Source of the DNA: Succinivibrionaceae bacterium
GTDB taxonomy: Bacteria; Pseudomonadota; Gammaproteobacteria; Enterobacterales; Succinivibrionaceae
DNA length: 64,000 nt
Direction: 5' to 3'
NCBI GenBank assembly: GCA_019420905.1
Contig: JAHZGH010000010.1
Location: 2,332 to 66,331, forward strand
The notes beneath the pieces were generated by a model. It was not told the DNA's origin and searched no databases. It was given only the letters and a program-made list of their open reading frames with translations. Below are positions 1-64,000 of this stretch, piece after piece (positions within the stretch are counted from its first letter, which is position 1; every line of letters begins with the position of its first letter). Both the position numbers and the translations under genes were made by a program.

Positions 1-1199
1 TGATTTAACCTATAAGTATTTGAAGGCTGCTTGACGTCTTGTTTCTGATCACAATTATTAATATTATTCTTATGGCAATTAGATAAAACATCATCTAAAG
101 CCTTCTGTAAATCAGCAGAAAATTTCTGAGGATTATTATTTTGATGTCTTATATAGGATTTTTCTGTTTTATCTAAGCATTGAGATAATACTACAGCTAA
201 AGACGGGAGCCTGTCATTAAAATAGACTCTTAATGGTTCCTGACCATCATTTTCAATAAATATTACTTCACTGCCGATATTATCTAAAGATAAGGACTTT
301 GGTAAAGAGCTTTGTATGTTTGCACTTATTATAAAATTAGTTTGAGATAAACGTTGCTGCAACTGAGCAAATGAAAGTGACTCAACATCTTCCTGCATCG
401 AAGAAGCAATGTTTGCACTTGTTGAAAAATTTTCTTTTACCTCAGCCTTAAAGTTAGCCTTAGTGGTAATTTCGCGATTCTCAGCTGGACTATCATCATT
501 TACAGATGCTTTTATGGCTGATGTTAAATTTGAAAGTTCAATGGCTGACAAGGTATTATGCGGAACATCTGGCTCCCTAGCTTGCTTACCATCTTGATGC
601 ATCATCTCTGAAGCAGCTTTAATAAAATTATCTAAATCAGATAAGTTATCATTATCCTTCTCTTTCTTAGATCTAATTAAAGCCTTTATAGCATCATGCA
701 GATGCATAATATATGACTTAACCTCATAAAGCTCATTAAGCATATTAGGACCTAAGTATATAGGCTTATTTGACATAATTTGCTTAAAAGCTTCTGTAGT
801 TTCTAATTTTAATGACGACTTAACGCTACTGATAGAATTTAAAGGCTTAGGATTTAAAATCTGCTCTAATTGTAATGCATACTTTGCATTTTGCCCGTTA
901 TGAATATATTTATCATCTTGAGAAACTATATTTTTCAGCGAATCACTAAATACATCTAAAGCAGACATCTCCTGAACTCGCCACTGACTTGCTGGAATAG
1001 CTTTAACCTTAGGCTTATCTTCAGCAGAAACTTCTTTAGATTTTACGATAGTACTGACGCTTTCAGGTTCAATATCTATAATATCAGATGCTAATTTAAA
1101 AGATAAATTTTCATTTAGCTTTATTGACAGATGAGCTCTTAATGCACTACGTTCGCAGTATAAATTTAAAGAATACTCGCTCTCACCTAACCAAACTTT
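1..1199 (-). CDS. dnaX: DNA polymerase III tau-specific C-terminal region (domains IV-V). It is reached only in the -1 frame relative to the upstream dnaX ORF and is partial, running off the window start.
   Basis: My translation of the minus strand after the A-run (VWLGESEYSLNLYCERSALRAHLSIKL...) stays open for about 398 codons to position 1. There is no in-frame start codon near the junction. The distal part resembles tau domain V. Confidence 0.7.
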
Positions 1200-2308
1200 T
1201 TTTTTTGAGGTGTAAAAGCTAATAAGCGTAATACCATCATTTCAAAAACGCTGGCACTGTCAAAGGCGACTGTATTCTCTTCTACTGCCTGTAAAGAAAT
1301 TTGATAATAAAGCTGTAAGCTCTCCGGAGCAAACACATGAGCATATTGCTCTAAAATCTCTAATGGAAATGAAAAAATCGATAACTTTCCCTGATTTACT
1401 AATTGATAAAGAGCTAAATCATGAAAACAGGAAACAATTTCATCTAATAAATTTTTATAATTAGGGCAACTCTTGCGGACATTATCCAAGAAAACGGCCA
1501 GATCAGCATCCGATCCTGGCTTTAAAATCTCCAAAAGATTAACTATAAGCTCATCACCTGCAGTGCCGAGCATATCAATAACACAATCACGCAATAAAGA
1601 GCCTGATCCTAAAGCTATAGCCTGATCGCATAATGATAAAGCATCGCGCATACTGCCTTTGGCAGATCTTGCAATCAAAGTTGCTGCATCATCTTCACAA
1701 GGAATACCTTCTTGCCCGCAAATCTTTTTTATCTGATCTTTGATCTCATCTATAGATAAAGCTTTTAGCTGAAACTGTAAACAGCGCGATAAAACTGTAA
1801 CAGGGATCTTATGAGGGTCTGTAGTAGCTAAAATAAATTTTACATATGACGGAGGCTCTTCTAATGTCTTCAACAAAGCATTAAAGCTGCTTGTTGAAAG
1901 CATATGAACTTCATCAATAATATAAATTTTATAACGGCCTGCAATCGGAGGATATTGAGTATTTTCAAGTAATTGACGAGTGTCTTCAACCTTAGTTTGT
2001 GAAGCAGCATCAATTTCAATTACATCAGGAAAAGATCCTGTAATAATAGCTTTGCAATTATCACAGAGATTTCCTTCATCATGAGGATGAGAGCTGATTC
2101 CATCCTTGCATTCCAGACATTTGGCAATAATACGAGCAATAGTAGTCTTACCAATACCACGGGTACCAGTTAATAAATAAGCATGATGAATGCGCTCTGA
2201 ATCAATAGTATTACGCAACGCAGCAATTACATGCTTCTGTCCGACAACCTCATCAAATGTCTGAGGTCGATATTTTCTAGCTAATGCCTGATACTCTGTG
2301 ATCGCCAT
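1187..2308 (-). CDS. dnaX: DNA polymerase III subunit gamma/tau, N-terminal domains I-III. The 0-frame product is 373 aa and gamma-like.
   Basis: Clamp-loader AAA+ motifs are present: Walker A GTRGIGKTT, Zn module C-x-C...CDNC, Walker B IDEVHML and the SRC motif (LSRC). The ORF ends QKKKFG* immediately after a poly-A tract. The apt-dnaX synteny matches E. coli. Confidence 0.95.
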   Translation of the reverse strand: MAITEYQALARKYRPQTFDEVVGQKHVIAALRNTIDSERIHHAYLLTGTRGIGKTTIARIIAKCLECKDGISSHPHDEGNLCDNCKAIITGSFPDVIEIDAASQTKVEDTRQLLENTQYPPIAGRYKIYIIDEVHMLSTSSFNALLKTLEEPPSYVKFILATTDPHKIPVTVLSRCLQFQLKALSIDEIKDQIKKICGQEGIPCEDDAATLIARSAKGSMRDALSLCDQAIALGSGSLLRDCVIDMLGTAGDELIVNLLEILKPGSDADLAVFLDNVRKSCPNYKNLLDEIVSCFHDLALYQLVNQGKLSIFSFPLEILEQYAHVFAPESLQLYYQISLQAVEENTVAFDSASVFEMMVLRLLAFTPQKKKFG

Positions 2309-2313
2309 AAAAA

Positions 2314-2898
2314 CTAATGTCCTGGTAGCTTAAATAGAGAGAAAGGTTTAATTCCAAATTTTTGCTCAATACGCTTAGCTCCGCCTAAATCCATAAGCTC
2401 AATAATAAAGGCAATATCAATAATCTTTGCACCTAAGCGTCCGACTAAGCTAGCCATAGCTTCAATAGTACCGCCTGTGGCTAAAAGATCGTCTACTAAT
2501 AAAACCTTCTCCCCTTTATTAAGTGAATCCTCATGAAGCTGCAATTTATTAGTCCCATATTCAAGCTCATAAACTTCTTCAATAGTCTGTCTTGGCAATT
2601 TTCCTGGCTTCCTTACCATAACAAATCCAGCATTTAATTTATATGCCAAGGCTGCACCAAATACAAAGCCGCGAGCTTCAGCGGCAACTACCTTGTCAAT
2701 CATATCATCCTTATAAATCTCATAAAGAAGATCTATAGTTGTAGCGAAAGCCTGTCCATTTTCACATAACGATGTAATATCGCGGAACATAATGCCAGGC
2801 TTTGGATAATCAGGAATACTTTTAATTGTGGACTTTAAAAATTCAATTTTTTCAGAATAATTTGGAATTTTATTTATGTCTAACATGAGAAAAGCCAC
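2314..2898 (-). CDS. apt: adenine phosphoribosyltransferase
   Basis: PRTase motif [13 protein letters not shown]. The length (194 aa) and the position upstream of dnaX are typical of Apt. Confidence 0.95.
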
Positions 2899-3031
2899 TT
2901 AAATTAAAAAATTTTTCGAACAATAAATATATGATGTTTAATGGCAAACATTGTATATTATAGCTTATATATATAATATTAGTGATGATTGAAAATTTTA
3001 AATATCACAAAAAAACTCAAAATTTTTTACT

Positions 3032-3712
3032 ATGAGCTTTGGAATATTTTTTGATTTAGACGGTACCTTAGCCGATACAGCATTAGATCTTTGTTATGCC
3101 TGTAACCACACATTAGAAAAATGGAATTTAAACTATGTAAGTTATGAAGAAATATGCCCAAAAGTAAGCTTAGGGATAAAAGCCATGCTTTCTTTGCGTA
3201 TAGAAGATCATCAACTTACAAAATATCCTCGCGATACCATCATGCGACAGGAATTTTTAAGCTTCTATAACAAAAATATTTGTACTAAAAGCAAAAGCTT
3301 TCCAAAAGCGTTGGATTTATTAAAAAAACTAAAAGCTTTAGGATTTAAAATCGCTGTAGTAACTGGTAAATACCACTATCTTGCTGTAGAACTTTTAGAT
3401 AAATTGGAACTTCTGCCTTTTATCGATCTAGTTGTTGGTTCTGATGAATGCAAAAAAGCAAAGCCAGCCCCTGATTCTCTATTATTAGCCTTAGATAAAC
3501 TAAAGCTCAAGGCACAAAATAGTTTATATGTAGGAGATCATAAAAATGATATAAAAGCCGCTTATAACTGCAACATGGGTTCTATTGCCGCTTCTTGGGG
3601 ATATGGAATTTATGACTGCGGAGATCCTAAATTATGGCAGGCAACATATATTGCTAACAATCTTTATGAGGTTTTATATATTGTTTGCCATCATTTTCAT
3701 ATTAAATGCTAG
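3032..3712 (+). CDS. HAD-superfamily phosphatase (phosphoglycolate phosphatase-like)
   Basis: HAD motif I FDLDGTLADT, motif II VVTGK and motif III K...VGDHKNDI. Confidence 0.75.
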   Translation: MSFGIFFDLDGTLADTALDLCYACNHTLEKWNLNYVSYEEICPKVSLGIKAMLSLRIEDHQLTKYPRDTIMRQEFLSFYNKNICTKSKSFPKALDLLKKLKALGFKIAVVTGKYHYLAVELLDKLELLPFIDLVVGSDECKKAKPAPDSLLLALDKLKLKAQNSLYVGDHKNDIKAAYNCNMGSIAASWGYGIYDCGDPKLWQATYIANNLYEVLYIVCHHFHIKC

Positions 3713-3771
3713 TAAAAGGCTTCCTACTTCTTGCTATAATGAAGACTAAATCCTAACAAATACTAAAAAAA

Positions 3772-4893
3772 ATGAAAAAAAGCATAATCGCTGTGGCATT
3801 ACTTGCCACTATAGGCAGCGCAGATGCTGCTACCGTCTATGATAAAAATGGTACTACCTTTGATATTTTCGGTAATGTCGAGGTTAGCTATCGTAATGCA
3901 AATGCTGCTAGATATGATAAAGTTTCATCGTATAAAAGCAGCGACAGCACCATTATGAATAATGCCAAAATAGGCATTTCAGGGCGCAGTCAAATTAACG
4001 ATAATCTCTACGCCGTAGGCATGGCACAATGGGATGTTGCCTCAGGAGATTCTTTTGATGATCTAAAAGCACGCCATCAATTTATCGGTATTGATGCTCA
4101 AAACTACGGCACTCTGCTATTCGGCAGAGGAGATAATGCTTTTTATACTGTAGCCGGTGTAAGTGATATTTTCCACGATCTTGATTTTGATGTCAGTGAT
4201 TATTATCTTACTGGAGATCAAAATCCTGGTCTAATTATGTATACCATCTCATCTTTAGGATGGGATCTTAGAGCTTCATTTGGCAGTGCTAAATCCAAAG
4301 TTAACGACACTCCTTTAAATTACAAATATCAATTGGCTTTTTCTGGATCCACACGTTTACAATCAAATATTACAATTTCCTATGCCATGGCGTATTACAA
4401 ATTCAGTTATGAAGGAAACGTAAACGATCAAATAGCTTATTTTGCTCAAAAAATGCAAAATATGTATCATCTTAATGACAATGATATTTTCTCATTTGCT
4501 AATGCAAATCGCCCAGAGCATAAAATTGATAAAGGTATAGCCGTTTCTTATGGGACCTTCGGTGACGGCTTATATGCTGCTTTAAATTTTGTATCTACAC
4601 GCTATGAGCATTACAGCCACCATCTCTATTCATATGAAGCTGTTATTGACTATGCTTTTGAGAACGGATTTGGCCTAACTGCTGGATATGGCTGCAAGCG
4701 CTTCCATCATACAAACATTTTAAGCGATCTCAATTTAGGGGCTCGTTATAGCGTAAATGCTAATTTCAATTTGTTTGCAGAAGCTCAATTTGACATAAGC
4801 TCTAATCCTGAAATTTATTATTCTAATGAAGAAATTACTGATAGAGCTCTTGCAGAAAATAAAATTCTTTGCGGTGCTGAATTTTTATTTTAG
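3772..4893 (+). CDS. outer-membrane general porin (OmpC/OmpF/OmpU-type)
   Basis: Signal peptide MKKSIIAVALLATIGSADA. N-terminus of the mature protein is ATVYDKNGTTFDIFG. It shows alternating beta-strand patterning, aromatic girdles and a C-terminal Phe. Confidence 0.8.
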   Translation: MKKSIIAVALLATIGSADAATVYDKNGTTFDIFGNVEVSYRNANAARYDKVSSYKSSDSTIMNNAKIGISGRSQINDNLYAVGMAQWDVASGDSFDDLKARHQFIGIDAQNYGTLLFGRGDNAFYTVAGVSDIFHDLDFDVSDYYLTGDQNPGLIMYTISSLGWDLRASFGSAKSKVNDTPLNYKYQLAFSGSTRLQSNITISYAMAYYKFSYEGNVNDQIAYFAQKMQNMYHLNDNDIFSFANANRPEHKIDKGIAVSYGTFGDGLYAALNFVSTRYEHYSHHLYSYEAVIDYAFENGFGLTAGYGCKRFHHTNILSDLNLGARYSVNANFNLFAEAQFDISSNPEIYYSNEEITDRALAENKILCGAEFLF

Positions 4894-4935
4894 AGTGTTA
4901 ACATAAACAAAAATTCATGAATGGAGATTAACTTT

Positions 4936-5712
4936 ATGTTTAGAAATGCTATTAAAGCTTGTTTCATGTTTGCAGCTTTAGTATTTTCTGCCCAAGTCTT
5001 TGCTGATACTGGATTCAAAGTTCCCGTACACTACAATGTTGAACTTGTAGATGGTATTTCAAACCCAAGCAATTACAGCCGTTTTAGCCGCACAATCGAA
5101 CTAGAGCCTGGCAGGCATCAAATTGTTTTATCTTTCAAAGATACCTTCGGCGGAGCTTCTGATGGACAGCTTGTAGAAGCCAGTAATCCTATTGTTATTG
5201 ACATTATGGATCTTAAAAAAAATCAGACTCTCTCTTTCTACTATAGTATTCCAACTACTGTTGACCAAGCCCAGCGTTATAGCCGTTCACAAAAAATTAC
5301 TTTAATTGATTATGATTCAGAAAAAGCTATTCCAAAAGATGAAGCTTCTTACTTTATTTTAGCCTCTGAAACAGGCTTTGTTATGATGCGTGATTATCGT
5401 ACTGAGCTTTTAACCTTAAACCGTTTATATGCTCCTACATATGTCGCCGGCAATCAGCGTACTATGGGTATGACTGACTATGGTTCGCCGATTATTGAGG
5501 CTACAGCAGCCTCTGATTTAGTTAGCGGAGCATTTTCAAACCAGACTATGAGTGCCCCATCTTTAAGTGCCGCTCAAAGCTCTAATATGTCTACCTCCTC
5601 AAAGAGTGGCAAAAAGAATGGCTCAGTCTCTTTAAATCAGCTAATCAAGCTTTACAATCAAGCCGATGATGCAACTAAATTACAATTTGTAAAATACGTA
5701 ATGTCTCACTAA
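4936..5712 (+). CDS. DUF2057/YccT-family (UPF0319) secreted protein
   Basis: Signal peptide MFRNAIKACFMFAALVFSAQVFA. It resembles E. coli YccT over its length, including the C-terminal LIKLYNQADDATKLQFVKYV motif. The ATG at 4936 has a GGAG 9 nt upstream, so I prefer it to the track start at 4921. Confidence 0.6.
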   Translation: MFRNAIKACFMFAALVFSAQVFADTGFKVPVHYNVELVDGISNPSNYSRFSRTIELEPGRHQIVLSFKDTFGGASDGQLVEASNPIVIDIMDLKKNQTLSFYYSIPTTVDQAQRYSRSQKITLIDYDSEKAIPKDEASYFILASETGFVMMRDYRTELLTLNRLYAPTYVAGNQRTMGMTDYGSPIIEATAASDLVSGAFSNQTMSAPSLSAAQSSNMSTSSKSGKKNGSVSLNQLIKLYNQADDATKLQFVKYVMSH

Positions 5713-5735
5713 TAAGATTTTACAAAATCATAATT

Positions 5736-5772
5736 AAAAAAGTCCGATTTACTACAGATCGGACTTTTTTAT
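5736..5772. terminator. bidirectional Rho-independent terminator between the YccT-like gene and uvrC
   Basis: AGTCCGAT / ATCGGACT stem flanked by an A-run on one side and a T-run on the other. Confidence 0.7.
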
Positions 5773-5866
5773 TTTCTAAATGATATTTAGCATATAAAAC
5801 CTAACAAGCTCAATGATTAAAAATGGGCTGTCTGCAGTCTAAAATAAGCTGCTTTTCAGCAAAGCG

Positions 5867-7693
5867 TTAAAGCTCATGCAAGCTATCATAAATTATCTCT
5901 GCCAGTTCCTGACTTATGCCGTCTACCTTCGCTATATCATCGACACCGGCACTAATAATTTCACGCAGGCCTCCAAAATGCTTAAGTAATGCCTGACGAC
6001 GCTTAGGACCAATACCTTTAATATTTTCAAGCATAGAATGCGTTCGAGCCTTAGAACGACGGGCTCGATGCCCAGTAATTGCAAAGCGATGAGACTCATC
6101 TCGAATATGCAAAACTAACTGCAGAGCCTTATCCTCAAGCGAAAGATTAAATGTTTCATGAGTATATCCGCAAATTAACGTCTCAAGTCCCTCTTTACGT
6201 CCCTCTCCCTTAGCAACAGCTACAATTAAGGGCTTTTTCTTTACTGAATTCTTATATGCATCAAGAATCACTTCCTCAGCCTGCTTTAATTGCCCCTTAC
6301 CACCATCAATAAAAATTAAATCAGGCATAATCCCGTCATCAGGATTTTTAAATCGTCTGCTTAAAACCTGATGCATAGCTGCAAAATCATCTCCTGGGGT
6401 AATGCCGCTGATATTAAAACGGCGATAATGGGCTAAATCAGGCCCTTCTCGATTAAAAGAAACACAAGAGGCTACAGTTAACTCACCGTGAGTATGCGAA
6501 ATATCATAGCACTCCATATGCTCAATACCCTGCACGCCTAATAAACCTTCTAAGGATAAAATTCTATCTTGAGCTGTTGTTTTATCATTAAGTCGAGCTT
6601 TAAGAGATGCTATAGCATTTTCATGAGCTAATCTTAAATAACGAGCTCTTTCTGCTTTTACATTAACTAAAAGTTTTACTTCTCGTTTTGCAAACAGCTT
6701 AATGCCTTCTAAAAGACTATCCTTATCTTCAAGCTCCCTATCAATGATAATTTCTACAGGCGTCATGGAGACATGATTTTCGTTTAAATAAAACTGACTT
6801 AAAAAAGCTTCTAAAGTAGCTTTTTCCGTATCGTCTTTTTCAACTTTAGGAAAATAAGAACGTGTACCTATAATTCTGCCGCGTCGGATAAATAAGACAT
6901 GAACACAAGCTGTACCAGGAACTGAAGCTATAGCCACTACATCCATATCTATCATGAGATCGCCTGAAACAGATTGAGATTCCGAGGTTCTTCTTAAGGC
7001 TTGATATTGATCTCGAACAACTGCTGCTTCTTCAAAGCGCAGCTCTTGAGATAATTGCTCCATCTTAGCTTTTAAGCTGTCTAAAACCTCTTTATTTTTG
7101 CCTTTTAAAAACAATCTTACATAATCAACCTGTAGCCGATAATTGCGTTCACCGTTCTCGCCTAATTCCACACAAGGAGCTAGACATTTACCTATCTGGG
7201 CTAATAAACAAGGACGTGATCTATGTGCATATACATTATCTGCACATTGTCGAATTGGAAATAGATTCTGTAACAGTTTTAGGCTTTCTTTAGCTGCTTT
7301 TACATCAGGATATGGCCCAAAATATTCTCCTGGTAAATTACGGGAACCGCGATAAAAATATAAGCCTGGATGCTGATGTTTAGATAAATATAAATAAGGA
7401 TAAGATTTATCGTCGCGCAGAAGAATATTATAGCGAGGCTGATATTTTTTAATTAAATTGTTTTCAAGAATTAAAGCTTCGGCTTCAGAAAAAGTAACCG
7501 TAAATTCAATATGGTGAATATGCTTAACTAAGGCTGCAGTTTTAGGACTTACGTCCTTTAGAAAATACTGCGATAACCTTTTTTTAAGATCGCGAGCCTT
7601 TCCTACATAAATAACCGACTCTTCATCTCCATACATGCGATAAGATCCGGGCCGATTTGGAACAGTTTTTAAAAAAGACTTATAGTCAAACAC
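5867..7693 (-). CDS. uvrC: excinuclease ABC subunit C
   Basis: GIY-YIG N-terminus (YRMYGDEESVIYVGKA), UVR domain, and Endo V-like plus (HhH)2 C-terminus. Length 608 aa. Confidence 0.95.
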   Translation of the reverse strand: MFDYKSFLKTVPNRPGSYRMYGDEESVIYVGKARDLKKRLSQYFLKDVSPKTAALVKHIHHIEFTVTFSEAEALILENNLIKKYQPRYNILLRDDKSYPYLYLSKHQHPGLYFYRGSRNLPGEYFGPYPDVKAAKESLKLLQNLFPIRQCADNVYAHRSRPCLLAQIGKCLAPCVELGENGERNYRLQVDYVRLFLKGKNKEVLDSLKAKMEQLSQELRFEEAAVVRDQYQALRRTSESQSVSGDLMIDMDVVAIASVPGTACVHVLFIRRGRIIGTRSYFPKVEKDDTEKATLEAFLSQFYLNENHVSMTPVEIIIDRELEDKDSLLEGIKLFAKREVKLLVNVKAERARYLRLAHENAIASLKARLNDKTTAQDRILSLEGLLGVQGIEHMECYDISHTHGELTVASCVSFNREGPDLAHYRRFNISGITPGDDFAAMHQVLSRRFKNPDDGIMPDLIFIDGGKGQLKQAEEVILDAYKNSVKKKPLIVAVAKGEGRKEGLETLICGYTHETFNLSLEDKALQLVLHIRDESHRFAITGHRARRSKARTHSMLENIKGIGPKRRQALLKHFGGLREIISAGVDDIAKVDGISQELAEIIYDSLHEL

Positions 7694-7726
7694 AAGATAA
7701 TTTTAAATTAATTTGTTACAAGAGGA

Positions 7727-7750
7727 ATATGGTCCCTTACGGGACCATAT
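7727..7750 (-). terminator. strong hairpin downstream of metQ
   Basis: ATATGGTCCC-TTAC-GGGACCATAT, a 10-bp perfect stem. The U-tract on the minus strand is weak. Confidence 0.45.
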
Positions 7751-7756
7751 CTAAAA

Positions 7757-8545
7757 CTAGAAAGCCGGAATAACTGCTCCCTTGTAATGATTTTTAATGA
7801 ATTCATAATTTTCTTTAGAATTCAAAGCCTTAATTAACTTAAGCATACCATCTTTTTTAGCAGATTGCGGGTTTGCAACTAAGATATTTACATAAGGAGA
7901 ATCAGGCTTTTCGAGGTAAATTGCATCCTTGAGAGGATTTAGCTGTGCGCCGATAGCATAATTTGTATTGATAACAGCAATATCAACCTCATCTAAAGAG
8001 CGAGGTAACTGAGGAGCCTCTAACTCCTTAATATCTAAGTTCTTTGGATTCTCTTTAATATCTAAGGATGTAGAGGACAGATTAGTGGGATCCTCTAAAA
8101 CAATTAAGCCTGCAGATTGTAACAGCAATAAAGCACGACCACCATTAGTAGGATCATTTGGGATAGAAACTGTAGCACCATCCTTTAAGTCTTTAAGATC
8201 TTTAATAGACTTTGAATAAACACCCATAGGCTCAATATGTACGGCGGCGACTTCTTTAAGATCTAAATTACGCTCACTACAAAAAGCTTCTAAATAAGGG
8301 CGGTGCTGGAAATAATTAGCATCAATTTGACCGTCAGCAGTAGCTAAATTAGGCTGAACATAATCATTAAATTCAACAATTTTTAAATCTACGCCTTCTT
8401 TAGCTAAAATTGGCTTAACAAATTCTAAAATTTCAGCATGAGGAACCGGAGTGGCGCCGACACTGATAGTTTCATTAGCAAAGGCCTGACTTGAAAGAGT
8501 TAAGCTTAAGGCAGCTGCGCCTAATAATACATTGAACTTTTTCAT
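7757..8545 (-). CDS. metQ: methionine ABC transporter substrate-binding protein (NlpA/MetQ family)
   Basis: MetQ/NlpA-family sequence located directly downstream of metI and metN. The signal peptide ends AFA|NE with no lipobox Cys. Confidence 0.88.
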   Translation of the reverse strand: MKKFNVLLGAAALSLTLSSQAFANETISVGATPVPHAEILEFVKPILAKEGVDLKIVEFNDYVQPNLATADGQIDANYFQHRPYLEAFCSERNLDLKEVAAVHIEPMGVYSKSIKDLKDLKDGATVSIPNDPTNGGRALLLLQSAGLIVLEDPTNLSSTSLDIKENPKNLDIKELEAPQLPRSLDEVDIAVINTNYAIGAQLNPLKDAIYLEKPDSPYVNILVANPQSAKKDGMLKLIKALNSKENYEFIKNHYKGAVIPAF

Positions 8546-8564
8546 TAAAAACTCCTAAATAATA

Positions 8565-9254
8565 TCAGCGATGATCTACTTTTTTAGTAATAATGTCACC
8601 TATCCATTGAGTTAGCTGAACCATTAAAATCAAAATAATGACTGTCATTACCATGATTTGTACTTGGAAGCGCATATAACCATAACGGATAGCTATATCA
8701 CCTAAACCGCCTCCGCCGATAGTACCGGCCATCGCTGAACAGCCGATAATCACAATAACGGTTAAAGTAAAGTTTTGAACCAATTCAGGTAAAGCCTCTG
8801 GAATTAAAACCTTGCGAATAATTCTAAAAGGGCTTGCTCCTAACGATTGGGCTGCCTCTATTAAACCATAAGGTACTGTTCTCAATGAAGTTTCAACTAA
8901 ACGCCCCAAAAAAGGGATAGTAGAAACAGTCAAAGGAACAATAGCGGCCGTTGTACCAATACTAGTTCCTACAATAAATTTAGTAATAGGAATAATTGCT
9001 ACCATCAAAATAATAAATGGAATTGAACGCAATGCGTTAACAACAGTGCCTAAAACAGCATAAAAGCGAGGCGAATCCCAAAAATATCCTTTTGAGGTTA
9101 CAAGCAGCAATACCCCTAAAGGAACGCCTAAAATAATAGAAACAATGGTAGACAGCAACACCATATACAAAGTGTCTAAAGTACCAAAGGTTAAAAGCGT
9201 GGCTATTTTAGCATTAGCACTAGATAAACCTAAGGAAATTAAAAAAGAATTCAC
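8565..9254 (-). CDS. metI: methionine ABC transporter permease
   Basis: 5-TM BPD-type permease lying between metN and metQ. Confidence 0.9.
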   Translation of the reverse strand: MNSFLISLGLSSANAKIATLLTFGTLDTLYMVLLSTIVSIILGVPLGVLLLVTSKGYFWDSPRFYAVLGTVVNALRSIPFIILMVAIIPITKFIVGTSIGTTAAIVPLTVSTIPFLGRLVETSLRTVPYGLIEAAQSLGASPFRIIRKVLIPEALPELVQNFTLTVIVIIGCSAMAGTIGGGGLGDIAIRYGYMRFQVQIMVMTVIILILMVQLTQWIGDIITKKVDHR

Positions 9255-9257
9255 GCT

Positions 9258-10310
9258 TTACTCTCCTATGTACTCATAACCTAAAAGCTTGGTCTTATAT
9301 ACACGCTTTTCAAACTCCTTTAAGGTCTCATCAATCTTTGCACTATCGCCTCCGACGGCCGCAATAAGAATACCTAAAGGCTCATTTTGAATATGATTAA
9401 TAGCCCCGCCTAAGATGCTTATAGAAGCCCCTGTAAGCTTAGCTACATCAACTAAAACAGGATCATTGGCTTTATTGCCAAGGAAAAGCAATTCTATCCA
9501 TGCACGAGCACCATCCTTATAATCTTTATGCAGCTTAGAATAAGACAAAAGATCAGTAATATCTTTACGTACTGCAGCTGTAACTAAGCGATGAGTTAAT
9601 TCCTGCTTGGGGTTTGCAAATACCTCTAATGTAGGTCCTATCTCTGAAATTGCACCGTTATCAATTACTGCCACTCTATCACAGCATTCTTTGATAACTT
9701 CCATCTGGTGAGTAATAATAACGATAGTTAAATCAAGCTTTTTCCTTAAATCAATCAAAAGCTTTAAAATTGCCGAGGTAGTTTTAGGATCTAAGGCTGA
9801 AGTTGCTTCATCACAAAGTAATACCTTTGGATTTGAGGCTAAAGCACGAGCAATACCTACACGCTGCTTTTGACCGCCTGACAATTGTGATGGATATACT
9901 GAAGCTTTATCAGCTAACCCTACCATCTCTAGCAACTCCATAACACGCTTATGAATATCCTCTCGGCTCATATTTTCATCAAGCTCTAAAGGAAATGCTA
10001 TGTTTTCCTCTACAGTCATAGAAGATAGCAAATTGAATTGCTGAAAGATCATGCCAATTGAGCGACGAGCTAAACTCAGCTCTTTGGCATTTAGAGTTGT
10101 CATCTCCTTACCATCAACTACCACCGATCCTGATGTCGGGCGTTCTAGCATATTAATAATGCGAATTAAGGTAGACTTACCTGCGCCAGATAAGCCTATA
10201 ACTCCAAAAATTTCACCCTTTTTTATTTCAAGATCAATGCCCTTTAAAGCTTCAAGCTCACGATGCTTATCAAGCTTATAAATTTTGCTTATAGATGTTA
10301 ATTTAATCAC
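9258..10310 (-). CDS. metN: methionine ABC transporter ATP-binding protein
   Basis: Walker A GLSGAGKST, signature LSGGQKQR, Walker B LLCDE and a C-terminal NIL domain. GTG start. Confidence 0.93.
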   Translation of the reverse strand: MIKLTSISKIYKLDKHRELEALKGIDLEIKKGEIFGVIGLSGAGKSTLIRIINMLERPTSGSVVVDGKEMTTLNAKELSLARRSIGMIFQQFNLLSSMTVEENIAFPLELDENMSREDIHKRVMELLEMVGLADKASVYPSQLSGGQKQRVGIARALASNPKVLLCDEATSALDPKTTSAILKLLIDLRKKLDLTIVIITHQMEVIKECCDRVAVIDNGAISEIGPTLEVFANPKQELTHRLVTAAVRKDITDLLSYSKLHKDYKDGARAWIELLFLGNKANDPVLVDVAKLTGASISILGGAINHIQNEPLGILIAAVGGDSAKIDETLKEFEKRVYKTKLLGYEYIGE

Positions 10311-10878
10311 GATCTTTGCCCTAAGTAAAAAAAGAGGGCCAGCTTACACTCTTGTAATTTTAATTAAAATTCTTTTGTTGAATTTCAAGCTATTTAAGCC
10401 GTCTTTACTTGGTTAATCACAGTTCACTGAAAATTAATTTTACACAGTTTTATTCTTTTTTTAAAATTATTAAACAACAAATTAATTTTTTCAGCACTCG
10501 TTTAAAAACAAAAAATAAAGATAGAGTAATATATTCATATTGATTATCATTATTTAATGCAAATAACTAAGAATTTTTATATAAAATTAAATATTATATA
10601 TTTTTATGAGTCATAAATAGTAGATATTTAATAATAAGCGCTCAATATTTCAAAAATTTCTCAATTAGATTTTTATACAAAATTCCTTAGCAATCATAAA
10701 AATAAGCTATTTTTTGCTCCGAAATTAAAAAATTTATTTATGAAAGTGCGCTTTTGCAAATAAAACAGTAAAATTATATTTTTCCTTATGTAAGATCTGG
10801 CTTTAAGTCTTAAATAGCTTCACAATAATAATTGTCTGCCGATTTTATCAACTAAAATTTTATATTTTAAGAGGAACG

Positions 10879-12441
10879 ATGATGAGTAAATTCCCAGGTT
10901 GGGGTTCGATTTTTAATAAAAAATCTAATAATACAAACTCTCAGGAAGTATCTTCTTTATTCAAAAATGTATCCTTAAATGAAAATGCTCCCCTGCAGCA
11001 AGTTCCAAATCAGGAAAATATCGTAAACCAAAGCCATAAGGCTACACAAAGCTATGAGGCTCGCGCTGAAGATAATGCCCCTAACTACGTTATCGGTATG
11101 GATCCCAATCGCAAAACCTATCGTTATACCGGTAACGATGAATATCTAAATGAAGAAGGAAGAGATCATGACCATCTTTATATAGGTCCGGGAGAGCCTC
11201 TAGTGTCACAGAAAACTCACAAGGCTCCAGTAAAACGTCCTCATTATCAAAACACATACGGGATAGATGATCTTAACAATCAAGTATCACAAAATATATC
11301 CAATCCCCAGAGCTATGCCGAAAGCGACAGATCTCAAATAAACCAAGATTCTTATGCTCCTTTTGATAACTCTAAACAAAATTATCAATATCAAGAAGAA
11401 TCTTATCCTCAGCAAATACAATCTAAAGCTTTTGTTGCTCCTTATTTAAGTAACGATGCTGCAGATAAATTCGAGGATGTACCAAGAAAAGCCCAGAATA
11501 ATAATGAGGCTGAAAATTTGAAATCGGATGCTTTTGTTGCAAATGAAGATATCTATGCTAATAAATCGTCTGCATCATCTTCAATGTTTAATAACGACAG
11601 GATACCGCCTAAGATAGATCCTCAGAAGGAACATCAAGAAACACCTCAAGGAAAAGAACTTATAACCTCTAAACTCAAGGCATTCCTGTTTATAAGGCAG
11701 CTATTAGCATCATTCTTTACACACACAACCTTAAGTATGGCAGCCCCTAAATTAAGCCTATCTTTTGGTCCTACTTATCCAAGCTCCATGCCTTTGCCTT
11801 ATTTTTTTGTAGGACTAATTTTAGGTACAGTATGCTTTTTATTTAATAATACAACTGCTACCATAATATACCTTGCACCATTTATTTTAGTAATATTCTT
11901 ACTTCTTACAGGAATTCAAGGCTTTAGAGGGTGTAGTGCTTTAATAAGCATTTTCTCAAAAAGGCGCGCTGATTCTTACATAAAAATTCTTACGGTTTTT
12001 ATTATTTCCGTGCTATTTTGCTTTTGTATAGATGTTTGCTTTACTTATAAGCTCTGCGACCTAAGATTCAGCCTTGTATTAGCCTCAATTCTAATGCTTA
12101 GCGCATACACAGCAACTTCCATGAATTTCTCTCTCGACGGAGATCCTGTAGATAGTTATGGAGCCTTGAGTCTAAAGGGACTTTTAGTTGCAGGAGGAAT
12201 CTGCCTTATTATCTTAGCCTTATCCTTTTCTGTTGCCTTAGTAATCTCTCTTATTGGCATCTCTCTGCTAATAAGAATGATCATAGGTTTTTATCTGCAT
12301 ATGCATAAAGCCAGAGTATCTCGCGATATTATTTGTGCAACTCAATATATAACTATGCTTACGTTACTTATGGATATGCTGTTGTTGCATTTAAAATTCA
12401 ATTTACCAATATATAGCTACTTGATTAATAATATAAATTAA
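10879..12441 (+). CDS. hypothetical membrane protein with a long N/Q/Y/S-rich low-complexity N-terminus and a polytopic C-terminal half (possibly CobS-like, degenerate)
   Basis: Long ORF with an AGAGGAA RBS upstream. There are 6-7 hydrophobic helices after about residue 265. See findings. Confidence 0.6.
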   Translation: MMSKFPGWGSIFNKKSNNTNSQEVSSLFKNVSLNENAPLQQVPNQENIVNQSHKATQSYEARAEDNAPNYVIGMDPNRKTYRYTGNDEYLNEEGRDHDHLYIGPGEPLVSQKTHKAPVKRPHYQNTYGIDDLNNQVSQNISNPQSYAESDRSQINQDSYAPFDNSKQNYQYQEESYPQQIQSKAFVAPYLSNDAADKFEDVPRKAQNNNEAENLKSDAFVANEDIYANKSSASSSMFNNDRIPPKIDPQKEHQETPQGKELITSKLKAFLFIRQLLASFFTHTTLSMAAPKLSLSFGPTYPSSMPLPYFFVGLILGTVCFLFNNTTATIIYLAPFILVIFLLLTGIQGFRGCSALISIFSKRRADSYIKILTVFIISVLFCFCIDVCFTYKLCDLRFSLVLASILMLSAYTATSMNFSLDGDPVDSYGALSLKGLLVAGGICLIILALSFSVALVISLIGISLLIRMIIGFYLHMHKARVSRDIICATQYITMLTLLMDMLLLHLKFNLPIYSYLINNIN

Positions 12442-12467
12442 TCAAAACAAGCATGCCTCATAAAAAT

Positions 12468-12504
12468 ATCGGACAATATTTTTAACACAAAAATATTGCC
12501 CGAT
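12468..12504. terminator. long hairpin between convergent genes (hypothetical ORF / nth)
   Basis: ATCGGACAATATTTTT-AACAC-AAAAATATTGCCCGAT, 16-bp arms with one mismatch. Confidence 0.55.
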
Positions 12505-12535
12505 TTATTAAGATATCATGTAATAAATTTATGCC

Positions 12536-13213
12536 CTAGATTTTCTTATAAGATATGCATAAATCCTTTATAACGCATTCATCGCAATGAGGCTTTCTCG
12601 CCGTACAGACATGCCGTCCGTGTAAAAGTAATAAGTGATGTGCGGGAAGTTTAAACTCATCATCAATAAGCTCAGGCAAAAGCTTCTGTACAGAAAGAGC
12701 ATTTTTGCCAAAACATAATCCTGTACGATTGCACACTCGAAAAATATGCGTATCTACAGCTATTACAGGCATATTAAAAGCTACATTCAAGACTACATTT
12801 GCTGTTTTTGCCCCTACTCCAGGGAGTTTTATTAACTCATCAAAGCTTCTTGGAACTTGTCCATTATGCTCTGCAACTAAAACCGAAGCTAAAGCTTTTA
12901 AATGCTTAGATTTATTAGCCCACAATCCAAGTCTTCTTATAACAGAAGCAATTTCATCAACTGATAATTTAGACATAGAAAAAGCATCAGGAGCTAATTT
13001 AAATAATTTTTCTGTTACCTGATTTACTGCCAAATCTGTTGTCTGTGCTGATAAAACAACCGCACATAAAAGCTCAAAGGGATTATTAAAATTTAAGGCT
13101 GGCTTAGGAGATGGATTATGCTCATGTAAAATTTTCAGCATTTTATGACGATCTTTTTCACTTAGAGCAGAGATTGGTACCTTTGTATCGGCGTTTGAGC
13201 TATCATAAGTCAT
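12536..13213 (-). CDS. nth: endonuclease III
   Basis: HhH-GPD motif LPGVGAKTANVV and the C-terminal 4Fe-4S cluster loop CTARKPHCDECVIKDLC. Confidence 0.95.
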   Translation of the reverse strand: MTYDSSNADTKVPISALSEKDRHKMLKILHEHNPSPKPALNFNNPFELLCAVVLSAQTTDLAVNQVTEKLFKLAPDAFSMSKLSVDEIASVIRRLGLWANKSKHLKALASVLVAEHNGQVPRSFDELIKLPGVGAKTANVVLNVAFNMPVIAVDTHIFRVCNRTGLCFGKNALSVQKLLPELIDDEFKLPAHHLLLLHGRHVCTARKPHCDECVIKDLCISYKKI

Positions 13214-13247
13214 TTTTATAAAACCAAACGTTTTGCGGAATTTATAA

Positions 13248-13835
13248 ATGGTTCACCTTTTAATTTTGTTTTTTAGCGCTGCTATTGTCAATAACTTTGT
13301 ATTAGTTCGCTTTTTAGGACTTTGTCCCTTTTTAGGCGTTTCAAATCGACTGCAAGCGGCCTCCGGAATGGGGTTAGCTACTACTTTTGTACTAGTATTA
13401 ACCTCTATATGCTGTTATTTAGTTAATAATTATCTTTTGTATCCTTACGGGCTTAAAGCTTTAGATTTGATTCTAGATATTGCAATTATCGCTGTAGTTG
13501 TACAATTAGTGGAAATTATTATCCGTTTTATATCCTTTGAGCTTTATAACTCCCTAGGCATATATTTACCTCTAATTACCACTAACTGTATTGTCTTAGG
13601 CTTAGTTCTTTTAAATAATTCTCTTGAACATAGTCTAATTGAATCAATAGCTTTTGCTGCTGGTGCCGGCTGCGGTTTTACCCTAGTATTGATTATCTTT
13701 GCTGCAATTAGAGAACGCTTAGCTATTGCTGACGTGCCAGCACCTTTTAAGAATACTGCAATTGCCTTAATAACTGCAGGACTAATGTCTATGGCTTTTA
13801 TGGGTTTTGCAGGCTTTGCCGGGAGTGCTGCATGA
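13248..13835 (+). CDS. rnfA: Rnf/Rsx electron-transport complex subunit A
   Basis: 6-TM protein with an NNFVL...LGLCPF N-terminus. First gene of an rnfABCDGE cluster. Confidence 0.95.
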   Translation: MVHLLILFFSAAIVNNFVLVRFLGLCPFLGVSNRLQAASGMGLATTFVLVLTSICCYLVNNYLLYPYGLKALDLILDIAIIAVVVQLVEIIIRFISFELYNSLGIYLPLITTNCIVLGLVLLNNSLEHSLIESIAFAAGAGCGFTLVLIIFAAIRERLAIADVPAPFKNTAIALITAGLMSMAFMGFAGFAGSAA

Positions 13836-14401
13836 ATACAATTTATATTTTTGTAATTTCATTAGCAATTATTCTTCTCCTTACAGGCATACTGCTTTCA
13901 TTACTCTCTCATTTCACTGATGCTAAAAGCAGCAATAGTGCCGACAAGCGCATTGAGAAGCTGCTGCCAAACATCAATTGCGGACAATGCGGTTATCCTG
14001 GATGCCATGCCTATGCTGAAGCCTTATCTAAAGGAGAAGCTAAAGCTTCCTTATGTAAACCTGCCGGTCCTGAGGTCGCCATGCAGCTTGCCACAATTAC
14101 AGGACAAAGTCTTGACGATAAAGATAATTATGAAGACGAGCTGTTTATGCCTCGTAAGATAGCTTTTATTCATCAAAACATATGTACAGGCTGTAGCCGC
14201 TGCGTACGTGTCTGCCGTCTTGACTGTATCAACGGAAAAATTAAGCAGCCGCATCATATTGATGAAAATGAATGCATAGGATGTGGAGACTGTATTAAGG
14301 TCTGTCCTGAAAAATGCATTGAACTTACGAGACTTGAATACAATTTAAGCCACTATGACTGGAAAATCGAAGCTACCAAAATTGGCAATGGAGCTAAATA
14401 A
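13832..14401 (+). CDS. rnfB: Rnf complex subunit B (Fe-S)
   Basis: N-terminal TM helix, CGQCGYPGC motif and two 4Fe-4S ferredoxin motifs. Confidence 0.93.
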   Translation: MNTIYIFVISLAIILLLTGILLSLLSHFTDAKSSNSADKRIEKLLPNINCGQCGYPGCHAYAEALSKGEAKASLCKPAGPEVAMQLATITGQSLDDKDNYEDELFMPRKIAFIHQNICTGCSRCVRVCRLDCINGKIKQPHHIDENECIGCGDCIKVCPEKCIELTRLEYNLSHYDWKIEATKIGNGAK

Positions 14402-16317
14402 TGAGTGCCAAAACACAATTTGAAAAAATCAAAAACGCCCGTATTTGGAAGTTTTTCGGTGGTATTAAACCTAATGAAAATAAAACGACTTCTTCATTAG
14501 CCATTGAAAGAACAGCTGTTCCAACCATTATCACATTGCCTGTAGACAGACATTTAGGCCGTGAAGGCAAGATTATTGTCAATATTGGCGACTATGTAAA
14601 AAAAGGACAACCATTAACTATACCTGAAGGGCAACGTCTAGTACCTCTGCACGCATCAACTTCAGGAATCATAACCTCAATAGCTCCCGAGGTATTGCCT
14701 CACCCTTCTGGATTTTGCGGTACCTGTATCACGATTAAACCTGATGGACTTGATGTTGAATATGAAAAAAATCCTTGGCCTGACTATGAAAATCATAGTT
14801 CCGATGAACTTTTAGAAAGAATTAGGCAATACGGTATCGAAGGATTAGGCGGAGCTCAATTTCAAACAGCAAGTAAATTACGCTCAGGACGCGATGACTG
14901 TAAAGGCGGGTGCAAGCTTTTTATCATAAATGGTTGCGAATGCGAGCCAACTATAACTTGCGATGATCGCATCATGCAGGAAAGAGCGTCAGAGATTATT
15001 GAAGGCATTAAGATCATACAATATATCTTAAAGCCAAAGCTCACTATTATTGCTATTGAAAATAATAAGCCTCAAGCTATTGAAGCTATGAGCAAGGCTG
15101 CTAAAGGCATAGCTACAGTAAGAGTCCTGCCTGTAATCTATCCGTCAGGCGCTGCTCGCAACTTAATAAAAATCTTAACAGGGATTGAAATTCCTTATAA
15201 TGAACATACCTCAGACTGCGGTATTGTAGTCAACAATGTCGGCACTGTTTTAGCTTGTAAAGAAGCTGTCATTGATGGTAAGCCTTTAACTGAGCGTGTA
15301 GTTACTGTTACAGGAAAACGCTTAAAAAAGCCTAAAAATCTTTATGTACGTTTAGGTACTTCTGTACGCTTTTTATTAAACACTTGCTCATTTACTCAGG
15401 AATTACATCAAAGGATTATCTTAGGTGGCCCAATGATGGGCTTTACAGTAAAAAATATCGATATACCTATAACTAAGAGCATTGGTTGCGTTATAGCCCC
15501 CTCTAGTGAAGAAATTCCATTTGCAAAAGAAACTTTAAATTGCCTGCGTTGCGGACGCTGTGCACGAGTCTGCCCTTCACGCTTAGTTCCGTATCAGATG
15601 TATCAACAATCAAAAGCAGGCAACCACGCAGCAGCGCAAAAATGCGGTATTTCAGATTGTACAGAATGCGGCTGCTGCTCATATGTATGTCCAAGCCATA
15701 TTGCACTCACAGCACAATTCAGATACGAAAAAGCCGTAGAAAAGCACCTCGCAGATGTTGAAAAGAGAAATCAGCGAGCTCGCGAGCGTATGGCTTTACA
15801 TGATGCTAGAGTAGAAAAAGAGCGCCTAGCTCGCGAAGCAAAAAAAGCTGCAGCTTTAGCTAGAATTAAAGCCTCTCAAAATAATCAGAACCCCAATGCA
15901 AGTTCAGATAAATTAAATGATCTAGATGCTGCGCGCAAAGCAGCTTTGGCAAAACGTCAAGCTCTAAAGGAGCAGATGCTTAAAGAAAAGGCTATACTTT
16001 CTAAAGAAAAGCATCCTATAGCCCATGATACAAACATAGTCTCTGATGCCGATCGCAGCCCAGACGTTACTGCTATTACTGCACTTAAAAATAAAAATGC
16101 AGATCAGGCTCAGTCTTTAAGCTCTATGCCCAAACACTTGATGCGTAATGATAATCCACTTATAACTCAAATTGTTAAGCCTTATAAGGCTCCTAGTGAG
16201 CACATTTGCAACTTGAGTATTGTTGGCAAAGAGAAAAATTCACAGGATTCTTACACAAACAAGCCTCGGTATACCAACAGCAAAACAAATATTCCTGAGG
16301 CTTTACGCAAAAAATAA
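14401..16317 (+). CDS. rnfC: Rnf complex subunit C
   Basis: NADH/FMN-binding-like core and two ferredoxin motifs (CLRCGRCARVCP, CTECGCCSYVCP). It has a K/A/E-rich C-terminal extension as in RsxC. Confidence 0.93.
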   Translation: MSAKTQFEKIKNARIWKFFGGIKPNENKTTSSLAIERTAVPTIITLPVDRHLGREGKIIVNIGDYVKKGQPLTIPEGQRLVPLHASTSGIITSIAPEVLPHPSGFCGTCITIKPDGLDVEYEKNPWPDYENHSSDELLERIRQYGIEGLGGAQFQTASKLRSGRDDCKGGCKLFIINGCECEPTITCDDRIMQERASEIIEGIKIIQYILKPKLTIIAIENNKPQAIEAMSKAAKGIATVRVLPVIYPSGAARNLIKILTGIEIPYNEHTSDCGIVVNNVGTVLACKEAVIDGKPLTERVVTVTGKRLKKPKNLYVRLGTSVRFLLNTCSFTQELHQRIILGGPMMGFTVKNIDIPITKSIGCVIAPSSEEIPFAKETLNCLRCGRCARVCPSRLVPYQMYQQSKAGNHAAAQKCGISDCTECGCCSYVCPSHIALTAQFRYEKAVEKHLADVEKRNQRARERMALHDARVEKERLAREAKKAAALARIKASQNNQNPNASSDKLNDLDAARKAALAKRQALKEQMLKEKAILSKEKHPIAHDTNIVSDADRSPDVTAITALKNKNADQAQSLSSMPKHLMRNDNPLITQIVKPYKAPSEHICNLSIVGKEKNSQDSYTNKPRYTNSKTNIPEALRKK

Positions 16318-16346
16318 TTTAAGATTAAACATCAGTAGAAAAATAA

Positions 16347-17522
16347 ATGATAAAAAATAATTTAGCTACAGCTCCGGCGCCCCACTTACATTCGCCTTTA
16401 AGCACTCAAAAAATCATGGCAATTACTTTATTGTCATTAGTTCCTGCGATCTTAGTATCGATTTACTTTTTTGGTACAGGCTTATTATGGCAATTTTTAA
16501 TCTCTGCAGTTACCGCCTTTTTATGTCAGCTTCTAGTAGGCTTTTTACGCCATAGGAGCTTATATAAAGCTGTAGGAGATCTTTCATATTTAGTTACAGC
16601 TATGCTTTTAGCCTTAACTTTACCGCCGCTGCTCCCTTTCTTTTTAACAATTATTGTAACGGCTTTTGCCATATTAATTGTCAAAGAATGCTTCGGCGGC
16701 TTAGGCATGAATATCTTCAATCCTGCTATGGCAGGCTTTATATTCCTGCTTATATCTGCTCCAGCATTTGTTTTTAATACCTATATAGCCCCTGCTCCTG
16801 AAGCCTACACCGCAGCTTCTTTAGGTAAAACCTATGCGGTAATTTTTAATCATAAAAATCCTATAGAAATTCAAGATGAAATTTCAAAGCTAAATCATCA
16901 TACTGATAAAATATCAACAGATATTGCTGATAGCTCTTCAAAAAAAGCTTCAGGCCTAACCTCGGGGGCTACTGTTGACGGCACATCCGGAGCCTCTGTT
17001 GACAGCACATCTGGCGCAACTTGGCTTGAAAAGTCTAAGACAGCTCGCAAATCAGGACAGGTACAAGACAAACCGCAAATTAATTATCTAAACGGCAATG
17101 AATTAGGTTATTTATATCTCTCTTTAGCTTATGCTTTGGGAGGTATAGTTCTTTTAGCTTTTAAAATAATATTCCTGCGCATGGTAATAAGCTTTTTTAT
17201 CGCCATATCCTGCTTTACTTTACTAGGACAATTGATATTTCCAGATTTAGTATTAGCTTTGGATGAGCAGCTTATATTGGGAGGCACCATGCTAGGAGCA
17301 TTCTATATAATCACAGATCCTGTAACTAATGCTGGCACCGCTAGAGGGCGTATTGTTTTTGCAATTTTATGTGCATTCCTAATTGTATTAATTCGTACTT
17401 TTGGATCTTATAGTGATGCTGTAGCCTTCTCAGTCTTGCTTGCCAATGCATCAGCACCTCTTATTGACGTTTTAACTCATCGTCGTGCATATGGATATAA
17501 CTTCCGTAAAGGAGGCTTGTAA
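16347..17522 (+). CDS. rnfD: Rnf complex subunit D (NqrB-like, FMN-binding)
   Basis: Polytopic NqrB/RnfD family protein. The flavinylation motif SGAT is followed by W-L-E, which aligns with the T-P-L-D of other RnfD proteins. Confidence 0.93.
   Translation: MIKNNLATAPAPHLHSPLSTQKIMAITLLSLVPAILVSIYFFGTGLLWQFLISAVTAFLCQLLVGFLRHRSLYKAVGDLSYLVTAMLLALTLPPLLPFFLTIIVTAFAILIVKECFGGLGMNIFNPAMAGFIFLLISAPAFVFNTYIAPAPEAYTAASLGKTYAVIFNHKNPIEIQDEISKLNHHTDKISTDIADSSSKKASGLTSGATVDGTSGASVDSTSGATWLEKSKTARKSGQVQDKPQINYLNGNELGYLYLSLAYALGGIVLLAFKIIFLRMVISFFIAISCFTLLGQLIFPDLVLALDEQLILGGTMLGAFYIITDPVTNAGTARGRIVFAILCAFLIVLIRTFGSYSDAVAFSVLLANASAPLIDVLTHRRAYGYNFRKGGL
16959..17021 (+). repeat. in-frame tandem 24-nt repeat (2.6 copies) inside rnfD encoding TSGATVDG-TSGASVDS-TSGAT
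   Basis: Units read directly from the sequence: acctcgggggctactgttgacggc / acatccggagcctctgttgacagc / acatctggcgcaact. Confidence 0.85.
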
Positions 17523-17524
17523 AA

Positions 17525-18148
17525 ATGGGCACAAAATCTCAGAATAAATTTATCAGAGCCATTTTAAGCGGACTTACATTAGCCTGCATTGGCACTGTAT
17601 GCATTATATTAATCTTATATGCTCAGAATAGCACCAAAGATGCTATTGAAAAAATTCAAGCACAAAATATCTCTCAAAAGCTAGAAAAGCTTATACCTCC
17701 AGAAGCAATCGGGTCAGAGATTAAATTTAAATGTCATATTATCTCAGATAAGCTTATAGGAAAAAATATGCGCCTATACACAGCAAATAAAGGCGATGAA
17801 ACTTTAGGCTATATCATGACTTATGCAACTTCTAGAGGATACTCTAATCCTTTAATATTAATTTCGGGATTTGATAAAAATAAAAACGTCTATCGTACTG
17901 ATATTCACTTTTCTTTAGAGACACCTGGTCTTGGAGATAAAGTTGATCGCGCCCATGGTAATTTTTTAGATATGCTAAACGGCAAAAATCTGAATAACAG
18001 TATTTGGGACGTCAAAAAATTCGGCGGAGATTTTGACTATATCACAGGCTCAACAGTCACCTCTAGAGCAATAGTCTTAGCTACTTATGATGCCCTTAAG
18101 GTATTAAATAAGACAGATATAGCTAAACTCAAAATGTGCAGCAATTAA
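17525..18148 (+). CDS. rnfG: Rnf complex subunit G (FMN_bind domain)
   Basis: N-terminal TM anchor and an FMN_bind domain with DYITGSTVTS at the expected flavinylation site. Confidence 0.9.
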   Translation: MGTKSQNKFIRAILSGLTLACIGTVCIILILYAQNSTKDAIEKIQAQNISQKLEKLIPPEAIGSEIKFKCHIISDKLIGKNMRLYTANKGDETLGYIMTYATSRGYSNPLILISGFDKNKNVYRTDIHFSLETPGLGDKVDRAHGNFLDMLNGKNLNNSIWDVKKFGGDFDYITGSTVTSRAIVLATYDALKVLNKTDIAKLKMCSN

Positions 18149-18183
18149 TATATTGATAATTTGTATTTTACACTTATAAAATT

Positions 18184-18921
18184 ATGAGTAAAAACGATTT
18201 AAAGACTGTAGAAGGAGTTAGCTCCTCTGCAATAAAAAAGACAAAAGAAGGTCTATTAACTATTTTTTTCAAAGGATTATGGTCAAATAATCCTGGATTA
18301 TGCCAGCTTTTGGGATTATGTCCGTTACTTGCGGTTACTTCATCGGCAGTCAATGCCTTAGGATTGGCTATAGCTACTTTATTAGTTGTAATCTTTTCAT
18401 CAGTAGTAATCTCGATTTTACGTAAATGCATCTTCCGTGAAGTGAGAATTCCTCTTTATGTAGTGCTTATTGCGACCTTAGTAACTGTGGTGCGATTTTA
18501 TGTGGAAGCTTATTTTCCAGATCTTTATAAGAGTTTAGGTATTTATTTGGCACTAATTGTTACTAATTGCGTAATTATGGGACGAGCAGAAGCTTTTGCA
18601 GGCCGTAATGATCCTATAAGAGCTTTTTTTGATGCTGCCGGCTCAGGATTAGGATTCGGATTAGTTTTATTTGCTTTAGGATCTATCCGAGAAATTATTG
18701 GCAATGGTACTTGGTTTTTTGGAGCCTCTACTCTTTTAGGAAGCTTCGGAGAAAGTCTTGAATGTCATGTTTTATCTGATGATTATCATCTGCTTATTGG
18801 AATTCTGCCTCCAGGAGGATTCTTCGTTTTGGCTTTGCTGATTGCTCTAAAAAATGCATGGACTCAGCATAAACATCGTAAGCTTGAAAATAGCCTAAAA
18901 ATAGAGTCTATTCGCTATTAA
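18184..18921 (+). CDS. rnfE: Rnf complex subunit E
   Basis: GLWSNNPGLCQLLGLCPLLAV N-terminal motif. Paralogue of RnfA. Confidence 0.93.
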   Translation: MSKNDLKTVEGVSSSAIKKTKEGLLTIFFKGLWSNNPGLCQLLGLCPLLAVTSSAVNALGLAIATLLVVIFSSVVISILRKCIFREVRIPLYVVLIATLVTVVRFYVEAYFPDLYKSLGIYLALIVTNCVIMGRAEAFAGRNDPIRAFFDAAGSGLGFGLVLFALGSIREIIGNGTWFFGASTLLGSFGESLECHVLSDDYHLLIGILPPGGFFVLALLIALKNAWTQHKHRKLENSLKIESIRY

Positions 18922-18936
18922 GCTATTATTCTGAAT

Positions 18937-18963
18937 AACCTCGCTTTATGCGAGGTTTTTTTA
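18937..18963 (+). terminator. Rho-independent terminator of the rnf operon
   Basis: AACCTCGC-TTTAT-GCGAGGTT followed by TTTTTTT. Confidence 0.8.
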
Positions 18964-19075
18964 TTATTTACAACGGTATATTCATAACAGCTCATACTTA
19001 AGATTTATTTATAACAACAAAATTTGCCGTCATAAAAAAACTTAATTAACATTGTCATAAGCTTAGAAGCAATAT

Positions 19076-19104
19076 AAAAATGCAGGCAAATCAGCCTGCA
19101 TTTT
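19076..19104 (-). terminator. terminator downstream of pdxB (bidirectional shape)
   Basis: TGCAGGC-AAATCA-GCCTGCA flanked by AAAAA and TTTT. Confidence 0.7.
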
Positions 19105-19128
19105 AGTATATTTTTTCTTCAAAATCAT

Positions 19129-20259
19129 TTAGATATTATCTACACTAAAACCTAACTCTTTAAATGTCTTAGCATATTCTTCAGGAACGTTTCTCAGCAG
19201 CAGAGAACTTAATTCTCTCCTTTCTCTGTAATTAACTCTTAACTTATCAAAACTCTTGCCATCAACAAAGCTATTTTTAAATAAATAAGCATCCGAACGT
19301 ACATCATATACGCTAAATACCAAGCGAGAAATCAAGTTAAGGTCCAACAAATTGATTTTGCCAATTTCTAATGCAGATAATTCTGCAGCTGGCATTTTAT
19401 AAGGAACTGGTTTCTCTAGTTTTAAAGATTTAGCTAAAGAATGAGCAAGCATGACGCTAGCACGGCGCTTAGACTCATAAGAATATCCTGCAATATGTGC
19501 TGTAGCCCCCTGTAAATATGGTAAAAGCTCCCTAACAGAAATTTCAGGCTCTCCTTCAAAGACATCACACCATACCTTTAAATCGGCGCCTGAAGACAAA
19601 ATATCATATAAGGCTTTATTATCTATGACTGGGCCTCGGGAAGCATTGATAACAAAAGTTCCTGACTTTAAAGAATTAAGACGATCCTTGTCTAACATGT
19701 GGTAAGTCTTATCAATTCCTTCTTTTTGCAAAGGCACATGAAAGCTTATAAAATCACAGGACAAGGCTTCATCAAAGCTCGCATTACAGCTACGATCGCC
19801 AGCTCTATAGCGCGGCGGATCATTTTTTACAACTTTTAAGCCTAAAGCCTGAGCTTTTTGACACACCTGAGATCCCGTATGTCCACAGCCGATTACTCCT
19901 ATGCTCTTTCCCTCAAAATCGATGCCGTATTTTTGTGCTAAAACTAATAATACTGAGAGCACATAATCACCGACGCTCTCGCAATTTGAGCCTGGAGCAT
20001 TATCAAAAACAATTCCTAGTTTTTTTAACAAATCAATATCAATATGATCTATTCCTGCTGTAGCAGTGCCGACAAAGCGCAATTTATCCGCTTTAGCTAA
20101 GAGCTGTTCATTTACTTTAGTAACAGAGCGAATAATTAAAGCATCAATTCCCTCTAAATCATCGCTTGTAATCTGGCGGCCCGCTTTTATAACCACTTCA
20201 CCATATTGAGAGAATACCTCTTTAGCATTAGGTAAAGCCGCATCAGCTAAAATTCGCAT
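19129..20259 (-). CDS. pdxB: erythronate-4-phosphate dehydrogenase
   Basis: D-2-hydroxyacid dehydrogenase fold (GVIGCGHTGSQV NAD motif) plus a PdxB-type C-terminal dimerisation domain. Length 376 aa. Confidence 0.88.
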   Translation of the reverse strand: MRILADAALPNAKEVFSQYGEVVIKAGRQITSDDLEGIDALIIRSVTKVNEQLLAKADKLRFVGTATAGIDHIDIDLLKKLGIVFDNAPGSNCESVGDYVLSVLLVLAQKYGIDFEGKSIGVIGCGHTGSQVCQKAQALGLKVVKNDPPRYRAGDRSCNASFDEALSCDFISFHVPLQKEGIDKTYHMLDKDRLNSLKSGTFVINASRGPVIDNKALYDILSSGADLKVWCDVFEGEPEISVRELLPYLQGATAHIAGYSYESKRRASVMLAHSLAKSLKLEKPVPYKMPAAELSALEIGKINLLDLNLISRLVFSVYDVRSDAYLFKNSFVDGKSFDKLRVNYRERRELSSLLLRNVPEEYAKTFKELGFSVDNI

Positions 20260-20517
20260 AAAAGCTCCTTAAACAAAACAGACTAATATTTACGCAGCAA
20301 CTAAATAAAAAAATATTCTCTTATTCTAACACCAGCGTTAGTTTTGCAGGAGCAATAAATATTTATGCCTAAAAGTTTTTTAATAAAATGAAAAATATTG
20401 TTTAAAGCTTTCGAATATTCTGAAAAAAGCAATATATTGTTAAAGGATAATTGTTTTGCCTGAGCTTTAAAAAAAGAATGTATAATAATAAAGACTTAAC
20501 TTAATTGAGGAATTATT

Positions 20518-21720
20518 ATGTCTGCGTCAACTGCAATTACCACTGATTACCTAAAGCAGGGAACTACTGCTCTACTCTTAGGTTCAGGTGAGCTTGGCAA
20601 AGAGGTCGCCATTGAACTTATTCGTTATGGAATCAATATCGTAGCTTGTGATCGTTATGCAAATGCTCCTGCTATGAGCGTTGCTCAACAACACGCTGTA
20701 ATTGATATGCGTGATCCTGTTGCCCTGGAAAAGCTTATTCGCCAGGTCAATCCTGACTATATCATTCCTGAAATTGAAGCTATTGCCACTGAAGTTTTAG
20801 AAAAATTAGAACAAGAGGGATTTAATGTTGTTCCATCAGCTCATGCAGCTAATGTGACCATGAATCGCGAAGCCATTAGAACTTTAGCTGCCGAAGAGCT
20901 TAATCTCCCAACCTCCGCTTATTTCTTCGCTTCTTCTGTTGAAGAGATTAAAAAAAATATCGAAAAAGTCGGATTTCCTTGCATTATGAAGCCAGTTATG
21001 AGCTCATCAGGGAAAGGTCAAAGCTTATTAAAAAGCACTGAGGACATAGCTCCTAGCTTTAAGCTCGCTTGTGAAAATGGACGTGGCGGCAAAGAACGTG
21101 TTATTGTAGAAGGCTTCGTAAAATTCGATCGCGAAATTACTCTCCTAACTGTAAGTGCTGTTGATGGCATACATTTTTGCGCTCCTATCGGACATCATCA
21201 AGTAAATGGAGATTATCACGAGTCATGGCAGCCTGAAATGCTCAATGATGAGATTTTATTAGAATGCAAGCGTATCGCTTCATCTGTAGTCAGAGGCTTA
21301 GGCGGTTATGGTATATTTGGCGTAGAGTTATTTATTGCCGGAAATAAGGTAATTTTCTCAGAACTATCCCCTCGCCCGCATGATACAGGCATGGTTACCA
21401 TGATCTCTCAGGATCAATCAGAATTTGCTTTACATGTACGCGCTCTTTTAGGTCTTCCGATTGGTAAAATAACTTTTATCGGACCTTCCGCATCAGCAGC
21501 AGTTTTACCTAATGGCGACGGCAATAGGCTAACCTTTGACGGCTTAGACAAAGCCTTATCCATATGTTCTTCATCACAAATACGTATTTTCGGTAAGCCT
21601 GAAATTCATGGAGAAAGACGCATGGCTGTTTGCTTGTGCCGAGATGAAAGTGTTGAAGATGCCTTAGATAAAGTAAAAAAGATGCGTTCTAAGCTTAAGA
21701 TCAGCATTTCTAAGGAGTAA
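20518..21720 (+). CDS. purT: formate-dependent phosphoribosylglycinamide formyltransferase
   Basis: ATP-grasp protein of 400 aa with an LLLGSGELGKEV N-terminus and an ELSPRPHDTG motif. Confidence 0.93.
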   Translation: MSASTAITTDYLKQGTTALLLGSGELGKEVAIELIRYGINIVACDRYANAPAMSVAQQHAVIDMRDPVALEKLIRQVNPDYIIPEIEAIATEVLEKLEQEGFNVVPSAHAANVTMNREAIRTLAAEELNLPTSAYFFASSVEEIKKNIEKVGFPCIMKPVMSSSGKGQSLLKSTEDIAPSFKLACENGRGGKERVIVEGFVKFDREITLLTVSAVDGIHFCAPIGHHQVNGDYHESWQPEMLNDEILLECKRIASSVVRGLGGYGIFGVELFIAGNKVIFSELSPRPHDTGMVTMISQDQSEFALHVRALLGLPIGKITFIGPSASAAVLPNGDGNRLTFDGLDKALSICSSSQIRIFGKPEIHGERRMAVCLCRDESVEDALDKVKKMRSKLKISISKE

Positions 21721-21725
21721 ATTTA

Positions 21726-21917
21726 ATGGCATCGCTTTCAAACTTTGAAAATATGGATCCTTATATCCTATTATCAGCGGTAAATATGCGTCTGCGCGAT
21801 CAATATTCGTCATTAGATGACTTATGCTCTTCTGAGGAAATCTCTAAAGATAAGCTAATGCAGACTTTAGCCAAATGCGGCTTTACCTATAATGAAGATC
21901 TGCGTCAATTTAAATAA
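21726..21917 (+). CDS. DUF4250-domain small protein
   Basis: 63 aa. The MDPYILLSAVNMRLRDQYSSLDDLC pattern is typical of DUF4250. Confidence 0.65.
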   Translation: MASLSNFENMDPYILLSAVNMRLRDQYSSLDDLCSSEEISKDKLMQTLAKCGFTYNEDLRQFK

Positions 21918-23134
21918 TGGTTAGATCTTTATTTCTAATTCCCCAAGAAATAACGCCATTTGGTTTTAATGGCCGTCTTGGGGCTTTACATTATCAAAGT
22001 GCTGTAAATCTTCATGCAAATGCTGATTTACAGTCGTTTTATTGTCAAATTCCTGAACGTTTTTTACCTCATCCCCGTTACTGCTTCTTAAATGCATTAA
22101 ATCCATTTTTATGTCAAAAAGCTCTCCTAGAATCGAAATTTTATGACATATGTCAGGAACTTATATGTACTCATGATTTGAACATTACCTGGTCAGCACG
22201 TCCATTAAAGACTTTTTTACCTATAAGGCTTAGACTTTGTAAAGAAGAACCTTTCTTTCTTGACCAGATAGCCGTTTTAGACCTTTGTACTCTTCTGCAT
22301 GCCATAAATATTTTTGACAATGCTAATTTGAAAATTCAACAAGGTTTATTAGCTACAGCAAAAAATTTAGGATTTAATGGAGATGTTGATAGGCATAAGC
22401 TTACATCTAAAATAAATGCTTTAATATTTTTAAGTCATAAAGCTTTAGAAATCTCTCCTAAGCTTTTCAGCTTCATGTCAAAAAACTTTGCTGAGCAAAA
22501 AAAATATCTTAAAAAAGCTGTAATTGAGCAAAAACCACAAATCCTTGTTGACCGCTCAGGCTCCTTAAATATGATTTTGCCTTTAAATCTTGCTGGATTT
22601 AAGCTTAAAGCCATCATATATACAGATGATGATTGCTTTATCGATGAAATCGATCTTTGTGATAGGCCTCTAATAGCGCCGTATACAGTACTGACGGATA
22701 AAAGGCAACAAAACTTGAATTTTAATTTAAATAAAGTTTTATTATCTATTTCTGAAGCTTATGAACATCAGAAAGAGCTTTATGTGAAAAGCAGTTTTGA
22801 TCTTGAAAAAAAATTTTTCGCAAAGCTTAATAAATACGATCTTAAGCTTTATCATACCTTGTCAAAAAGCGGCTTTAACTTAGCTCCTATTCCTCAAGCT
22901 TCAACCTTCTTTAAGAATTGGATCCTATTGTGCAGAGGCGATAATTTCCGATCCGAACTTATAGATGCTGAATATCAGCGTTATATTGAGCTGTCAAAAA
23001 AATATTTAAAGCAACAAGCTGACAGCTATAGTCAGGAAATTGAAGCTTTAGCTCAAATCATTGATGAAAATAATGTTAATGATTTAAATTTAGCACAAGC
23101 TCTAATCCATTACCCAAAGTCTTTAACTTATTAA
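21917..23134 (+). CDS. exodeoxyribonuclease I (SbcB)-like protein, probably catalytically degenerate
   Basis: Collinear similarity to ExoI: SFYCQIPERFLPHPRYCFLNALNP versus VFYCKPADDYLPQPGAVLITGITP, and the C-terminal FFKNWILLCRGDNF...AEYQRY versus LLFNYRARNFP...AEQQRW. The start overlaps the DUF4250 stop (TAATG). Confidence 0.7.
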   Translation: MVRSLFLIPQEITPFGFNGRLGALHYQSAVNLHANADLQSFYCQIPERFLPHPRYCFLNALNPFLCQKALLESKFYDICQELICTHDLNITWSARPLKTFLPIRLRLCKEEPFFLDQIAVLDLCTLLHAINIFDNANLKIQQGLLATAKNLGFNGDVDRHKLTSKINALIFLSHKALEISPKLFSFMSKNFAEQKKYLKKAVIEQKPQILVDRSGSLNMILPLNLAGFKLKAIIYTDDDCFIDEIDLCDRPLIAPYTVLTDKRQQNLNFNLNKVLLSISEAYEHQKELYVKSSFDLEKKFFAKLNKYDLKLYHTLSKSGFNLAPIPQASTFFKNWILLCRGDNFRSELIDAEYQRYIELSKKYLKQQADSYSQEIEALAQIIDENNVNDLNLAQALIHYPKSLTY

Positions 23135-23140
23135 AAATAA

Positions 23141-23178
23141 CGTTAAAGCTATAAATATCTAGCTTTAACGCTATTTTA
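23141..23178. terminator. hairpin between convergent purT-operon and LysR genes
   Basis: CGTTAAAGCT-N10-AGCTTTAACG followed by a T-rich stretch. Confidence 0.6.
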
Positions 23179-23281
23179 TCCTTTAAACAAATCAGCAATT
23201 ACAAAACTTTATCAGTTCCTTAATGAAAAGCTCTGATACCTGAGAACGAGCTAAAACTGATTTCCAAGCAATACTTAAGTT

Positions 23282-23363
23282 ATGTCTTACATCTGGCTTA
23301 AAAGGAATAAACGCCAAATCTTATGTCTTACATCTGGCTTAAAAGGAATAAACGCCAAATCTT
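23282..23363. repeat. perfect 41-bp direct tandem duplication (2 copies)
   Basis: atgtcttacatctggcttaaaaggaataaacgccaaatctt occurs at 23282-23322 and again at 23323-23363. Confidence 0.95.
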
Positions 23364-24138
23364 TATCTTCTAAGCTGCAGACACCGTCAATACCTAAAGC
23401 AATTCCTAAGCCTGCCTCAACACAAGCTGCTGCAGAATTACTTTGATTAAACGTTGCAACCACATTTAAATTTTCAAAATTAACATCAGACAGACCTTTA
23501 ATAGTCTTACTTACCATATATTCTTTACGTAAAACTAAAGGATAATGATAAATATCTTTATGATCGGCATAGCCTTTCTTAAACAAAGGGTGATCTTTTC
23601 TAACAATTAAGCCTAAATTATCGCTTTGAGGCAATTGAACATTTTCAAAATACAGCAAATCATCAGAATCTAAAAATATGCCAAAATCCAAAATACCTTT
23701 GTCTAAAAAGCCCTTAACCTCATTATAAGAAGCGGAATGTAATTCAAAAGTAACTTTAGGATATTTAGTACGGAATGCCGTCATAAGTTCAGCAATAAAC
23801 TTAAGATTAGGAGTTTCTGTTACACCAATACTTATACATCCTGATATACTGCTTGCATCGCTATTAATCTCATTTACTGCAATTGAAGCTAAACTTACAA
23901 GCTCGTTTGCTCTACGATGCAAGATCCGCCCTTTATCCGTAAGACTTATACGATGCTTACGATTACCTCTCACAAAGAGTTTGACATGCAGCTCATCCTC
24001 AAGATCCATAAGTTGTCGAGATAATGTCGGCTGTGATAAATGCAAAACCTCCGCAGCTTTTGAAATGCTTTCCTCTTCTACTACTTTAAGGAAGTAGCGC
24101 AGTACTCTCAAGTCCATTAAAAACTCCCTATAAGGCAT
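23287..24138 (-). CDS. LysR-family transcriptional regulator. Its C-terminus is frameshifted and truncated by the 41-bp duplication, so it may be a pseudogene or switchable allele.
   Basis: N-terminal wHTH (LRYFLKVVEEESISKAAEVLHLSQPTLSRQL) and a LysR substrate-binding domain. The last 11 aa (KIWRLFLLSQM) are read from the second repeat copy in a shifted frame. Confidence 0.85.
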   Translation of the reverse strand: MPYREFLMDLRVLRYFLKVVEEESISKAAEVLHLSQPTLSRQLMDLEDELHVKLFVRGNRKHRISLTDKGRILHRRANELVSLASIAVNEINSDASSISGCISIGVTETPNLKFIAELMTAFRTKYPKVTFELHSASYNEVKGFLDKGILDFGIFLDSDDLLYFENVQLPQSDNLGLIVRKDHPLFKKGYADHKDIYHYPLVLRKEYMVSKTIKGLSDVNFENLNVVATFNQSNSAAACVEAGLGIALGIDGVCSLEDKDLAFIPFKPDVRHKIWRLFLLSQM

Positions 24139-24343
24139 TATTTTTATATACTAATAACTATATAACTGCTAAAAGATTTTATTTATTAATAATATTTATT
24201 GCATACAATCTAATTTTAGTTAATTTAACACAATAAAAAAATTATTAAATATATATTTCCATAAAATTATCATAATTTATTTAAAATAATTGTGTAAAAA
24301 TCAAAGTACATAGCTAAAAGTCAATTTCTCTAAAAATTTATAT

Positions 24344-24372
24344 ATCATCTTATTATTAATAAATAAGATGAT
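24344..24372. repeat. 29-bp near-perfect palindrome in an orphan AT-rich spacer
   Basis: ATCATCTTATT-ATTAATA-AATAAGATGAT, followed by a T-rich tract on the plus strand. Confidence 0.6.
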
Positions 24373-24689
24373 TTTACTTTTTTATAGAATCAGCATTTAC
24401 ATCTCTTTTAAAAATATAAGATGATGCCGTTTAAAATAATTTTTTAAGCTCTGCAAAATCCTTAATTATTTTATTTAAATTTGAAATTTATCCTAAATAA
24501 AAATTCATTAAATGCTTTTGCTAAGATAAAACGACAATGCATTAATTATTCTTTGACATATCCCATTGCTAATTTGCAGATATTAGCTTAAAAATTTAAA
24601 GACTGCAGACATTCTGTTTTTTAAAACAAATATATAAAAATATGCAAGATATCATAACTAATATCTTAATCTTTACTAATTATTTAATA

Positions 24690-24733
24690 TTACAAATAAT
24701 AAAAGAGCTCTATGGTAAAACCTAGAGCTCTTT
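24690..24733 (-). terminator. Rho-independent terminator of topA
   Basis: Stem AAGAGCTCTA/TAGAGCTCTT. On the minus strand it is followed by TTTTATTATTT. Confidence 0.8.
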
Positions 24734-24754
24734 ATTAAAAACTAATATCTAAAA

Positions 24755-27370
24755 TTACTCTGATTTTTTTCTAGCACGACTTTTAGCTTCGGAAATTTCC
24801 CATTCTTGATTCTGCTCATTATAAAAAGCAGTAAATCCTGTAGGCTTGCCATCTCTTACGCCTATAACATACTGCTTGCCCATTTTACGGCTAAAACGCA
24901 CCTCTGTTTCATTACCATCAGGATCTTTTTCTGGAGCCTTAGCTAAATATCTGAATTTAGGAGAAATACGATCATAAAAACGCTTAAGTTCAGACACCTT
25001 TGGTGGTCTGGTTTCTCTAACCTTAGGGAAATTATGCGCAGCTAAGAAAATACCAGAAGCTCCATCCCGCAAGACATAATGAGAACCTTCAGTTTTACAC
25101 TGAAGCTCTGGCAAATCCACAGGATCTTCTCTTGGCGGAGCTACCTGACCATTTTTTAAAATCTTGCGAGTATTGCCGCACTCACTATTGCTACAAGCCA
25201 TATATTTGCCAAAGCGGCCATCCTTAAGAACCATCTTAGAACCGCATTTTTCGCAGATAACCTCAGGGCCAAGATCTATTTCAGAAGAAAAATTACCCTC
25301 TTCAAAGCTATAGCCGTCACAGCCTGGCAATGAGCACAGATACAGCTTATGTTTCTCGTCAATGAGATATCCATCCATGACAGAATGGCACTTAGGGCAG
25401 CGAGGTCGAGAACGCAGAATTTCAGTCTCCTCTTCCTCAGACAGCTCTTTTTTATTTAAAGCACCTATATCTATAGGAGATAAATTTAAAGTCTTATGAC
25501 AGCGTTCAGCAGCTTTAACATTTTTATCATAATAGCCTAAGCATGAGAGGAACATGCCTGTCTTGCCGGACTGCACAGCCATATGATACTTGCCACATTC
25601 AGGGCATATCATAGAAACCTCCAAAGGCTTGTTTTCCGGCATTCCACCTTCAGAGGAAGGTGCACTAGCTTTTTCTAATTCCTCATCAAAGCTCTTAAAG
25701 AATTTATCTAGGCTTTCTAGCCAATTTTCCTTCCCCTGAGCTATAAGATCTAAACTATCTTCCATTGAAGCAGTAAAAGACGTATCCATAAGATCTTTAA
25801 AGCTAAAACGTAATCTGTCAGTTACTACCTCACCCATTCTCTCAGCATAAAAACGGCCATGTTCAATTTTTACATAGCCACGCTCCTGAATGGTAGAAAT
25901 AATTGAAGCATAAGTAGAAGGTCTGCCGATACCATCCTTTTCTAGCTCTTTAACTAAAGAAGCCTCAGAAAAACGAGCCGGCGGTTGTGTAAAATGCTGC
26001 AAGCTTTCGAGCTTGTCTAAGCTTAAAAGATCATTTACCTTAAGCTCCGGCAATAAAGTTTCCTCAGACTTGCCAAAGCCCCAAACCTTACGGAAGCCAT
26101 CAAAAATAACATGACGTCCAGAAGCTTTAAGCTCATAATCATTGCAGCTTACGCTCAATGAGGTAGATTCATAAAGCTGAGAAGTCATCTGACAGGCTAA
26201 ATAACGAGCTTTAATCAAAGCAAACAGGCGCTGTCCATCTCGGTCAATGTCTGCTGGCAAAGGAGAGAACGGATGCGATGGACGAATAGCCTCATGAGCT
26301 TCTTGAGCAGATTCCTTTGACTTATAATAATTAGGCTTTTGTGGTACATAGGCATCGCCGTACTCTTTTGAAATAATCTCTCTTGCAGTCTCTATAGCCT
26401 CGTCAGATAAGTTAACGCTGTCAGTACGCATATAAGTAATCAAACCGCGCTCATACAATCTTTGCGCTACCATCATGGTTTTTTTAACGCTAAAGCCTAG
26501 CCGCTGATTGGCAGACTGCTGTAAAGTTGAAGTTGTAAATGGCGGTTGAGGAGATTGCTTGCCAGGCTTTACATCAACTTTTGATACAATGTATTTTCCT
26601 TGCTTTAAGGCATCAACGATAAGCTCGGCTTCTTTTTTATTCTTAATCTGGCACTTTTTCCCATTAAAATTAGCCAAATTCAGCTTTAAGCTTTCGCCTT
26701 TCGGTGTCTTGGTATATGCATCAATAGACCAGTATTCTTCAGGCACAAATGATTTTATCTGGCGCTCACGATCAACAATCAATTCAACAGCCACTGACTG
26801 TACGCGTCCTGCAGACAGGCCTCGAGCTACTTTCTTCCATAAAAGCGGCGAAACCATAAAGCCAACTACACGATCTAAAAAACGTCTGGTTTGCTGCGCA
26901 TTAACCAAATCCATATTAATACGGCCTGGATTTTTAAAAGCCTTAGTAATGGCATTAAGGGTAATTTCAGGATACTTTACACGCAGATATTTATCTTCGC
27001 TGCCGCCTAAAACTTCTTTTAAATGCCACGCAATAGCTTCTCCCTCTCGATCAAGATCAGTTGCCAAGTAAACTTTATCGGCATTCTTTGCAAGCTTTTT
27101 AAGTTCAGCTACAACCTTTTCCTTGCCAGGCATGATCTCATAATTAGCCTTCCAATTATTGTAAGGATCAATCCCCATTCTCTTAAATAGGGCCTTATTC
27201 TTATCAGAACGGCTTTTAGCTGCAGTTTTCTTTTTTTCAGAACTGCTGCCGCCAACCGGAAGATCTCGGATATGACCAACACTGGCTTTAACAATATAAT
27301 CATCGCCCAAATAGCGATTGATAATTGTTGCCTTGGAAGGAGACTCCACAATAACCAATGATTTACTCAT
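24755..27370 (-). CDS. topA: DNA topoisomerase I
   Basis: TOPRIM N-terminus LVIVESPSKA, active-site region YMRTDS and multiple C-terminal Zn-ribbon repeats. Length 871 aa. Confidence 0.97.
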   Translation of the reverse strand: MSKSLVIVESPSKATIINRYLGDDYIVKASVGHIRDLPVGGSSSEKKKTAAKSRSDKNKALFKRMGIDPYNNWKANYEIMPGKEKVVAELKKLAKNADKVYLATDLDREGEAIAWHLKEVLGGSEDKYLRVKYPEITLNAITKAFKNPGRINMDLVNAQQTRRFLDRVVGFMVSPLLWKKVARGLSAGRVQSVAVELIVDRERQIKSFVPEEYWSIDAYTKTPKGESLKLNLANFNGKKCQIKNKKEAELIVDALKQGKYIVSKVDVKPGKQSPQPPFTTSTLQQSANQRLGFSVKKTMMVAQRLYERGLITYMRTDSVNLSDEAIETAREIISKEYGDAYVPQKPNYYKSKESAQEAHEAIRPSHPFSPLPADIDRDGQRLFALIKARYLACQMTSQLYESTSLSVSCNDYELKASGRHVIFDGFRKVWGFGKSEETLLPELKVNDLLSLDKLESLQHFTQPPARFSEASLVKELEKDGIGRPSTYASIISTIQERGYVKIEHGRFYAERMGEVVTDRLRFSFKDLMDTSFTASMEDSLDLIAQGKENWLESLDKFFKSFDEELEKASAPSSEGGMPENKPLEVSMICPECGKYHMAVQSGKTGMFLSCLGYYDKNVKAAERCHKTLNLSPIDIGALNKKELSEEEETEILRSRPRCPKCHSVMDGYLIDEKHKLYLCSLPGCDGYSFEEGNFSSEIDLGPEVICEKCGSKMVLKDGRFGKYMACSNSECGNTRKILKNGQVAPPREDPVDLPELQCKTEGSHYVLRDGASGIFLAAHNFPKVRETRPPKVSELKRFYDRISPKFRYLAKAPEKDPDGNETEVRFSRKMGKQYVIGVRDGKPTGFTAFYNEQNQEWEISEAKSRARKKSE

Positions 27371-27384
27371 AATCCTTATACCTT

Positions 27385-28512
27385 CTAATAGAGCTTATCC
27401 ACACTTTTGGCTTCATCGAGCTCATGCTTTACAGCCTTAACCCAAGTTTCGGCACAAAGAAATTTCTTTATCTTTAATAAAATAGACTTTTTTGTATTAC
27501 GCTTCCAGACTATTTTTACTGCACAGCCAAAAGTATCGTCTATTCTTTTGGCAATATAACTGTCAGAAGTCGCAATTTCATCAACTAAACCTAAATTTAA
27601 AGCATCTTTAGCCAGCCAATGTTCACCTGTGGCTACATCATCTATCTTATCTTGCAGCTGAGGACGATAATTTGTCACTACCTGCTTAAAACGATTGTGA
27701 ATATCCTCAAGTTCCTGTTTAAACTTTTCTCTGCCTTCGTCTGTATTTTCTCCAAACATTGTTACAGTACGCTTATATTTTCCTGCTGTAATTTGCTCAT
27801 AATCCACATCATACTTATCTAAAAGACGATGAAAATTCGGCAAAGAAGCTACTACGCCAATGGATCCTATATAAGCAAAAGGAGCTGCCACAATCTTGTC
27901 AGCAACACATGCCATCAGATAGCCGCCAGAGGCTGCAACCTCATCAACACATACAGTAAGCTTTATACCTTTTTCTCTGATCCTCACTAGTTGAGCTGAA
28001 GCTAATCCATAAGCATTAACTAAGCCGCCTGGAGATTTTAAATTTAAAATAACCTCATCCTTATCTGTGGCTACATCTAAAATTGCATCAATTTTCTTTA
28101 CGAGATGCTTTAAATAAGACGCTTCAACATCACCTGAAAAATTAATCACATAAAGATTTTGTGGACAGAAATATCCTTCACTAATCTTTGAGTTTAATAA
28201 TTCCTGACGCTTTTTTTCTTCTTCTGAAGCTTTTTCTTTTTGTGTTTTCTTTCGTTTCTTTTTTAAACGCTTGAGTTCTTTTTCATCAACAGTACTGATT
28301 TCTTCAAGTCTTGCCTGCATAAAATTTCTGCGAGCTTTAACTTTATCTTTAAGATCAATAATCTCAAGCTTATCTTCAGATTTTTCAACTTTTACGCTTT
28401 TTAAAGCCTTCAAAACAGACACAATAAAGATCACAATAAAGGCAAAAACAAAAGCGATAATAAGACTCTTCAACGCAAATATGCCTATATCTGCTAAAAA
28501 ATCAATCATCAA
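27385..28512 (-). CDS. sohB: S49-family inner-membrane peptidase SohB
   Basis: N-terminal TM helix, K/E-rich linker and an S49 (SppA-like) domain. It lies adjacent to topA as in E. coli. Confidence 0.88.
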   Translation of the reverse strand: MMIDFLADIGIFALKSLIIAFVFAFIVIFIVSVLKALKSVKVEKSEDKLEIIDLKDKVKARRNFMQARLEEISTVDEKELKRLKKKRKKTQKEKASEEEKKRQELLNSKISEGYFCPQNLYVINFSGDVEASYLKHLVKKIDAILDVATDKDEVILNLKSPGGLVNAYGLASAQLVRIREKGIKLTVCVDEVAASGGYLMACVADKIVAAPFAYIGSIGVVASLPNFHRLLDKYDVDYEQITAGKYKRTVTMFGENTDEGREKFKQELEDIHNRFKQVVTNYRPQLQDKIDDVATGEHWLAKDALNLGLVDEIATSDSYIAKRIDDTFGCAVKIVWKRNTKKSILLKIKKFLCAETWVKAVKHELDEAKSVDKLY

Positions 28513-29390
28513 TTACCTTCCTTACGCAGGATAATCTCCTCACGGCCAGCTTCAGTTAGGGTAACTGAATTGTCATGAATTTCGATAAAACGCTGTTTAT
28601 ACAGCAAGCCTATAGTTTTTTTAAATTTAGCTTTTGACATATGCAGATAATTTTCAATATCTTCAGGAGAGGATTTATCCGAAAAAGGCAGAGAACCTTT
28701 ATTTTTAAAAATGATATCTAAAAGCTCTGAGGCTGCATGCTCAACACCACTTCGACCTGGTTCCTGCATAGAAATATCCAAGCGACCATCATCGCGAATA
28801 TTTACCACATAGGCATCATAGCGTTTACCACTGCGAATTTCTCCTTTTTGCGAGCTTGCATAAATCAAGCCGTAATAAAGATCATCAACCGCCACTCGAT
28901 AGCCCAATGGCGTCCGCTCAACTGGTACGCAAGTAACTTTCTGTCCAACCTTATATTCTCCAGCAGGGGGAACGTCTTTAAGATAGCGGTTAAGTCTCTG
29001 CGTTCCAAACAACCGCCCATAATTATCTTCAGCAATATAGATTAATGCACTACTGCCTACTTCAAAATTAGTACGTTGTTCAGATACTGGCACTAACAGC
29101 TCTTTAGGAATACCTAAATCTAAATATGCTGTACCGCAATCAATTGAGGTAACCATCAATCTGCCCACCATGCCTTTTTGCAAATACGGGCGTCTTGCCG
29201 TAGCTAAGACTCGGCCACCGTCAACATATAAAAATACTCTTAAAGTATCTCCAATCTCTAAATTTGCCGGCAATTGCTTTCTAGGTATAAATAATTCACC
29301 AAAACTATCCCCATCAATAAACGCACCCTGATCGGTAATCTTTACTACTTTACGGGATATCATTTTTCCAATTTCAAGATCAGAACTCAT
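28509..29390 (-). CDS. S1-like RNA-binding domain protein (CvfB/YitL family)
   Basis: Repeated S1-like modules (GAFIDGDSFGELFIPRKQ, TAYLDLGIPKELLVPVSEQ) plus a C-terminal winged-helix-like segment. It overlaps the sohB start by 4 nt. Confidence 0.72.
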   Translation of the reverse strand: MSSDLEIGKMISRKVVKITDQGAFIDGDSFGELFIPRKQLPANLEIGDTLRVFLYVDGGRVLATARRPYLQKGMVGRLMVTSIDCGTAYLDLGIPKELLVPVSEQRTNFEVGSSALIYIAEDNYGRLFGTQRLNRYLKDVPPAGEYKVGQKVTCVPVERTPLGYRVAVDDLYYGLIYASSQKGEIRSGKRYDAYVVNIRDDGRLDISMQEPGRSGVEHAASELLDIIFKNKGSLPFSDKSSPEDIENYLHMSKAKFKKTIGLLYKQRFIEIHDNSVTLTEAGREEIILRKEGN

Positions 29391-29587
29391 ATAAAAGCTC
29401 CATCAAAAAAAACATTCTTTTATTTATATTAAACCATTTTTTCAAAAGGTCTTAAACAAAAACTCTAGTTATTGCAAGTAATTACCACGCTATCTCACAA
29501 AGTTTAAGAAATTTTTATTTACTTGTACAAATATTCTCAATATGTCACAATCGTTACTTAGAATTTTGGTTATTTTAAGTATTTATT

Positions 29588-29974
29588 ATGAATTCAGCAA
29601 ATCTAACTTTATTATTCATAGGCTTAGGCGGATTTTTAGGAGCAATTTTAAGAGCCTTAACCGGAATGATTTTGACTAAGACTCCTTTTATATTAGGAAT
29701 TCCTTTAGCAACTTTGATAGTCAATATAACAGGCTCCTTTCTTATAGGAATATTTCTTTGCGCTCCTCATATCTTAGCTCATCCAAATTTAAAAGCTTTT
29801 TTAACTGCTGGGCTCATGGGCGGACTTACAACCTTTTCAACCTTCAGTTTCGATAATTTAAATCTTTTAAACCATCATTTATTTATACAAGCATTTTTTA
29901 ATATTGCTTTAAATGTATTCTTAGGCTTACTCGCCTGTTATCTCGGAAGCCTTATAGGCAAGCATTTTATGTAG
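29588..29974 (+). CDS. crcB: fluoride ion channel CrcB/FluC
   Basis: 128 aa with 4 TM helices and CrcB signature-like GGFLGAILR and GGLTTFSTF motifs. Confidence 0.9.
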   Translation: MNSANLTLLFIGLGGFLGAILRALTGMILTKTPFILGIPLATLIVNITGSFLIGIFLCAPHILAHPNLKAFLTAGLMGGLTTFSTFSFDNLNLLNHHLFIQAFFNIALNVFLGLLACYLGSLIGKHFM

Positions 29975-30109
29975 ACAATAATATTAGCGCAAGCTTTTAC
30001 TTATGGACTAAAAATATATCTAATTCTCTGCTAATAAAAACTAAATAATAATTAAAATCTATTATTTTTCTTCATATCTTTGATATTTTTAAGTTTTTTA
30101 TCCTTATAT

Positions 30110-30146
30110 AAAAAAACACCTAAACTATAAAGTTTAGGTGTTTTTT
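30110..30146. terminator. bidirectional terminator downstream of rplY
   Basis: ACACCTAAAC-loop-GTTTAGGTGT flanked by an A-run and a T-run. Confidence 0.8.
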
Positions 30147-30162
30147 ATAGAGCAACTTCTTA

Positions 30163-30447
30163 TTAGACGCGTAAGAAGTCTAAATGAAGCATACGCTCAG
30201 AAACCGGGTGACGCTGAATGTCAACAGGCTTTACGGCAATCTTTTCGCCGTTTAAGGAAATAGTTAAGCCGTTAAAGAACTCATCCTTTAAGCTAGCTGC
30301 AATGAGTTTCTTCTCATCTAATAAAATAGAAATAGCATCCTTGCCCTGACCGATGATAATTGCAGGGATTTGCTCGTTACGACGATGGCGGCGGCTCGCA
30401 CCTCTTCCGAAGTCGGAACGGACAGTTGCTTCTAATTCGATAGCCAT
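30163..30447 (-). CDS. rplY: 50S ribosomal protein L25 (short form)
   Basis: 94 aa. The GRGASRRHRRNEQIPAIIIG motif is typical of L25. Confidence 0.93.
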   Translation of the reverse strand: MAIELEATVRSDFGRGASRRHRRNEQIPAIIIGQGKDAISILLDEKKLIAASLKDEFFNGLTISLNGEKIAVKPVDIQRHPVSERMLHLDFLRV

Positions 30448-30567
30448 ATTAAAAATTCCTATGTTATGAATTTAATTTAAAATAAGATAAAATTAACTTA
30501 CTGTGTTCCTGCGACCAAAAACACAGTGCGAGTAATTATAACAAAAAAAGGCATTAAAGCAAAATTT

Positions 30568-31089
30568 ATGGAAAACTATCAAAGACCTTCTAAAGATGAA
30601 TCTTTTATGGAAATTGCAGTTGCCGTTTCCATGCGCTCTACATGTTTACGCCGTCGCTATGGTGCCGTAATTGTTTCTAAAGATGGCCGCATTGTTTCTA
30701 CAGGATACAATGGAGCTCCTCGCGGAAGAGCTAATTGCGTTGATTTAGGGTTCTGCTTACGCAAACAATGCAATATTAAACCTGGTACTCACTACGAACT
30801 CTGCCGAGCTGTACACGCTGAGGCTAATGCTATTGTCAACGGTAATCCGCTTGATATCGTAGGCTCTACCCTATACTTAGCTGGTACTGACGTTGATAGC
30901 GGTAAACCTACTTCACAAATGCGTCCCTGCGCTATGTGTGAGCGTTTAATTTTAAATGCACAGATAGCCCGCGTAGTTATGCGCAATGAGCAAGGCAAGC
31001 TATTTAGCGTAAATCCTCTTAACTGGGAAGACGATCTGCCTGAAAAATTAACAGCAATCTTAAATAAACAGGAGGAGTGCGGATGTTAA
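30568..31089 (+). CDS. dCMP deaminase (ComEB/deoxycytidylate deaminase family)
   Basis: Zn motifs HAEANAI and PCAMCERLI. I prefer the ATG at 30568 (MENYQ...) to the upstream GTG of the track. Confidence 0.85.
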   Translation: MENYQRPSKDESFMEIAVAVSMRSTCLRRRYGAVIVSKDGRIVSTGYNGAPRGRANCVDLGFCLRKQCNIKPGTHYELCRAVHAEANAIVNGNPLDIVGSTLYLAGTDVDSGKPTSQMRPCAMCERLILNAQIARVVMRNEQGKLFSVNPLNWEDDLPEKLTAILNKQEECGC

Positions 31090-31706
31090 AGCTCGAAGAT
31101 GTTTATAAATATAAAGCTCTGATTTTCGATTTAGACGGCACATTGGTCGATTCAGAACCTTGTCACCTAAAAGCCTGGCTAGAAGTACTTGCTAAATACA
31201 ACCTGCCGCCTATGGATCTCAATTATATGCAAAAAGTCGGCGGCATCAGTACTTATAAAATATGTGAAATGTACTGTCGTGAGCATCATAGACCAGAACT
31301 TGATACTAAAAGCATTTCTTTAGAAAAGATTACACTGTATAAGAAAAAATATATGCAGCAAGTAAGCGTCCATCCATATATAGCATCAATCTTGTGTGAA
31401 GCTCACGATAAAGGAATCAAAACTGCTGTAGCTACCGGTTCTCAATTACCAGAAACCGAATTCTTGCTCAAAAAGCACAATCTTTTAGATAAAATTGACA
31501 CTATTGTTTCATCAGACCAAGTCTCACATTGTAAACCAGCTCCAGATACTTATCTGCTAGCTTCAAGACGATTAGCTACCGTTCCTTCACAATGCTTGGT
31601 ATTTGAGGACACTAATATAGGCCTTCAGGGTATTAAAGCTGCAGGCATGACAGCCGTACAGGTTTTTGAAGGAAAAATCATCTCTGATTTTATCGTTGCG
31701 GAATAA
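31083..31706 (+). CDS. HAD-superfamily hydrolase (beta-phosphoglucomutase/YqaB-like sugar phosphatase)
   Basis: FDLDGTLVDSEP motif I, ATGS motif II and K...FEDTNIG motif III. An AGGAGGAG RBS lies 6 nt upstream of the ATG at 31083. Confidence 0.8.
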   Translation: MLKLEDVYKYKALIFDLDGTLVDSEPCHLKAWLEVLAKYNLPPMDLNYMQKVGGISTYKICEMYCREHHRPELDTKSISLEKITLYKKKYMQQVSVHPYIASILCEAHDKGIKTAVATGSQLPETEFLLKKHNLLDKIDTIVSSDQVSHCKPAPDTYLLASRRLATVPSQCLVFEDTNIGLQGIKAAGMTAVQVFEGKIISDFIVAE

Positions 31707-31708
31707 TC

Positions 31709-31745
31709 AAAAAAATAACCTTCATTTTTGAAGGTTATTTTTTTA
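31709..31745. terminator. bidirectional terminator between the HAD gene and the aldo-keto reductase gene
   Basis: ATAACCTTCA-TTTT-TGAAGGTTAT flanked by an A-run and a T-run. Confidence 0.8.
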
Positions 31746-31751
31746 TATTAC

Positions 31752-32621
31752 CTAAGCTTCTTCAACTAACTTTGGACTTAGCTCAGCAGGTCTGTTATCT
31801 ATTTTATCAGGATCGTAATTACGTCTTTCATTACTATTCATATCGGAAATAATTTCCAAATCCTGTAAAGAAAGATCAAAATCATAAAGCTTGGAATTTA
31901 GTAAAATCCGCTCAGGATGTACTGATTTAGGAATAACCGCTATACCTCTTTGAATATCCCAGCGCAAAATAGCTTGCGAAGGCTTAATCTTATAATAATT
32001 ACAAATGCCGATTAATCGAGGATCGTCTACCAAAAGCCTTCCTTCGCCTCCCAAAGGAGAATAAGCTTCCATCAGGATATTCTTTTTACGGCAATAGGCT
32101 AGCAGCTCCTCCTCTGTGTTTACTGGATGAATTTCCATCTGATTTACCTGAGGGATTGTTGTAGCTCCAGCTTTCTCTAATGCTTCTAAATGATGGATCT
32201 TAAAATTAGAAACTCCTATCGCACGGCATAATCCTTCTTTTTGTAGCTTTTCAAGCTCTATATAAGCTTTTTCAAAACCTTTAAACGGCCAATGCAGCAA
32301 AAATAAATCGACATAATCTAAACCTAAACGCTCAAGCGAGCCTAAAAGGCCTGCTCGCGGATTTTCCCAATCGGTTTTCCACAATTTAGTAGTTACAAAA
32401 ATTTTATCTCGACTTATACCGCTATCGGCTATGCCTCTGCCTACACTTTTTTCGTTGCAGTAAGCTCGCGCCGTATCCAGCATACGATATCCGTATTCTA
32501 AAGCACATCTTACAGCCTGACGAGCAACTTCTCCTGATGGAGTATGAAATAAGCCCAAACCTAATAAAGGCATCTTGACGCCGTTATTTAAGGTTACAGT
32601 AGAATCAATCGTAAGCTTCAT
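31752..32621 (-). CDS. aldo/keto reductase (DkgA-like)
   Basis: AKR fold motifs LDTARAY, FVTTKLW and LLHWP, plus C-terminal IPKS. Confidence 0.88.
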   Translation of the reverse strand: MKLTIDSTVTLNNGVKMPLLGLGLFHTPSGEVARQAVRCALEYGYRMLDTARAYCNEKSVGRGIADSGISRDKIFVTTKLWKTDWENPRAGLLGSLERLGLDYVDLFLLHWPFKGFEKAYIELEKLQKEGLCRAIGVSNFKIHHLEALEKAGATTIPQVNQMEIHPVNTEEELLAYCRKKNILMEAYSPLGGEGRLLVDDPRLIGICNYYKIKPSQAILRWDIQRGIAVIPKSVHPERILLNSKLYDFDLSLQDLEIISDMNSNERRNYDPDKIDNRPAELSPKLVEEA

Positions 32622-32726
32622 AAATAAATCAGCGTAAAATTCAAAAGAATCTACGCCCCTCCTTTTTATTTTAGCAATATATGTTAAGTGCTGCCCAAGG
32701 CTCTAATTTATATAAACTATATTTTT

Positions 32727-33713
32727 TTAGGCATCTTTCATTACTTTATATGCTTCAAGCAGTAAATTAGGATTAGCTTTGCTTTTATGCATATTCAGCG
32801 ACAAATACTGCCTGTAACGCCGAGCCCCATGACAGCCGTTAAATAAATTTAAAACATGCATAGCCATATGATGAAGCTTATGCCCTTCAGAAACAAACTG
32901 CTCACACAGCTCAGCGGTTTCATAAAGAACCCTTTCGCGGCTCTTTACCTCACTTTTATCATTGAAAATTTGAGAATCGACATAGGCTAAAAGATATGGA
33001 TTATCAATAATAGCGCGTCCTAACATCACAGCATCGACCTTTTGTAGCTGCTTAAGACAATCATCAATAGTTAAAAGACCACCATTGATTGTTATATAAA
33101 GATCTGGGAACAATTCCTTCATTGCATAGACGCGTTCATAATTAAGAGGCGGTACTGAGCGATTTTCCTTAGGAGATAATCCGTTTAGCCAAGCTTTACG
33201 TGCATGCAGAATAATGTGGCGGCAGCCGCTTGCATAAATGGTCTTAACGATCTTTAAGGTATCTTCAAAAGAATCATTCTCATCAACGCCAATACGCGTC
33301 TTAACCGTAACTGGGATCTTGACCTGAGATTGCATTTTTTCACAAGCTTCGGCAATAACTTCCGGGGTTTTCATCAAAACAGCACCAAAAGAGCCGCTTT
33401 GAACCTTGTCTGAAGGGCACCCTGCATTTAAGTTAATCGCGCTGTAACCAAAGTCTTCGCCGATTTTAGCTGCTAAAGCAAGTTTTTGAGGATCACTTCC
33501 GCCTAATTGCAAAACACAAGGCAATTCTGCTTTATCATATGCAATCAAATTAAGCTTGCCATGAACTAAAGCCTCAGCAGCAATCATTTCCGTATATAAC
33601 ATCGATCTCTTAGTTAAGATACGAGCAAAACGTCTAAAAGCTGAGGTTGTAACATCGATCATAGGCGCGACCGCAAAACGATCGGACCGAAAATTTAAAC
33701 TTATATCAGACAT
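32727..33713 (-). CDS. dusA: tRNA-dihydrouridine synthase A
   Basis: APMIDVT N-terminal motif and the catalytic-Cys motif NLNAGCPSDKVQSG. Length and C-terminal helical domain are typical of DusA. Confidence 0.92.
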   Translation of the reverse strand: MSDISLNFRSDRFAVAPMIDVTTSAFRRFARILTKRSMLYTEMIAAEALVHGKLNLIAYDKAELPCVLQLGGSDPQKLALAAKIGEDFGYSAINLNAGCPSDKVQSGSFGAVLMKTPEVIAEACEKMQSQVKIPVTVKTRIGVDENDSFEDTLKIVKTIYASGCRHIILHARKAWLNGLSPKENRSVPPLNYERVYAMKELFPDLYITINGGLLTIDDCLKQLQKVDAVMLGRAIIDNPYLLAYVDSQIFNDKSEVKSRERVLYETAELCEQFVSEGHKLHHMAMHVLNLFNGCHGARRYRQYLSLNMHKSKANPNLLLEAYKVMKDA

Positions 33714-33716
33714 TAT

Positions 33717-34958
33717 TTAGGCAATATTCAGCATTTTAGCACAAGATGAGTCTAGCCATTTTGGATTGAATATCGGTAATTCTTCAGTTAATGATTTTAC
33801 TAATGAATTTAATTCCTTATATTTTTCATCACTTGGATTTTGCAAGAAAGTTCCTACATTACGGCCTAAAGCAATTAAACTTTCCTCATCTAGGCCTCTA
33901 GTAGTAACGGGCAAGGTTGAAAAACGTACGGCCTCATACTTAACATCAGAATAAGCCGTAAGCATATTGCAAATGCGAACGCCAATACCTAACTCTGCAA
34001 GTAGTTCCTGAGCTCCTCGTGCAGATAATGCGCAATTACGAGTATCAATCATTACCAAGTGAGATTGCGGCTCTCCGCAGAAAATCTTCATGCCGCCTTC
34101 AGTAAGTCCTAAAGCAAAACCCTTGGCATTTTTTATCACAGCCTGAGCATACTCTTTATGCAGAGGCTTAGACATCTCGTGCATACGCATCGCTAAAGCA
34201 GCCAGTTGTGGCGTCATTAAACCACGATGTCCTGAAGTCTGATTAGCCCTATCTATGACATTGGCAATTTTATTAGTAGATAAAATCACTGCAGCTTGTG
34301 GTCCCTGCATAGAACCATGAGAGCTAAAAGTAACAACATCAGCAAAAGGAACCGGACTTTTCATTGCTCCTGCGGCAATTAGGGATGCATTCTGAGAAAT
34401 ATCACACCATAAAATAGCTCCGCATGACTTTGCTATTTCTGACAAACGCTCATAATCAATATCTAATGGATAATTAATTGGAGAGATGATAATAAGATGA
34501 GGCTTGCACTGTTTAGCCTGTCTCTCTACAGCATCCATATCTAAAACTTGAGTTGAAGGATCTACACCGAAATTAACAAAGCGATACACCAAATTTTCAC
34601 TGTTGCAATGCTCTTTTTTACGCAGATCTAGAGACATTACAACATCTCCTCTTGAGGCTAACGCTTGAAATACTACACGTGAGGCAGCTTCAATGGATAC
34701 TGTGCGAATATTCGCTCTTTGAGCACCAAATAATTCACAAATACGCTTGCAAGTTAAAGATTCCAAACTTTCAGAACGATTTAAAATAAGATTTTCTGTA
34801 AAATTTACAAGAATATCTCCCATTAAAGAAGCACTTATAGGAGATGTTGCATTCTCGTCAGGAATAAATGACAAGCTGTGCTCTTGTCTTGATAATGCAT
34901 TCTTAAAAAAACCGTATAATTCTTTGTCAAAATTTTCAAGCAAACAAAGCGGATTCAT
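33717..34958 (-). CDS. serine hydroxymethyltransferase-like protein lacking the PLP-binding lysine
   Basis: Collinear with GlyA: SPVPFADVVTFSSHGSMQGPQAAVIL versus [26 protein letters not shown]. Gly (codon 34314-34316) occupies the Schiff-base Lys position. Confidence 0.8.
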   Translation of the reverse strand: MNPLCLLENFDKELYGFFKNALSRQEHSLSFIPDENATSPISASLMGDILVNFTENLILNRSESLESLTCKRICELFGAQRANIRTVSIEAASRVVFQALASRGDVVMSLDLRKKEHCNSENLVYRFVNFGVDPSTQVLDMDAVERQAKQCKPHLIIISPINYPLDIDYERLSEIAKSCGAILWCDISQNASLIAAGAMKSPVPFADVVTFSSHGSMQGPQAAVILSTNKIANVIDRANQTSGHRGLMTPQLAALAMRMHEMSKPLHKEYAQAVIKNAKGFALGLTEGGMKIFCGEPQSHLVMIDTRNCALSARGAQELLAELGIGVRICNMLTAYSDVKYEAVRFSTLPVTTRGLDEESLIALGRNVGTFLQNPSDEKYKELNSLVKSLTEELPIFNPKWLDSSCAKMLNIA

Positions 34959-35048
34959 AAATTTTCCTTAGGCAACTCTTAAATTAAAGATTTAAGAAAA
35001 TTATAACAAATAGTAAAACAAAACCATAAGTTACAGATCTCGTTACAT

Positions 35049-35078
35049 AAAAAAACATTGACCTGCAGCAAATGCAGG
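35049..35078 (-). terminator. terminator downstream of the anion permease gene
   Basis: CCTGCA-GCAAA-TGCAGG stem. On the minus strand it is followed by ...TGTTTTTTT. Confidence 0.5.
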
Positions 35079-35088
35079 CCAATTGAAT

Positions 35089-36351
35089 TTAGAACTCCCA
35101 CACATTAGGAACTATCAAAACGCATAATATAAACGAGATTATGCATAGTGGCAGGCCAACCTTAATATAATCCATAAAATGCAGTCCTGCCGGACTCATA
35201 ATAATAGTATTTGGAGGAGTAGCTACAGGAGTTGCAAAAGAACAGGAAGCGGCTATCGTAATCGCCATTGTTACGGCGTGCGGAGAAATCTGTAATTTTT
35301 CTGAAATCGAAAAGCCTATCGGAATCAATAATGCTGCTGTTGCTGTATTCGGCATAAATTGAGTTAAGCCGCACGAAATTAAAAATAGCACTGACATCAT
35401 AACTAAATCAGAGGGAGTGTCTCCCATCACAGCAATAACTGCATTAGCTACCATTTCTCCTGCCCCAGTTTGCTCCAATGCTGTTGCTAAAGGCAACATT
35501 CCTGCAAATAAGAAAATAGTAGTCCAATCAATTCCATGATAAGCCTGCTTTTCTGTAATGCAGCGAGTAAGCACACATAAAAGAGCTCCTGATACAGCAA
35601 CCATTGCTGGAGTCAATCCAGGAATGCCTATAATAAGACCGCCTACAACATAAGCTAAAATAATTAAAGCTAAAATACGTTGTCTCTTTGAACCTATAGC
35701 AATATGTCCTGAATCATCTTCCATAATTGAAGTATCGACTAAATGCTTAGGTAAGATTTTGCGGCCAATATAAAGCATAAACAGCATACTGGCAATAGCG
35801 ATCGGCCCGCCGATAATTGCAAACTCAAAGAAGCCGAAAGGCTCAAATCCAGCATTCTCTAAAGCAGCTACAGCCAGCATATTAGGAGGAGTTCCAACCA
35901 TGGTCAAATTACATCCCGTATTAGCTGCAACAGCTAAAGCCATTAATAAAGCTGCAGCCGGGATATTAGCTGATAGACACAATCCTAAAACCATCGGCAT
36001 TAAGCAGGCCACAGTTCCTGTATTTGATGCAAAAGCTGACATAAAAATCGTAACTCCCATTAAAGCTGCCATCAAAGGAAACTCCTGAGTACCGACTTTA
36101 TCAACCACATATTTGCCCACACTCTGCGCTAAGCCAGAATCAAGCATGGCCGCGCCGACTACAAACATACCTGCAAATAAAATCACGGTCGGATTCGAAA
36201 AGCCTGCAAAGCAATCCGATACAGACAAAATTCCGCAAATTGTTAAGCTTACAGAAGCCGTCATGGCTGTAACTGCAATTGGAATTAGCTCTGTAATAAA
36301 TAAAAAGGCAACTACGGCTAACACTATTAAAGTAACAACGGCAGGATCCAT
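35089..36351 (-). CDS. anion permease of the ArsB/NhaD-CitMHS/SLC13 superfamily
   Basis: 420 aa polytopic membrane protein. The N-terminus (VVTLIVLAVVAFLFITELIPIAVTAM) and repeat architecture are typical of the citrate-transporter-like family. Confidence 0.72.
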   Translation of the reverse strand: MDPAVVTLIVLAVVAFLFITELIPIAVTAMTASVSLTICGILSVSDCFAGFSNPTVILFAGMFVVGAAMLDSGLAQSVGKYVVDKVGTQEFPLMAALMGVTIFMSAFASNTGTVACLMPMVLGLCLSANIPAAALLMALAVAANTGCNLTMVGTPPNMLAVAALENAGFEPFGFFEFAIIGGPIAIASMLFMLYIGRKILPKHLVDTSIMEDDSGHIAIGSKRQRILALIILAYVVGGLIIGIPGLTPAMVAVSGALLCVLTRCITEKQAYHGIDWTTIFLFAGMLPLATALEQTGAGEMVANAVIAVMGDTPSDLVMMSVLFLISCGLTQFMPNTATAALLIPIGFSISEKLQISPHAVTMAITIAASCSFATPVATPPNTIIMSPAGLHFMDYIKVGLPLCIISFILCVLIVPNVWEF

Positions 36352-36530
36352 AAATTACTCCTAAAGCAATTTTGCATAAAAGTATCTATCTAAAATCTAG
36401 TAGATTTTTTTTTAATTTCCTATATTTAACTAAATATTGTGAATCAAGGCATAATCTTGTTATTAAACTTTGGTTATATATTTTTTTTATGCGATAATAC
36501 TGAGTCGAGACCTTATGGAAGCATATAACT

Positions 36531-36785
36531 ATGACCCCTCTTTTAAAGATCCTTCTTGGATTTGCAGTCTGCTTATTAACAACTTTTATATTTCGCTTCG
36601 CTATAGGAAACAACCGTGATCTGCACTTTAAAAGATCTATGCCTAAAAGCTTTCTTAACTTAAGGACCCCCATCGCTTTATATTTTTCTTTAGGCTATCC
36701 AGTGACCGCTAAAGGCTATGCCCTCTTAGGAATATTATTATTGATTTTATGGCTTGAGATTAGCTGTATAGCTTATTTGCTCTGA
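36531..36785 (+). CDS. hypothetical small membrane protein (84 aa, 2 predicted TM helices)
   Basis: Hydrophobic helices at both ends with a basic loop between them. A GGAAG lies about 10 nt upstream of the ATG. I know of no homology. Confidence 0.35.
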   Translation: MTPLLKILLGFAVCLLTTFIFRFAIGNNRDLHFKRSMPKSFLNLRTPIALYFSLGYPVTAKGYALLGILLLILWLEISCIAYLL

Positions 36786-37069
36786 TAAAATAAAAAGCTA
36801 ATAAATTTAGTTAATCACTTTTATCTAAAAAACTGCATATAATTTATTTGTCTTATATCTGCATAAAATAAAATTATTCTAAAAAGCTTCGATAAAGCTT
36901 CATGTTTTTATAAAACTCTAATATAAAAATTTGAGACTGTGCACAAAATAGATCCTTTTAACAAAATTCCCCCTAATTTACCCTCTATTTACTTTAAATA
37001 AAGAGCTATTTGTGAGATAATGATTACATAGTTTTTGCTTACTCAAAAAATATATTATTTCTATAATAA

Positions 37070-37099
37070 GCTGCCATAAAAAGGCGGCCTTTATTTTTA
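37070..37099 (+). terminator. terminator-like hairpin upstream of the M23 peptidase gene
   Basis: GCTGCC-ATAAAAA-GGCGGC (one G-U pair) followed by CTTTATTTTTAT. Confidence 0.35.
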
Positions 37100-37176
37100 T
37101 GGAGAAGTCGGTTTTATTAGTTGGCATCGTAAATCATTAAGCGTTGGCAGCCTCTTAACCGTTTATAAATTTACGT

Positions 37177-39102
37177 ATGTTGAAGATAAAGACTAGTTCA
37201 AAAACCATTAAAGAAGACTATGTTGCTACAGATGCTGCAACAGGAATTACAGCCATTTCTGGACGCCATGTTATTGGCATTATCTCTGTATGCATTATTT
37301 CTATTATCTTAGCTCTTCCTTACGGAAAACTTATTCCTAATACCTCATCACCTCTACTTTCTATAATTTCAGAACAGGAGCAAATTAATCGTTCTCGTCA
37401 GGAAAAATATTTAACTGCTAATGAGCAGGATATTGCAGAAAATATCGAAATTGCCTCAACTGCAGGTTCTGAGGAAAACTATGATGATATGGATGTTCCT
37501 AAAAACATCCTAGCTAACACATCTAACGAAGAAAGCTCAGAATTTGAAAATTCTGGTGCTTTAGATGATTATGTCACTCCTACAACTGTTTTACGCCAGC
37601 GCTTTGAAAGCCTACAAGGCAATCTTGCCGCAAACAGCGTCTCTGATAAAGACACCAAAGTTCAAAGGATCCCAGAATCAGAACAATTAAGCAAGCTTAA
37701 TAAGATCCAAGATCTTATGGCTCTAAAAAATACCAATATTGAAAATTCATTAATTGAAAATATCTTAAATACAGATTCTCAAGCCTTACTAGAAGCAGAA
37801 ATTAAGAATAATAAGAGCATGCGCCCAAATGGCACCTGGTATCAGCAGACTGTTCATAAGGGCGACACCTTTTCGCAGATTTTTAGCTACTTGAATCTGC
37901 CTTACGCTACTTTAAAGAAGATCACTGCTGTTGCTAAAAAAACTGACCTGAGGCTTAATACCGGCGAAGTTTTGCAGTTTTTAATTGATAAAGAGAATAT
38001 TGTTCTTGAGCTGGTTAAGCCTCTTAGTGAAAATACACAGGTTCGCTTTACTCGCATGAGTGCCGATGATAAATTTACGGCAGTTTATGAAAAGACCAAT
38101 TCTCATATTAAGGATCCTCAGTCCATTTCAAAATTTGCTAATGCCGATCAAATGCCTTTAGCTAAAGAGGCTGCTGCTGAACGTAAAAAACAAGAAGAAT
38201 TGTTAGCTGCAGCTAAAGCTCAGGAGCAGTTACGTGCTCAAAAAGAAGCTGCTTTACTTTTAGAGCAGGAAAAAGCTTTAGAGAAGCATCTGGCTGAAAA
38301 TTTAAAAACCCGTCCGCGTCTTGTATTAGGCATGCTCAGAGACAAAGAAACCTTTGAAAAAGCCGCTAACAGATCTGGCTTAACCAAAACAGAAATTGCT
38401 ACAATCAAACAAAACTTCAGTGGCAAAATTAATTTCAAGCGTCTATGCTCTGGTGATTCTTTCCGTATTCTAACAGATAAAATCGGAACTCGCGGTAATA
38501 TTACCGCCATGGAAATTATTTCAGCCCATGACGGCCGCGTTATTCTATATAGAAATCCAAATAATCGAGCTTTCTATGAAGAAAATGAATACCAGCCATC
38601 TGCAGGGGCTTTCCGCCGTTTTCCTATCACAGGAAAAATCAAAGTTAATTCTCCATTCAATCCGCGCCGTATGCATCCTATACGCCGCAAAATTGTTCCG
38701 CATTGGGGTGTAGATTTTAAAGTTAGCGTTGGAACTCCTGTTTATGCTCCAGCAGATGGTACTGTAAAATTTGCTGGCTTTATGCGTGGTGGTGGTTACG
38801 TAGTTATCCTCAATCACAAAGGAGGCTACTCTACAGTTTATATGCACTTATCAAAGTTCGATGTAAAAAAAGGACAAAAAGTACACATGGGACAAGTTAT
38901 TGCCAAATCAGGCAATACGGGCTACTCTACAGGGGCTCACTTACATTACGAATTGCATATAAATGGCAGAGCTGTTGATCCGCTTAAAGCAGATCTGCCC
39001 TCGGGCAATAAGGCTACAGCTAAAGCTTTACGCAGACAATTTGAAAGTACTGTTGCGATTTTAAAGAGTGATCTTTATAAGAGCAGTCTTGCTTCTAGAT
39101 AA
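37177..39102 (+). CDS. murein DD-endopeptidase, M23 family with OapA/LysM-like domain (MepM/YebA-like)
   Basis: N-terminal TM helix, LysM/OapA-like segment HKGDTFSQIFSYLNLPYATLKKI and a coiled-coil linker. M23 motifs HWGVDF and GNTGYSTGAHLHYE are present. Confidence 0.85.
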   Translation: MLKIKTSSKTIKEDYVATDAATGITAISGRHVIGIISVCIISIILALPYGKLIPNTSSPLLSIISEQEQINRSRQEKYLTANEQDIAENIEIASTAGSEENYDDMDVPKNILANTSNEESSEFENSGALDDYVTPTTVLRQRFESLQGNLAANSVSDKDTKVQRIPESEQLSKLNKIQDLMALKNTNIENSLIENILNTDSQALLEAEIKNNKSMRPNGTWYQQTVHKGDTFSQIFSYLNLPYATLKKITAVAKKTDLRLNTGEVLQFLIDKENIVLELVKPLSENTQVRFTRMSADDKFTAVYEKTNSHIKDPQSISKFANADQMPLAKEAAAERKKQEELLAAAKAQEQLRAQKEAALLLEQEKALEKHLAENLKTRPRLVLGMLRDKETFEKAANRSGLTKTEIATIKQNFSGKINFKRLCSGDSFRILTDKIGTRGNITAMEIISAHDGRVILYRNPNNRAFYEENEYQPSAGAFRRFPITGKIKVNSPFNPRRMHPIRRKIVPHWGVDFKVSVGTPVYAPADGTVKFAGFMRGGGYVVILNHKGGYSTVYMHLSKFDVKKGQKVHMGQVIAKSGNTGYSTGAHLHYELHINGRAVDPLKADLPSGNKATAKALRRQFESTVAILKSDLYKSSLASR

Positions 39103-39115
39103 ATAAGGATACTAA

Positions 39116-40735
39116 TTGCTAGAAATTAAAAATTTTAAAGAAGAAGCCGTTTCAATGCTGAAATGGCTAATTTCAATTCCTAGTATCACCAGAACTAAAG
39201 GTGAATGTGAAATTATTGAAGCGATTTTTCAACGTTTAAACGATCTTGATTACTTTAAAAAAAATCCTTCACACATACGCTTTATTCCTCATCAAAATGA
39301 CATAAATCATTCGATTCTGGCCTTTATTCAGGCAAAGAATCTTACCTCTAATACCTTAGTGATTCTATGTAATGTCGATACCTCAAACGATGAAGGCTTT
39401 GGCCTGGTAAAATCATTAGCTACAAATAGCGATGCGCTTAAATCTAAACTTAAAGAAATTGCAACTGTAAATAAGCATAAGCAGGCTTTAGAAAATAATG
39501 ACTACATTTACGGCTTAGGATCCTTTGAATGCAAAGCTCCGACTGCCGGGCTATTAGTCTTGCTTAAGTACCTGAGTGCTAATCCAGAGATTCTAGATGC
39601 AAACTTATTATTTGTATGCACCTCAGAGCAGCTCAATGCTCATCAAGGTATCCGTGAATGTTTGCCGTATATAAACGATCTTACTAAAGAGCTGCATATT
39701 AAGCTAAAGCTTGCATTAACCTTCAGGCCTGAAACCTTGCCTAATTCTCCTGATCGATTCAGGCTATATACTGCTAATATGGGTAAAATTGAAACCTGTT
39801 TTTATATCTTAGGCAAGGGAGCAAATCCAGAACGTGCCTTTACAGGCTTCAGCCCAACTCTAGTCGCTTCCAAAATAATCTCTGCTGTTGAATTAAATCC
39901 AACTTTAACTGAGGATTTATCTAATCGCGCTCTAGTTCCTACATTTAACTACATACGCACACATAATAATCGTTCAGCTAATACCCCTAGCTCTGCACTG
40001 TTAAGCTTCTCAATTCCATTCATCAATATTGATCTTATTGATCTCATTGAAATTTTGAAAAAAATTGCCGCCGAATGCTTAGAACAGGCAGCTACTTTAA
40101 TTGATGATCGCCATGCAAAATATGCTCTGATTCAAGGAAATAATTTTGAAGGCTTAACCGGAGATGCTGAAATCATCTCCTATTCTGATCTTTTCTATAG
40201 GGCTTCGCGTCATTATCGCGGTAATTTAGCTTCAGCGGTCGAAGGATTATTGCAAAATTGCACTGCAGAAGGACTTAGCAGTCAAGAAACAGCCAAAAAT
40301 ATCATTGAAAGATTAATCGATTTGACCTCATTGCCAAGACCGTCAATCATTGTTTTTTTTGGTAATGATTTTATACCGCAGCAGCTTCTTAGAAGAAATC
40401 ATAGCGAAGATCGCGAACTCTACATAAGATTAAATAGCGCAATAGAGGAATTTAACTCCCTCAAAGAAACAAAGACTTTGGATATAGAAAACGAATGTCA
40501 GCCTAATGACGGATGTTTTCTTCGCCCTGTAGGTATTGATGCAGCTTTGAAAACTCTTACAAATGAAAGTCCTATCCCTATCAACACCTTCTATAACCTT
40601 AATGCTCCGTGCATAAGCGTTACATATAAAGGAGGCAACCTTTATAGTCCATACGAATACGTTGACAGTGATTTCTTTACGCAAATAAAATATTTATTGG
40701 ACAAGCTTCTAAACTGTCTAAAAAATATACGCTGA
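39116..40735 (+). CDS. M20-family peptidase-like protein (RocB-like). The start codon is uncertain (TTG at 39116 or ATG at 39158).
   Basis: Overall M20/RocB-like layout (LKWLISIPSITRTKGE...; ...YGLGSFECKAPTAG...). Metal-ligand motifs look substituted. See findings. Confidence 0.55.
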   Translation: MLEIKNFKEEAVSMLKWLISIPSITRTKGECEIIEAIFQRLNDLDYFKKNPSHIRFIPHQNDINHSILAFIQAKNLTSNTLVILCNVDTSNDEGFGLVKSLATNSDALKSKLKEIATVNKHKQALENNDYIYGLGSFECKAPTAGLLVLLKYLSANPEILDANLLFVCTSEQLNAHQGIRECLPYINDLTKELHIKLKLALTFRPETLPNSPDRFRLYTANMGKIETCFYILGKGANPERAFTGFSPTLVASKIISAVELNPTLTEDLSNRALVPTFNYIRTHNNRSANTPSSALLSFSIPFINIDLIDLIEILKKIAAECLEQAATLIDDRHAKYALIQGNNFEGLTGDAEIISYSDLFYRASRHYRGNLASAVEGLLQNCTAEGLSSQETAKNIIERLIDLTSLPRPSIIVFFGNDFIPQQLLRRNHSEDRELYIRLNSAIEEFNSLKETKTLDIENECQPNDGCFLRPVGIDAALKTLTNESPIPINTFYNLNAPCISVTYKGGNLYSPYEYVDSDFFTQIKYLLDKLLNCLKNIR

Positions 40736-40748
40736 AAACAAAAATTTT

Positions 40749-40774
40749 AAGCTAGAGCTTCGCAGCTCTAGCTT
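40749..40774. terminator. hairpin between convergent genes (M20-like / Fe-ADH-like)
   Basis: AAGCTAGAGC-TTCGCA-GCTCTAGCTT, a 10-bp perfect stem. Confidence 0.6.
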
Positions 40775-40844
40775 AAATAAGCATTAAGGTCTTTATTATC
40801 AGCAAATTTATTTTAAGCTCTCTTTATTTTAATTAATACTATTC

Positions 40845-42029
40845 TCACTTTATCAATATAAGCGACAGCAAGATCTCAACGCCATCCTTGTCAAATTTAA
40901 CCCCAGGACTTAAAAATCCTCCTGAAGACATATCAATTAAATCTAGTAATCTTGGAATATCCGCACCAGAGCCGCCCAGATCTTCAAAAGTTTTAGGCAG
41001 TCCTGCTTGAGATATAAACTGTCTTAAACGCTTTAAAATTAAATAGCAAGTATTTTCCGGATGCTGAAAATCTAATTCCAAACTAAAAGAACGATTTCCC
41101 ATCAAAGCAATCCTATGCGGCTTTTTAGCAATACACATTTCTAAATAAGCCGGTAAAATTAAGCTTAAAGCCTCAGCGCGTGAACAATCATAAAGAGAAA
41201 CTAAACCGCGTTTAACCTGCTCTAGAGCAGGATTTTCTTCTGAATTTTCTATTGAGGGAATAATATTCGTCATTATGCCTGACCACATGATATTAGCATA
41301 AGCATCATAATCACTAGGAATATCACGCAGATGCTGCCACATTGAGAAAATAGTAGCCATAACACTTTCATAAATTCTGTCAGTTAAAACTTGAGCTGGA
41401 TGCGATGCTAAATAACGCTCAAAAACTCGCGCTGAAACGCTTATAATAGAAGAAACCAATTCCTTCTTTGAATGTACTACTAATTCTGGATTTAAAATAG
41501 CAAAACGCGGCCTCAATAAATTGCTGTCTCGGAATAACATCTGCAGACTTCCATCTTTTCTTGGAATTACGGCCGACATATATCCAGAATTTACAAAGCC
41601 ACAGCCTGGAACTGTAACTATAGTTCCTATAGGTAAAGCTTCATCTAGAGAAAAATCTTTATCAAAAATATCTCTAATGCGAATTGGGTGATAATAAGCA
41701 GAAGCTATAGCTTTAGCTGCATAAAAGCAATAGGCATTGCCTATTGCCAAAATAAAATCAGTATTGTTTTGTAGGCATGCCGCTACGCCTTCTTCTATAA
41801 ATGAAATGCGAGGATTATTTTTCACTCCGCCTAATTCAGCAAACTCAATGCCGGAAAGGTCTAAAGCACGCTTAACCTTATCTAAAAGCCCCGCAATCTG
41901 TAAAATTTCATCGTTATAAACAATTAAAACTCTTGAGCCACCATAAAATTTTACTAATTTTCCAACTTCAAACTCCTTGCCTCTGCCAAAATACATCTGA
42001 GTATTGTTAAAAATAGCAAAATCGTTCAT
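40845..42029 (-). CDS. iron-containing alcohol dehydrogenase family protein (YqhD-like), apparently lacking cofactor and metal motifs
   Basis: Collinear with group III ADHs (MYFGRGKEF..., ...ILPAYLE...). However, GGGS appears as GNAY, and the DxxxH and HxxxxH ligand positions are substituted. Confidence 0.78.
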   Translation of the reverse strand: MNDFAIFNNTQMYFGRGKEFEVGKLVKFYGGSRVLIVYNDEILQIAGLLDKVKRALDLSGIEFAELGGVKNNPRISFIEEGVAACLQNNTDFILAIGNAYCFYAAKAIASAYYHPIRIRDIFDKDFSLDEALPIGTIVTVPGCGFVNSGYMSAVIPRKDGSLQMLFRDSNLLRPRFAILNPELVVHSKKELVSSIISVSARVFERYLASHPAQVLTDRIYESVMATIFSMWQHLRDIPSDYDAYANIMWSGIMTNIIPSIENSEENPALEQVKRGLVSLYDCSRAEALSLILPAYLEMCIAKKPHRIALMGNRSFSLELDFQHPENTCYLILKRLRQFISQAGLPKTFEDLGGSGADIPRLLDLIDMSSGGFLSPGVKFDKDGVEILLSLILIK

Positions 42030-42371
42030 AAGGGCCTCTAAGGAGATAAATAACTATTTAAATTTATTAAAAAAACACAAAAGTTTTTTTGCGTGGCAAT
42101 TCAAATTATTATTTGATTATTTATTGCATACTTTAAATCTAACAAAGATTAAACAAAAAAACGCTTGCAAGCGCTGTAATATTCTTTATCATACATGGAA
42201 TTTTGTAATTTAAATAAATGGTCGCAATAAAAATCATTTCATTTTAAATTACAACAGGTTAAATTATGCCAGACCTTTTGATTTGGGTATAATGCATTTT
42301 CTAATTATATTTGGAATATAGGTTTTTCCAAATATATTTGTCTTTTCCTCTTTTATGGAGAGCTATAAACA

Positions 42372-43589
42372 GTGGAAATCAAACCTTTGGAAAAAGCTGG
42401 GAAAGAAAATCCTGAAGTAGCCCAGGCTACCGGCGTTAACAAAATCAATCACCGTCCAGGAGAACTCCCAGGACAGAAAGTCTCACCAGTAAAGCAAAAT
42501 AAAAAACCAATTTTGGAGATCAAAAAATTAACTAAGGAATTTAATAATTTCATTGCAGTTAACAATGTAGATCTAACAGTCTATAAAGGTGAGATTTTCG
42601 CCCTCTTAGGATCCTCTGGCTGTGGTAAATCCACACTTCTGCGCATGCTTGCAGGCTTTGAAACACCAACTTCCGGCAATATTATTCTAGAGGGTAAGGA
42701 TATCGGCGACTTACCACCATATCGCCGTAATTTGAATATGATGTTTCAATCATATGCATTATTCCCGTATATGAATGTAAAGCAAAATATCGCCTTTGGC
42801 TTAAAGCAGGAACATCTTCCAAAAAGTGTCATTGAAGAACGCGTTGAGCGTATGCTCAAGCTTGTACATATGGAAGATTATGTCGATCGCAAGCCTTATC
42901 AGCTCTCAGGCGGTCAGCGTCAGCGCGTTGCTTTAGCTCGTTCCTTAGCTAAAGAGCCTAAGCTCCTGCTTTTAGATGAACCTATGGGTGCTTTAGACAA
43001 AAAACTTCGTGAACAAATGCGCTTAGAGCTTGTAGATATCATCAACTCCGTAGGCGTAACCTGCCTTATGGTTACTCACGATCAGGAAGAAGCCATGACT
43101 ATGGCTGATCGTATTGCCATTATGGATCGTGGTGAATTTGTTCAGATTGGCGGTCCGCGCGAAATTTACGAGAACCCTAACTGTCGCTTCTCTGCTGAAT
43201 TCATAGGTCAGGTCAATATGTTTGACTGCACTTTAATTACCTCTGATGCCTCTCATTCACTAATTGCGGCAAAAGACTTCACAAGACCCATTGAATTAAA
43301 ACATGACCTTGATCTTGCAGATGGCATGCCTCTTTCTATCGCCATGCGTCCTGAAAAGATTTATATTTCTCATGACAAGCCTGAGGATGAAAATAACTGG
43401 TGTGAAGGCGTAGTAGAAAATATCGCTTATTTAGGAGATATTTCCATTTACTATGTACGCTTAAAGTCAGGCCGAGTTATTTCTTCAACTCTGCCTAATG
43501 TTGACCGCTTCAATGTTGGCTTGCCAACTTGGGATGATCATGTGTATTTAAGCTGGGATCCTGAGTCCTGCATTGCTTTAACCTTTTAG
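42372..43589 (+). CDS. potA: spermidine/putrescine-type ABC transporter ATP-binding protein
   Basis: Walker A GSSGCGKST, signature LSGGQRQR, Walker B LLLDEP and a TOBE-like C-terminus. GTG start with GGAGAG upstream and an N-terminal extension of about 45 aa. Confidence 0.85.
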   Translation: MEIKPLEKAGKENPEVAQATGVNKINHRPGELPGQKVSPVKQNKKPILEIKKLTKEFNNFIAVNNVDLTVYKGEIFALLGSSGCGKSTLLRMLAGFETPTSGNIILEGKDIGDLPPYRRNLNMMFQSYALFPYMNVKQNIAFGLKQEHLPKSVIEERVERMLKLVHMEDYVDRKPYQLSGGQRQRVALARSLAKEPKLLLLDEPMGALDKKLREQMRLELVDIINSVGVTCLMVTHDQEEAMTMADRIAIMDRGEFVQIGGPREIYENPNCRFSAEFIGQVNMFDCTLITSDASHSLIAAKDFTRPIELKHDLDLADGMPLSIAMRPEKIYISHDKPEDENNWCEGVVENIAYLGDISIYYVRLKSGRVISSTLPNVDRFNVGLPTWDDHVYLSWDPESCIALTF

Positions 43590-43610
43590 TCAGAAAAGGA
43601 AGATTCTATT

Positions 43611-44558
43611 ATGGCAGCTTTAGTAAGCTTTGCTGGGAAGAAAAATAAATTAAATATACGTATACGACACCAGAATAATTGGCGCGATCGGGCTTTAATT
43701 TTTTTGCCCTATATGTGGATGGTGCTATTTTTTCTGGTGCCTTTTTTAATTATTTTTAAGATCTCTTTTTCTGTAACAGAAATTGCGATCCCTCCCTATT
43801 CGCCAATTATCAGCTTTGAAGAAGGAGCAATGCAAATTCTTTTGCATTTGGAAAACTACACCAATATATTTACAGATCCTGACGGCACTTATATGCAGTC
43901 ATATCTAAAGTCTTTGGAAGTTGCTGCTTTTTCTACGCTCTTATGCCTTATTGTTGGCTATCCAATAGCATGGGCTTTAGCAACCTGCAAGAATACCACG
44001 CGTAATGTCTTGTTCATGCTGATTATCATGCCAAGTTGGATCTCTTTTGTCGTACGTATTTATGCCTGGATGACTATTTTGAAAAAAGATGGTCTCATCA
44101 ATGATATTTTATTAACTTTAGGCATTATCGATACGCCAATCCATATGCTGCAGACTGACTTTGCTGTGTATGTAGGTATTGTTTACTGCTATCTTCCTTA
44201 TATGGTGTTGCCGCTATTCTCTGCTTTAATGAAGGTTGATTATTCACTTATCGAGGCTGCCTATGATTTAGGCTGCCGTCCGATAAAAACCTTCTTTAAT
44301 GCTCTTGTACCTCAAACTAAAAGCGGCATCATTGCAGGATCAATGCTAGTATTCATTCCTGCTATGGGAGAATATGTAATTCCTGAGCTTCTAGGCGGCA
44401 AGGAAAGTATCCTCATCGGCCGCATCTTATGGCAAGAATTCTTCAACAACCGTGATTGGCCATTAGCATCCGCTGTAGCTATCACCATGTTGGCCATTCT
44501 CTCAATTCCGATTGTTTGGTTCTTAAAGAATCAGCGTAAAGCCGGAGGACAAGCTTAA
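43611..44558 (+). CDS. potB: polyamine ABC transporter permease
   Basis: 6-TM BPD permease with an EAAYDLGCRP EAA loop. Confidence 0.85.
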   Translation: MAALVSFAGKKNKLNIRIRHQNNWRDRALIFLPYMWMVLFFLVPFLIIFKISFSVTEIAIPPYSPIISFEEGAMQILLHLENYTNIFTDPDGTYMQSYLKSLEVAAFSTLLCLIVGYPIAWALATCKNTTRNVLFMLIIMPSWISFVVRIYAWMTILKKDGLINDILLTLGIIDTPIHMLQTDFAVYVGIVYCYLPYMVLPLFSALMKVDYSLIEAAYDLGCRPIKTFFNALVPQTKSGIIAGSMLVFIPAMGEYVIPELLGGKESILIGRILWQEFFNNRDWPLASAVAITMLAILSIPIVWFLKNQRKAGGQA

Positions 44559-45422
44559 ATGAAAAGAAAAAAATCAGCATTCTTTAGAGCTTTAATCTTA
44601 ATTTTGGCTTTAAGCTTTTTATATCTGCCTATCATTACCCTGATGGCTTACTCCTTCAATGAAAACAAGATGGTAACTGTCTGGACGGAGTTCTCCTTAC
44701 GTTGGTATGATGCTTTATTCCATGATGCCGCTATCATAAAGGCCGTAGGCATATCGCTTACTGTGGGCTTCTTCACCGCATGCGCTTCAGTAGTCATTGG
44801 TACATTAGCTGCATTTGTAATCGTACGTGCTAACCGCTTTACTGGCGAGACGGCTTTTTTGCTGTTTATGACCGCCCCGATGGTTTTGCCAGAGGTAATA
44901 ACAGGCTTGGCTTTACTGCTACTCTTTGTAACATTAGGAGACTTTATCCCTGTATTTGCCGATCGCGGCATCATTGCCATTTGGATTGCTCACGTAACGT
45001 TCTGCTCAGCTTATGCAACTGTAGTAATTCGCTCTCGCTTTGTAGAGTTGGATATCTCAATTGAAGAGGCTGCAAAAGACTTAGGTGCAGGCCCTATAAA
45101 GGTATTCTTTGCAATCATTCTTCCTGCAATTATGCCAGCTGAGGTTGCTGCTTTCTTATTATCATTCACCATGTCTATGGATGATTTAGTTATCACAAGC
45201 TTCATCGCAGGACCAGACTCAACCACTCTGCCGATGCTGATATTCTCATCCGTACGCCGAGGATTGTCTCCTGAGATTAATGCCTTAGCAACAATTATTG
45301 TTCTAATTGTAGCTGCGTGCACATTCTTTGCTTGGCTGTCAACCATCAAAAAACAAAAACGCAAGGCTCGCAATGCGGCTATTGCAAAAGCGGCTGCAAA
45401 AGAAGAGTTAGAACAGCTGTAA
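44559..45422 (+). CDS. potC: polyamine ABC transporter permease
   Basis: 6-TM BPD permease with an EAAKDLGAGP EAA loop. It directly abuts potB. Confidence 0.85.
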   Translation: MKRKKSAFFRALILILALSFLYLPIITLMAYSFNENKMVTVWTEFSLRWYDALFHDAAIIKAVGISLTVGFFTACASVVIGTLAAFVIVRANRFTGETAFLLFMTAPMVLPEVITGLALLLLFVTLGDFIPVFADRGIIAIWIAHVTFCSAYATVVIRSRFVELDISIEEAAKDLGAGPIKVFFAIILPAIMPAEVAAFLLSFTMSMDDLVITSFIAGPDSTTLPMLIFSSVRRGLSPEINALATIIVLIVAACTFFAWLSTIKKQKRKARNAAIAKAAAKEELEQL

Positions 45423-45430
45423 AAAGCAAA

Positions 45431-45457
45431 ATCTCCCAAATTTTTGGGAGATTTTTT
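45431..45457 (+). terminator. Rho-independent terminator of potABC
   Basis: ATCTCCCA-AATTTT-TGGGAGAT followed by TTTTTT. Confidence 0.8.
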
Positions 45458-45526
45458 CTTTTCTGAAGTAAATATCTTTTTTTTACATATAGTTATGTAA
45501 AAAGATATGCTCTTTTTTTGTTTTTT

Positions 45527-45555
45527 TTAGCAAAAACCTTTTTTAAAGGTATAAT
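45527..45555 (+). promoter_or_regulatory. sigma70-type promoter candidate for prs
   Basis: TTAGCA - 17 nt - TATAAT, about 50 nt upstream of the preferred prs ATG. Confidence 0.45.
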
Positions 45556-45607
45556 GTGCACATCCCAATCCCCTTCAGGGTTTTATGAAAAACGCAACGA
45601 GAGTTTT

Positions 45608-46567
45608 ATGTCTGATATAAAATTGTTCTCCGGCAATGCCAACTTAAAGCTGGCCAAGGATATTGCCTCCTGTCTTTATACTAAGCTTGTCGATGCCACC
45701 TGTGATCGTTTCTCTGATGGTGAGGTTCATGTACAAATCAATGAATTTGTGCGTGGTGCCGATACCTTCGTTATCCAGCCTACATGTGCCCCGGCTAATG
45801 ACAATCTTATGGAATTGCTGGTAATGATCGATGCTTTACGCCGTGCTTCTGCTGGACGTATTACTGCAGTCATTCCCTATTTTGGTTACGCTCGCCAGGA
45901 CAGACGTCCTCGTTCTGCTCGTGTGCCTATTACTGCAAAGGTAATTGCTGATTTACTCTCCTCTGTAGGCGTTGATAGAGTTCTTACCATCGATCTCCAT
46001 GCTGAACAGATCCAGGGCTTTTTCGATGTCCCTGTAGATAACTGCTTCTCCTCTAAGATCTTTGTTTATGATATGTTCCAAAAAGGCATTGAAAATCCGT
46101 GTGTTGTCTCTCCGGATATGGGCGGTGTTGTACGCGCTCGCGCTATTGCTAAGATGCTAAATGATGCTGATATTGCTATTATCGACAAGCGTCGTCCGCG
46201 TCCAAATGTCTCTGAAGTCATGAACCTCATCGGAGAAGTTAAAGACCGTGACTGTATCTTAGTTGATGATATTATTGATACCGGCGGTACATTATGCAAA
46301 GCTGCTGCAGCCTTAAAAGAGCGCGGAGCACGTAGCGTTACTGCTTATGGTACTCATCCTGTACTTTCTGGCAATGCTTTGCAAAACGTTGCTAACAGCG
46401 TTATTGACGAAATTGTTGTTTCCGACACTATTCCTCTTAAGAGCGAAATGATTGCAACCGGCAAATTCCGTGTCATTAGCTTCGCTCCGATGTTAGCAGA
46501 AGCCATTCGCCGCATCAGCAATGATGAATCATTATCCGTAATGTTCCGCGACGAAACAGCCAACTAA
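45608..46567 (+). CDS. prs: ribose-phosphate pyrophosphokinase
   Basis: [13 protein letters not shown]-terminus, [11 protein letters not shown] and the PRPP loop [12 protein letters not shown]. The track ORF starts 30 codons too early, with a non-homologous leader that overlaps the promoter. Confidence 0.95.
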
Positions 46568-46576
46568 GTTAAAAAC

Positions 46577-46600
46577 TGCCGGCTTTTGTAATAGCCGGCA
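46577..46600 (+). terminator. hairpin downstream of prs (no clear U-tract)
   Basis: TGCCGGCT-N8-AGCCGGCA. Confidence 0.4.
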
Positions 46601-46756
46601 TCATCTGTAATGCTCCCTTCTTAGCAAGATACCTAAAATACGCACTAATTAGCACCATTTTTAAACAAAATTTTATAAGTTATATTTTGATTGCTATAAT
46701 TTGGTAAATTTTTTGTGCATTGCACTAAAAAAGATCGTTAATTTTAAGAGGTATTT

Positions 46757-48334
46757 ATGGAACCCTATTACGCTGGAGTTCTCTCTATTCTGCCGCCTAT
46801 AATTGCTGTAGGATTGGCACTTATAACAAAAGAAGTATTTTCCTCACTTTTAATCGGTATTCTCAGCGGTACTTTAATCTACACTGTAGGAATAGGCGAT
46901 GGAAACATTGTTATAGGAACCGTTGAAAATGCTTTTAAAGTAATGGGATCGAGATTTGATCTTAATATCGTTATCTTCTGCTCGCTTTTAGGCTCTCTTG
47001 TTTACGTTATCTCCACTGCCGGCGGATCACGCGCTTACGGCAAATGGGCAACAAACCACATCAAAAGCAGAAGATCTGCTATGCTCTCTACCTCTATTTT
47101 AGGCGGCTTCATCTTCATAGATGATTATTTCAACTGCCTTACTGTCGGTACCGTAATGCGTCCTATTACTGATGCCTATAAAATTTCCAGAGCAAAGCTT
47201 GCCTATATAATCGATGCTACTGCAGCACCAATCTGCATAATTGCTCCTGTTTCATCATGGGCAGCGGCTGTTGGTTCTAACCTTAAGGATACCAATGCTT
47301 TTAATTCAGAAATGGAAGCTTTTGTATCTACTATTCCTTGGAACTTCTATGCGCTTTTGTGCTTATCAATGGTTTTAATCGTTTCCTTTATCAATCTTGA
47401 TTTCGGTCCGATGTTAAAAGCTGAGGAAGATGTTTTAAATCAGGTTGCAGGCACCGACGATGATCAGAAAAACAGCGTAAATCAAACATCCGACAATATC
47501 GATGTAAAAGCCGATGGTACCGTCTTGGATATGATTATACCAATTTTATCCTTAATCGTTTTTGCAACTCTGTCCTTGCTCTATGTAGGCGGTTATTGGG
47601 GCGAGGATGAGGCTTATCATACTATTGGCGCGGCATTTGGTAATACCAACGCAGGCCCTGCCTTAGTTATGGGATCCTTCGCCGCTTTATTAATAGCTTT
47701 TATCTTATTTGTTGGAAGAAAGCTCTTAACTCTAAAAGAGTTTATGGATGGCATGCTGCGAGGCGTACAAGCAATGGTGCCGGCTAATATGATTTTAGTA
47801 TTAGCTTGGACAATTGCTGGAGTTACCCGCGATTTATTACAGACCCCACAATTTATTTCTTCAATTATTCAAGATGATGCCTCTCTTTTAGGCATGATTT
47901 TACCTGCAGTAATTTTCGTTATTGCAGGATTCTTGTCTTTCTCAACAGGAACTGCCTGGGGAACTTTTGGTATTTTAATCCCTATTGTCGTAACTGTTGC
48001 ACAAGCTGTAGATCCTTCATCTAAAGAATTAATTGTTATTTCCCTATCTGCAACTTTAGCCGGTTCAGTATTCGGTGATCACTGCTCCCCTATTTCAGAT
48101 ACAACTATCTTGTCATCAGCAGGCGCAGGCTGCGTTCACATTGACCATGTATATACCCAGCTGCCTTATGCTCTTTTAGTTGCAAGCTGTGCATTTATCG
48201 GCTATATCATTGCCGGTTTAACTTTTAACTTATTCTTAAGCTTAGGTACTGCTGCTTTAATGATGATTATTGCAATTATTATTCTGCATAGAATCAACAT
48301 GAAGCGCTATAAAAACAAAACCATAAGCGCTTAA
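46757..48334 (+). CDS. Na+/H+ antiporter NhaC-family transporter
   Basis: 525 aa polytopic protein with NhaC-family features (IDDYFNCLTVG and SPISDTTILSS motifs). Confidence 0.78.
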   Translation: MEPYYAGVLSILPPIIAVGLALITKEVFSSLLIGILSGTLIYTVGIGDGNIVIGTVENAFKVMGSRFDLNIVIFCSLLGSLVYVISTAGGSRAYGKWATNHIKSRRSAMLSTSILGGFIFIDDYFNCLTVGTVMRPITDAYKISRAKLAYIIDATAAPICIIAPVSSWAAAVGSNLKDTNAFNSEMEAFVSTIPWNFYALLCLSMVLIVSFINLDFGPMLKAEEDVLNQVAGTDDDQKNSVNQTSDNIDVKADGTVLDMIIPILSLIVFATLSLLYVGGYWGEDEAYHTIGAAFGNTNAGPALVMGSFAALLIAFILFVGRKLLTLKEFMDGMLRGVQAMVPANMILVLAWTIAGVTRDLLQTPQFISSIIQDDASLLGMILPAVIFVIAGFLSFSTGTAWGTFGILIPIVVTVAQAVDPSSKELIVISLSATLAGSVFGDHCSPISDTTILSSAGAGCVHIDHVYTQLPYALLVASCAFIGYIIAGLTFNLFLSLGTAALMMIIAIIILHRINMKRYKNKTISA

Positions 48335-48352
48335 TAATTTTATAGTCCAATT

Positions 48353-48389
48353 AAAAATCCCATTATTGTTAGCGATAATGGGATTTTTT
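48353..48389. terminator. bidirectional terminator between the NhaC-like and AEC transporter genes
   Basis: AATCCCATTAT-N8-ATAATGGGATT flanked by an A-run and a T-run. Confidence 0.8.
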
Positions 48390-48411
48390 ACATAAAACTT
48401 AAGCTTTTTTC

Positions 48412-49326
48412 TTAAAGCAGCATTGATAATACCGGAATAGAAACTATAGAAAATAATGTTGTTAAAAATGTTCCTTGAGACATAACCTTTGAATCAACGC
48501 CATTCTTCAGACACAGCATTGTACCTATAGAGGCTACAGGCATACCGGCCAAAATAACTAAAACATCAGCGTATTTCTTATCTAACGGTGTAACTAAAAA
48601 CAAACCATAAATAACGGCAGGCAAAACCAGAAGCTTAATTACAGTTATGGCATAAAGCTTAGGTGTTCCTAGCATATGCAATACCGGCAGCTCTGCTAGG
48701 GTCGAACCTATAATCAGTAAGGATCCTGAAACTGTCAATCCGCCTATGAGGGAACAAGCCTCAGAAATGGTTTCAGGAGCTTTAATCTCCAATAAAACTA
48801 AAGCAATAGAAATATAAGTTGCAATCAAACAAGGGGAAAGAAACATTCTCCAGCTAAAAGTTGCCTTACCCTTTCCTGAGGTAACCAAAATTACGCCCAA
48901 AAGGAAAATAAAAAAATAAAAAGGGATGGTTAAAACAGACGCATAGAAAATAGCTTCTTGCCCAAACATCATTCCTACTACAGGAAAGCCAATAAAGTTA
49001 ATATTGCCGAAAATCAACATAAAACGGTAAACACCAGCTTCATTAGCCTTGATACGCAAAAGCATGGTGATTGGCACGGCAACAATCATGACAAAAATCA
49101 TCGAGCTTAAACCAGCAATTAACACTGGTAAAATGTCTTCCTTAGCTGGTAAAGTACTGCCCATCACAGACGATAAAATTAAAAACGGAGCGGTAACATT
49201 TAAAATTAATGATGACAACTTACGATTGAAATCTTGATCCATGTAATGAAGTTTATTGCAAAAAAAACCGACAATAACCATCATAAACAATACCGACATT
49301 TGCGCAAATGTGTCGAAAAAATTCAT
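48412..49326 (-). CDS. AEC (auxin efflux carrier) family transporter
   Basis: 304 aa with about 10 TM helices and an AEC/Mem_trans-like pattern. Confidence 0.8.
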   Translation of the reverse strand: MNFFDTFAQMSVLFMMVIVGFFCNKLHYMDQDFNRKLSSLILNVTAPFLILSSVMGSTLPAKEDILPVLIAGLSSMIFVMIVAVPITMLLRIKANEAGVYRFMLIFGNINFIGFPVVGMMFGQEAIFYASVLTIPFYFFIFLLGVILVTSGKGKATFSWRMFLSPCLIATYISIALVLLEIKAPETISEACSLIGGLTVSGSLLIIGSTLAELPVLHMLGTPKLYAITVIKLLVLPAVIYGLFLVTPLDKKYADVLVILAGMPVASIGTMLCLKNGVDSKVMSQGTFLTTLFSIVSIPVLSMLL

Positions 49327-49431
49327 AATAACCTCAATAGATTGAAATAAAATAGTACGCCTATTTTAATCCTAGCTTGCATTTAGGCGCTTGATTTTAA
49401 GAAGTAATTTTACAATGTAATTGCATAAGTC

Positions 49432-49468
49432 CAATAAAAATAAAAAAACGCCCCATTAAAGGAGCGTT
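49432..49468 (-). terminator. Rho-independent terminator of the HNH / NAD(P)-binding gene pair
   Basis: Stem AACGCCCC/GGAGCGTT with one mismatch. On the minus strand it is followed by TTTTTTTATTTTTATT. Confidence 0.65.
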
Positions 49469-49489
49469 ATTTTCAAGATCGTTTTTTTA

Positions 49490-50134
49490 TTAGTTATGTC
49501 TAAGTGCTCTGACAGAGACGCACTGATGGCTTTTAGGCCCTCTTTTTAAGAGCTCCACAACCGCTAAGACAAAATCATTTTGAGAAATAGAACTATCTCC
49601 ATTTAATCCCATTGGCAATATATCATCCGAAAACTCAATTTCACCACAGCCATAGCCATTTTGCTCAACAAGTAAAGGAGGGCACAAAACACTCCAGTCA
49701 ACGTTAGTACAAGACCTTAGGCGCAAATAAGCATTAACGCTCAAGCGTCCCTTAAGATTTTGAACGTAATCAAGCTGACATTCACTTTGAAAAACCATAT
49801 GGCTGCGGCTTTTATCAGTATACAAAAACGAACTTGAGCCCAAAGCTAACAGCTTTATCTTGCTTGAACGCATTATTTCAAGCAGATGCCATAACGGCAA
49901 TAAATCAGATGAATATTTATCAATGCGCAAAAAAGATTCTGTATCTATTACATAATGACAATCGGCTATGTCCTTCAACGTCAAATCGCTGTAATCTTTG
50001 ATGACTACTCGGCCCTGCCCCACAAGATTGATGGCATTGCTAACAAGATTTACAACGCTAATTTTAGCTTCTTCAGCCTTTTTAACTAAACTGCTACCTA
50101 AAGCAGAATTAGCACCTAATATAGCAATTTTCAT
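49490..50134 (-). CDS. NAD(P)H-binding Rossmann protein (NmrA/YwnB-like, NAD_binding_10 type)
   Basis: N-terminal MKIAILGANSALGSSLV dinucleotide-binding motif. The 214-aa size is typical of atypical SDRs. Confidence 0.65.
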   Translation of the reverse strand: MKIAILGANSALGSSLVKKAEEAKISVVNLVSNAINLVGQGRVVIKDYSDLTLKDIADCHYVIDTESFLRIDKYSSDLLPLWHLLEIMRSSKIKLLALGSSSFLYTDKSRSHMVFQSECQLDYVQNLKGRLSVNAYLRLRSCTNVDWSVLCPPLLVEQNGYGCGEIEFSDDILPMGLNGDSSISQNDFVLAVVELLKRGPKSHQCVSVRALRHN

Positions 50135-50142
50135 AAAAAACC

Positions 50143-51180
50143 TTAATTTGAAGAAATACGGCGATGCAAACGCTCAAGCGGAGAGGCTATTGTAAATTCG
50201 CCTCTCTTTAGCCAATTTTCAAAACGCACTCTATGATGCCACTCTAAATTTTCACGTGATGGCCATAAGCTCTTATCTTCTGGCATATTTAAAGGTATGC
50301 CGTCGTATTGAGTGTAAGCTCCTAAAATCTCCAGCATATTCTTAGAGATCTCTAAGACAATCTGATCTTGGCTATCATATTTGGCTGTAATCAAGCCTAA
50401 GCTAAATAATCGATGCAAATCATTTCGCAAAATTAAGCAATTTTGCGGACAATTGAACCTTTCATCATAAATATTACGAATATGTGCTAAATCCAATAAT
50501 GGCTCCGTATTACATCCTGTAATCGCACAGCTGAAATTATAAAGATTCATAATCCGTGCATAAGTTGTAGGCGTAGATTTAGCATTACGGGAATGAGCTG
50601 TAAGAAAATATAATCCTAACCAATCCTGATTGACGTTATTCCACATCTTAAGCTGCTCTTTTCTCCTATCTAAGGCAATCTTAGTTATGTAGCAGGCAAA
50701 AGGGGCCTGCTTATCAAAGCTCAAACGTGTTTTAGCTTCATAATGCAGAGAAAAAGCATCAGGGATCTTAATCATATTTGCGTGAGTAAAAAGAAAAGTA
50801 CTGTTTACAAAGTAGCAGCTTAAGTCCTCATCCAAACTACCGCCTTCTTTTTCCACAGCTGCAAAAAACTCTTCTTTAGTCTTAAAACCGTTTCGAACTC
50901 CGCAATTACGCCAGCATTGTAAAGGCTTGAGTTTTTCTTTTGCCAATAAATAAGCGCCGCCTACGATATAATCAGCTTTATTTATAGCCAAGCTAAAAAG
51001 CACGAGGCTACCTGGAACAAAATTATTATCGCAAGAAGAATCATTAATCTGCTCGCTTTTAGAGGTAAACCAACAATTTAGAGTTTGTGAGCCACTAACC
51101 ATATAGTTGTCGGAAATTACCTGATACCACTCAGAACTAATACGATATAAATGGATTTTGCTAGGTAACATGTCATTCAT
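50143..51180 (-). CDS. HNH endonuclease (HNH_2-type) with an uncharacterised N-terminal domain of about 200 aa
   Basis: The C-terminal LLDLAHIRNIYDERFNCPQNCLILRNDLHRLFSLGLI matches the aHI...N.l.L...H..FD.G pattern of HNH_2 nucleases. Confidence 0.72.
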   Translation of the reverse strand: MNDMLPSKIHLYRISSEWYQVISDNYMVSGSQTLNCWFTSKSEQINDSSCDNNFVPGSLVLFSLAINKADYIVGGAYLLAKEKLKPLQCWRNCGVRNGFKTKEEFFAAVEKEGGSLDEDLSCYFVNSTFLFTHANMIKIPDAFSLHYEAKTRLSFDKQAPFACYITKIALDRRKEQLKMWNNVNQDWLGLYFLTAHSRNAKSTPTTYARIMNLYNFSCAITGCNTEPLLDLAHIRNIYDERFNCPQNCLILRNDLHRLFSLGLITAKYDSQDQIVLEISKNMLEILGAYTQYDGIPLNMPEDKSLWPSRENLEWHHRVRFENWLKRGEFTIASPLERLHRRISSN

Positions 51181-51490
51181 TTTTTTCGATCTCGCAACAA
51201 TTTAGATTTCCCATCCTAAATAGTCTAAGCTTTTTGCATACAACTTATAGTATGTCATCTCACAATTAAGACTACAAAAAAAATTTTTTTATAAATCTTC
51301 ACTATTTTCCAGAATAATCTTTCCTTGCTTATTTACAGTAAATTTTATATTTATATTTTGTTAACAAAACATTATCTTAATCTAAATAAGAATAAATAAT
51401 ATGATATTAAAAAAGTGATAAAAGTTCATTTTTTATCTTTTTTTCTAAATTTCTCCCCAAAAAAATAGCTTTTGGGACAAAAAAATCTTT

Positions 51491-51506
51491 TTTGAGATAG
51501 ATCACA
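51491..51506. promoter_or_regulatory. CRP-like binding site candidate
   Basis: TTTGA-GATAGA-TCACA compared with the consensus TGTGA-N6-TCACA (9/10 half-site positions). Confidence 0.3.
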
Positions 51507-51786
51507 TAATCATCAACTTTTTTAAAATTTTTTTTTATTTTAATTTCAATAAGTTAAAAACAATGAAATCGCTTTCATTTTTACAAAAAAAATTAGATAA
51601 AATAAATTTTAAAAGGTTTTTATTAAAAAAAAATACTGCAAAATTGGTTAACTTTATTTATTAAATTTCAAAGAATTAGTATTACATAATGTATCTAACT
51701 TACAGCAGCCTTTGACTTGCCTAATAGCTCATAAAACGGCATTTAAGTGCGCTAAAAAGGTAATTTATAGTTATTTTATAAGCTAG

Positions 51787-51814
51787 TTGTCATTAAAATT
51801 TTTCACAATATAAT
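51787..51814 (+). promoter_or_regulatory. strong sigma70-type promoter candidate for the Na+/solute symporter
   Basis: TTGTCA - 16 nt - TATAAT, 80 nt upstream of the ATG. Confidence 0.55.
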
Positions 51815-51820
51815 ATCAAT

Positions 51821-51859
51821 TGTAAACGGTTACCTGTAATTGCATAACCGCGATTTACA
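51821..51859. promoter_or_regulatory. operator-like inverted repeat just downstream of the -10 (LacI/GalR-family style)
   Basis: TGTAAACGGTTACC fits TGnAAnCGnTTnCA at 13 of 14 positions. A distal partner TAACCGCGATTTACA makes a larger imperfect inverted repeat. Confidence 0.35.
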
Positions 51860-51893
51860 GGAGCAGATATATATTTTTTTTAGGTGAGTAATA

Positions 51894-53543
51894 ATGGAAA
51901 ATGTAACTTCCGGACTTACTACCATTGATTATGCAATCTTTGGTATCTATGTTCTCGCAATTATTGTGGTTGGTTTGGCTGTTTCTCACAAAAACAGACA
52001 AAGCACCGAAGGCTACTTCTTAGCAGGTAAATCTATCCCTTGGTGGGCTGTAGGTTCATCCTTAATTGCCGCTAACATCTCCGCTGAGCAGTTCATCGGT
52101 ATGTCAGGTTCAGGCTTCGTCATCGGTTTTGGTATTGCCGCTTATGAGTTCATGGCTGCTATTACCTTAATCTTAGTCGGTAAATACTTCCTGCCAATTT
52201 TCATCGAGAAGGGCATTTACACCATCCCAGAGTTCGTTGAAAAGCGCTTCAACAAAAATTTAAAGACTATCTTAGCTATCTTCTGGATCTGCTTATACGT
52301 CTTCGTTAACCTCTCCTCTGTCTTATACTTAGGCGGTTTAGCTTTAGAAACCATCTTAGGCATTCCTATGATGTATACCATCTTAGGTTTAGCTGCCTTT
52401 GCTTTAATCTATTCCGTATACGGCGGCTTATCTGCTGTAGTTTGGACTGACGTTATTCAGGTTGCCGTTTTAGTTATCGGCGGTGTTGCAACTTCATACT
52501 TAGCCATTTCCTTCGTTGGCGGTGGTGAAGGCTTCTTTGCCGGCTTAGGCAAGATGATTAGCAATACCCCTGATCACTTCGAAATGATTTTAAGTCAAGA
52601 TAACCCTCAGTTCAGCAACTTGCCTGGTATTGCTGTTCTCATCGGCGGTATGTGGGTTGCTAATCTCTACTACTGGGGCTTCAATCAGTACATCATTCAG
52701 CGTACTTTTGCCGCTAAGTCTATTGACGAAGCTCAAAAGGGTTTAGCTTTCGCCGCTTTCTTAAAGTTAATCACCCCGGTTATTGTCTGCTTACCAGGCA
52801 TGGCTGCTTACTACATTATCGTTTATGACCCGACCCTCTTAGCCTCTTTAGGTGAGATCGCTCAGCACAATGTTCCGGATTTAGCTCACCCTGACCGTGC
52901 ATATCCTTGGGTTGCTCAGTTATTACCTGTCGGTATTAAGGGTATGGTATTCGCTGCCTTATCAGCTGCTATCGTATCTTCCTTAGCCTCTATGTTAAAC
53001 TCCACTGCAACAATCTTCACTATGGACGTTTACAAAGAGTATATCGACAAGAATGCTTCTGATACCAAGCTTGTAAATGTTGGCCGTTGCTCTGCTGTTG
53101 TTGCCTTAGTTATCGCTATTTTCATCGCTCCGATGTTAGGCTCCTTAGGCCAGGCATTCCAGTTCATCCAAGAGTACACTGGCGTTGTATCTCCTGGTAT
53201 TCTCGCCGTATTCCTCTGCGGTCTCTTCTATAAGAAGACCACTTCTAACGGTGCTATCGCTGGCGTATTAGCTTCCATCGTAATTGCTTTACTCTTAAAG
53301 TTCTTACCTATCAACATGCCGTTCTTAGATCAGATGATGTACACCTTGATCCTCTCTATGGCTGTTATCGTATTCGTCTCCCTCTCTAGCTCTGATGTTG
53401 ATGATGACGAGAAGGGCATTGTATTAACTGCTAAGACCTTCAAGACATCTGGAAGTTTCGCCGTAGCTTCTTATGCAATCCTTCTGATTGTTGTTTTAAT
53501 CTACGTTGCTTTCTGGAATACAAACATAGGCTTTGCTTTCTAA
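51894..53543 (+). CDS. sodium:solute symporter (SSS family, SGLT-like Na+/sugar transporter)
   Basis: The GYFLAGKSIPWWAVGSSLIAANISAEQFIGMSGSGF N-terminal region is typical of vSGLT-type transporters. Length 549 aa, about 14 TM helices. Confidence 0.9.
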   Translation: MENVTSGLTTIDYAIFGIYVLAIIVVGLAVSHKNRQSTEGYFLAGKSIPWWAVGSSLIAANISAEQFIGMSGSGFVIGFGIAAYEFMAAITLILVGKYFLPIFIEKGIYTIPEFVEKRFNKNLKTILAIFWICLYVFVNLSSVLYLGGLALETILGIPMMYTILGLAAFALIYSVYGGLSAVVWTDVIQVAVLVIGGVATSYLAISFVGGGEGFFAGLGKMISNTPDHFEMILSQDNPQFSNLPGIAVLIGGMWVANLYYWGFNQYIIQRTFAAKSIDEAQKGLAFAAFLKLITPVIVCLPGMAAYYIIVYDPTLLASLGEIAQHNVPDLAHPDRAYPWVAQLLPVGIKGMVFAALSAAIVSSLASMLNSTATIFTMDVYKEYIDKNASDTKLVNVGRCSAVVALVIAIFIAPMLGSLGQAFQFIQEYTGVVSPGILAVFLCGLFYKKTTSNGAIAGVLASIVIALLLKFLPINMPFLDQMMYTLILSMAVIVFVSLSSSDVDDDEKGIVLTAKTFKTSGSFAVASYAILLIVVLIYVAFWNTNIGFAF

Positions 53544-53566
53544 TAAGTATTAGATAAATAAAATCA

Positions 53567-53597
53567 AGTCCTGCTCTTAGAGCAGGACTTTTTTTTA
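53567..53597 (+). terminator. Rho-independent terminator of the symporter gene
   Basis: AGTCCTGCT-CTTAG-AGCAGGACT followed by TTTTTTTT. Confidence 0.85.
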
Positions 53598-53649
53598 CAA
53601 AAAATTTATTTTTATTATTGCAAAATTTAATATTTGAACTAAATTAAAT

Positions 53650-53838
53650 AATGTCAGATGAGGCACAGCTTCTAAGCGTTACCTTGACAGCTTTCAGCTT
53701 GCGGTCGCTTCCCAAAAAAATTTAAGTCCTCATTAGACACAGTATGCAAAAAGCAGAAAGTTTTTTCATTAGACTGATGTTTTTGACATAACGCATACGC
53801 ATACGGCTGACGGAGAGATCCCCAGCCGTTTTGTTTTG
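53650..53838 (+). ncRNA. candidate small RNA, or alternatively a gene remnant. The family is not recognised.
   Basis: The segment is less AT-rich than its flanks and ends in ACGGCTG-N13-CAGCCGT + TTTTGTTTT. A weak promoter-like TTGCAA-N16-TAAATT lies upstream. Long-range pairing GUCAGAUGAGG/CCUCAUUAGAC is possible. Confidence 0.25.
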
Positions 53839-53961
53839 CAAAAAACATATACTGCTTAAAATTTTCAGGATTAGGAAGCTTAGACTTTAAAAAAAATATT
53901 TTCGCTATCTTCTTTTATTACATCTCGTAATATCCTTAAACGCTGTAAATTGTCTAAGATA

Positions 53962-55116
53962 CTAAATTCCCTTTTTTAAGTAATCTTTATCTATAGATCC
54001 AATACACAAAGCTCTCCAGCCTTGCTCTAATTGAGAAACTCCGCCTTTTCTTTGTACATAAAGATACTCGTGAATATAAAATTTCTGCAGCAGAAGCTCT
54101 GAACTAATTTTACCTGCTAAAGCCTTTTCTTCTAATAGATGTTTAAGTCGGCGAGCTTCATCAGCCCCCTCTTTTGTATTTACTACAAAATCATACGGAT
54201 TCTTTAATATTACATAATCCGTTTTAGCTATAGCTTCTTTTACCCAGCTTATAACAAGCTTGCCGTATTGACGAATTGCTCCCCACTTTAATCTGCATGA
54301 TGCCAAGCCCTGATAAGTCAAGGGCGTAGCTACTGCTACTTGTACAATACATTTATTAGACAAGACTCTGCTTACAGCAACATTATTTTCCCGAACAAAC
54401 AACTCCCGCTTATAACAAAGGTAAGATAAAATCTGCAGCTGCTTGCTTGTAAGCGAACCTGCACCTGATATATACATATAAATATCTTCAGGAGCAATCT
54501 CTTTCTGAGCCTGCACAACTAAATCTCGCATATGCATGAAAAACCATTGCAGACGCTTATCATTTTTCTCACAGGTTGAAAGCAAATTCTTATATAGATC
54601 TTCTAAATAAGCAACATCACAGGCTGCATATAAAATCTGAGCATTGCTCAAAGGACGTACCGACCAGTCAGATCTAGTCTCAGACTTATCTAAAGATATA
54701 TTAAGCCGCTCCTGTAAAGAGCTTTGCAAGCCTTGACTATAGGAAATTCCTAAAAATGACTGCAGTAATTGAATATCAGCTATTTTTGCAGGCAAGCATT
54801 CTTGAAGATTATGGCTTTTACAATAATGAAAAATAACCTCCACATCTTCTCGACAGGAAAACATCAGAATACAAGCTTTAGAATTATTTAAAGAATAAAA
54901 AAGCTGGCTTAAATCAAAATTCAAAGGATCAACCAGATACGATATACCGTGTATATTGAGCTGCAGCAGATCAAAAATAGGATAATATGTTTTTGTCCTA
55001 GTAAATTCTGTATCTAGAGAAATAAAATCATCAGCATCTAAACTAGCTATTAAAGAAGAAAGCGCTGCTAGCGCTTCCTCATTATCAATCATTTCAATAT
55101 TTCGAGGAAAACTCAT
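53962..55116 (-). CDS. rnd: ribonuclease D
   Basis: DEDDy 3'-5' exonuclease motif ISLDTEF, later YAACDVAYL, and HRDC-like C-terminal domains. It lies downstream of fadD as in E. coli. Confidence 0.88.
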   Translation of the reverse strand: MSFPRNIEMIDNEEALAALSSLIASLDADDFISLDTEFTRTKTYYPIFDLLQLNIHGISYLVDPLNFDLSQLFYSLNNSKACILMFSCREDVEVIFHYCKSHNLQECLPAKIADIQLLQSFLGISYSQGLQSSLQERLNISLDKSETRSDWSVRPLSNAQILYAACDVAYLEDLYKNLLSTCEKNDKRLQWFFMHMRDLVVQAQKEIAPEDIYMYISGAGSLTSKQLQILSYLCYKRELFVRENNVAVSRVLSNKCIVQVAVATPLTYQGLASCRLKWGAIRQYGKLVISWVKEAIAKTDYVILKNPYDFVVNTKEGADEARRLKHLLEEKALAGKISSELLLQKFYIHEYLYVQRKGGVSQLEQGWRALCIGSIDKDYLKKGI

Positions 55117-55128
55117 GCTAAAACTTAT

Positions 55129-56823
55129 TTATGAGGATTTTCTTTGAGGCTCACGCAAATACCTGCGCATTACCTTACCTACAGGAGATTTAGGTAATTC
55201 GCTGACAAATTCGATATATTTAGGCAATTTATATCCTGTAAGATAACGCTTACAAAAAACTAATAACTCATAAATAGTCAAATTAGGATCTTTTTTGACT
55301 ACAAAAAGTTTTATTGCCTCTCCTGTTGTCTTAGACGGCACTCCGACTACAGCACATTCTAAAACGCGTGGATTCAAACTTAAAACATCTTCAATTTCTG
55401 AAGGAAAAACATTAAAACCTGACACCAAGATCATATCCTTTAAACGATCAATGATCTTAATATAGCCCCCCTCCTGCCAAACAGCAATATCGCCTGTACG
55501 CAGCCAGCCATTATCAAAAATATTGCGCGTTTCCTCTGGATTGCGATAATAGCCAAGCATAACCTGTGGCCCTTTAAATTCAAGCTCTCCTGGAACCCCT
55601 AAAGAAGTAATCTCATCTCGTGTATTAGGATCAACAATACGCGCTAAAGTTGATGGAACAGGAAGACCAATTGAACCTGTATATTCATGCGTAGTATAAG
55701 GATTTACACAGCATAATGGCGAACACTCAGTCAAGCCGTAACCTTCTAAAATAGCTAAGCCGGTAGTTGCTAAAAAGCGTTCCGCTACTCCTTTTTGCAC
55801 AGCAGCTCCACCGCCTACAACTAAGCGCAGCTTTTTAAGCTTGACTTTAGAAAAAACATCATGATTCAGCATAGCGTTATATAGAGTATTAACACCAGTC
55901 ATGATTGAAATCTCAGGATGTCGCTTTAAAATCTTAACTGTAGTTTTAAGGTCTCTAGCATCAACAATCAAAATTCCAGTACTGCCTAAAAAGAAGCCGA
56001 ACATCATATTTATAGTCATGGCAAAAATATGATACAAAGGCAATGCTGTAAGTAAAGTTTCTTCGCCTCTATTTATAGCAGGGCCATACATAGCATAAGT
56101 CTGAGCTACGTTGCTTAAGATATTTTTATGTGTAAGCATTGCTCCTTTAGGTTTGCCTGTAGTGCCTCCTGTATACTGCAAAAACGCAATATCATCAAGG
56201 CTGACATCTACTTTTTCAAGCCTATAATTAGAATTACTTTTTAAAATATCTTTAAAAAAAATAAAGTTTTCTTTTTCGTAAGCATCTACTAAATGCCTTA
56301 CATGCTTGACCACAAAATCAACAAGCGCACCCTTAAATAGACCAAGGCAATCGCCCAAAGATGTTAAAATAACAGCCTTTAAATTAAGATGCTTGCGAAC
56401 ATTTATTAAAGTATTAGCTTTAGTATCTAAAGCTAATACATACTCTGTCCTCGAATCTTTTAAAACGCTTTCAATCTCGCGCTCAGTATACAAAGGATTA
56501 ATATTCACCACTTTAAGTCCTAACTTTAAAGCAGCAAATACAGCTATTGGATATTGAATGGTATTAGGCAGGATAATCGCAAAATGCTCGCCCTTTTTAA
56601 TCTTAAGCTCATGCTGCAGATAGGCGGCAAAGCGATTTACATAAATTGACAGCTCACCATAGCTTATAGCTTTTTCAAAGCTTATATAAGCTTTATGACT
56701 GCTAAATGCCTGCGTGATGCTGTCAAACATAGCGCCGATATTCTCATAGCAACAGCCTTTTATTTCGTGCGGAACATCCAAAGGATAGCTTTGATACCAA
56801 AAATTATGGCTGTACTTTTCCAT
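55129..56823 (-). CDS. fadD: long-chain-fatty-acid--CoA ligase
   Basis: AMP-binding motif YTGGTTGKPKGA plus the GYGLTE and TGDIAV motifs. Length 564 aa. Confidence 0.88.
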   Translation of the reverse strand: MEKYSHNFWYQSYPLDVPHEIKGCCYENIGAMFDSITQAFSSHKAYISFEKAISYGELSIYVNRFAAYLQHELKIKKGEHFAIILPNTIQYPIAVFAALKLGLKVVNINPLYTEREIESVLKDSRTEYVLALDTKANTLINVRKHLNLKAVILTSLGDCLGLFKGALVDFVVKHVRHLVDAYEKENFIFFKDILKSNSNYRLEKVDVSLDDIAFLQYTGGTTGKPKGAMLTHKNILSNVAQTYAMYGPAINRGEETLLTALPLYHIFAMTINMMFGFFLGSTGILIVDARDLKTTVKILKRHPEISIMTGVNTLYNAMLNHDVFSKVKLKKLRLVVGGGAAVQKGVAERFLATTGLAILEGYGLTECSPLCCVNPYTTHEYTGSIGLPVPSTLARIVDPNTRDEITSLGVPGELEFKGPQVMLGYYRNPEETRNIFDNGWLRTGDIAVWQEGGYIKIIDRLKDMILVSGFNVFPSEIEDVLSLNPRVLECAVVGVPSKTTGEAIKLFVVKKDPNLTIYELLVFCKRYLTGYKLPKYIEFVSELPKSPVGKVMRRYLREPQRKSS

Positions 56824-56837
56824 ATCAGCGTCCTTAT

Positions 56838-57926
56838 TTATTTATGACTCTCGGCAAATTCCTTTAAGAATTTTACTAACGCCTCAACTCCCTCATACGG
56901 CATTGCATTATAAATGCTAGCTCTCATACCACCTAAAACCTTATGACCTTTAAGGCCGATTAAATTAGCCTCTTTTGCTTTAGCTAAGAACTCATTATTT
57001 AAAAGTTCGTTCTTAAGCGTAAAAACGCAGTTAACTCGAGAGCGGCTCTGAGGAGCAATCGGGCAATTATAAAAATCAGTACTGTCTATATAACTATATA
57101 ATAGTTCAGACTTAGCCAAATTGCGTTTTTGCATGCCTTCAACACCACCCATCTTTATAATCCAGCGGAAGTTCAGCATAGCCATATACCAAGAGAAAGT
57201 ACACGGGGTGTTATACATGGAATCATATTGAGAGAGCACAGACCAATCAAGCACAGAAGGGCAATATTTTCGACTGCGTCCCAATAAATCTTCCCTTACT
57301 ATAGTTATAGTCATTCCTGCAGGTGCAACGTTTTTCTGTACGCCAAAGATAATAGCTCCAAAACGGCTTACATCGATAGGACGCGTCAGTATATCAGAAG
57401 ACATATCCGCAATTAAGGGCACATCACCGGTATCGGGAAGCTCAAACATTTCAAGGCCATTTACAGTCTCATTAATGCAGCAATAAGCATAGCTTGCCCC
57501 CTCAGTAACCTTCATGGCACTGTAATCAATATAGTACTTGCCATTTTCATCTTTTGGTGAACATTCATGCAAAATAGCCTTGCCATAACGCTCAGCACAT
57601 TCTTTATAAGCGCAGCGAGACCAATGACCGGTAACAAAGTAATCAGCAAAGCCATCTTCCGGGAGAAGATTCATTGGAATAGCTGCAAACTGGCCGCGTC
57701 CGCCGCCCTGCTCAAATAAAATCTTATAATTTGCAGGAACATTCAAAAGCTTACGTAAATTTTCTTCTGCCTCTTTGGCAACTGCAGTAAATTCAGCAGA
57801 ACGATGAGATAGCTCAACAACACCTACTCCCATACCATTAAAGCTTGTAAATTCCTGCTGAGCATGCTCCATTACTTCAGACGGCAACATGCACGGACCG
57901 GCAGCATAATTCCATGGTTTAGTCAT
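56838..57926 (-). CDS. serC: 3-phosphoserine/phosphohydroxythreonine aminotransferase
   Basis: Class V aminotransferase of 362 aa with the N-terminal WNYAAGPCMLPSEV motif. Its start overlaps the gyrA stop. Confidence 0.93.
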   Translation of the reverse strand: MTKPWNYAAGPCMLPSEVMEHAQQEFTSFNGMGVGVVELSHRSAEFTAVAKEAEENLRKLLNVPANYKILFEQGGGRGQFAAIPMNLLPEDGFADYFVTGHWSRCAYKECAERYGKAILHECSPKDENGKYYIDYSAMKVTEGASYAYCCINETVNGLEMFELPDTGDVPLIADMSSDILTRPIDVSRFGAIIFGVQKNVAPAGMTITIVREDLLGRSRKYCPSVLDWSVLSQYDSMYNTPCTFSWYMAMLNFRWIIKMGGVEGMQKRNLAKSELLYSYIDSTDFYNCPIAPQSRSRVNCVFTLKNELLNNEFLAKAKEANLIGLKGHKVLGGMRASIYNAMPYEGVEALVKFLKEFAESHK

Positions 57927-60813
57927 TCATATTCTCCTTTTTCTGTGAATCATCCGACTCTTTTGGCAGATTTTCTGAGGCTAAAGAAATTTCCTGCTGA
58001 ACAGATTCCTTTTCCTGCATTTCTTTTATAGCTTGTTTTTCAAGAGCTCTCGCCTGAGCAGTCTTACGGCTATTTTCAACTACATTTTCAGGAATAGCCT
58101 GAAGGCCTACGACTTGAGCATCATCCATGCGCATTAAAATAACGCCAGAAGCACTGCGTCCGCACTCGCGAATAGTATTCATAGGAGATCTAATTAAAAT
58201 GCCTGTATCAGTGATAAGCATAAATTCACTCTCATCATCTGCTTTTACGGCTCCTATGACTGCACCATTACGCTCTAAGTTACGAATTGCAAATACACCT
58301 TGACCACCACGATTGCGCAGGGCAAGAGTATCAAGAGCAATTCGTTTGCCAAAGCCATTAGCTGTTGCAATAAGGCACTGCGTACAAGAATCATTCGGAG
58401 GCAGCACAATCATGGAAACAACCTTTGCATCACCAATTAAGCGAATACCGCGGATTCCTGCAGAATTACGTCCAGAAGGTCTTACTCCCGATCCATTATG
58501 ACGGGAAAGTCCTTCGTTAGCATCATTATCCTCAGAATTCTCTAAATTATCTATGCATTCCTCATCTTCGGCAGCATCCTTTGAGGCTTTATAATACTCA
58601 CAGAAATGAATAGCACGGCCGTCTGAAGTAAATAGATAGATATCATCATCACCGCTTGAAATTTCAACGCCAATAAGCTCATCGCCTTCAGCAAGATTAA
58701 TGGCCTTAATACCGCGATCGCCTCCGCGCTTAACAAAGCTTTCAAAAGCCGAAACCGGAGTTTTCTTTACTAAACCCTTAGAGGTTGCGTACATAAAATA
58801 CGTATCCTCTTCAAACTTAGATACAGGCAGCATAGCTGTAATACGCTCGTTTTCAGCGATTTCGAATACATTTTGTACAGGCCTGCCTCTCCAGGTGCGA
58901 TTTTCTGATGTCGGCAAATCATAAACAATAGAAATAAAAGCTCGGCCTAGATTAGTAAAGCACAGCATCTTATCGTGAGTATTTGCTACTACGACATTAT
59001 TGATAAAATCCTCTTCCTTTAAAGAAGCTGCTCTGCGCCCCTTACCTCCGTGAGCTTGACTCTCATAAGAAGCTATATCCTGATACTTTATATAGCCTTG
59101 ATAAGATAAAGTAACAATAACATCCTGCTTAGCAATTAAATCAGCCTTATTAAAGTTACCGTCGTCATTAACAAAATTAGAGCGGCGAGGAGATGCAAAC
59201 TCATTCTTACAAGCAATCAAATCCTCACGAATAACTCTCTTCATGCGCTCAGGATTATTCAAAATATCCAGATAATCGCGGATATTCACCAATAAGCTCT
59301 TATAATCTCCTAAAATCTCATCTGAAGCTAAATGAGTTAAGCGCGATAACTGCAGGGCCAAAATGGCTCGAGCCTGAGCATCTGAGAGATAATACTTGCC
59401 GTCAATATAGCCGCAGTCATCACCTATTCCCTGAGGAGTGGTAATATTCTTTCCCTCTGGCGTACGCTCAATTAATGCATTGATTTTTGAGCCATCCCAT
59501 GGCTCTTGCTTTAAAAGCTCCCTAGCCTCATCTTGATTCTGCGATGAAGTAATTAAATCTATAACTCGCTGAATATTTGCTTTAGCAACCATCAAGCCTT
59601 CCGCTACATGCGCACGACGACGATCTTGACGTAATAAATAAACAGTTCTGCGGGTAACGACTTCACGGCGGAATTTAATGAACTCCTTTAAAACTTCCAT
59701 CAAGGATAGCTGTCGCGGATGGTTGTTAACTAAGGCAACCATATTTATCCAGAAAGAAGACTGCAGCATAGTCTGCGAATAAAGATTATTTAATACCGCC
59801 TCTTCATAAGCATCACGCTTAAGATCAATGGCAATGCGTACAGCATTGTCCTTATCAGACAAATCATTGACCTCTGCTATGCCTTCGATTTTCTTTTCAC
59901 GGACTAATTGAGCAATCTGCTTGACGATATCAACCTTATGAACAACATAAGGGATCTCGTCAACAATAATAGTCTTACGGCCTGACTTATCCGTTTCAAC
60001 ATGAGTACGAGAACGAATTACGCAACGGCCACGACCTGTAGCGTATGCCTGCTTAATGCCATCATTACCAACAATAAGTCCGCCTGTAGGGAAATCCGGG
60101 CCAGGAATATACTGCATCAACTCGTCTAAAGTAAGCTCCGGATTATCTAATAAGGCAACAGTTCCATCAATAATCTCTCCTAAATTATGCGGAGGAATAT
60201 TAGTGGCCATACCTACGGCAATTCCTGAGGAGCCATTAACAAGCAAGTTAGGGAAACGAGTCGGCAGAACTTCAGGAATCTGCTCATTACCGTCGTAATT
60301 TGGATAAGTATTAACAGTTTCCTTGTCAATATCAGTAAGCATAGCCTCGGCAATCTTGGTCATCTTGATTTCGGTATAACGCATAGCTGCTGCGCCATCG
60401 CCATCAATATCACCAAAATTTCCCTGACCAAAAATTAAAGGCTCACGCATGGAAAACCATTGTGCCATGCGCACAATAGTTTCATAAACTGCAGTATCGC
60501 CATGCGGATGAAAACGGCCGATGACGTCGCCTACAATACGTGCCGATTTTTTTGTCTGCCCCGTATGCCATACCTTAAGATCATACATATCGTAAAGAAC
60601 ACGACGATGTACAGGTTTCAAACCATCGCGCACATCAGGCAAAGCTCTATCCACGATCACAGACATGGCATAATCAATAAAAGACTGTTTGAGCTCGTCC
60701 TCTAGATTGACAGTAGCAACGTCAAAATTGACGCTTTGAGAGGCTGTCTTTGGAGAGTTATCTCCTTCACGCTCTGTAGCTTCTAAAGTCTCTTTGTCGT
60801 TTTGGTCAGACAT
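57919..60813 (-). CDS. gyrA: DNA gyrase subunit A
   Basis: DYAMSVIVDRALPDVRDGLKPVHRR motif, QRDR HPHGDTAVYETIVRMAQ and a beta-pinwheel CTD. Length 964 aa. Confidence 0.97.
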   Translation of the reverse strand: MSDQNDKETLEATEREGDNSPKTASQSVNFDVATVNLEDELKQSFIDYAMSVIVDRALPDVRDGLKPVHRRVLYDMYDLKVWHTGQTKKSARIVGDVIGRFHPHGDTAVYETIVRMAQWFSMREPLIFGQGNFGDIDGDGAAAMRYTEIKMTKIAEAMLTDIDKETVNTYPNYDGNEQIPEVLPTRFPNLLVNGSSGIAVGMATNIPPHNLGEIIDGTVALLDNPELTLDELMQYIPGPDFPTGGLIVGNDGIKQAYATGRGRCVIRSRTHVETDKSGRKTIIVDEIPYVVHKVDIVKQIAQLVREKKIEGIAEVNDLSDKDNAVRIAIDLKRDAYEEAVLNNLYSQTMLQSSFWINMVALVNNHPRQLSLMEVLKEFIKFRREVVTRRTVYLLRQDRRRAHVAEGLMVAKANIQRVIDLITSSQNQDEARELLKQEPWDGSKINALIERTPEGKNITTPQGIGDDCGYIDGKYYLSDAQARAILALQLSRLTHLASDEILGDYKSLLVNIRDYLDILNNPERMKRVIREDLIACKNEFASPRRSNFVNDDGNFNKADLIAKQDVIVTLSYQGYIKYQDIASYESQAHGGKGRRAASLKEEDFINNVVVANTHDKMLCFTNLGRAFISIVYDLPTSENRTWRGRPVQNVFEIAENERITAMLPVSKFEEDTYFMYATSKGLVKKTPVSAFESFVKRGGDRGIKAINLAEGDELIGVEISSGDDDIYLFTSDGRAIHFCEYYKASKDAAEDEECIDNLENSEDNDANEGLSRHNGSGVRPSGRNSAGIRGIRLIGDAKVVSMIVLPPNDSCTQCLIATANGFGKRIALDTLALRNRGGQGVFAIRNLERNGAVIGAVKADDESEFMLITDTGILIRSPMNTIRECGRSASGVILMRMDDAQVVGLQAIPENVVENSRKTAQARALEKQAIKEMQEKESVQQEISLASENLPKESDDSQKKENMND

Positions 60814-60983
60814 TAATACTACTTCCTTAAATTTCAGTATCCAAATTGGAGGAGTTTAGCTTTTAATTATATCAATTTTGTTAATTTTTTTCAATGAATA
60901 AGAGCTTTTGCAGGGTTCTCCGAGCTTGAAAAAAAAGCGTTTTCTAAGGATAATTAAGAAGTCTTTTTTTTATATATCGAGAA

Positions 60984-61898
60984 ATGCTAATGTGGTTTAA
61001 AAACGCCCGATTCTACACTGTTAATTTCAGTGAGCTTAATGCTATTTTTAATGATGAAAAGCTGTTATGCGATGCAATTGAGAGTACTTCTTTCCGTCCC
61101 TGCACCGCTCAAGAAATTTCCACTATAGGCTTTGTGCCTTTATTTGGCGGAGATACATCTTATCACTTCTCTTGCGGACAAAATCATTTCTTCAAACTGC
61201 AGGAGGAGACAAAGCTATTACCTTCCTCTGTAGTTAATAATCAATTATCTGAATTAGTATCTCAGAAAGAGTTAGAACTCAAGCGCCAATTACGAAAAAA
61301 TGAAAGAGATGCTTTAAAATCAGCAGTGATAAATCAGCTTTTAAGCCGAGCTTTTGCGACAAGACGCGAACTTCTAATATGGGTTAATCCTCAGCATGGA
61401 CTATGCGCCGTATCGGCAAGCTCAGCTAAAAGAGCAGAAAAAGGCTTAGCTATGATGCGAGAGGCTTTTTCGACCTTCCCAGCAAAGCTTTTAGAACCGC
61501 ATTGTTTAGTCGAAGATCGCTTAAGTGCATGGCTTCGGGATGGCAAGCCAGCTTCTGTTTTCAGTTTAGGCAGCGACACTACATTAAAAAGTGTTGATGA
61601 TGACGGCGGTACAGTCAGAATTTCAAGAGAAGATCTTACGTCAGAGGAAATCTCTGTGCATTTAAATGCAGGAAAAGTGGTAACTGAACTGCAGCTTACA
61701 TTTGATGACAGCTTAATGCTTGTTTTATGCTCGGATCTATCCTGTAAGCGCATGAAGCCTACAGATCAATATTTAGAACGCAACCTGCCGGAAAAAAGCG
61801 ATGATGCCGTTGCTGACATGCAGGCTCATTTAGTTTTACAAGGCGAAATATTAGAAAAACTAGGTACACAAATTTTGGAGACTTTTAACTGTGCTTAA
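60984..61898 (+). CDS. rdgC: recombination-associated protein RdgC
   Basis: MLMWFKNARFYTV N-terminus. The 304-aa length and overall similarity fit RdgC. Confidence 0.92.
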   Translation: MLMWFKNARFYTVNFSELNAIFNDEKLLCDAIESTSFRPCTAQEISTIGFVPLFGGDTSYHFSCGQNHFFKLQEETKLLPSSVVNNQLSELVSQKELELKRQLRKNERDALKSAVINQLLSRAFATRRELLIWVNPQHGLCAVSASSAKRAEKGLAMMREAFSTFPAKLLEPHCLVEDRLSAWLRDGKPASVFSLGSDTTLKSVDDDGGTVRISREDLTSEEISVHLNAGKVVTELQLTFDDSLMLVLCSDLSCKRMKPTDQYLERNLPEKSDDAVADMQAHLVLQGEILEKLGTQILETFNCA

Positions 61899-63174
61899 AA
61901 AGCCTGAATTGTTAGCTCCAGCAGGTAGCTTAAAACACCTGCAGATGGCCCTCGATTTTGGTGCAGATGCTGTTTATGCCGGCGTTCCTAAATGGTCATT
62001 GCGTGTGCGCGGTAATGGCTTTGTACATGATGATTTTGAAAAAGGTATCGCCTATGCTCATAAGCAAGGCAAAAAAGTACATGCCGTTTTAAATATAATT
62101 CCTCATGTACGCAGAACGCAGGGATTTAACGCAATTTTAGATGAAATGGCTGCCCTAAAGCCTGATGCTTTTATTATGGGGGATCCAGGTCTTATTGACA
62201 TGGTAAGAGAGCGTTATCCAGAAATTCCGATTCACCTTTCTGTACAGGCTAATACAGTTAATGCCGGTTCAGTTAAATTTTGGCATAAAGTCGGCTTAAC
62301 TAGATGTATTTTAGCGCGCGAGCTTTCAATAACTGAAATAGATCTTATAAAGCAGGCTTGCCCTGAAATGGAAATAGAAGTTTTCATTCACGGCGCTTTA
62401 TGTATTGCTGTATCAGGACGCTGTTTAATTTCAGGATTTCTAGCTCATCGTGATGCCAATATCGGGGCTTGCAACAACGCCTGCCGTTACGGATTTAAAG
62501 TACGTAATATTCACAGTGCTCATAGTGCAGAATTTGCTGATCCTGAATCCTTATCAATGCAGATTGAAGAAAGCATGCATCACCCGAATGAATGGTTTAA
62601 TTTAGAAGAAGATCAATGCGGTTCTTATCTTATGAACTCCAAAGATCTCTGCGCTTTGCCAATATTAGATAAATTAATTAAAACCGGAGTTGACTCTCTT
62701 AAAATTGAAGGTCGTTCCAGATCTCCATTCTATGCTGCCGCTATTTCCAGAGCTTATCGTTTAGCTATTGACGCTATTGCAAGAAATGAAGATATTCCTT
62801 CTGAAAGCTATCAGATTGTCAATTCGATTCCCTCTCGAGGCTATACAACAGGACTGTTAGTTCCTCATCGTCCTGATGAAACTCAGGATTACAATACTAA
62901 TGCCCCAAGTGCCGGAAAGTGGCAGATTGCTGGAGATATTACTGGCCGCGATGAAGAGGGACGCCTGCTCATCACTGTTAAAAACCGCTTTGAAAAAGGC
63001 TCTAAGATGAAGCTCTTTACTCCGCATGGACTATTAGACTTATCTTGCGAGCATATGGTAGATGATCGTGATCGACCTGTAGACGTGGCTCCTGGCAGCG
63101 GTTATTTTGTCAAAGTTCCTTATGCTTCAGAACTTGATTTAAATACTACCGTGCTTTTACGTGACGACAGCTAA
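61891..63174 (+). CDS. U32-family peptidase-like Fe-S protein (YegQ/TrhP-like)
   Basis: KPELLAPAGS N-terminus and the Cys cluster ALCIAVSGRCLISGF...GACNNACRY. GTG start overlapping the rdgC stop by 8 nt. Confidence 0.82.
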   Translation: MLKKPELLAPAGSLKHLQMALDFGADAVYAGVPKWSLRVRGNGFVHDDFEKGIAYAHKQGKKVHAVLNIIPHVRRTQGFNAILDEMAALKPDAFIMGDPGLIDMVRERYPEIPIHLSVQANTVNAGSVKFWHKVGLTRCILARELSITEIDLIKQACPEMEIEVFIHGALCIAVSGRCLISGFLAHRDANIGACNNACRYGFKVRNIHSAHSAEFADPESLSMQIEESMHHPNEWFNLEEDQCGSYLMNSKDLCALPILDKLIKTGVDSLKIEGRSRSPFYAAAISRAYRLAIDAIARNEDIPSESYQIVNSIPSRGYTTGLLVPHRPDETQDYNTNAPSAGKWQIAGDITGRDEEGRLLITVKNRFEKGSKMKLFTPHGLLDLSCEHMVDDRDRPVDVAPGSGYFVKVPYASELDLNTTVLLRDDS

Positions 63175-63216
63175 TAAAAAATCCTAACAGCTTTTACTGT
63201 TAGGACTTTGCTGTAC

Positions 63217-63843
63217 TTAACTTTCAAAAGGAGCTGGATCCCCAGCTCCTACTCTCCTGATAACAGGCATATCATCCTCAAAACGAATAACTGTAGTAGG
63301 TGCTGAATTCAAAACACCGCCATCTACAATAACATCCACAAGCTTACCTATCTTATTGTTAATTTCGACAGGATCATTTTCTGGTTCTTCTTCTCCTGGC
63401 AAGATTAAGGTACAGCTCATTAAACATTCATTCAATTCGCTAATCAAAGCATCTAAGATAGCATTTTGCGGGACTCTAAGTCCTATAGTGCGACGTTTTT
63501 CATTCATCATACGACGCGGCACTTCCTTAGTTGCCGGCAAAATAAAAGTATATGCCCCTGGCGTATTGTTTTTTAATAATCTAAATACAGTATTATCAAA
63601 GCGAGCATAAGTTGAGAGCTCTGATAAGTCTCGACACAATAAAGTAAAATTATGGTGCTTGCTTATCTGTCGTATGCGAGCAATTCTTTCCATGGCATTT
63701 TTCTCTTCAAGCATACAACATAAAGCATAAGCCGAATCTGTAGGAATCACAGCTACGCCGCCATTACGTAAAATATCCGCAATTTTTTTAATCAAGCGAA
63801 CCTGGGGATTATCAGGATGCACGCTAATAAATTCACAAGCCAT
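63217..63843 (-). CDS. yciO: YrdC/Sua5-fold protein YciO
   Basis: Near-collinear with E. coli YciO: IHPDNPQ.RLI..., PTDS.YAL.C...DKNAMERI.RIRQ, HNFTL.CRDLSELSTY. Confidence 0.9.
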   Translation of the reverse strand: MACEFISVHPDNPQVRLIKKIADILRNGGVAVIPTDSAYALCCMLEEKNAMERIARIRQISKHHNFTLLCRDLSELSTYARFDNTVFRLLKNNTPGAYTFILPATKEVPRRMMNEKRRTIGLRVPQNAILDALISELNECLMSCTLILPGEEEPENDPVEINNKIGKLVDVIVDGGVLNSAPTTVIRFEDDMPVIRRVGAGDPAPFES

Positions 63844-63858
63844 TTTTTTTTCTCTTTA

Positions 63859-64000
63859 TTAAAAATGATATGGCAACGCCTCTTCCATCTTCCAAACAGG
63901 ATCTAAACTATCAGGAAGCTTAAGTTCCATACCTAAATCTCGATATGTTCCAAGGGCATGAAAATCTGACCCCATAGAAGCTTTAAATGCATAAAATTTC
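63859..64000 (-). CDS. PHP-domain protein YciV/TrpH (RNase AM) C-terminal end, partial
   Basis: My minus-strand translation gives ...ASMGSDFHALGTYRDLGMELKLPDSLDPVWKMEEALPYHF*. This resembles the TrpH C-terminus (GSDFH...), and the gene lies upstream of yciO as in E. coli. Confidence 0.65.
   Translation of the reverse strand, partial: KFYAFKASMGSDFHALGTYRDLGMELKLPDSLDPVWKMEEALPYHF

Follow-up and report, generated by a model that had tools for sequence, protein, structure and literature searches.

A conserved poly-A tract in dnaX of Succinivibrionaceae as a candidate recoding site for the tau subunit

The window analyzed here, a 64,000-nucleotide stretch of DNA, comes from a Succinatimonas-like gut member of the Succinivibrionaceae (Gammaproteobacteria) and carries a minus-strand dnaX gene whose reading frame is broken at a run of A residues (Table 1). 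Read in the 0 frame, the gene ends ...CCT CAA AAA AAA AAG TTT GGT TAG, and the C-terminus of its product is ...AFTPQKKKFG*. Pfam matches in this product (DNA_pol3_delta2, DNAX_ATPase_lid and DNA_pol3_gamma3) cover domains I-III only, and in a search of the PDB residues 2-362 of E. coli DnaX aligned with it at E=1.6e-106. A first-pass annotation had described a 373-aa product limited to domains I-III with a stop codon two codons past the run; both searches agree with this description, and the TAG lies where it was placed.

Table 1. Features of the interrupted dnaX gene, in window coordinates
Feature	Position	Strand	Basis
dnaX 0-frame ORF, 373 aa (41.4 kDa), gamma-like	1187..2308	minus	ORF list, Pfam, PDB
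TGA in the -1 frame, 12 codons 5' of the Lys codons	1242..1244	minus	sequence
A10 homopolymer (T10 on the plus strand), putative recoding/slippage site	1197..1206	minus	sequence; kept in relatives
A AAA AAG heptamer in 0-frame phase, possible -1 ribosomal shift site	1196..1202	minus	sequence
0-frame stop TAG	1189..1187	minus	sequence read-out
TAGGTGA overlapping stops: TAG (0 frame), TGA (+1 frame)	1183..1189	minus	sequence
Tau-specific coding region in the -1 frame (VWLGESEY...), 398 codons, cut by the window edge	3..1196	minus	translation, homologues

The run is exactly A10. Two counts had been offered for it, and the ten required by the translated open reading frame was borne out, the reader's own count of nine being wrong. 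The A AAA AAG heptamer has the phase of the E. coli dnaX site, as claimed. Downstream of the run, the +1 frame reads S L V R and then meets the TGA at 1185..1183, which accounts for the four codons originally assigned to it, and the tau frame reads the bases of TAGGTGA as a conserved L-G-E. Upstream, the -1-frame TGA, first placed about 13 codons before the run, means that the -1 frame cannot be an independent gene starting further 5'.

A10 is the sole run of at least nine within any long ORF of the window, the coding sequence of which is otherwise free of long A/T runs. Runs of at least ten are nevertheless expected 0.6-2.7 times by chance in a window of 36% GC, and we dropped the argument from chance improbability, a single run not being significant by composition; A10 is significant because it is conserved across relatives. 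A similar caution applies to the nearby stop codons. In the 11 lineages examined the 0-frame stop lies 2-9 codons and the +1-frame stop 2-16 codons past the run. Taken as proof of slippage, this proximity was downgraded, since both non-tau frames stop within four codons by chance at 6-13% of positions in dnaX and TAGGTGA also encodes the conserved L-G-E. The combination found in the window, a pure A run of at least nine with both alternative-frame stops close by (2 and 4 codons), is the one that marks Thermus-type slippage, and the stops may be read as suggestive, not decisive, signs of that process.

The -1 frame has no stop down to window position 3 and is open for 398 codons, in agreement with the first-pass figure. 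What lies beyond the window edge can be read from a related locus, L011, whose translation equals that of the window at 396 of 398 residues and whose gene goes on for 231 codons more. The -1-frame part of L011 is thus 629 codons long, comprising a lineage-specific linker of about 460 aa followed by the Pol III alpha-binding domain V of tau. A family profile of the C-terminal 165 aa matches E. coli tau domain V (5fku_E, E=3e-7; 8gj0_B, residues 518-637), and Pfam tau_5 matches the Anaerobiospirillum orthologue (E=9e-6). Domain V is detectable only by the family profile or in the Anaerobiospirillum and Ruminobacter orthologues; in the Succinatimonas sequences, neither the 398-aa window product nor the full 629-aa C-terminal part has a Pfam match to tau_4 or tau_5. 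The proposal that domain V lies inside the window (EVIFIEND...KFSADLQKALDDVL) did not survive, that segment giving an hhalign probability of 0.4% and no tau match in the PDB. The true domain V is about 230 codons past it, outside the window. Across the Succinivibrionaceae the tau C-terminal parts range from 436 to more than 1175 aa.

Coding selection and protein conservation in the -1 frame begin at the first codon past the run. Over the 30 codons that follow it, synonymous and non-synonymous codon differences number 74 and 104 in the tau frame, as against 30 and 149, and 18 and 161, in the other two frames. The lack of a start codon near the junction, already remarked upon, is confirmed: the first in-frame ATG, GTG or TTG is at codon 77 in the window, at codon 35 in L002 and at codon 31 in L001, there is none within 120 codons in L010, and no in-frame start codon is conserved across relatives in the first 70 or more codons.

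Comparison with related genomes, which the first-pass annotation had proposed as a check, revealed the same break in 28 of the 29 related loci read at the DNA level. These loci were read in assemblies of independent provenance (NCBI, ENA, Logan and JGI), represent at least 11 lineages and include DnaX proteins named Succinatimonas, Succinivibrio, Anaerobiospirillum and Ruminobacter. In each of the 28 the domain I-III ORF stops 1-9 codons past a pure A run, and the -1 frame is invariably the one that encodes tau. The run is 9, 10, 11 or 13 residues long, A10 being the consensus state; it is A10 in Succinivibrio and A13 in Anaerobiospirillum despite flanks that look more G+C-rich. The run is followed by G in the loci of Succinatimonas, Succinivibrio and Anaerobiospirillum and by C in L102, L098, L100 and Ruminobacter. 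The last codon of the heptamer is AAC or AAA in several lineages, and some members of the family accordingly lack A AAA AAG; the run also differs in codon phase, two phases being found.

The protein data give the same picture. Of 86 Succinivibrionaceae DnaX protein clusters (55-94% identity), 82 have their C-terminus no more than 13 residues from the Lys run, and Pfam tau_5 matches none of the 86. DnaX matches of 520-650 aa with tau_5 occur only at about 55% identity and below, and the named proteins among them are labeled Pseudomonadales, Cellvibrionales or Gammaproteobacteria. As a control we used loci from a contig scan with a generic Walker-B pattern, restricted to the distant DnaX loci among the matches listed (L012-L091); a short 0-frame ORF was present in only 2 of 76. 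Uninterrupted genes do occur in public data: the related assembly L103 carries an in-frame A11, three proteins (P0153, P0162 and P0168) are fused, and in the L004 species three contigs encode the fused protein and roughly 45-58 the split form. Such in-frame runs mean either that heterogeneity exists at the DNA level or that homopolymer errors occur.

The elements that stimulate ribosomal frameshifting in E. coli dnaX were sought around the run. The absence of an E. coli-like Shine-Dalgarno (SD) stimulator, observed initially in the window, holds in 11 lineages, none of which has GGAG, GAGG, AGGA, GGGG, AGGG or GGTG within 20 nt upstream. Downstream, the predicted folds are no more stable than those of shuffled sequences (MFE z from -1.5 to +0.5), and RNAalifold finds 0 conserved pairs over the 11 lineages. 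The weak hairpin AGTAT-N11-ATACT noted earlier is not kept in sequence in L002, L010 or L004. A scan of the window at Rfam gathering thresholds gave no match, and hence no known frameshift element or tRNA.

Conservation of the break, the selection acting on the -1 frame and the location of the true domain V all argue that the first-pass annotation was probably right to place gamma in the 0 frame and tau in the -1 frame, the opposite of E. coli. Under standard decoding the gene would yield a gamma-like clamp-loader subunit ending just past domain III, and the tau part could be joined to the N-terminal part only by a one-base change of frame at A10. From these sequence comparisons we think it probable that the run is a fixed, genuine recoding site and that tau is made mainly by RNA-polymerase slippage (A10 to A11), with -1 frameshifting possibly helping. 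RNA polymerase would slip on the T10 template to produce a mixed mRNA population: tau would be translated from A11 (or A8 or A14) messages, and gamma-like proteins from those with A10, A9 or A12, since each of the other two frames is closed by a stop codon within 2-4 codons. A ribosomal -1 shift on A AAA AAG may add some tau from unedited A10 messages. The predicted fusion is about 1000 aa long (112 kDa), its junction should read ...AFTPQKKKVWLGESEY..., and VWLGESEYSLNLYCER is a peptide expected of the fused protein.

Several features lead us to favor slippage. Neither an upstream SD nor a downstream RNA structure is conserved. The run is always a pure A tract of at least nine, with 3-6 more A's than the heptamer needs, and both the base after it (G or C) and its codon phase vary, all of which tells for slippage over a classic frameshifting cassette. 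Both non-tau frames have near stops, as in Thermus dnaX, and long A/T runs are otherwise excluded from the coding sequence of the window. There is precedent too, in the A9 slippage of Thermus dnaX (PMC1088944) and in the transcriptional realignment inferred for two-ORF dnaX genes with A10 (PMC3711429). Counterpoints should be kept in view. All lineages share one -1 geometry, which may simply have been inherited from one ancestor, most of them have an in-phase A AAA AAG, and the run is in frame in the few assemblies named above (the A11 of L103 and the three fused proteins). Slippage may also be suppressed in some AT-rich bacteria (PMC1088944).

One alternative is that tau arises chiefly by programmed -1 ribosomal frameshifting, the mRNA being a faithful A10 copy on which a fraction of ribosomes slip back at AAA AAG to continue with GTT TGG. 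In the window the heptamer has the correct phase, and among -1 sites in E. coli none is known to shift more readily than A AAA AAG (PMC5009743). The heptamer alone gives about 14-16% shifting in vitro in the absence of stimulators. The shift is in the -1 direction in all lineages, and a single direction favors the ribosomal route by the heuristic of Antonov et al. (PMC3711429); Atkins et al. list reversed dnaX genes as frameshifting candidates (PMC5009743). Against this, the SD-like stimulator and conserved 3' structure are missing in every lineage examined, and an essential protein would hang on an unstimulated shift. Moreover, the A-site codon in L102, L098, L100 and Ruminobacter is AAC or AAA, which is much less shift-prone in E. 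coli (PMC5009743), and this route does not call for the surplus A's of the run. On balance we regard frameshifting as the main source of tau as rather unlikely.

The remaining alternatives do without recoding. The downstream part could be translated alone, by internal initiation or by reinitiation after the TAG, with a free tau C-terminus acting in trans. Gene callers do annotate a separate 487-598 aa "hypothetical protein" here, and TAGGTGAG after the stop resembles an SD. The called starts differ between species, however, no ATG, GTG or TTG is conserved in frame, and conservation and synonymous excess start at the first codon past the run. The function of tau also speaks against a detached C-terminus, which could not tether the polymerase to the loader, and we judge a split gene to be very unlikely. 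To much the same degree we doubt phase variation, in which replication slippage would switch the DNA between A10 (gamma only) and A11 (tau), so that tau would come from an A11 subpopulation. Public assemblies do contain both A10 and A11 variants within one species, as in the L004 species, but the fused contigs may be homopolymer errors. Moreover, because tau is essential in E. coli, cells with A10 should need recoding to survive; nearly every assembly nonetheless has A10 as its consensus. Finally, although homopolymers are error-prone, L103 has A11 and public assemblies include three fused proteins, we give almost no credence to the suggestion, raised as a caveat in the first-pass annotation, that the break is a sequencing or assembly error in a continuous tau ORF of A11 (or A8), since 28 of 29 loci, drawn from independent samples, assemblers and species, are out of frame, lineages with runs of 9, 10, 11 and 13 all keep the same frame geometry, 82 of the 86 protein clusters stop at the run, and the same systematic error across such data sets is not credible.

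Through tau, the clamp loader is connected to the polymerase cores and to the DnaB helicase. If our reading is correct, this subunit cannot be read from DNA by standard rules across a family of common gut and rumen bacteria. In the public annotations examined, the N-terminal ORF of about 370 aa is "DNA polymerase III subunit gamma/tau" and the remainder a "hypothetical protein," so that any proteome, pangenome, completeness estimate or essential-gene analysis built on them lacks the essential tau. Within the family, A9, A10, A11 and A13 runs, G or C as the next base and two codon phases form a natural series that could settle the choice between slippage and frameshifting in reversed dnaX genes, open since 2013, and would reveal the degree to which an essential gene can depend on slippage. 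A more speculative idea, which we hold to be doubtful, is that the A tract is a tunable device for tau:gamma dosage, with gamma as the default and tau set by slippage efficiency, that originated independently of those of E. coli and of Chlorobi/Bacteroidetes. Dosage would then be tuned by run length (9, 10, 11 or 13), by occasional A10/A11 polymorphism of the DNA within a species and possibly by ATP/NTP pools or growth rate, and with the tau:gamma ratio the composition of the replisome would be tuned as well.

Among known systems, E. coli and Salmonella dnaX provide the obvious comparison: the same gene with the same in-phase A AAA AAG and two products that share domains I-III. There, however, the 0 frame encodes tau, and the shift yields gamma, which ends one codon later; the shift site is about 65 residues nearer the C-terminus (codons 428-430, as opposed to residues 369-371 here) and is flanked by an SD upstream and a stem-loop downstream, neither of which is present in the window. 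Thermus thermophilus dnaX, in which transcriptional slippage occurs on A9 (Larsen et al. 2000, as summarized in PMC1088944 and PMC5009743), resembles the present gene, according to these summaries, in its long pure A run, in the near stops in both alternative frames and in having no need of ribosomal stimulators. Its templated frame encodes tau and slippage leads to gamma, whereas here the templated frame encodes gamma and a slipped transcript would be needed for tau. Shigella flexneri mxiE, where transcriptional slippage fuses two ORFs (PMC1088944), shares the requirement for one non-templated nucleotide inserted at a homopolymer to obtain the longer functional product, but it is an unrelated gene with U9 rather than A10, and it encodes a regulator where dnaX encodes an essential replisome subunit.

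A gammaproteobacterial precedent, in which a homopolymer puts the tau-specific region out of frame, is found in Blochmannia vafer and B. floridanus, whose dnaX genes have a poly(A) frameshift and are presumed to yield the full-length product via transcriptional slippage; about 30% corrected transcripts have been reported for endosymbiont genes with poly(A) frameshifts (PMC3017870). The break described here differs in falling exactly at the domain III boundary, in extending to a whole family of free-living gut bacteria and in having coding selection on both sides. Degenerative erosion of the endosymbiont type (Tamas 2008; the Blochmannia type) was considered and rejected, the break being kept across loci with proteins named Succinatimonas, Succinivibrio, Anaerobiospirillum and Ruminobacter.

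The closest parallel is the reversed, two-ORF dnaX at a poly-A run published by Antonov et al. (2013, NAR 41:6514; PMC3711429) and noted also by Atkins et al. (2016; PMC5009743). As described in the available text of the former, the cases belong to Chlorobi, Bacteroidetes and Verrucomicrobia (Flavobacterium, Cytophaga, Capnocytophaga and Coraliomargarita are named), RefSeq did not at that time mark their sites as programmed frameshifts, and for the genes with A10 the authors inferred transcriptional realignment. In that type, by the same account, the N-terminal ORF ends just past A10 (or A7-A9), usually with G next and a near 0-frame stop, and tau is in the -1 frame. The present gene likewise has an upstream ORF for domains I-III, a -1-frame tau C-terminus with domain V (in L011) and a conserved transition; it departs from the published cases in being family-wide in Succinivibrionaceae, with runs of 9-13 and C-terminal parts of such variable length. 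No gammaproteobacterium is among the cases named in that text, and our literature search found no paper linking dnaX with Succinivibrionaceae. The comparison suggests that the break in Succinivibrionaceae arose independently and is convergent with that of the published phyla, likely a case of convergence within the Gammaproteobacteria, the class in which the opposite arrangement, that of E. coli, was defined. The arrangement has been known as a kind since 2013, and what is new here is an unannotated, family-wide gammaproteobacterial member of it.

The poly-A tract that splits dnaX is exactly ten A's long on direct recount; the ORF-track length was right, and the count of nine made in the first-pass annotation was wrong. 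The reading frames lie as that annotation had described them, with the 0 frame (gamma-like) and the +1 frame closing two and four codons past the tract and the -1 frame remaining open to the window edge from a TGA on its 5' side.

Features of the dnaX locus in the window
Feature	Position	Strand	Remarks
apt	2898..2314	minus	directly precedes dnaX
dnaX 0-frame ORF	2308..1187	minus	373 aa; 3' end CCT CAA AAA AAA AAG TTT GGT TAG
A10 homopolymer (T10 on + strand)	1197-1206	minus	
0-frame stop TAG	1189..1187	minus	two codons past tract
+1-frame stop TGA	1185..1183	minus	after S-L-V-R
-1-frame TGA closing the frame 5' of the tract	1244..1242	minus	
-1 frame, ...SKKKVWLGESEY...	to 3	minus	398 codons, no stop

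Because the 373-aa product carries DNA_pol3_delta2, DNAX_ATPase_lid and DNA_pol3_gamma3 (Pfam) and aligns with residues 2-362 of E. coli DnaX (E=1.6e-106), the ORF corresponds exactly to domains I-III; relative to the E. coli frameshift site, the break is shifted upstream by about 65 residues. A lone A10 in the window is not improbable by composition (0.6-2.7 runs of at least 10 expected at 34-41% GC), and the one in dnaX is the sole run of nine or more within a long ORF. ORFs of 120 aa or longer occupy 87% of the window. None of the four 9-nt A/T runs (36405, 51528, 51625 and 63843) falls inside one, and only 10 of the 20 8-nt runs do; this placement agrees with selection acting against slippage-prone runs in the coding sequence of this organism.

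The 398-aa -1 product used as a query retrieved five protein clusters, all unnamed or called "hypothetical protein" and one of them from a Succinatimonas sp. MAG. Among their contigs that include the upstream gene, every one retrieved has the order apt, dnaX (its ORF exactly 373 aa long) and a separate downstream ORF. All of them have the junction [C/G]-A10-G-NNT-GGN-TAG, even a lineage whose C-terminal part is only 33% identical to that of the window (CCC GAA AAA AAA AAG CGT GGC TAG). With the 373-aa ORF as query, every match at 55-94% identity was 364-432 aa long and without tau_5 (named matches: Succinatimonas, Succinivibrio, Anaerobiospirillum, Ruminobacter and Succinivibrionaceae); DnaX proteins of 520-650 aa with tau_5 were confined to matches of about 55% identity or less, the named ones labelled Pseudomonadales, Cellvibrionales or Gammaproteobacteria. 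In 82 of 86 family DnaX clusters the C-terminus lies within 13 residues of a Lys run that directly follows ...LRLLAF(T)P, and 44 end exactly in KKK-X-G-stop.

The comparison of related genomes that the first-pass annotation had called for found dnaX split at the DNA level in 28 of 29 related loci, L102 included. The run is A10 in Succinivibrio (GAA AAA AAA AAG ATT GGA TAG), A13 followed by G ATT GGA TAG in Anaerobiospirillum (L096/L097), A10 in another codon phase and followed by C in Ruminobacter (TTA AAA AAA AAA CGT TAG), A10 then C in L102 (GAA AAA AAA AAC TTT GGA TAG), and A11 or A9, each then C, in the locus pairs L100/L101 and L098/L099, respectively; in every one of these lineages the long open frame, as read from DNA, is the -1 frame. 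Scanning JGI/ENA metagenomes by pattern contributed five further loci, every one of them A10; one is the same contig as L008. Of the 76 unrelated dnaX loci of other phyla that served as a control among the matches listed, only 2 had a short 0-frame ORF. Judged from these comparisons, the break is real and conserved, is not an assembly error, and is almost certainly functional.

The sole unsplit locus, L103, is a Logan assembly and belongs to the species of L004; its A11 run (2600-2615) gives a continuous 1033-aa ORF reading ...AFTPEKKKAWLGED..., ...EKKKAWLGED.... Fused proteins in this species come from 3 contigs versus roughly 45-58 of split form. A minority of public assemblies likewise yield fused proteins (P0153, P0162 and P0168), P0168 with 3 contigs alongside the 76 split contigs of P0075 and P0167. 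The fused variants are either homopolymer errors or true minority A10/A11 alleles.

Beyond the run, the -1 translations align from the first residue ([V/A/D/L]-W-[L/I]-G-[E/D]...). Over the 30 codons directly 3' of the run, pairwise comparison of five Succinatimonas-group loci gave 74 synonymous and 104 non-synonymous differences in the tau frame, 30 and 149 in the continued 0 frame, and 18 and 161 in the +1 frame, and the third codon positions of the tau frame are usually where differences are most frequent. The -1 frame is unlikely to be translated on its own, since its in-frame start codons differ between loci: as the first-pass annotation had held, none lies near the junction (the first one is at codon 77 for the window, 35 for L002, 31 for L001 and 71 for L004), no ATG, GTG or TTG is conserved among the compared loci, and L010 has none within 120 codons past the run. 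The frame is instead predicted to be translated from the tract onward and to encode tau.

The relatives support the first-pass reading as a whole, with gamma in the 0 frame and tau in the -1 frame through recoding; what did not stand was its placement of domain V. In the related locus L011 the translation equals that of the window at 396 of 398 residues and continues for 231 codons beyond the window edge; this puts the tau-specific part at 629 aa and the predicted fusion at 1000 aa (112.3 kDa). The tau-specific part does end in domain V: a profile built on the C-terminal 165 residues of nine lineages matches E. coli tau domain V along its entire length (5fku_E, E=3e-7; 8gj0_B, residues 518-637; 2aya), and Pfam tau_5 matches the C-termini of Anaerobiospirillum (E=9e-6) and Ruminobacter (E=0.023). 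The segment within the window originally taken for domain V, EVIFIEND...KFSADLQKALDDVL, is not (hhalign probability 0.4%, no tau among PDB matches); it is part of a lineage-specific linker that has conserved blocks. In the window (3-1196, minus strand) and L011 these blocks, such as ENREITTKANFKAE and DKTEKSYIRHQNNNPQKFS, are candidates for a DnaB-binding (domain IV) function; they are strongly conserved, even at the 33% overall identity of one lineage, and have no Pfam or PDB match. In the public annotations examined, this tau is mis-annotated as "hypothetical protein".

What is conserved at the tract is a long pure A run, never shorter than nine and three to six A's above what the slippery heptamer needs, which stays pure even in Succinivibrio and Anaerobiospirillum, whose flanks look more G+C-rich. 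In none of 11 lineages do the 20 nt upstream contain an SD-like motif, as had been noted for the window; the 70 nt on the downstream side are no more stably folded than shuffles (z -1.5 to +0.5), RNAalifold predicts zero conserved pairs, and the weak AGTAT-N11-ATACT hairpin of the first-pass annotation is limited to the window and L011. Runs of at least nine A's are established transcriptional slippage sites, with A9 of Thermus dnaX giving about 50% altered product (PMC1088944); for endosymbiont genes that carry frameshifts, the reported share of corrected transcripts is about 30% (PMC3017870). Because such runs are known to slip and this one is conserved without stimulators, we infer that the main source of tau mRNA is RNA polymerase slippage. 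The polymerase would slip on A10 to give an A11 mRNA encoding tau, and A10, A9 and A12 messages would yield gamma-like proteins ending ...QKKKFG or ...QKKSLVR. Ribosomal -1 frameshifting may contribute: the bare A AAA AAG heptamer shows about 14-16% shifting in vitro, and the direction is -1 in every lineage. Lineages differ both in the base that follows the run (G or C) and in the codon phase of the run. E. coli reportedly shifts far less readily on A AAA AAC and A AAA AAA than on A AAA AAG (PMC5009743). As in Thermus dnaX, both non-tau frames close within a few codons of the run, TAGGTGA alone supplying both stops in most A10G and A13G loci; this is only suggestive, since TAGGTGA also encodes L-G-E and two close stops arise by chance at a rate of 6-13%. 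With their different run lengths and 3' contexts, the loci form a natural series that could tell slippage from frameshifting.

Ruminobacter (L094/L095, 6767-9098) keeps the classic order dnaX-ybaB-recR-htpG; ybaB-recR is relocated in the Succinatimonas group (L001-L011), since the genes after dnaX there are a convergent one for a periplasmic solute-binding protein and a ParA-like one. In L100 (4636-8173) and L101 the tau frame meets no stop before the end of the locus, at least 1175 codons on; the gene is called at 2406 aa, and the sequence abounds in Q, A and G repeats. The resulting tau would be about 2800 aa, which to our knowledge far exceeds any known tau. In L098/L099 (4766-8299) the tau frame stops at 121 codons and is followed by a 78-aa ORF and one of at least 1138 aa, reflecting either more frame breaks in the repetitive linker or Logan assembly errors there. 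Other lineages, too, may have a split dnaX, with the break slightly displaced: the unnamed proteins P0095, P0104 and P0097 (52-55% identity, about 372-387 aa) end at a Lys run (...GEKKKN*, ...AEKKNF...) 10-20 residues past the end of domain III. Another split poly-A dnaX may be L074 (about 5040-5110), a control-set locus from a MAG titled Clostridia bacterium, where the 0-frame ORF ends ...GEDVKKN* at GTA AAA AAA AAC TGA (A9) and the -1 frame goes on for about 115 codons past the Lys run (RRKKKLKMQAYTGRL...).

The reversed two-ORF arrangement has been published before. Antonov et al. describe 17 genes from 12 genera, nine with A10 and eight of those with a following G and a close stop (Chlorobium, Prosthecochloris, Pelodictyon, Flavobacterium, Cytophaga, Capnocytophaga and Coraliomargarita), and infer transcriptional realignment; Atkins et al. 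2016 also mention these reversed cases (PMC5009743). Succinivibrionaceae dnaX agrees with this type in every sequence-level feature that defines it. The Antonov text and supplement consulted name no gammaproteobacterium among the dnaX cases, our literature search found no paper linking dnaX with Succinivibrionaceae, and the case is a new example of the type, apparently unannotated so far. It departs from the E. coli cassette in three of four defining features (stimulators, polarity and position), resembles Thermus dnaX in site type with reversed polarity, and, unlike the poly(A) frameshift of Blochmannia dnaX, is conserved family-wide at the domain III boundary. Most likely, the arrangement arose by convergence within Gammaproteobacteria.

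Follow-up and report, generated by a model that had tools for sequence, protein, structure and literature searches.

Known SHMTs and related systems

Serine hydroxymethyltransferase (SHMT) is among the best-studied PLP enzymes. Canonical GlyA (EC 2.1.2.1; PF00464), represented for example by the structures from E. coli (1DFO) and B. stearothermophilus (1KKJ), serves here as the reference. Fold-type-I proteins can remain functional without the PLP lysine, as found for the PMP-dependent dehydratases ColD and E1, in which Lys is replaced by His, and for the LCB1 subunit of serine palmitoyltransferase. A separate kind of precedent is the GlnK-AmtB type, in which a soluble ligand-sensing protein is encoded beside its transporter.

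Within the SHMT family itself, the nuclear homolog MSA1/SHM7 of Arabidopsis has no SHM activity in vitro, yet plays a biological role (PMC5021336). Full-text searches of the literature brought up no bacterial clade of lysine-less SHMTs and no SHMT-dusA or SHMT-DASS module.

The SHMT-like gene and its locus

The window, a stretch of 64,000 nucleotides from a Succinivibrionaceae bacterium, carries the following features:

35089..36351, minus strand: DASS-family (SLC13/VcINDY-like) anion transporter of 420 amino acids, upstream of the SHMT-like gene (profiles, VcINDY homology)
35047..35083, minus strand: intrinsic-terminator-like hairpin whose stem of 11 pairs includes 5 G-C pairs, with a run of T behind it (sequence reading and terminator scan)
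33717..34958, minus strand: SHMT-fold protein of 413 amino acids without the Schiff-base Lys, a tail-less variant of its family (ORF, profiles, AF2 model)
34314..34316, minus strand: codon GGT for Gly215, which stands in place of the Schiff-base lysine that binds PLP, Lys229 in E. coli (alignment and codon reading)
32727..33713, minus strand: dusA, coding a tRNA-dihydrouridine(20/20a) synthase of 328 amino acids (NF008774, junction sequence)
31752..32621, minus strand: DkgA-like aldo-keto reductase, with which the gene order conserved in Succinivibrionaceae ends (Pfam Aldo_ket_red, synteny)

The 413-amino-acid protein is matched end to end by the Pfam SHMT profile PF00464 (180 bits, E 7e-53, profile positions 1-394 of 399). 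Its AF2 model is confident (pLDDT 91.2, pTM 0.90) and the top Foldseek matches are SHMTs, with a TM score of 0.87 to 4N0W and 1KKJ. The protein is thus an SHMT by fold and full-length homology, but it lacks the Schiff-base Lys, the phosphate cup and the folate residues and scores 223.1 bits against NCBIfam SHMT NF000586, whose cut-off is 335. In the HMMER alignment to solved SHMTs, TFSSHGSMQGPQAA lies opposite the Schiff-base motif and Gly215 takes the place of the lysine. The first-pass annotation had described an intact, full-length SHMT-like ORF with Gly215 at this position, and ORF, alignment and codon all agree with it. The other eroded hallmark segments that it listed are likewise present, namely IPDENATSP, VSIEAASR and CDISQ, together with the missing loop GYPGKRYYGG. 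It had also proposed a search for a canonical glyA elsewhere in the genome. Such a gene is found on another contig (564 bits, with TTHKSLGGPR), its product being ~30% identical to the SHMT-like protein.

Remodelling of the active site

None of the 52 aligned family members has a lysine at the Schiff-base column, which holds Gly in 33, Asp in 18 and Asn in one; clusters defined at 50% identity extend the range to Glu, Asn and Ala. The loss of the lysine is thus neither accidental nor peculiar to this one protein. Realignment therefore does not recover the active-site Lys whose presence would have overturned the earlier proposal. The phosphate cup, taken as Ser97-Gly98-Ser99 together with the Tyr55' and Gly262'-Gly263' that the other subunit contributes, is altered: the SGS loop becomes S/T-I-E (Gly98→Ile in 42/52 and Ser99→Glu in 31/52 members) and the residue table reveals no conservation of Tyr55 and Gly262. 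Two segments are deleted, a loop of ~7 residues with Tyr64/65 (the Tyr55/Glu57/Tyr65 loop) and the 6-residue stretch THGSPV of the loop H-L-T-H-G-S-P-V, while Glu57 and Asn347, which act in the folate step, are unconserved. Judged from these residues, the lysine-less paralog is unable to work with PLP as canonical SHMTs do. The alignment shows a clade that gave up canonical PLP and folate chemistry, the change in activity itself being predicted. With Glu57, Tyr64/65 and Asn347 missing and no THGSPV loop, the protein is unlikely to retain the folate binding that the first-pass annotation had thought possible.

The pocket keeps His126, Asp200, Arg363 and Arg372. Other positions have been fixed anew: Gly125→Glu in 49/52 members, Leu127→Cys in 48/52 and His203→Gln in 51/52, along with an invariant Lys114. 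In window numbering, the new polar set at former active-site positions comprises Arg94, Arg113, Lys114, Glu116, Cys118, Tyr163, Gln189 and His244. The invariant Lys114 might be seen as a migrated catalytic lysine, but a return of PLP binding through it is unlikely given the blocked phosphate cup. The family also has its own C-terminal motif, P-x-F-S-x-E-W.

The dimeric architecture of SHMT, with an active site built across the subunit interface, raises the question of a regulatory role, in which the SHMT-like protein would form a heterodimer with canonical GlyA to tune one-carbon flux, in the manner of the LCB1-LCB2 pair of serine palmitoyltransferase. A canonical glyA accompanies the lysine-less gene in every carrier genome and the plant protein MSA1/SHM7 provides a precedent for regulation by an SHMT homolog that lacks activity in vitro. 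This co-occurrence is uninformative, glyA being universal, and the residues that a subunit would lend in trans (Tyr55, Glu57, Tyr65 and Gly262) are those that were lost. The low identity to GlyA of the same genome and the presence at some loci, as in oral Selenomonas, of tandem pairs of lysine-less copies, suggestive of oligomers formed among themselves and not with GlyA, also speak against such a heterodimer, which would moreover leave the transporter linkage described below unexplained. We hold it to be quite improbable.

Phylogeny, distribution and selection

The phylogeny called for by the first-pass annotation places all lysine-less proteins in one monophyletic group (100% SH-aLRT) apart from every Lys-bearing SHMT. 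The clade, which spans rumen and oral bacteria, is found in 67/98 species genomes of Succinivibrionaceae and in 69/151 of Selenomonadaceae. Its cultured carriers include Succinivibrio dextrinosolvens DSM 3072 (WP_078928418.1) and Selenomonas ruminantium (WP_173444173.1), whose proteins are of the kinds currently labelled "hypothetical protein" (Succinivibrio) or "serine hydroxymethyltransferase" (Selenomonas) in databases.

Loss of catalytic residues is what a functionless, decaying glyA duplicate would display. This reading is refuted by the low dN/dS of the SHMT-like gene (0.035-0.08), equal to that of DusA and of the transporter, and by the 32 columns that are invariant across 52 sequences; the persistence of an intact gene in 67 and 69 species genomes of two phyla and the confident fold prediction argue in the same direction. 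The gene is a selected paralog, neofunctionalised or coding a pseudoenzyme, and is not decaying: it combines lost catalytic residues with strong purifying selection and a canonical glyA in the same genome.

Linkage to dusA

A gap of 3 nt separates the SHMT-like ORF from a normal dusA on the same strand, as first reported for this locus: the triplet ATA lies between the stop codon TAA of the former and the ATG of the latter, with no obvious Shine-Dalgarno sequence in the junction. The DusA translation has the NLNAGCPS motif with its Cys and scores 424.7 bits against the equivalog NF008774 (cut-off 269). The aldo-keto reductase that closes the arrangement scores 241 bits against NF008598, under the cut-off of 425.

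The conservation of this linkage depends on the family considered. In Succinivibrionaceae dusA lies downstream of the SHMT-like gene on the same strand and contig in 64/64 assessable genomes, including those whose transporter gene now lies elsewhere, while no DusA match adjoins the lysine-less gene at any of 30 Selenomonadaceae loci. The expected linkage thus stands for the first family and fails in the second. The stop-start distance is ≤10 nt, or the genes overlap, at 19/37 loci, but genus g2 and part of g5 have 0.6-2.9 kb between the two genes, and one such gap (L067) contains a ROK-family gene fragment. The DusA proteins coded by linked genes form one clade (99% support), so the linkage goes back to a single evolutionary event. 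In genera devoid of the SHMT-like paralog dusA is found instead behind an unrelated Sel1-repeat gene. A remnant of a dusA-targeting integrative element was considered as the origin of the arrangement and found unsupported: there is neither an att-like direct repeat of the dusA 5'-end around the cassette nor an integrase among the ORFs.

The constant order, the short or overlapping junctions and the lack of a visible Shine-Dalgarno sequence before dusA would suit a SHMT-like protein that is co-translated with DusA and serves it in Succinivibrionaceae, for example as a tRNA-binding or specificity subunit; human SHMT1 does bind RNA. Such a partnership is improbable. The linkage has one origin and is loosened in g2 and g5, paralog-less genera place dusA behind another gene, DusA is ordinary at the equivalog level, and the clade thrives, equally common, in Selenomonadaceae without an adjoining dusA. 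The SHMT-like proteins are acidic across the family (pI ~6), which lends no support to an RNA-binding surface. The notion of dusA as the defining partner, put forward in the first-pass annotation, is for these reasons not supported.

Linkage to anion transporters

The gene upstream of the SHMT-like gene codes a member of the DASS/SLC13 group, with 206.7 bits against TIGR00785 'dass' (cut-off 198.6) and VcINDY as best solved relative (E 1e-39). Two Pfam profiles match it as well, CitMHS with 271 bits and Na_sulph_symp with 116. Of its two SNT motifs the first is intact and the second has PNT in its place. The terminator-like hairpin sits in the gap that separates the end of the transporter gene from the beginning of the SHMT-like gene. 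An E-value scan with Rfam of positions 31500-37400 gave only three sub-threshold chance matches for a riboswitch or leader.

Neighbourhoods were counted in Selenomonadaceae at 30 loci from 30 species. A transporter gene is adjacent to the SHMT-like gene at 29 of them and belongs to one of three classes: a 477-aa DASS protein (11 loci), an ortholog of the 420-aa DASS protein (8) or a 471-aa CitMHS-like protein (10). The orthologs are 50-57% identical to the transporter of the window and their genes lie directly upstream of lysine-less SHMT-like genes. The resemblance of the 471-aa transporter to CitMHS is weak, with 27.7 bits under the Pfam cut-off of 31.9. Further cases of such a pairing were seen in addition to these loci. 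The association is also seen from the transporter side, as 35/39 Selenomonadaceae genomes with a close ortholog of the 420-aa protein have the SHMT-like gene. In Succinivibrionaceae the DASS ortholog is confined to genera that have the SHMT-like gene and occurs in all of these but g8. Where found, it is ≤3.5 kb upstream of the SHMT-like gene in 45/63 genomes and distant or on a different contig in 18/63; within this family the dusA adjacency is the steadier of the two. Across both phyla the recurrent neighbour of the SHMT-like gene is the anion transporter gene directly upstream, not dusA. Adjacency in distant lineages and to several transporter classes makes the SHMT-like protein a candidate accessory or partner protein of transporters, a class defined by function and not by homology.

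Most relatives of the window protein carry a C-terminal tail that it lacks. The class of tail tracks the class of transporter at 36/37 loci, a co-variation that is confounded by phylogeny. The possibility that the tail is an amphipathic membrane anchor of the MinD/FtsA type was set aside, its hydrophobic moment being moderate and barely above that of shuffled sequences (median z 0.73).

Since a transporter plus an enzyme is the commonest kind of two-gene module, the SHMT-like protein might be an enzyme with a new chemistry, transforming the imported anion by means of its pocket (Lys114, Glu116, His117, Cys118, Asp186 and His244) and of a metal or non-covalent cofactor. Positions in the pocket have settled on new residues instead of drifting, as documented above for Glu, Cys, Gln and the invariant Lys114, and ColD and E1 function without the Lys. 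We know of no catalytic fold-type-I protein that is free of PLP, the residue at the former lysine position varies freely (G/D/N/E/A), and no third gene recurs consistently at the SHMT-like loci to suggest a pathway. This explanation is unlikely, if still worth considering.

A candidate role in anion transport

The SHMT-like protein is probably a repurposed ligand-binding protein. We give an even chance to the explanation that we prefer, in which it is a PLP-independent, possibly catalytic, ligand-binding partner of anion transport that was later captured in an operon with dusA. It would act in the cytoplasm with the upstream transporter, whose organic anion would be bound in the remodelled pocket by the retained carboxylate-binding Arg345 and the new Arg and Lys residues. 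The bound anion could then be trapped or converted, or its level reported to the transporter. The cassette of transporter and SHMT-like gene would have been placed ahead of dusA in a single event, in the common ancestor of one subclade of Succinivibrionaceae, and its promoter would have taken over dusA expression. Such an operon capture would account for the stable gene order and for the 3-nt junction with no physical partnership between the SHMT-like protein and DusA.

A more general proposal, which we advance tentatively and consider possible but somewhat doubtful, is that an SHMT scaffold, of PLP fold type I, gave up its cofactor and came to work in the cytoplasm alongside anion transporters of the IT superfamily (DASS, CitMHS-like). 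It would be either a docking ligand sensor or a cofactor-independent carboxylate enzyme, the class-specific C-terminal helix would mediate docking, and in Succinivibrionaceae the module would also be wired to dusA expression.

Several observations count against the preferred explanation: the steadier adjacency of dusA and its close or overlapping junctions at 19/37 loci, the hairpin that follows the transporter gene, the tail-less protein of the window, the weak amphipathic-helix result (median z 0.73), the phylogenetic confounding of tail and transporter classes, and the 471-aa transporter falling under the CitMHS cut-off.

If a widespread, strongly selected clade has indeed discarded PLP and folate binding and fixed its pocket anew, it would illustrate clearly how an enzyme scaffold can be repurposed. 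The SHMT label borne by lysine-less proteins leads to over-counting of one-carbon metabolism in metabolic reconstructions of rumen and oral microbiomes. Among the best-known members of the two families, Succinivibrio makes succinate and Selenomonas consumes it; that DASS-type transporters are repeatedly paired with the SHMT-like gene points to a step of organic-anion handling as yet unstudied. As cultured carriers exist, the function of the SHMT-like protein is directly testable.

Comparison with known systems

The SHMT-like protein shares with canonical GlyA the full-length fold (TM 0.86-0.87), a collinear sequence of ~30% identity and the residues His126, Asp200, Arg363 and Arg372. It differs by the missing Schiff-base Lys, the change of SGS to S/T-I-E, the two loop deletions, the replacement of His203 by Gln, a score under the NCBIfam cut-off and the C-terminal P-x-F-S-x-E-W motif of its own.

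The nearest Lys-bearing sequences in the tree are divergent SHMT paralogs (Acidaminococcus hominis locus L066; cluster P0126). They have in common with the lysine-less clade the PSPVPYADVVT segment, the W-V-D strand and a C-terminal P-[LM]-F-[SA]-x-E-W, and their Tyr55, Tyr65 and Gly98 are already altered. In contrast to the clade, they keep the Lys, the YPGKR loop and GGHLSHG.

The structure of MSA1/SHM7 (7QX8) is among the Foldseek matches of the SHMT-like model, but this protein is eukaryotic and nuclear, is involved in SAM and sulphur homeostasis, has no transporter or dusA context and belongs to another clade. ColD and E1 retain the cofactor phosphate pocket that is blocked in the SHMT-like protein. 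LCB1 pairs with its catalytic paralog, a pairing for which the SHMT-like protein provides no evidence here. An analogy in organisation is GlnK-AmtB: the SHMT-like locus is similarly a conserved module of a transporter and a cytoplasmic protein predicted to bind a small molecule, although the fold is unrelated and the pairing with the transporter is known here from the genes.

Organization of the locus

Four consecutive genes on the minus strand of the window code for the SHMT-like protein and its neighbours:

35089-36351, minus strand: DASS/CitMHS-type transporter, 420 aa (DASS420)
33717-34958, minus strand: SHMT-like ORF, 413 aa, with a Pfam SHMT match
32727-33713, minus strand: dusA, matching the DusA equivalog model
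31752-32621, minus strand: aldo-keto reductase

The Pfam SHMT model covers the SHMT-like ORF end to end (180 bits) and the curated NCBIfam SHMT model scores it at 223 bits, below the cut-off of 335. Its segment TFSSHGSMQGPQAA aligns with a 14-residue stretch of solved SHMTs, placing Gly215 (codon GGT, 34314-34316) at the position of the Schiff-base lysine, as the first-pass annotation had proposed. The close spacing to a normal dusA on the same strand, also claimed there, is borne out: ATA alone separates the stop TAA from the dusA ATG, and DusA scores 424.7 bits against an equivalog cut-off of 269. The canonical glyA that the annotation suggested looking for is found on another contig of this 15-contig, 2.04-Mb genome, with its lysine present and 564 bits. 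The remaining sequence features listed in the annotation are likewise present. A strong terminator-like hairpin sits between the transporter and SHMT-like genes, and the predicted local transcription unit is thus probably SHMT-like-dusA.

Among solved structures the window transporter is nearest to VcINDY (E 1e-39), a dicarboxylate transporter. The second of the two DASS SNT hairpin-tip motifs reads PNT in the window protein (FMPNTATAALL) and SNT in Selenomonas orthologs. In a close relative of 76% identity, a 132-aa ORF with a reverse-transcriptase domain (RVT_1) lies between the aldo-keto reductase and HAD genes (L003:10079-10477, L004:9986-10384), an interval of only ~45 bp in the window.

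Extent and phylogeny of the lysine-less clade

A search of 5.8 billion proteins gave ~85 clusters at 50-96% identity, mainly from Succinivibrio metagenome bins, all with Gly at the lysine column. A second group, from Selenomonas at 37-42% identity, features Asp at this position. Among 1.84 billion 50%-identity representatives only ~7 lysine-less clusters (G, G, E, N, A, D, D) rank ahead of the canonical Lys-bearing SHMTs. The lysine-less proteins form one clade in the maximum-likelihood tree (100% SH-aLRT), distinct from every Lys-bearing sequence. Pairwise dN/dS falls at 0.035-0.08 for the SHMT-like gene, and dusA and the transporter give the same values. The AlphaFold2 model (pLDDT 91.2, pTM 0.90) is uncertain only in the shortened 54-61 loop and has SHMTs as top structural matches (TM 0.86-0.87). 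We are confident that the protein is a selected, non-canonical SHMT paralog that lacks the PLP lysine.

The closest Lys-bearing sequences in the tree are a divergent Acidaminococcus hominis paralog and protein cluster P0126. They carry three motifs of the lysine-less family (PSPVPYADVVT, W-V-D and, C-terminally, P-x-F-S-x-E-W), yet their lysine is retained along with the YPGKR and GGHLSHG loops. The A. hominis protein (L066:8001-9242) and P0126 are intermediates between GlyA and the lysine-less clade; their phosphate loop is already changed (SGNATIAN or SMSASIAN), Tyr55 and Tyr65 have given way to other residues, and C-terminally F-S-x-E-W is present. The A. fermentans sequence (L099) is of the ordinary glyA type.

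A remodelled active site

Active-site residues were compared over 52 family members in the numbering of the E. coli enzyme; the E. coli sequence used has K229, D200, H126, R363, Y55, E57 and Y65 at the correct positions. His126 (51/52), Asp200 and Arg363 and Arg372 (each 52/52) and Asn37 (47/52) are retained. Ser35 is lost, Tyr55, Glu57 and Tyr64/65 are gone with deletion of their loop, and the phosphate cup is changed (Gly98 to Ile in 42/52, Ser99 to Glu in 31/52). Ser175 is replaced by Val or Ile, Lys229 by Gly, Asp or Asn, and Arg235 by Gln; Gly262 and Asn347 are lost, and the THGSPV stretch is deleted in the SHMT-like protein. Given established knowledge of SHMT structures, Ile and Glu in the phosphate cup and the loss of trans-subunit contacts make canonical PLP binding, even non-covalent, very unlikely. 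The first-pass suggestion of folate binding does not hold up well: with Glu57, Tyr65, Asn347 and the folate loop all lost, folate chemistry is unlikely.

Rather than being relaxed, several positions of the former pocket have settled on new residues (Asn102 to Ser 50/52, Gly125 to Glu 49/52, Leu127 to Cys 48/52, His203 to Gln 51/52), and Arg94, Arg113, Lys114, Tyr163, Trp184 and His244 are invariant across the family. The remodelled pocket is conserved and positively charged and still has the carboxylate-binding arginine, from which we infer a different small anionic ligand.

Linkage to dusA

The paralog is found in 67 of 98 Succinivibrionaceae species genomes (genera g1-g6, g8 and g13), nearly all with a canonical glyA match; the remaining nine genera of the family have glyA only. 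A same-strand dusA lies downstream within 400 bp in 53 carriers and at 0.6-2.9 kb in 11, so that the proposed linkage is conserved among relatives; it is on a separate contig in three fragmented assemblies. The stop-to-start gap is at most 10 nt, or the genes overlap, in 19/37 loci, and in some lineages other, inserted DNA separates them, such as a ROK-family fragment in locus L067. Where the paralog is absent, dusA follows an unrelated Sel1-repeat gene. A contig labelled 'Firmicutes bacterium CAG:534' (L064) has the Succinivibrionaceae order DASS-SHMT-like-dusA-AKR and shares an identical DusA with Succinivibrionaceae locus L022; it is probably misbinned or mislabelled.

The paralog-linked DusA proteins form a single clade (99% support), and the linkage therefore counts as one evolutionary event. 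No DusA match adjoins the SHMT-like gene in any of 30 loci from 30 Selenomonadaceae species. The coupling thus stands within Succinivibrionaceae, where its conservation would fit a genuine SHMT-like-DusA partnership, but its single origin and its absence from the Selenomonadaceae loci leave such a partnership improbable.

Linkage to transporter genes

At least one lysine-less copy is present in 69 of 151 sampled Selenomonadaceae species genomes and at least two in 22 (family names of the genome groups are inferred assignments). Among the carriers are S. ruminantium from the rumen and the oral Selenomonas sp. F0473 and FOBRC6; canonical glyA was also present in the three genomes examined. A transporter gene immediately adjoins the SHMT-like gene in 29 of the 30 loci: a 477-aa DASS (DASS477) in 11, an ortholog of DASS420 (50-57% identity) in 8 and, in 10, a 471-aa membrane protein with weak, below-cut-off similarity to CitMHS (27.7 bits). 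The same pairing occurs on metagenomic contigs of three more lineages, with gaps of 15-35 nt. A close DASS420 ortholog (at least 73% identity) occurs in 39 Selenomonadaceae genomes, of which 35 also have the SHMT-like gene. All paralog-bearing Succinivibrionaceae genera except g8 have the DASS ortholog, and no genus without the paralog does. Adjacency in this family has been repeatedly broken: 45 genomes have the DASS gene no more than 3.5 kb upstream, and in 18 it is distant or on another contig.

Most family members carry a 25-45 aa tail beyond P-x-F-S-x-E-W, lost in the window protein (C-terminus, 33717-33780) and its close relatives. Tail class matches adjacent transporter class in 36/37 loci, a correspondence confounded by phylogeny: basic ...ERKxxxxKKLF with DASS420, ...ERMWSFWDN with DASS477 and ...DLMMKAMxYG with the 471-aa protein. 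In oral Selenomonas two tandem lysine-less genes follow one DASS gene (L054:5515-8236; L063:1543-4274), the first coding 439-446 aa with a basic C-terminal tail and the second 411 aa without tail; tandem copies also occur in genomes G110, G189, G232 and G239. This arrangement suggests that two dead subunits may form a heteromer. Immediately downstream of the SHMT-like gene, 5 of the 12 S. ruminantium-type loci have larB (L058:9454-11431; L142-L145), with larC confirmed beside it in L058; both are nickel-pincer cofactor genes.

Proposed history and relation to known SHMT homologs

The transporter linkage is deep, recurs in two phyla and outlasts a swap to other transporter classes; the dusA linkage is shallow yet very stable. 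In the simplest history, a transporter-SHMT-like cassette would have been inserted upstream of dusA in an ancestor of one subclade of Succinivibrionaceae, and dusA would then have come to depend on the cassette promoter. The nearest Lys-bearing relatives make a Negativicutes origin of the cassette probable. On this history the core function of the SHMT-like protein is to be sought with the transporter; that it binds a ligand without PLP, as a partner trapping, converting or sensing the organic anion that is carried, is in our view about as likely as not.

In PGAP annotation, family members go by "serine hydroxymethyltransferase" or "hypothetical protein". NCBIfam yielded no matching model specific to the family and a literature search found no account of the lysine-less clade, so that neither the clade nor its pairing with transporters seems to have been described. 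Its kind, a pseudoenzyme or repurposed paralog, is known, because inactive SHMT homologs such as plant MSA1/SHM7 have already been reported (PMC5021336).
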